This document shows, one piece after another, positions 1 through 16,220 of a stretch of 16,220 nt of DNA (within the stretch, counting starts at the first letter, position 1; each line of letters opens with the position of its first letter). The notes beneath the pieces are model-generated. The model was not told the origin of the DNA. It ran no database searches and was given only the letters and a program-made list of their open reading frames with translations. Source of the DNA: Promethearchaeota archaeon (GTDB taxonomy: Archaea > Asgardarchaeota > Lokiarchaeia > Sigyniarchaeales > SOKP01). The DNA lies in assembly GCA_048938895.1 (NCBI GenBank), contig JBHLLU010000075.1, positions 1 through 16,220 on the forward strand, in the 5' to 3' direction. The translations under genes and the position numbers were made by a program.

Positions 1-902
1 GGACAACAATCACTGCAACAATTACAGATTGCATCTTCACGAAGTTCCGGATTAGCCCGTAGATGCATAACTCTATGCACTAATCCATCATCACGTATCT
101 TCTCTAATAGTTCTAATGCTTCTTCTTTTGATATCAATCTCGCAAAGCCATGCTTTGCTGTATGAAGTGCACTTTTACCAAAAGTAAAGCAACTTTCTTT
201 AATATTCGTTTGCTTACATGGATTTCCAAGCACTCTTGCATGGTTTCGGCAATAACAATTCCCTACAGCTATATCATCATATTTTTCTACAATTTCATGA
301 ACTGTTTGAGTCGGTAATATCATATCTTGAGGCGATTCTATTGTTTCATCAATTAGAATTTGAATTTCCTCGCCAGTTGATTGATTAATACGACTGCTAA
401 TGATAGCTCTGCCAAAAGGAAGTACTTTGTCAATTGAGGATTTATATTTATTGTAATTTTCTTGAACATCTTTTCTTCTTTTTTCATATCGATTATGTTG
501 TAATCTCGCAAGTTCTTTTATGTCTTTATCCTCTATATCAATATCTCTCATAAATATATAATCAAATATTCGTCCAAAAGGAAGTACTCGATAAATCATT
601 AAACCATTGCTTGAAGGTTGATCCATCATTACACCATTCTTTGCAAGAACATCAACTTTAGCTAAAATTTCTTCATCAGTTAATTCGATACCAATTTTCT
701 TTAAACTTTCTTTCAATTCTTCCATGGTTAAAGAGCCTTTTTCCTCAAATGCTCTTATGAAATCAACATTATCTTCTCCAACAGCAATTTTGATTATTCC
801 TACTGTTTCCTCAGGAATTTTTATACCTTTCTTTGCTCTGGTTATGATTTCAGCAGCCTTTATAAATTTTTGTTCTAAATTTATTTCATCGCTTATTGAC
901 AT
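1..902 (-). CDS. Cys-rich 4Fe-4S-binding protein (partial, runs off the left edge; not in the supplied ORF track)
   Basis: Read manually: ATG at 902 (MSISDEINLEQKFIKAAEII...), open to the window edge. Contains GNCYCRNH...NPCKQ...ESCFTFG...ISKEEALELL...GLVH...AICNCCSDCC, the motif set of the 'CNCC..CC' Fe-S proteins that usually end in a ferredoxin domain (that domain would lie outside the window). Confidence 0.8.
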   Translation of the reverse strand, partial: MSISDEINLEQKFIKAAEIITRAKKGIKIPEETVGIIKIAVGEDNVDFIRAFEEKGSLTMEELKESLKKIGIELTDEEILAKVDVLAKNGVMMDQPSSNGLMIYRVLPFGRIFDYIFMRDIDIEDKDIKELARLQHNRYEKRRKDVQENYNKYKSSIDKVLPFGRAIISSRINQSTGEEIQILIDETIESPQDMILPTQTVHEIVEKYDDIAVGNCYCRNHARVLGNPCKQTNIKESCFTFGKSALHTAKHGFARLISKEEALELLEKIRDDGLVHRVMHLRANPELREDAICNCCSDCC

Positions 903-956
903 TTTTAATCAAGTTTATTTAATCATTTATTTTTTAAATGTACTTTGCTATTAGTT

Positions 957-973
957 CAGAAACTTTTTATAGT
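957..973 (+). promoter_or_regulatory. Putative archaeal BRE/TATA promoter for the DinB-family gene
   Basis: Purine-rich CAGAAAA followed by TTTTTATA about 30 nt upstream of ATG 1003. The AT-rich background makes this weak evidence. Confidence 0.35.
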
Positions 974-1002
974 CTCTAAAATTAGGGTGTAAAGATATTA
1001 AT

Positions 1003-1485
1003 ATGGAAAATCAGATCTTAAAAGATATTTCTAGTGGGTTTATTGGTGAATTGACTCATCTACACCCAAAAAAGGCGGTTAAAGGACTAACTCCAGATAT
1101 TGCGAGAAAAAAACCAAATAACCTCGATCATTCATGTTGGGATTTATTACATCATATAGTTTTTTGGCAGGATATTTTGCTAAAGAATCTTGAAGGAGAA
1201 TTCATGGATTGGTATCCCCCATATGATAAAAATTGGCCCACTAAAGAAATTTTGAATGATGATGATAATTTCTCAAAGTTAATAGAAAAGTTCAATAGTA
1301 ATCTCGAAATAGTAATAGTAAAAACCAGAGATATTAATCTTATGGATCGGATTGAAATTGGAGCACCACTTCCACCTGATGTTACTTATTTCAGGATTCT
1401 CCTTGTATTTCTACAGCATACATCTTATCATCTGGGACAGTTGGTTACTACAAGGAAAATTTTAGGAGATTGGGAAGGAAAGTAA
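1003..1485 (+). CDS. DinB/YfiT-like four-helix-bundle metalloprotein (DinB_2 family)
   Basis: 160 aa; 'HSCWDLLHHIVFWQ' and C-terminal 'QHTSYHLGQL' give the His-triad pattern of the DinB superfamily. Confidence 0.8.
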   Translation: MENQILKDISSGFIGELTHLHPKKAVKGLTPDIARKKPNNLDHSCWDLLHHIVFWQDILLKNLEGEFMDWYPPYDKNWPTKEILNDDDNFSKLIEKFNSNLEIVIVKTRDINLMDRIEIGAPLPPDVTYFRILLVFLQHTSYHLGQLVTTRKILGDWEGK

Positions 1486-1632
1486 TTACCACTTATTTTC
1501 ACCTATTCATCCAAATTGATTATTAAGACCAAAAATTATTATACTCCTCTAATTCGTCATAAATACATAAAATAATTATATTATCTAGCATAATTAATTT
1601 TAATCAAGAATTTATATGGGGAGCAGTACTAT

Positions 1633-2706
1633 TTGGCCGAAATTAAGCCTAAAATCTTAGTTGTTTCTGATATTCACTTAGGATCTTTAGATTGTGAAAA
1701 AGATCAATTTATTCAATTTTTACGAGAAATCCTTAGTGGTGCATTTGGAGAAGAATTAAATTCCCTTTTAATATTAGGAGATTTCATTGATTTGTGTACC
1801 GATGTTCCTAGAATTCTTTTAGAAAGGCAGAAAGTCCAAGAAATATTTAGCCTACTATTAGAAATTAAACAGCGGTTAAACTTAATTTTTGTATTGGGGA
1901 ATCATGAAATTTCTGTTATTGGAAATTACGATGAGAAATTTAAACGTCGAAAAGAAAAATACCTCCGACGATTTCAAAATAGCGATTATGTAGAGTTATT
2001 TGATAACGATATTTATTGCCAATACTTATTATTAAAAAAAGGAAACAGTGAAGATCTATTGTTATTGTATGATACAAGAGATCAAATTGAGGAGGATCCG
2101 ATTAACAAAATTAAAATTGGTAACCTTGAATTGAACGAGGATTATAGATGCTTTATGACCCATGGTTATCAATTTGATGGAGATGTTTATCGTTTTTTTG
2201 TCGGACAGATTTGGAAATCTTTAATTTCTAATAAGAAATTTGAAATAAAAGAGACTTTTGATTATTTCTGGAACGAAGTAATTAAAAACGGCAAGAAAAT
2301 AAAACCTGTTACCGTTAAAATGATGATAGAAGATTTAGCTAATTTAAAAAATGTGTCTTTAGAATCTCAACAAGCTCTCTTTTCAGAATTAAGTTCGTTA
2401 GAATTTAACCTAATTAAGGCTAATATGCGTGTTATGAAAAAATATGAGCATGCTAGTAAACCAGATTATTATTTTGGTGAGATTAAAAGGTTTTTAGAGG
2501 ATGATGATTATGAATTTTCAAGAATCAATCATCTAATATACGGACATTCCCACCGTAAACAAGAGTATAATGGAATTGTGAACAACCATCTAATAAAAAT
2601 TGTTAACGATGGTTCATGGCAGCATACGGAACCATCTTATGCAGAAATTTATAAAGAGGGAAGAATAAAACTAAAAAATTATGAGTTTAAGCCCTTAATA
2701 GAATGA
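1633..2706 (+). CDS. Calcineurin-like metallophosphoesterase (LpxH/YbbF-like subgroup possible)
   Basis: All five MPP motifs in order: SDIHLG, GDFID, GNHE, THG, GHSH, plus NDGSW. TTG start. Confidence 0.85.
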   Translation: MAEIKPKILVVSDIHLGSLDCEKDQFIQFLREILSGAFGEELNSLLILGDFIDLCTDVPRILLERQKVQEIFSLLLEIKQRLNLIFVLGNHEISVIGNYDEKFKRRKEKYLRRFQNSDYVELFDNDIYCQYLLLKKGNSEDLLLLYDTRDQIEEDPINKIKIGNLELNEDYRCFMTHGYQFDGDVYRFFVGQIWKSLISNKKFEIKETFDYFWNEVIKNGKKIKPVTVKMMIEDLANLKNVSLESQQALFSELSSLEFNLIKANMRVMKKYEHASKPDYYFGEIKRFLEDDDYEFSRINHLIYGHSHRKQEYNGIVNNHLIKIVNDGSWQHTEPSYAEIYKEGRIKLKNYEFKPLIE

Positions 2707-2835
2707 ATTTAGATGATCAACTTGAGTTGAGAACTAAGATCTTATATTTAAATAATGTTCACAATTTATATCTCAATTTTTCTTTTAAATTATTAGTTCT
2801 AATATTTATTATTTATTGGGGTTTAGAGAATATTT

Positions 2836-3444
2836 ATGACAGCACGCGATTCACCAATATTTCGGGTAAATAACGAAAATAAACCGATATATATTTTTAA
2901 AATCGTTATTCTAGGTCAAGAACGAGTAGGAAAAACTTGTATCGCCAAACGTTTATGTTTTAATACTTTTGATGTTCACACAAAAGAAACCTTAGGAATT
3001 GAGTTTTATACATATGATCTACCCGTTGCTGTTGCGGGTGAAAAAACGTTTGTAAGAATCAGCATATGGGATTTTGGGGGGCGAGAACAGTTTAAAAAAC
3101 TATTTCCTTATTATATAAATGGTGCTAACGGTATATTTATGGTATTTAGTTTGGTTGATCTTCAAACTTTGCTGAGGTTAGATTGGTGGTATGAACGATT
3201 AGGGGAACATAACCAAGCTGAAACTCCGAGAATGTTTGTCGGAGCAAAAAATGATCTTGTTGAAAATGTTGATGATAAGACCCGAGTAGATAAACTAGTC
3301 ATAGATCGTTTTATGAAACGTCACGATGAAAGCGACTTCTTTAAGACCTCTTCTAAAGATAACTTTAACATTAAAGAAATCTTTAAAAACCTGATAATAA
3401 AGATATTGGACAAGAACGGATTAGATTATGATAAACTTGATTAA
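2836..3444 (+). CDS. Ras-superfamily small GTPase, Rab-like (eukaryotic signature protein)
   Basis: FKIVILGQERVGKT (G1), ETLGIEF (G2), IWDFGGRE (G3), GAKND (G4), TSSK (G5); 202 aa; no C-terminal prenylation cysteine. Confidence 0.9.
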   Translation: MTARDSPIFRVNNENKPIYIFKIVILGQERVGKTCIAKRLCFNTFDVHTKETLGIEFYTYDLPVAVAGEKTFVRISIWDFGGREQFKKLFPYYINGANGIFMVFSLVDLQTLLRLDWWYERLGEHNQAETPRMFVGAKNDLVENVDDKTRVDKLVIDRFMKRHDESDFFKTSSKDNFNIKEIFKNLIIKILDKNGLDYDKLD

Positions 3445-3504
3445 TTGAATGTATTCTAATTGTTCTCATTCATAATTTAATAACATTTTCTAAGTGATTT
3501 TATA

Positions 3505-4584
3505 ATGGTCAGAATATTTCATGAAAAAGATGGAGATATTTCAAAAATAGATGGAAAAACTATTGCTATTATTGGTTATGGGAATCAAGGGCGTGCTCAA
3601 GCTCTTAATTTAAGAGATTCAGGGCAAGAAGTAATCATTGGAAATATCGAGGATGAATACAAAAATATTGCTCTTAATGATGGTTTTGATGTCTTTTCTA
3701 TAAAAGAAGCGATCCTCAAATCAGAAATAATCTTTATTCTAATACCTGATGAGATAATGAATGATGTCTTCGAGAGATATATAAGACCAAATATTAATAG
3801 CAACTCAGGATTAGTATTTGCGAGTGGATATAACATTGGATTTGAATTATTGAAACCTCCTAAAGATATTGACATCCTATTAATTGCTCCCAGAATGATC
3901 GGTATTGGTGTGAGAGAATCCTATCTTAAAAATGAAGGATTTTTTAGCTTTCTTGGAATTGAACAAGATGCAACTGGTCATGCCCAGGAAATCCTATTGG
4001 CATTAGCCAAAGCGATTGGAACATTGAGAAAAGGGGGGATAATGATGAGTTTTAAGCAAGAAGCAGAATTAGATTTATTCAATGAACAAGCATTTGGTCC
4101 TGCATTTGGAAGAGTCTTATTATCAAGTATTTATACCCTAATTGATGCGGGATATCCTCCAGAGGCAGTATTAATTGAGATGTATATGAGTGGAGAAATG
4201 GCATATACTTATAAAAAAATGGCTGATATAGGATTAATTAAACAAGTAGATTATCATTCTCAAACAAGTCAATATGGTGCTATGAGTCGAGGTATACGAT
4301 TTAGGAAGCTTCCTCTCAAATCAAAAATGAGTGAAATTCTAATAGAAATTCAAGATGGTGAATTTACTAATGAGTGGGAGAAAAAAATTACTAAACTTAA
4401 ATTTAAGGTAATTAAGTATTTTGCGACAAAACAAAAGATAAATAAAATCGAAAAGGAAGTCAGAAAAAACCTAAACTTGAAATTATACAATATATACGAA
4501 GAAAAACCACCCTCCCAAGAAGAGCTTTCTGAATTGAAAAAGATTTCAGAAGATTTAGAGAAGTTTAAACAATACTATGAATAA
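3505..4584 (+). CDS. ilvC: Ketol-acid reductoisomerase (class I KARI), divergent IlvC2-like
   Basis: IAIIGYGNQGRAQALNLRDSG Rossmann motif, LIPDE, QDATG, EAELDLFNEQ Mg-binding motif, AGYPPE and SQTSQYG. Confidence 0.88.
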   Translation: MVRIFHEKDGDISKIDGKTIAIIGYGNQGRAQALNLRDSGQEVIIGNIEDEYKNIALNDGFDVFSIKEAILKSEIIFILIPDEIMNDVFERYIRPNINSNSGLVFASGYNIGFELLKPPKDIDILLIAPRMIGIGVRESYLKNEGFFSFLGIEQDATGHAQEILLALAKAIGTLRKGGIMMSFKQEAELDLFNEQAFGPAFGRVLLSSIYTLIDAGYPPEAVLIEMYMSGEMAYTYKKMADIGLIKQVDYHSQTSQYGAMSRGIRFRKLPLKSKMSEILIEIQDGEFTNEWEKKITKLKFKVIKYFATKQKINKIEKEVRKNLNLKLYNIYEEKPPSQEELSELKKISEDLEKFKQYYE

Positions 4585-4592
4585 ATTAATTT

Positions 4593-5561
4593 CTATATTA
4601 AGATAATAACTACACCTAAAATTGTTAAGATTACACCAATAAAACCAAATTTAGTTATAGTTTCCTTGTTGATGATATAAGTAAGCGGTAATGCGAATAA
4701 CGGAGCAGCACTTGCAATTAAAGCCACAACATTAGCAGTTGCAATGTGTACGGATTCCGTATATAGATATGACCCAATTGAAGTTCCTATAATAGATGCA
4801 ACCAATAATATAATATACGTTCGAAGAGACTTATTCTGGGAAGTTGTTGTATTATTTATTTTTTTAAAATAATTTTCCCTTAATACCATCGAACTTAAAA
4901 TTAGTAGAGCAAATGGAAAGCGGATTACATTTCCGATTATAGAGGTAAGCTCTTTTATTTGAATAATTTGTTCTATTTTATCTGTAGCTATTTCAATCAT
5001 AACAGCTCCAACTGCCCATCCTAAAGCAGCGGTAAGACAAAAAATAATTGCTTTAATAATTGTTTTGTTAAAAATTTGTAAAGAAGATATTTTTTGATTT
5101 TGGAATTTCTCTACTTCCTCAGAGTATTCAGATCCTGTTTTAGATTTACCAATAATAGTGATTCCAACACCAATTAGTAGAAGGGAGAGAAGTAAATTGA
5201 GCTTAAATGAACGATCAAGAAAAATCAAAGATAATATGAATGTAAACAAGGGAAAAGTCATTGAAATTGCAAGAGCTATTGTCGTTCCAAGTTCTTTTTG
5301 AGCAGAAAAATAAGCTGTATCTCCTATTACTTGACCAAAAACAAAACTTAAAATTAGAATAATCCATAATTCCCAAGGGATTTGAATTAAAAGGTCAAAT
5401 TGATTTATAATTAGTACTATAATGACAAATGTTATTGTACCAACCGCAGTTCGAAAAAAATTAATAAAAGTGGGGCTAGCTTCATGCTCTGTTTTACGAA
5501 ATAGTACATTAGAACCAACAAATGTAAGTACAGCAAAAATTGCTATAACTTCACCTAGCAT
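4593..5561 (-). CDS. DMT/EamA-family transporter
   Basis: About 10 hydrophobic segments in two repeats: 'FINFFRTAVG...GQVIGDTAYF...[12 protein letters not shown]' and 'GNVIRFPFA...GTSIGSYLY...PLFALPLTYIINKE...GVILTILGV'. Confidence 0.88.
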   Translation of the reverse strand: MLGEVIAIFAVLTFVGSNVLFRKTEHEASPTFINFFRTAVGTITFVIIVLIINQFDLLIQIPWELWIILILSFVFGQVIGDTAYFSAQKELGTTIALAISMTFPLFTFILSLIFLDRSFKLNLLLSLLLIGVGITIIGKSKTGSEYSEEVEKFQNQKISSLQIFNKTIIKAIIFCLTAALGWAVGAVMIEIATDKIEQIIQIKELTSIIGNVIRFPFALLILSSMVLRENYFKKINNTTTSQNKSLRTYIILLVASIIGTSIGSYLYTESVHIATANVVALIASAAPLFALPLTYIINKETITKFGFIGVILTILGVVIILI

Positions 5562-5632
5562 CTTGAAACTAAATTAAAGAATACATAAATTGTTTTCTAT
5601 CCCATCTACTATAAAATATTATGGAAATAAAA

Positions 5633-7111
5633 CTAGATTTTTTTGCTAAGTTCTTTTATTTTTTTACCATATTCAAAAAGTTTCAAAAATGACACGGCGG
5701 TTGCTTCAAGAGAAGAGTATACAAGAAAATTATCTTTAAGAAGCATATCAATAAAAATTTTTTGAGATTCACTCGGATATTGATGTAGAATAATAATCAT
5801 AATCTTATTTTGGTTTTCAACATAATCTCGAATTTCTAACAAGTTTTTATAATAACCCTTGAATTGTTGGCCTTCAAGATCTTTCCAGGCATCTGTTTCT
5901 ACTATTATTAAACTAATGTTTTCGTCCACAGCAGCCTTAGTCACCTCTACAAGTTCTTTCTGATATGTTACAAAAGGTAAATCTAACGGATTGGCTAAAC
6001 TCCCCACCCGTATCGGATAGATATTCGTAAGTTTTTCAAGAGTTTCCCCTTTAAAGTGAGGGACTTCTAATCCCATTTCTATTAAGGTATCTGTCGCTAA
6101 AATACCAAATCCACCAGACCATAATATAATTAAGGCTCTTTTGTTTTTTGGGTATTCAATCTTTCTTTTTAGTGTCCTAAAACGATTATAATAGGAAGAA
6201 AATAAGTATGTAATATCGATTAACTTATCTAATGAAGAAGGAATTTCAACTATTGGTGTTTGTTTAAAAACAGCATCCCAAATATTCTTATTAGTCGCCA
6301 ACGAACCTGTATGAGATAATACAGCGGTTTGCCCTCTTTCAGTTTTTCCACCCCTCATAAATAAAACTGGTTTTTTCATACTTTTTAAAACCTGGAGTAA
6401 ATTTTTTCCCTCATTCTTATGAATTGGAGAGATACCCTCAAAATAAACGCAAATTACATCTGTATTCTCATCTTCATTTAAATATTCTAGAACATCGGAA
6501 ATTTGAATATCAATACAATTTCCAATACTTACTCCAATCGAAAATCGGAGATGATATCTCCGAGATCCAAATTTAATCAATTTTGAGTGTAAATCCCCAG
6601 ATTGAAAAATTAAGCCAATATTTCCTGGTTCTTCCGGAAAGGAAGAATAATAAGCTGTTTTTCCACGTGGGCTATAAACTCCCATACAATTTGGACCAAT
6701 ACTTCTTGTATTCCCGTATTTTTCTAGAATATTTTTTATCTCACTTTCGATTTCGCTACCTTTTTGATCAAATTCTCCCGTACCTGCAGTAAATATATGT
6801 ATAAAATTCACTCTCTTCTTTATAAGTATTTCCTGTAGCGTTTCAACTAGAAGGTCTCTTCTTATTGACAATATCAATAAATCAATTTGATCTATGGGAA
6901 TTTCATCTATTGACTTATAACACCTAATCCCTAGAAAAGATTCTACTTTAGGAGATATTAAATATAAATTATCAAGATTAAAGCCTTGTCTTTTAAATCC
7001 TCTTACAAAGAATTCCACTGCGTTGCTTATTCTATAGATAACTACATTTCTTGGTTTAAATAGTAACTCTAGAGAATGTCCGTTATCATTTGATTCCAAC
7101 ATTTTCCTCAT
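5633..7111 (-). CDS. Acyl-CoA synthetase (NDP-forming) alpha-subunit-like CoA-binding protein
   Basis: LFKPRNV, FTAGTGE, IGPNCMG, QSG, VSIGN, phospho-His motif SHTGSLA, SGGFG and NPLDL. The true start may be the ATG at 7102. Overlaps the upstream gene, suggesting co-transcription. Confidence 0.85.
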   Translation of the reverse strand: MRKMLESNDNGHSLELLFKPRNVVIYRISNAVEFFVRGFKRQGFNLDNLYLISPKVESFLGIRCYKSIDEIPIDQIDLLILSIRRDLLVETLQEILIKKRVNFIHIFTAGTGEFDQKGSEIESEIKNILEKYGNTRSIGPNCMGVYSPRGKTAYYSSFPEEPGNIGLIFQSGDLHSKLIKFGSRRYHLRFSIGVSIGNCIDIQISDVLEYLNEDENTDVICVYFEGISPIHKNEGKNLLQVLKSMKKPVLFMRGGKTERGQTAVLSHTGSLATNKNIWDAVFKQTPIVEIPSSLDKLIDITYLFSSYYNRFRTLKRKIEYPKNKRALIILWSGGFGILATDTLIEMGLEVPHFKGETLEKLTNIYPIRVGSLANPLDLPFVTYQKELVEVTKAAVDENISLIIVETDAWKDLEGQQFKGYYKNLLEIRDYVENQNKIMIIILHQYPSESQKIFIDMLLKDNFLVYSSLEATAVSFLKLFEYGKKIKELSKKI

Positions 7112-7691
7112 GTTTTAGTATTATTTTTGAATTACACTTATAACAATAAAGTGGTGTAGAATTAAATTCTAAACCACAGTTTGGGCATTTTGATTTTATT
7201 TTGTTTACAATAATATTTAGATTTTCTCTTTGTTCTTCAGTTTTTTTCCTAGTAATTCTATTTAGAATCAGAGAGAGTCCTATTGATAGCACTACAATTA
7301 GAAAACCTAGAAATAATGAATGTAAAAAATGCTCTAAGAAATAAGAATCGAAATAATCCCTTGAAATATTATAAAGAAAGGCAAAGACAAAAAAGTTAGG
7401 GAAGAAAAAGGTCAGCAAATTCATAGAATAGGCTTTTTTAAAATTATTATGGAGGAAAATAGGGATCAATGAGACAATAAACCAAATCATATATATGAAA
7501 AACATATCTGTTAAGTTATTAAACATTACATATTTTGCAATGAACTGAATAATTCTTTTCTGGGAAATGGAAACAGTACTATCAAAATTAATTTCAAATT
7601 GATAGCCAAAATAAAATAAAATCAAACTCAGAATTAGGATCTGAATCAGAAAAAGAATTATTTTACTCCTAAAAAATTCTATTATCTTCAT
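7086..7691 (-). CDS. Hypothetical membrane protein with C-terminal zinc ribbon
   Basis: About four hydrophobic helices followed by CPNCG-x9-CYKC. Confidence 0.75.
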   Translation of the reverse strand: MKIIEFFRSKIILFLIQILILSLILFYFGYQFEINFDSTVSISQKRIIQFIAKYVMFNNLTDMFFIYMIWFIVSLIPIFLHNNFKKAYSMNLLTFFFPNFFVFAFLYNISRDYFDSYFLEHFLHSLFLGFLIVVLSIGLSLILNRITRKKTEEQRENLNIIVNKIKSKCPNCGLEFNSTPLYCYKCNSKIILKHEENVGIK

Positions 7692-7749
7692 TACTAATTA
7701 CATAAATTCTATCCATAAATTAAACTCTTTTAAACTGAAATATTACTAA

Positions 7750-8107
7750 AAAAATGATTATTTTGGTTATAGGATACTTTATCACAAAGGCTTTGAGAAA
7801 ACGAAAGAATTGCTTAAATCATCAATTAAAGAGCCTCTTAATACATTAATTTAGGAAATATATTCAAAATTATTACAGACGCGGATATTCAGATGAACAG
7901 ATTGTAGAAAAAATGGAATTCTTCCAAAGAGCGGCCCAAAGACCGCATGAACGAGAAGAAGGGAGATTTAGAGATCCAATTCTTTCACTTGAGTATCATT
8001 TAAAAGATTGGTTTGATGATGAATGTAATACTCCTGCTCGAATAAGAGAATTTTTATTATCTCATACCCTAAGAGAATTTTTTAATAGATACTCACGAGG
8101 AAATTAA
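7750..8107 (+). pseudogene. Possible degraded gene remnant containing the 64-aa ORF 7913..8107
   Basis: The frame of ORF 7913 stays open upstream to 7850 (FRKYIQNYYRRGYSDEQIVEK-M). An adjacent frame upstream reads NDYFGYRILYHKGFEKTKELLKSSIKEPLNTLI* and would join it if one T were removed at about 7850-7852. No family recognised. Confidence 0.3.
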
Positions 8108-8150
8108 TTGAAATACATGTAGCATCAAATCATTAAATTTTTTCTCCTAT

Positions 8151-8190
8151 AAAGTTTAAATATTAATACGATATTATAAAAAATAGGTGA
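8151..8190 (+). promoter_or_regulatory. Putative TATA box and Shine-Dalgarno for ORF 8201
   Basis: AAAG-TTTAAATA at 8151-8162 and GGTGA at 8186-8190 before ATG 8201. Confidence 0.4.
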
Positions 8191-8200
8191 AAAATAAAAG

Positions 8201-8623
8201 ATGGGTAAAGACACACCGTTTGTAATGGAAGGTGATGATGAATTTGATGTCGAATTGACCATTTATAAATTAATTGGATATAAGTATCCGGATTATAAGG
8301 ATGATGCTCCTGAATCTTTGCCTCCTCGAGAACTACTAGAAAAACATCTGTTAGATCCTAGCAGTAAATTGCGAAAATTGTTAGATGATTGTAAGATTGG
8401 TTATTTGGAATTTCTGATTCTTGGGGGACTCATTTTAAAGACTGGGGCAACGCTTCCTGAGAAATTAAAAGAGAAAATATTAAAAACGGCCCAATGGAAA
8501 ATAGAGAAAGATCGGTGGAAATATACTGATAACGAATTTAAAAAATTAAGAAAAGATTTTCTTGAAGATTTTCGAGAAAAAATAGAAAATCATAGAGTAG
8601 GTGTTAAAACAGATGTTTTATAA
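8201..8623 (+). CDS. Hypothetical protein (140 aa)
   Basis: Open frame with typical codon usage, GGTGA SD and upstream TATA-like box; no recognised family. Confidence 0.7.
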   Translation: MGKDTPFVMEGDDEFDVELTIYKLIGYKYPDYKDDAPESLPPRELLEKHLLDPSSKLRKLLDDCKIGYLEFLILGGLILKTGATLPEKLKEKILKTAQWKIEKDRWKYTDNEFKKLRKDFLEDFREKIENHRVGVKTDVL

Positions 8624-8646
8624 TGAAACATCCAGCACACTTTTTT
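8612..8646 (+). terminator. Possible terminator: hairpin spanning the stop codon, then oligo-T
   Basis: GATGTTTTA(8612-8620)/TGAAACATC(8624-8632) 9-bp stem with one G-U pair and a TAA loop; T6 at 8641-8646. Confidence 0.3.
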
Positions 8647-8831
8647 GTATTTAAGATTTTAGTAAAAATCGAAAATTTTTTATTTTTTAGTGTATTATTT
8701 TTCTTACAGTGAAAAGCTTGTCACCTTTTTTCTTAACAAAGTGTTTTATTAAAATTATAAGAGGATGTTTTCTTCCATGAAAAGTCCTTTTATGCTTAAA
8801 ATTATAATGTTTATGGAGGTATTATAAATTT

Positions 8832-8837
8832 GGAGGT
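8832..8837 (+). promoter_or_regulatory. Shine-Dalgarno for rpoA1
   Basis: GGAGGT 9 nt before ATG 8847; a second TGGAGGTATT copy lies 17 nt upstream (8814-8823). Confidence 0.65.
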
Positions 8838-8846
8838 ATTTAGCTT

Positions 8847-11800
8847 ATGAGTTATACGTTCTCACGAACCAAAATGATTGAAAAAATCAAGTTTGGCTTG
8901 CTTAGTCCTGATGAAATACGAAAAATGTCTGCAGCTCGTATTATAACCGCTGACACGTATGATGAGGATGGTTTACCAATTCCTTCTGGTCTTATGGACC
9001 AACGGCTTGGAACGATTGAGCCGGGACAACGTTGCCAAACTTGCGGTAATCTTGTATCGAATTGTATGGGGCATTTTGGGCATATAGATGGTATTCTGGT
9101 TAATTTAATTAGCCAGATCTGAGGTCTGATCACTCAGAACAAAGATATCCTCAGTTCGAGGAACCAGTATAAAACTCGCCCGCCCCGTCATTCATGTAGG
9201 GTATGCAAAAAAAGTTTTAAAGGTATTGCGTAGTATATGTCCGGAATGCTCTCGTTTAATGCTCACAGAAGAAGAAAAGGATAAGTTTAGGCAAGAGCAA
9301 ATCAAACACAGAAAAATCTTTTTTGAAGGTGATGAGGATGCTGCGAAAATTGTGTTTAAACGTGCTAGAAAGTCTAAAATCTGCCCATATTGCAGCGCTA
9401 AAAAGAAAAAAATCATTATTGAGAAACCTACTACTTTTTACGAAGAAGAGGAAGGAAAGGGATCTCGTAGACTAACTCCTATTGAGATTTTAGAACGTCT
9501 TAAAAAAATGAGTGATGTTGACCTTAGAATCTTAGGTATATCTCCTGAAAATGCGCGATTAGAATGGGTTATTTTTACCGTACTTCCCATACCTCCGGTA
9601 TGTGCTAGACCGTCTATTACATTAGATAGTGGTATTCGGTCTGAAGATGACTTAACTCATAAACTTGTTGATGTTATACGAATCAATCAAAGGTTAAGAG
9701 AAAATATTGATGCTGGAGCCCCTCATTTAATTGTTGAGGATCTATGGGAATTATTACAATATCATATAACTACTTATTTTGATAATCAAGTTTCTGGTAT
9801 ACCTCCTGCCAGACATCGTTCGGGGAGAGCCCTTAGAACGTTAACTCAGAGGCTAAAAGGTAAAGAAGGAAGGTTTCGAAGTAATCTAAGTGGAAAACGA
9901 GTAGATTTTTCTGCGAGAAGCGTAATTTCACCTAATCCGTATATTAGCATAAACGAGGTTGGCGTTCCTATCGAAATTGCTAAAATTCTAACTATTCCAA
10001 CTAATGTGAATGATTGGAATATTGAAGAAATGAAACAAATGGTTTTGAATGGTCCATTTCGACATCCAGGAGCAAATTACATTATACGAAATGATCGTAG
10101 ACGAATTGACCTTCGTTATGTGAAAAATCGAAAGATTATAGCCGATATGTTGGCTCCAGGATTTACAGTTGAGCGTCATCTAAATGATGGTGATTTAGTT
10201 TTATTTAATCGACAGCCTTCACTGCATAGGATGTCAATCATGGCTCATGAAGTAAAAATTATGGATGGACGAACTTTTCGGCTAAATTTAACAGTATGTC
10301 CCCCTTACAATGCTGATTTTGATGGGGATGAAATGAATTTACATGTACCTCAAAGTGAGGAAGCTCGAACCGAAGCGGAGCTACTTCTAAAAGTTCAAGA
10401 GCACATTTTATCACCTCGTTTTGGAGGACCTATTTTAGGAGGAACTCAGGATTTCATTTCAAGTGTGTTTCAATTCACGAGCAAAGACTCTTTATTTACG
10501 AAAAAAGAAGCATTAAATTTATTTTATATTGGAAGAATATTTGAATATCATCCAGATATTAAATTAGAGGAATTAAACCCAGTAACTACTGATCCAGTTC
10601 CCTTATATTCAGGAAAGGATATATTTAGCAGTTTATTTCCTGACGATTTAAATATCAAAGTAAAATCTAAGTTTTGCAAGAAATGCGATGTCTGTGAAGA
10701 AGAAGATTGCCCTTACGATGCTTATGTGGTAATTAAAAATGGAAAACTCATAACTGGTACAATTGATGAAAACTCCTTTGGAGCTATACAACCAAATAGT
10801 ATTTTAGCACGGATCATCAAAGACCATGGAAATGCACGCGGCAGGCAATTCTTAGACAGTGCTACTAATATGTTATTATATGTAATTAGAAAGAATGGTA
10901 TGACCATGGGTTTAGATGAGGTTTATGTACATGGTCAGGCATATGAAAAAATTAAATCAATCTTAAAAGAAGCAAACCAAGAATCTGATAAATTAATTAA
11001 AGCCTTTTTAGAGAATGATACAGAAATTCTTAAACGAGCTCCTGGTCGTTCAATGAGAGAGACATTGGAATTAAGAATACGTCAGGTGTTAGCAGAAGCT
11101 CGAAAGAAGGCAGAAGAATCAGCCGCTGAATTCATAGGTGACGAAGCACATTCAGTTATAATGACTAAGTCTGGAGCAAGAGGAAATATATTAAATTTAG
11201 GACAGATGTCTGCGGTTGTAGGGCAACAAGCTATAAGGGGTGAAAGAATTAATAGAGGGTATAGTAGTCGAACATTACCTCATTTCAAAGTTAATGATCT
11301 CTCACCAAAATCTAGAGGGTTTGTATCTTCATCTTATCGAAATGGATTAAAACCTGTAGAATTTTTCTTCCATGCTATGGGGGGAAGAGAAGGATTAGTT
11401 GACACTGCTGTAAGAACATCTACAAGTGGATACATGCAACGGAGATTGGTAAATGCGTTACAGGATATGGTTGTAGAAAATGATGGAACAGTCAGAAACT
11501 CAGACAAAAATATTATTCAATTCAAGTTTGGTGATGATGGCATCGATGCAATGCATACTGATCATGGAGCAGCAGTGAATTTAGATGTATTATTATTAAA
11601 AGCTAAAGCACTTGATGTCGATAGTATTCGTAAAGAAATTAAACAAGCACCAGTACCTTCAAAAACTATCACTAAAACAAAAAAGAAAGCTTCTGAAGTT
11701 AAACCAGAAAAAACAGCCCTACCAAAAAAAGAACCTAAGAAAGAAGAAGAACCAAAGCAAAAAGGGGAAAAAGTTGATGAAGATACTTTAATTAAACAGT

Positions 11801-11889
11801 TTGAAGAGGAAATGGGAAAGAATGCTATTTGGAGAGGAAAAGAAACAAAAGCTTATTTAGATTGGAAAGAAGAAAAATTAGGAAATTAA
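8847..11889 (+). CDS. rpoA1: DNA-directed RNA polymerase subunit A' (Rpo1N), two exons: join(8847..9087,9173..11889), 985 aa after splicing
   Basis: Exon 1: [16 protein letters not shown]...GLMDQRLG...CQTCG...CMGHFGHI. Exon 2 continues (E)[10 protein letters not shown]...CPECSR...GKRVDFSAR...NRQPSLH...catalytic NADFDGD...[13 protein letters not shown]...GYMQRRL. The supplied ORFs 8847..9122 and 9226..11889 are two pieces of one gene in different frames; 241+2717 nt = 986 codons including the stop. Confidence 0.93.
9088..9172 (+). other. Candidate bulge-helix-bulge/-loop (tRNA-endonuclease type) intron in rpoA1 mRNA, 85 nt
   Basis: Central 4-bp helix ATAT(9082-85)/GTAT(9167-70); 3-nt bulges AG^A(9086-88) and AA^A(9171-73); intron-closing helix TGGT(9089-92)/ACCA(9163-66). 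Cleavage after the second base of each bulge gives CAT ATA G|AA CTC GCC = H-I-E-L-A. Stops occur at 9120-22 (exon-1 frame) and 9127-29 (exon-2 frame). Confidence 0.85.
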
Positions 11890-11904
11890 AAAATCATAAA
11901 ATAA

Positions 11905-13113
<1,209 letters not shown>

Positions 13114-13192
13114 AACTCCTTTTAAAAAAATAAAATACTAAAAAATTAAATTATTTTTATTACTAATTATATAGACACGATTTGAAAATATC

Positions 13193-13564
13193 ATGGCAAA
13201 GAAGAAAATAAATAACGTTACAGATAAGGTTGATTTAAGCCGTAAGAAAAAGAAGGAATTCGATGTTGATACGAATATTAGAGTAGCATATAAAACAGGA
13301 AAAATAATATATGGGAAAAATAACGTATTGAAATATCTAAGAAATGCCTCCTTTAAGATGATTATTATTGCTAATAATTGTCCAGTAGATTTAGTAAACC
13401 AATTAAATCACTATATTTCTCTTATGAAAGATAAAATGTATATTCATAGGTATAAAGGTTCCAGTTGGGATCTAGGCTTAACATGTGCGAAACCTTATAT
13501 GATCTCAGTAATTGGTATAATAAATGAGGGAGATTCTGACATTTTATCTTTGAGGGCTCGATAA
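13193..13564 (+). CDS. rpl30e: 50S ribosomal protein L30e (eL30)
   Basis: KTGKIIYG...IIIANNCP...YKGSSWDLGLTCAKPY.IS...EGDSDIL; conserved position after rpoA2. Confidence 0.93.
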   Translation: MAKKKINNVTDKVDLSRKKKKEFDVDTNIRVAYKTGKIIYGKNNVLKYLRNASFKMIIIANNCPVDLVNQLNHYISLMKDKMYIHRYKGSSWDLGLTCAKPYMISVIGIINEGDSDILSLRAR

Positions 13565-13583
13565 GATTAATAATATATGCTAA

Positions 13584-14069
13584 ATGGTAGCTATGCTAAA
13601 AAAAAATATTAAAATTGATAGGGAAGCAATGGAACTTATCTCATTGTTTAATAACATTTCAGGAGCTATTATAAAAGATTGCCTAATATTTAAAAACCCA
13701 GAAAATGATTCTGAGGTTATTATATTCCTTGTAAAAGAACAAGATGTGGGGAAAGCAATTGGAAAAGCAGGTGAACATGTTAAAGATTTAAAATCAAAAC
13801 TCAATAAAAAAATTGATGTTATTGCTTTTTCAGAAAGTCTTCAAAAATTTATACAGAATATACTTCAAACCACTAAAAACTCAATTATCGTTCAAAATAT
13901 AGAGATAAAAGAGAGCAGAAATTTCAAAAAAACAGTGATTATTACTGTTAGACCTCAAGATCGCGGAAAAGCGATTGGGAAAGATGGATCAATGATCAGA
14001 AAAATAAAAGTACTTGTTTTAAGGTATTTTGAGGTCGACAATGTAATAATCAATACTAAAAATATCTAA
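13584..14069 (+). CDS. nusA: Archaeal transcription elongation factor NusA (two KH domains)
   Basis: Two GKAIGK.G KH motifs; conserved position after rpl30e. The start could be the ATG at 13593. Confidence 0.93.
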   Translation: MVAMLKKNIKIDREAMELISLFNNISGAIIKDCLIFKNPENDSEVIIFLVKEQDVGKAIGKAGEHVKDLKSKLNKKIDVIAFSESLQKFIQNILQTTKNSIIVQNIEIKESRNFKKTVIITVRPQDRGKAIGKDGSMIRKIKVLVLRYFEVDNVIINTKNI

Positions 14070-14175
14070 AGTTTCTGAATTTTCCATTCTAATCCCAAAT
14101 CCTTTTAATTACGCCATGCTCTACTTATTATTAAAAACGATAGTTATATCTTTCTTTACATAACTGAAAGTTGGA

Positions 14176-15435
14176 TTGGTAGTTATTATGTCATCTAAGC
14201 TCTATAATGAGCAAGCAGCAATTAATCATATAAACACATTAGCTTTCAACCGTCATGCATCAACAGAAGGAGAGACAAAATGTCTTAATTATATTTCTCA
14301 GGAATTGAAGAAGGAAAATATATCTCCTACAATCGAACCTTTTGAATGGTCTAATACGTTATCAATTGTGATGAAGCTTTTTTTTTCCTACCTCTTTTTA
14401 CTAATACTTACAGAACAAATTTTATTACTCTTCCCTAAGCTTACATGGATTGTACTTATTCTAAATGTGTTATTTTTTGCGATAATTTATCTAGGGGGGA
14501 AATATCTTTTTAGTAGCACTCAAGTAAGGTTCATCGGTAAGAAAAAAGAGGCTAAAAATCTAATTTTAACCATTCAATGCAAAGATCTCCATCCTAAACG
14601 CCCAGTCATAATTTTCACAGCTCATCATGACACTGCTTCAATTCGATATTCGATGACAATGACTAAGTATTTATACCTAATAGAAGCTTTACTTTTACTC
14701 GTTTTTATTATTTTAACCTTCATTATTTCAATCTGGTCTCTTTTAGTTTTATTTTCAAATTCTCAACTTAACGATACTTACTGCTTGATTAGAAATATAA
14801 TTTTAATTATAGGGACTATTGAATTGATTTTAATATTAGTATCTTTAGGTAACAATAAATCGGATAAATCTATAGGTTCAATTGATAACGCCAGTGGAGT
14901 AGCAGTTCTATTGGAATTAGCTAAATTAGTGAAAAAAGAACCTTTGCAGAAGACTGATGTAATCTTTCTATGGTGCGGAGCTGAGGAACGAGGTTTATGG
15001 GGTTCTAAACAATTTTGTAAGACCCATTATGAAGAACTAATTAATGATTACGATATGGATAAATCCTATAATATAAACATCGATATGATAGGTGCTTATG
15101 TAGGCCTTTTAGATAAAATAGGTTTATTTAAGAAAAGGAATTTAAATAAAAATCTTAATAGCGTTTTGGAAGCATCAGCAACCCAACAGAAAATGACTCT
15201 TAAAAAAGAATGGAATAAAATTGGAGCGGGTTCAAGTGATCACCTTTCATTTCGTGCATATTCCAAAAAACATGAAAATAAGGAGTTTCAGGTTACCTCT
15301 TTCAGCTCTGATGATGATGTGAAATTTATACATTCAAAACGAGATACTCCCGACAAATGTTCTGCTGAAAAGCTTAATGATTGTATTGAGATTTGTTATA
15401 ATGCAATAAAAAGTCTTGATTTAAGGGTGGAATGA
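14176..15435 (+). CDS. Membrane-embedded M28-family zinc metallopeptidase
   Basis: AHHD, DNASG, GAEERGL, NIDMIG, SSDH and IHSKRD motifs, with two pairs of hydrophobic helices inserted. The likely true start is ATG 14188. Confidence 0.85.
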   Translation: MVVIMSSKLYNEQAAINHINTLAFNRHASTEGETKCLNYISQELKKENISPTIEPFEWSNTLSIVMKLFFSYLFLLILTEQILLLFPKLTWIVLILNVLFFAIIYLGGKYLFSSTQVRFIGKKKEAKNLILTIQCKDLHPKRPVIIFTAHHDTASIRYSMTMTKYLYLIEALLLLVFIILTFIISIWSLLVLFSNSQLNDTYCLIRNIILIIGTIELILILVSLGNNKSDKSIGSIDNASGVAVLLELAKLVKKEPLQKTDVIFLWCGAEERGLWGSKQFCKTHYEELINDYDMDKSYNINIDMIGAYVGLLDKIGLFKKRNLNKNLNSVLEASATQQKMTLKKEWNKIGAGSSDHLSFRAYSKKHENKEFQVTSFSSDDDVKFIHSKRDTPDKCSAEKLNDCIEICYNAIKSLDLRVE

Positions 15436-15562
15436 GATTTCCTTATTTTCCCTCTTTATATTATGAGAAAAACTAGCATTAAATTAGTTCACATCCATAA
15501 ATTTTAAGTTCTAGGATATATTTTTTAACCCTATACAAAATTATATTTTGGTGACTAAATAA

Positions 15563-15991
15563 GTGCCAAAAGGACTATATGCTGCCAGAAAATTAAAAGC
15601 AAATAGAAAAAAGTTTAAATGGTCAAAGACCAAATATAAGAGAAGGAAACTCAAATTAAAACAGAAAGTTGATCCTTTGGAAGGAAGTCCTCAAGCTTTA
15701 GGAATTGTCCTTCAGAAAGTCGGTCGAGAGAGTAAACAGCCTAATTCAGCAATAAGAAAGTGTGTAAGAGTTCAACTAAAGAAAAACGGAAAAGGTGTAA
15801 CTGCTTTTCTTCCAGGAGACGGTGCGCTAAACTTCATCGAGGAGCATGATAGAGTCGTCGTTGAAGGAATCGGGGGTGCCAAGGGAAGATCAATAGGGGA
15901 TCTTCCAGGAGTGAGATATAAAGTTGTTAAGGTAAATGGAGTAAGTTTAGATGCGTTGATCAGTGGACGTAAAGAAAAGCCATTGCGCTAA
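15563..15991 (+). CDS. rps12: 30S ribosomal protein S12 (uS12, archaeal/eukaryotic S23 type)
   Basis: GLYAARKL...[15 protein letters not shown]...[10 protein letters not shown]; GTG start preceded by GGTGA. Confidence 0.97.
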
Positions 15992-16005
15992 TGAGGTTAT
16001 CAAAC

Positions 16006-16220
16006 ATGAGTAAAGTCAAAACTGAAATAAAATTCTTTAATAAATGGTCCTTTGATAATATAACTGTAAGCGATCAAACTTTAGAAAAATATATTAATTT
16101 AAAACCGATTATTATCCCTCATTCTGCTGGAAGGCATGAACATAGACGATTTTGGAAATCTTCTAAAGTATCAATTATCGAACGTTTTACAAATAGATTA
16201 CTTTCTCCTGGATTTATTGG
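16006..16220 (+). CDS. rps7: 30S ribosomal protein S7 (uS7), partial, runs off the right edge
   Basis: Read manually: MSKVKTEIKFFNKWSFDNITVSDQTLEKYINLKPIIIPHSAGRHEHRRFWKSSKVSIIERFTNRL; GAGGT SD at 15993-15997; follows rps12. Confidence 0.92.
   Translation, partial: MSKVKTEIKFFNKWSFDNITVSDQTLEKYINLKPIIIPHSAGRHEHRRFWKSSKVSIIERFTNRLLSPGFI

What the first reader, a model, noticed from the sequence alone, without database searches (positions are those of the whole stretch)
9078..9181. Bulge-helix-bulge-type intron interrupting the essential RNA polymerase A' gene
Seen in sequence: rpoA1 is broken immediately after the first clamp zinc site (C-x2-C-x6-C-x2-H, ...GHFGHI) by 85 extra nt. These shift the frame and carry stops in both relevant frames, yet both flanks are otherwise intact. 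The insert ends form a 4-bp helix ATAT(9082-85):GTAT(9167-70), a perfect 3-nt bulge AGA(9086-88) closed by TGGT:ACCA, and a second bulge AAA(9171-73). That second bulge sits next to a C.A mismatch and then GGG(9078-80):CTC(9175-77), so this side is relaxed (BHL-like). Established knowledge: archaeal tRNA-splicing endonuclease (EndA) cuts after the second base of each bulge and RtcB ligates. Applying that rule removes 9088-9172 and yields exactly the conserved GHI-E-LARPV and a 985-aa ORF. The structure-predicted and protein-predicted junctions thus coincide independently. BHB introns in archaeal mRNAs are rare; the case I know is crenarchaeal cbf5, and I know none in an RNA polymerase gene or in Asgard mRNA. 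Inference: synthesis of the catalytic RNAP subunit would depend on the tRNA-splicing machinery, a possible control point reminiscent of tRNA-ligase-dependent HAC1/XBP1 splicing. It bears on pre-spliceosomal introns in the archaeal relatives of eukaryotes.
Basis: partly seen in the sequence, partly recalled or inferred. Interest (0 to 1): 0.96.

Follow-up and report, generated by a model that had tools for sequence, protein, structure and literature searches.

The report
Splicing-enzyme intron inside archaeal RNA polymerase gene
The only copy of the main RNA polymerase subunit gene of this Asgard archaeon is broken by an 85-base insert shaped like a tRNA-type intron, and relatives carry similar inserts at nearby sites and in other protein genes, a kind of intron so far described in one archaeal protein gene.

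Summary
rpoA1 (8847-11889) is interrupted by 85 nt (9088-9172). Pfam places exon 1 on profile positions 2-74 and exon 2 on 76-312, so exactly one split codon is missing. Removing the insert gives a 985-aa ORF. [quoted passage not shown] It is the only rpoA1 copy in a 98.7%-complete genome. DNA contigs from three studies contain the insert.

Comparative evidence is strong. In the family, 17 of 128 genomes with a match carry stop- or frame-breaking inserts at three sites within codons 43-81. All have the cut sites two bases 3' of a 4-bp helix, and the helices covary (96% of cells paired against 79% shuffled). Two genomes carry tandem introns separated by a 4-nt micro-exon. Similar mini-introns interrupt cdhD in this same genome, rpoB in one relative and rpoA2 in another. 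The genome encodes two EndA paralogues and RtcB.

Carriers are scattered on the gene tree, which favours a mobile or neutral element over a regulator.

No RNA data could be obtained, so splicing itself is inferred. I found no prior report in the searchable literature, where cbf5 is the only coding-region case described.

The parts
8847..9087 (+). rpoA1 exon 1 (80 codons plus the first base of codon 81), ending just after the first clamp zinc site
   Evidence: Pfam RNA_pol_Rpb1_1 profile 2-74, E 3e-21; translation
9088..9172 (+). 85-nt BHB-type intron. It has stops in all three frames and shifts the frame by +1.
   Evidence: A homologous 85-nt insert sits at the same site in G022. It is not repeated elsewhere in the genome. 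No Rfam family reaches its threshold.
9173..11889 (+). rpoA1 exon 2 (last two bases of codon 81 through the stop codon)
   Evidence: Pfam Rpb1_1 profile 76-312 and Rpb1 domains 2, 3, 4 and 5. The spliced ORF is 985 aa.
9077..9081 (+). outer helix h, 5' strand (exon 1); pairs with 9174-9178
   Evidence: 4 of 5 pairs; C9081.A9174 is a mismatch. In G022 A is replaced by G, giving 5 of 5.
9082..9085 (+). central 4-bp helix H, 5' strand (exon 1); pairs with intron 9167-9170
   Evidence: 4 of 4 pairs with one G.U; the G.U becomes A-U in G022
9086..9088 (+). 5' bulge AGA; predicted cut between 9087 and 9088
   Evidence: the cut position follows the BHB rule and agrees with the protein alignment
9089..9092 (+). 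inner helix h', 5' strand; pairs with 9163-9166
   Evidence: 4 of 4 pairs
9095..9117 (+). intron hairpin 1 (10 bp in this genome)
   Evidence: one pair changed on both sides and two on one side relative to G022
9118..9138 (+). intron hairpin 2
   Evidence: G022 has a hairpin of different sequence here. In the X6 contig, 9133 C>T keeps the pair as G.U.
9148..9162 (+). intron hairpin 3; also kept in the shorter site-2 introns of G093 and G043
   Evidence: C-G changes to U-A compensatorily in G022
9163..9166 (+). inner helix h', 3' strand
9167..9170 (+). central helix H, 3' strand (intron)
9171..9173 (+). 3' bulge AAA; predicted cut between 9172 and 9173
9174..9178 (+). outer helix h, 3' strand (exon 2)
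11917..13113 (+). rpoA2 (subunit A''), uninterrupted here; context gene of the same operon
   Evidence: Pfam Rpb1_5. 1 of 53 genus genomes (G020) has a 29-nt BHB-type insert in it.

Best explanation
9088-9172 is an archaeal bulge-helix-bulge intron in the pre-mRNA of the only rpoA1 gene of a Promethearchaeota (Asgard, Loki-class) genome.

Proposed mechanism:
1. In the transcript, exon 1 bases 9082-85 pair with intron bases 9167-70 to form the central helix.
2. Exon 1 bases 9077-81 pair with exon 2 bases 9174-78 to form a relaxed outer helix.
3. The intron ends pair with each other (9089-92 with 9163-66).
4. This leaves two 3-nt bulges on opposite strands.
5. The splicing endonuclease, here probably a two-subunit and therefore lenient EndA, cuts after the second base of each bulge.
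6. RtcB joins the exons, recreating codon GAA (Glu81) and a 985-aa subunit A'.

Shown here: the anatomy, the exact junction, the single gene copy, the presence of the enzymes, the insert in DNA from three studies, and conservation with covariation of the helices in related introns.

Inferred: cleavage and ligation themselves.

The intron belongs to a population of small BHB introns (29-85 nt) that come and go in protein-coding genes of this family. They occupy three sites in the first 81 codons of rpoA1, and also cdhD (in this genome), rpoB and rpoA2 (in relatives). I read it as a tolerated, probably mobile element rather than a regulatory device.
For: Junction and gene status
- Pfam profile continuity 74|76 across the insert.
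- The spliced ORF is 985 aa and 94.7% identical to an uninterrupted relative.
- The BHB sits exactly at the ORF-restoring junction. The chance is about 1e-4 per site pair.
- rpoA1 is single-copy in a 98.7%-complete genome.
- Exon 1 is 97.5% identical in protein but 78% in DNA to G022, so it is under purifying selection.
- The insert is present in contigs of runs X3, X5 and X6, from three studies.

Related introns in rpoA1
- G022 has a homologous intron, 62 of 85 bases identical. Its changes keep or improve pairing: G.U becomes A-U in H, C.A becomes C-G in h, and three hairpin pairs changed on both sides.
- In the family survey, 17 of 128 matching genomes carry inserts at three sites of rpoA1. 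None of the 17 matching genomes of the three sister families does.
- In 10 site-1 introns, 96.4% of cells are paired against 79.4% shuffled (0 of 500 shuffles reach this) and at most 56% when the partners are slid. All 7 inner-helix pairs changed on both sides, and one exon-intron pair of H covaries.
- In G043 and G062 only the removal of two introns around a 4-nt micro-exon restores HIELARPV.

Same architecture in other genes
- cdhD of this genome: Pfam CdhD 7-135 | 138-227 across a 30-nt, stop-containing insert with H 4 of 4 and a 9-bp inner helix.
- rpoB of G042.
- rpoA2 of G020.

Enzymes and background
- Two EndA paralogues and one RtcB are encoded.
- 17 of 34 tRNA calls carry introns.
- Passages of PMC4090602 say two-subunit EndA is lenient towards relaxed motifs.
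Against: - No RNA evidence: no RNA run holds the stretch, and the one metatranscriptome-labelled run that I laid does not cover the junction.
- The nearest-neighbour energy model prefers a competing register. The BHB conformer is +6.6 kcal/mol here and +2.7 in G022.
- The outer helix is imperfect (C.A mismatch).
- Some related inserts fit the strict rule poorly. Site 0 in G096 has H 3 of 4 and a weak inner helix. The inner helix of G043 intron 2 starts with a mismatch. Site-1 introns need a 5-nt rather than 3-nt 3' bulge to form the outer helix.
- The 33- and 36-nt inserts at a second cdhD site did not fit with the junctions I tried.
- The bin has 7.5% estimated contamination.
- My structure-plus-ORF scan of the genome shows no excess of candidates over its control. 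It gives no independent statistical support for many such introns.
Confidence: 0.87

Rival explanations
1. The gene is a pseudogene, or the insert is an assembly or binning artefact. A functional uninterrupted rpoA1 would exist but was not assembled.
For: The genome is a 174-contig bin with 7.5% estimated contamination. Contigs of several relatives end at or near this site (G063, G120, G131).
Against: - Only one rpoA1 locus exists in a 98.7%-complete genome.
- Independent contigs from three studies contain the insert.
- 17 genomes carry inserts at the same places.
- The exons stay under strong purifying selection: 97.5% protein identity against 78% DNA identity.
- The insert helices covary.
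Confidence: 0.03
2. The insert is skipped during translation, by ribosome hopping of the phage T4 gene 60 type or another recoding event, rather than removed from the RNA.
For: Read directly from the sequence: codon ATA at 9084-86 and an ATA at 9169-71 in the exon 2 frame could serve as take-off and landing codons. A stop and hairpins follow the take-off site.
Against: - A hop ATA to ATA would give H-I-K-L. Every uninterrupted relative examined has H-I-E-L.
- The site-1 introns have no matching His codon at their 3' end.
- The 31-nt rpoB insert and the 29-nt rpoA2 insert have no such codon pairs but do have BHB motifs.
- Exon-intron base pairs covary, which a hop does not require.
Confidence: 0.03
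3. rpoA1 is a split gene. An N-terminal 91-aa fragment and a C-terminal fragment starting at TTG 9226 would be translated separately and assemble.
For: ORF listing shows 8847-9122 (91 aa) and 9226-11889 (887 aa) as separate ORFs. Archaeal RNAP large subunits are naturally split elsewhere (A'/A''), a fact I recall rather than tested.
Against: - The strictly conserved [18 protein letters not shown] segment (9173-9225) lies upstream of the first possible start codon in that frame, yet it is conserved at the protein level.
- Carriers of the 30-nt inserts have no start codon after the insert either.
- Sister genomes have the continuous gene.
Confidence: 0.02
4. It is a real RNA-level intron, but it acts as a regulatory switch. 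RNAP A' synthesis would be gated by EndA/RtcB activity, rather than the intron being a neutral or selfish passenger.
For: The intron sits 241 nt into an essential gene, so unspliced mRNA yields only a 91-aa peptide. The 85-nt intron keeps three hairpins between G000 and G022. The fold is more stable than shuffles, z -4.5.
Against: - Only 9 of 52 matching genus genomes have any rpoA1 intron.
- Carriers need 14 state changes on an 82-row tree and are no more clustered than shuffled labels.
- Near-identical sisters differ: G043 against G012, and G045 against G005 and G066.
- Intron length and content vary freely (30, 35, 50, 85 nt).
- Similar inserts occur sporadically in rpoB, rpoA2 and cdhD.
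Confidence: 0.12

Closest known systems
cbf5 pre-mRNA intron of Crenarchaeota (Watanabe 2002; Yoshinari 2006; Yokobori 2009, PMC2738675: abstract and outline read; the two earlier papers seen only in reference lists)
   Same: - A short intron inside an archaeal protein-coding gene.
- Predicted or shown removal by the tRNA-splicing endonuclease at a BHB motif.
- A link to hetero-oligomeric (two-subunit) EndA.
- Lineage-specific presence and loss.
   Different: - A different gene (RNAP subunit A') and a different phylum (Asgard).
- cbf5 of this genome is uninterrupted.
- Several sites lie in one gene, including tandem introns 4 nt apart.
- Presence differs between very close relatives.
- At least four genes are affected in one genus.
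- No RNA proof yet, whereas splicing of cbf5 was shown experimentally according to that abstract.
Non-canonical and multiple tRNA introns of Thermoproteales and Asgard archaea (PMC4090602 passages; PMC11291895 passages; bioRxiv 10.64898/2026.10.13.758758 passages)
   Same: - The same BHB or relaxed HBh' architecture.
- Small size (the review gives 11-129 nt).
- Several introns per gene.
- Repeated gains.
- A two-paralogue EndA background. This genome also has intron-rich tRNA genes (17 of 34 calls).
   Different: [quoted passage not shown] In the passages I read, none of these papers reports introns in protein-coding genes; the preprint has no occurrence of the word mRNA.
BHB intron in the 5' UTR of Haloferax volcanii HVO_1309 (PMC7714728, passages read)
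   Same: An mRNA substrate of archaeal EndA, confirmed there in vivo and in vitro.
   Different: That intron lies in the untranslated leader and does not interrupt a reading frame. This one breaks the coding sequence of an essential gene.
HAC1/XBP1 unconventional mRNA splicing in eukaryotes (recalled; listings seen)
   Same: Protein-enzyme cleavage at small stem-loops in an mRNA, followed by ligation by a tRNA ligase (RtcB in metazoa). Removal shifts the reading frame.
   Different: The endonuclease is IRE1, not the tRNA-splicing endonuclease. It is a conserved stress-regulated switch. Here the patchy distribution argues against a conserved switch.

Membership tests
Archaeal BHB (EndA/RtcB-dependent) intron | [quoted passage not shown] | tested here: met
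   H is 9082-85 with 9167-70, 4 of 4 pairs (one G.U); the bulges are 9086-88 and 9171-73. The definition is taken from passages of PMC4090602.
Archaeal BHB (EndA/RtcB-dependent) intron | Flanking helices h (outer) and h' (inner) | tested here: met
   h' has 4 of 4 pairs. h has 4 of 5, with a C.A mismatch next to the bulge, so it is relaxed. h is 5 of 5 in the G022 homologue.
Archaeal BHB (EndA/RtcB-dependent) intron | Cuts inside the bulges give a functional product (here an in-frame, conserved protein junction) | tested here: met
   Pfam profile 74|76 continuity; 985-aa ORF with GHIELARPV
Archaeal BHB (EndA/RtcB-dependent) intron | Helices kept by compensatory change in related introns | tested here: met
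   G000 against G022. Site-1 alignment of 10 introns: 8 of 14 pairs changed on both sides and 96.4% of cells paired. Exon-intron compensation also occurs in cdhD of G005.
Archaeal BHB (EndA/RtcB-dependent) intron | Host encodes the splicing endonuclease and the RtcB ligase | tested here: met
   Two tRNA_int_endo matches above the cut-off (202 and 200 aa) and one RtcB (496 aa). The best solved relatives are tRNA-splicing endonucleases.
Archaeal BHB (EndA/RtcB-dependent) intron | Spliced RNA (and usually a circular intron) exists in the cell | not testable with these tools
   No RNA run holds the stretch. The runs I laid are contigs, and the metatranscriptome-labelled one does not cover 8981-9402.
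Archaeal BHB (EndA/RtcB-dependent) intron | Cleavage by EndA at the predicted bonds in vitro | not testable with these tools
   Bench experiment
Self-splicing group I or group II intron | Ribozyme core detectable by covariance model; size of hundreds of nucleotides | tested here: not met
   The insert is 85 nt. No Rfam family reaches its gathering score in 8700-9500.
Intein | In-frame insert translated with the host protein | tested here: not met
   85 nt shifts the frame and has stops in all frames. By contrast, a true intein is present in rpoA1 of the relative G095.
Translational bypass element (T4 gene 60 type) | Matched take-off and landing codons that give the conserved protein | tested here: not met
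   ATA...ATA would give HIKL instead of the conserved HIEL. Site-1 introns have no matching codon.
Repeated mobile element (MITE-like) | Further copies in the genome | tested here: not met
   Only the locus itself matches (E 1.7e-38); the other 7 matches have E >= 0.34.

The most novel reading that the evidence does not exclude
This family of Asgard archaea carries a dynamic population of mobile BHB mini-introns that invade protein-coding genes, including RNA polymerase A', B, A'' and CdhD. They would spread or be lost by recombination tracts that end at the intron. They can stack so closely (a 4-nt micro-exon) that splicing must follow a fixed order. That would be a protein-enzyme-spliced mRNA intron system in the closest archaeal relatives of eukaryotes, with possibly many introns per genome hidden as 'frameshifts' in annotations.
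Probability: 0.4. Interest if true: 0.92.

Novelty: new member of a known kind. Interest (0 to 1): 0.83.

Why it matters
BHB introns inside archaeal reading frames have so far rested on one gene. A 2020 paper states that cbf5 is the only case besides a 5'-UTR intron (PMC7714728, passages read). If these inserts are spliced, then:

- An Asgard lineage makes its catalytic RNA polymerase subunit, and at least three other proteins across the genus, depend on the tRNA-splicing machinery.
- Gene callers will misannotate such genes as broken.
- The presence/absence polymorphism between near-identical genomes offers a natural system to watch intron gain and loss in the archaeal relatives of eukaryotes.
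- The tandem introns with a 4-nt micro-exon give a directly testable case of ordered, structure-dependent splicing.

Tried and rejected
RNA evidence. The look-up of sequencing runs listed no RNA holder. I laid X3, X5, X6 and the metatranscriptome-labelled X19. X19 covers only 8871-8980 and 9403-9449. The single 'joint' (9088 to 9184 with 10 other letters between) comes from a DNA contig of an intron-less relative and is not a splice.

Genome-wide discovery in G000 by BHB motif plus ORF joining.
- Loose rule: 2864 in-frame candidates against about 2919 expected from the out-of-frame control.
- Stricter rule: 1146 against 1144.
- With added filters: 14 against 9 and 16 against 10.5, not significant.
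- I looked by eye at 20 candidates, chosen by inner-helix length from the subset of the 1146 stricter-rule candidates whose intron ends in AA and whose inner helix runs at least 6 pairs. I sent 4 of them to Pfam.
- One is real (cdhD). C161 and C83 are intact genes read in another frame. C12 is two neighbouring genes.
- Most of the other 16 show a Met at the downstream start, so they look like neighbouring genes.

Other negative or rejected results.
- Rfam: nothing above threshold.
- Repeats of the intron in the genome: none.
- C/D-box reading of the intron: no C box seen by eye, and G022 lacks CUGA.
- cbf5 and rpoB of G000 are uninterrupted.
- The remaining 720 residues of rpoA1 are uninterrupted in all 52 matching genus genomes. 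Only G014 and G048 have split matches, and each splits across two contigs.
- Second cdhD site (33- and 36-nt inserts in 7 genomes): the strict BHB rule is not met at the three equivalent junctions I tried. I left this open.

Supplementary files of PMC11291895 and of the 2026 preprint were not seen and may list non-tRNA introns. Papers outside the held library were not searched.

Rows left out of the tree: 7 distant loci (L100, L101, L103-L106, L108); G095 and L080 (match broken by an intein); G135/L074, G096 and G014 (loci too short). Some genomes appear twice under a G name and an L name.
Full report
WHAT IS THERE

The window is contig C159 of a 4.65-Mb, 174-contig genome, 98.7% complete with 7.5% estimated contamination. 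Its closest named relatives are metagenome bins labelled Promethearchaeota or Promethearchaeia. Lokiarchaeum ossiferum rpoA1 is 72% identical over 300 residues.

Genes 8847-16218 form the usual archaeal block: rpoA1, rpoA2, an L7Ae/L30e-family protein, a NusA-like KH protein, an M28 peptidase, S12, and a further ORF (15991-16218, 3'-open) that I did not scan.

rpoA1 is broken. The frame from ATG 8847 reads through the zinc site [14 protein letters not shown] and FGHI, then [11 protein letters not shown] and a stop at 9120-9122. The conserved sequence resumes in another frame at [10 protein letters not shown].

Pfam RNA_pol_Rpb1_1 matches profile 2-74 in the first piece and 76-312 in the second. 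Exactly one residue is missing, so the extra DNA is 85 nt, 9088-9172. Joining 9087 to 9173 gives a 985-aa ORF, 94.7% identical over 880 residues to an uninterrupted relative.

THE MOTIF

At the ORF-restoring junction the sequence forms the BHB geometry:
- exon bases 9082-85 pair with intron bases 9167-70 (4 of 4, one G.U);
- the bulges are AGA and AAA;
- the inner helix is 9089-92 with 9163-66 (4 of 4);
- the outer helix is 9077-81 with 9174-78 (4 of 5, with C.A next to the bulge).

The cut rule is 'after the second bulge base'. It follows from the definition of the motif in tRNA: the central helix includes the first two anticodon bases and the intron lies at 37/38 (PMC4090602 passages).

With my motif definition, a random (site, length) pair in this genome fits at about 1.1e-4. 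Only two equivalent pairs restore the ORF.

The region folds better than shuffles, z -4.5, with 0 of 200 shuffles as stable. The intron holds three hairpins.

Against this, the minimum-energy and consensus folds choose a competing register in which GGGC pairs with GCCC of exon 2. The BHB conformer costs +6.6 kcal/mol here and +2.7 in G022.

NOT AN ARTEFACT OR A PSEUDOGENE

- There is one rpoA1 locus in the genome, and the intron is not a repeat.
- Contigs of three runs from three studies span the insert: X3 record 4 with 3 differences, X5 record 12 with 15, and X6 record 18 with 10. The differences inside the intron lie mostly in loops or keep pairs.
- Exon 1 is 97.5% identical in protein but only 78% in DNA to G022.

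RELATIVES

In the genus, 52 of 54 genomes gave a match. Of these 52, 9 carry inserts in the first 181 codons and 42 do not. In the remaining genome (G063) the contig ends at the site.

In the whole order, 154 genomes were searched and 145 matched. Inserts were verified in 17 of the 128 matching genomes of the family. None was found in the 17 matching genomes of the three sister families. None was found in the more distant archaeal loci either.

There are three sites:
- Site 0 lies in codon Leu43 (G048, G049, G096).
- Site 1 lies after codon His79 (12 genomes; mostly 30 nt, with one of 31 and one of 40).
- Site 2 lies in codon Glu81 (G000 and G022 with 85 nt, G093 with 50 nt, G043 and G062 with 35 nt).

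The rest of the gene (720 residues) is uninterrupted in all 52 matching genus genomes.

G022's intron is homologous to this one, 62 of 85 bases identical. It turns the G.U of the central helix into A-U and repairs the C.A mismatch into C-G. It keeps the hairpins, and three hairpin pairs changed on both sides.

For ten 30-nt site-1 introns, the structure with helix H (exon GGRC with intron GYCY), the 7-bp inner helix and a 3-bp outer helix has 96.4% of cells paired. Shuffled controls give 79.4% (0 of 500 reach the observed value), and slid partners give at most 56%. All seven inner-helix pairs changed on both sides. In that class the outer helix needs a 5-nt 3' bulge, so these are relaxed (HBh'-like) motifs.

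TANDEM INTRONS

G043 and G062 have 65 extra bases. Only the removal of a 30-nt site-1 intron and a 35-nt site-2 intron, keeping the 4 bases ATAG between them, restores HIELARPV.

The central and outer helices of the second intron are complete only after the first is removed. H goes from 3 of 4 pairs to 4 of 4. The outer helix goes from 1-2 of 5 pairs to 4-5 of 5. An obligate order of splicing is therefore predicted. This is inference.

OTHER GENES

- rpoB is interrupted in 1 of 53 matching genus genomes: G042, 31 nt, H CCTG:CAGG, inner helix 8 of 9 pairs, exact junction.
- rpoA2 is interrupted in 1 of 53: G020, 29 nt, H 4 of 4, 9-bp inner helix, no outer helix.
- In the window's own genome, my scan candidate in contig C117 proved real. 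It is a 30-nt insert with an in-frame TAA that sits between Pfam CdhD profile positions 135 and 138. It has H 4 of 4, a 9-bp inner helix and bulges TAA and AAA.
- Of 13 aligned genus sequences, 4 carry an insert at that cdhD site, with an exon-intron compensatory change in G005.

The rpoA1 intron is therefore one of a class.

MACHINERY

The genome has two diverged full-length EndA paralogues. The best solved relatives of the first are tRNA-splicing endonuclease chains 3p1z_B and 3ajv_B. From recall I take these to be catalytic subunits of a crenarchaeal two-subunit enzyme. The genome also has one RtcB.

17 of 34 tRNA calls have introns. The two-subunit type is described as lenient towards relaxed motifs (PMC4090602 passages). 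A 2026 preprint reports two paralogues in 44 of 60 Asgard genomes (passages).

EVOLUTION AND LIKELY ROLE

On a tree of the uninterrupted part of rpoA1 (82 rows), the carrier states need 14 changes. They are no more clustered than shuffled labels: shuffled mean 14.7, and 49 of 200 shuffles are as low. The two tandem-intron genomes lie in different clades.

G043 and its intron-less sister G012 are 96-99% identical on both sides. They are only 74-92% identical in a tract of about 1.6 kb that lies directly 5' of the introns and ends at them. G045 against G005 and G066 shows a similar tract of about 350 nt. Presence or absence thus travels with recombination tracts that stop at the intron. The direction (gain or loss) cannot be told.

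This pattern, the free variation of length, and the sporadic occurrence in other genes argue for a tolerated or mobile element and against a conserved regulatory switch.

LITERATURE

Searches of the held library found BHB introns in coding regions only for crenarchaeal cbf5 (PMC2738675, abstract). A 2020 paper says so explicitly and adds a 5'-UTR case in Haloferax (PMC7714728, passages).

Papers on Asgard tRNA introns do not mention mRNA introns in the passages I read: PMC11291895, the 2026 preprint and a 2026 review of non-canonical splicing.

VERDICT

The BHB-intron reading is very likely right (0.87), but it is unproven at the RNA level. The regulatory gloss is unlikely. The mechanism is of a known kind. 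The host gene, the lineage, the multiplicity of sites and the polymorphism are new as far as I could search.

Noticed in passing
G000:C117:20988-21017, minus strand (L184:502-531): The cdhD gene (CO dehydrogenase/acetyl-CoA synthase delta subunit) of the window's own genome carries a 30-nt insert with an in-frame TAA and a clean BHB motif. Pfam CdhD resumes two residues after it. 4 of 13 aligned genus genomes have an insert at this site.
   Followed up: yes
L182:577-607 (G042 rpoB) and L183:381-409 (G020 rpoA2): Single genus members carry 31-nt and 29-nt frame-breaking inserts in rpoB and rpoA2. Each has a perfect 4-bp central helix, 3-nt bulges and an 8-9-bp inner helix exactly at the ORF-restoring junction.
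   Followed up: yes
L041:485-599 (G043) and L042:498-612 (G062), minus strand: Two introns (30 and 35 nt) are separated by a 4-nt micro-exon in rpoA1. The motif of the second is complete only after the first is removed, so ordered splicing is predicted. The two genomes lie in different clades of the gene tree.
   Followed up: yes
L173 (G043) against L174 (G012); L175 (G045) against L176 and L177: Near-identical sister genomes that differ in intron presence also differ in a diverged tract (about 1.6 kb and about 350 nt) lying directly 5' of the intron site and ending at it. This is a recombination signature linked to intron gain or loss.
   Followed up: partly
cdhD about 160 nt downstream of the first site: L191, L195-L200: Seven genus genomes carry 36-nt inserts (G016, G005, G019, G022) or 33-nt inserts (G041, G067, G043) at a second cdhD site. 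With the junctions I tried, the strict BHB rule is not met. The boundaries may differ or the motif may be relaxed.
   Followed up: partly
L168:1396-2928 (G095 rpoA1, about residue 456): A 511-aa in-frame insert matches Intein_splicing and, more weakly, LAGLIDADG_3: an intein in the same gene that hosts the introns. L080 breaks at the same place. Very long open frames in G144 and G148 suggest further inteins.
   Followed up: partly
G000:C5:19365-22733 against window 8847: rpoB is not next to rpoA1 in this genome. It lies on another contig, near cbf5 (C5, about 24.3-24.6 kb) and RtcB (C5:38932-40422). Upstream of rpoA1 in the window are two ORFs without Pfam matches (7913-8107 and 8201-8623).
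   Followed up: no
G063:C290 end, G120:C12 start, G131:C11 start: Contigs of several relatives end at or near the rpoA1 intron hot spot. This may reflect assembly breaks caused by intron-plus and intron-minus strain mixtures.
   Followed up: no
G000 genome-wide: ARAGORN tRNA genes, 17 of them with introns, including one tRNA-Sec. Two calls with introns of 771 and 2807 nt are probably false.
   Followed up: no
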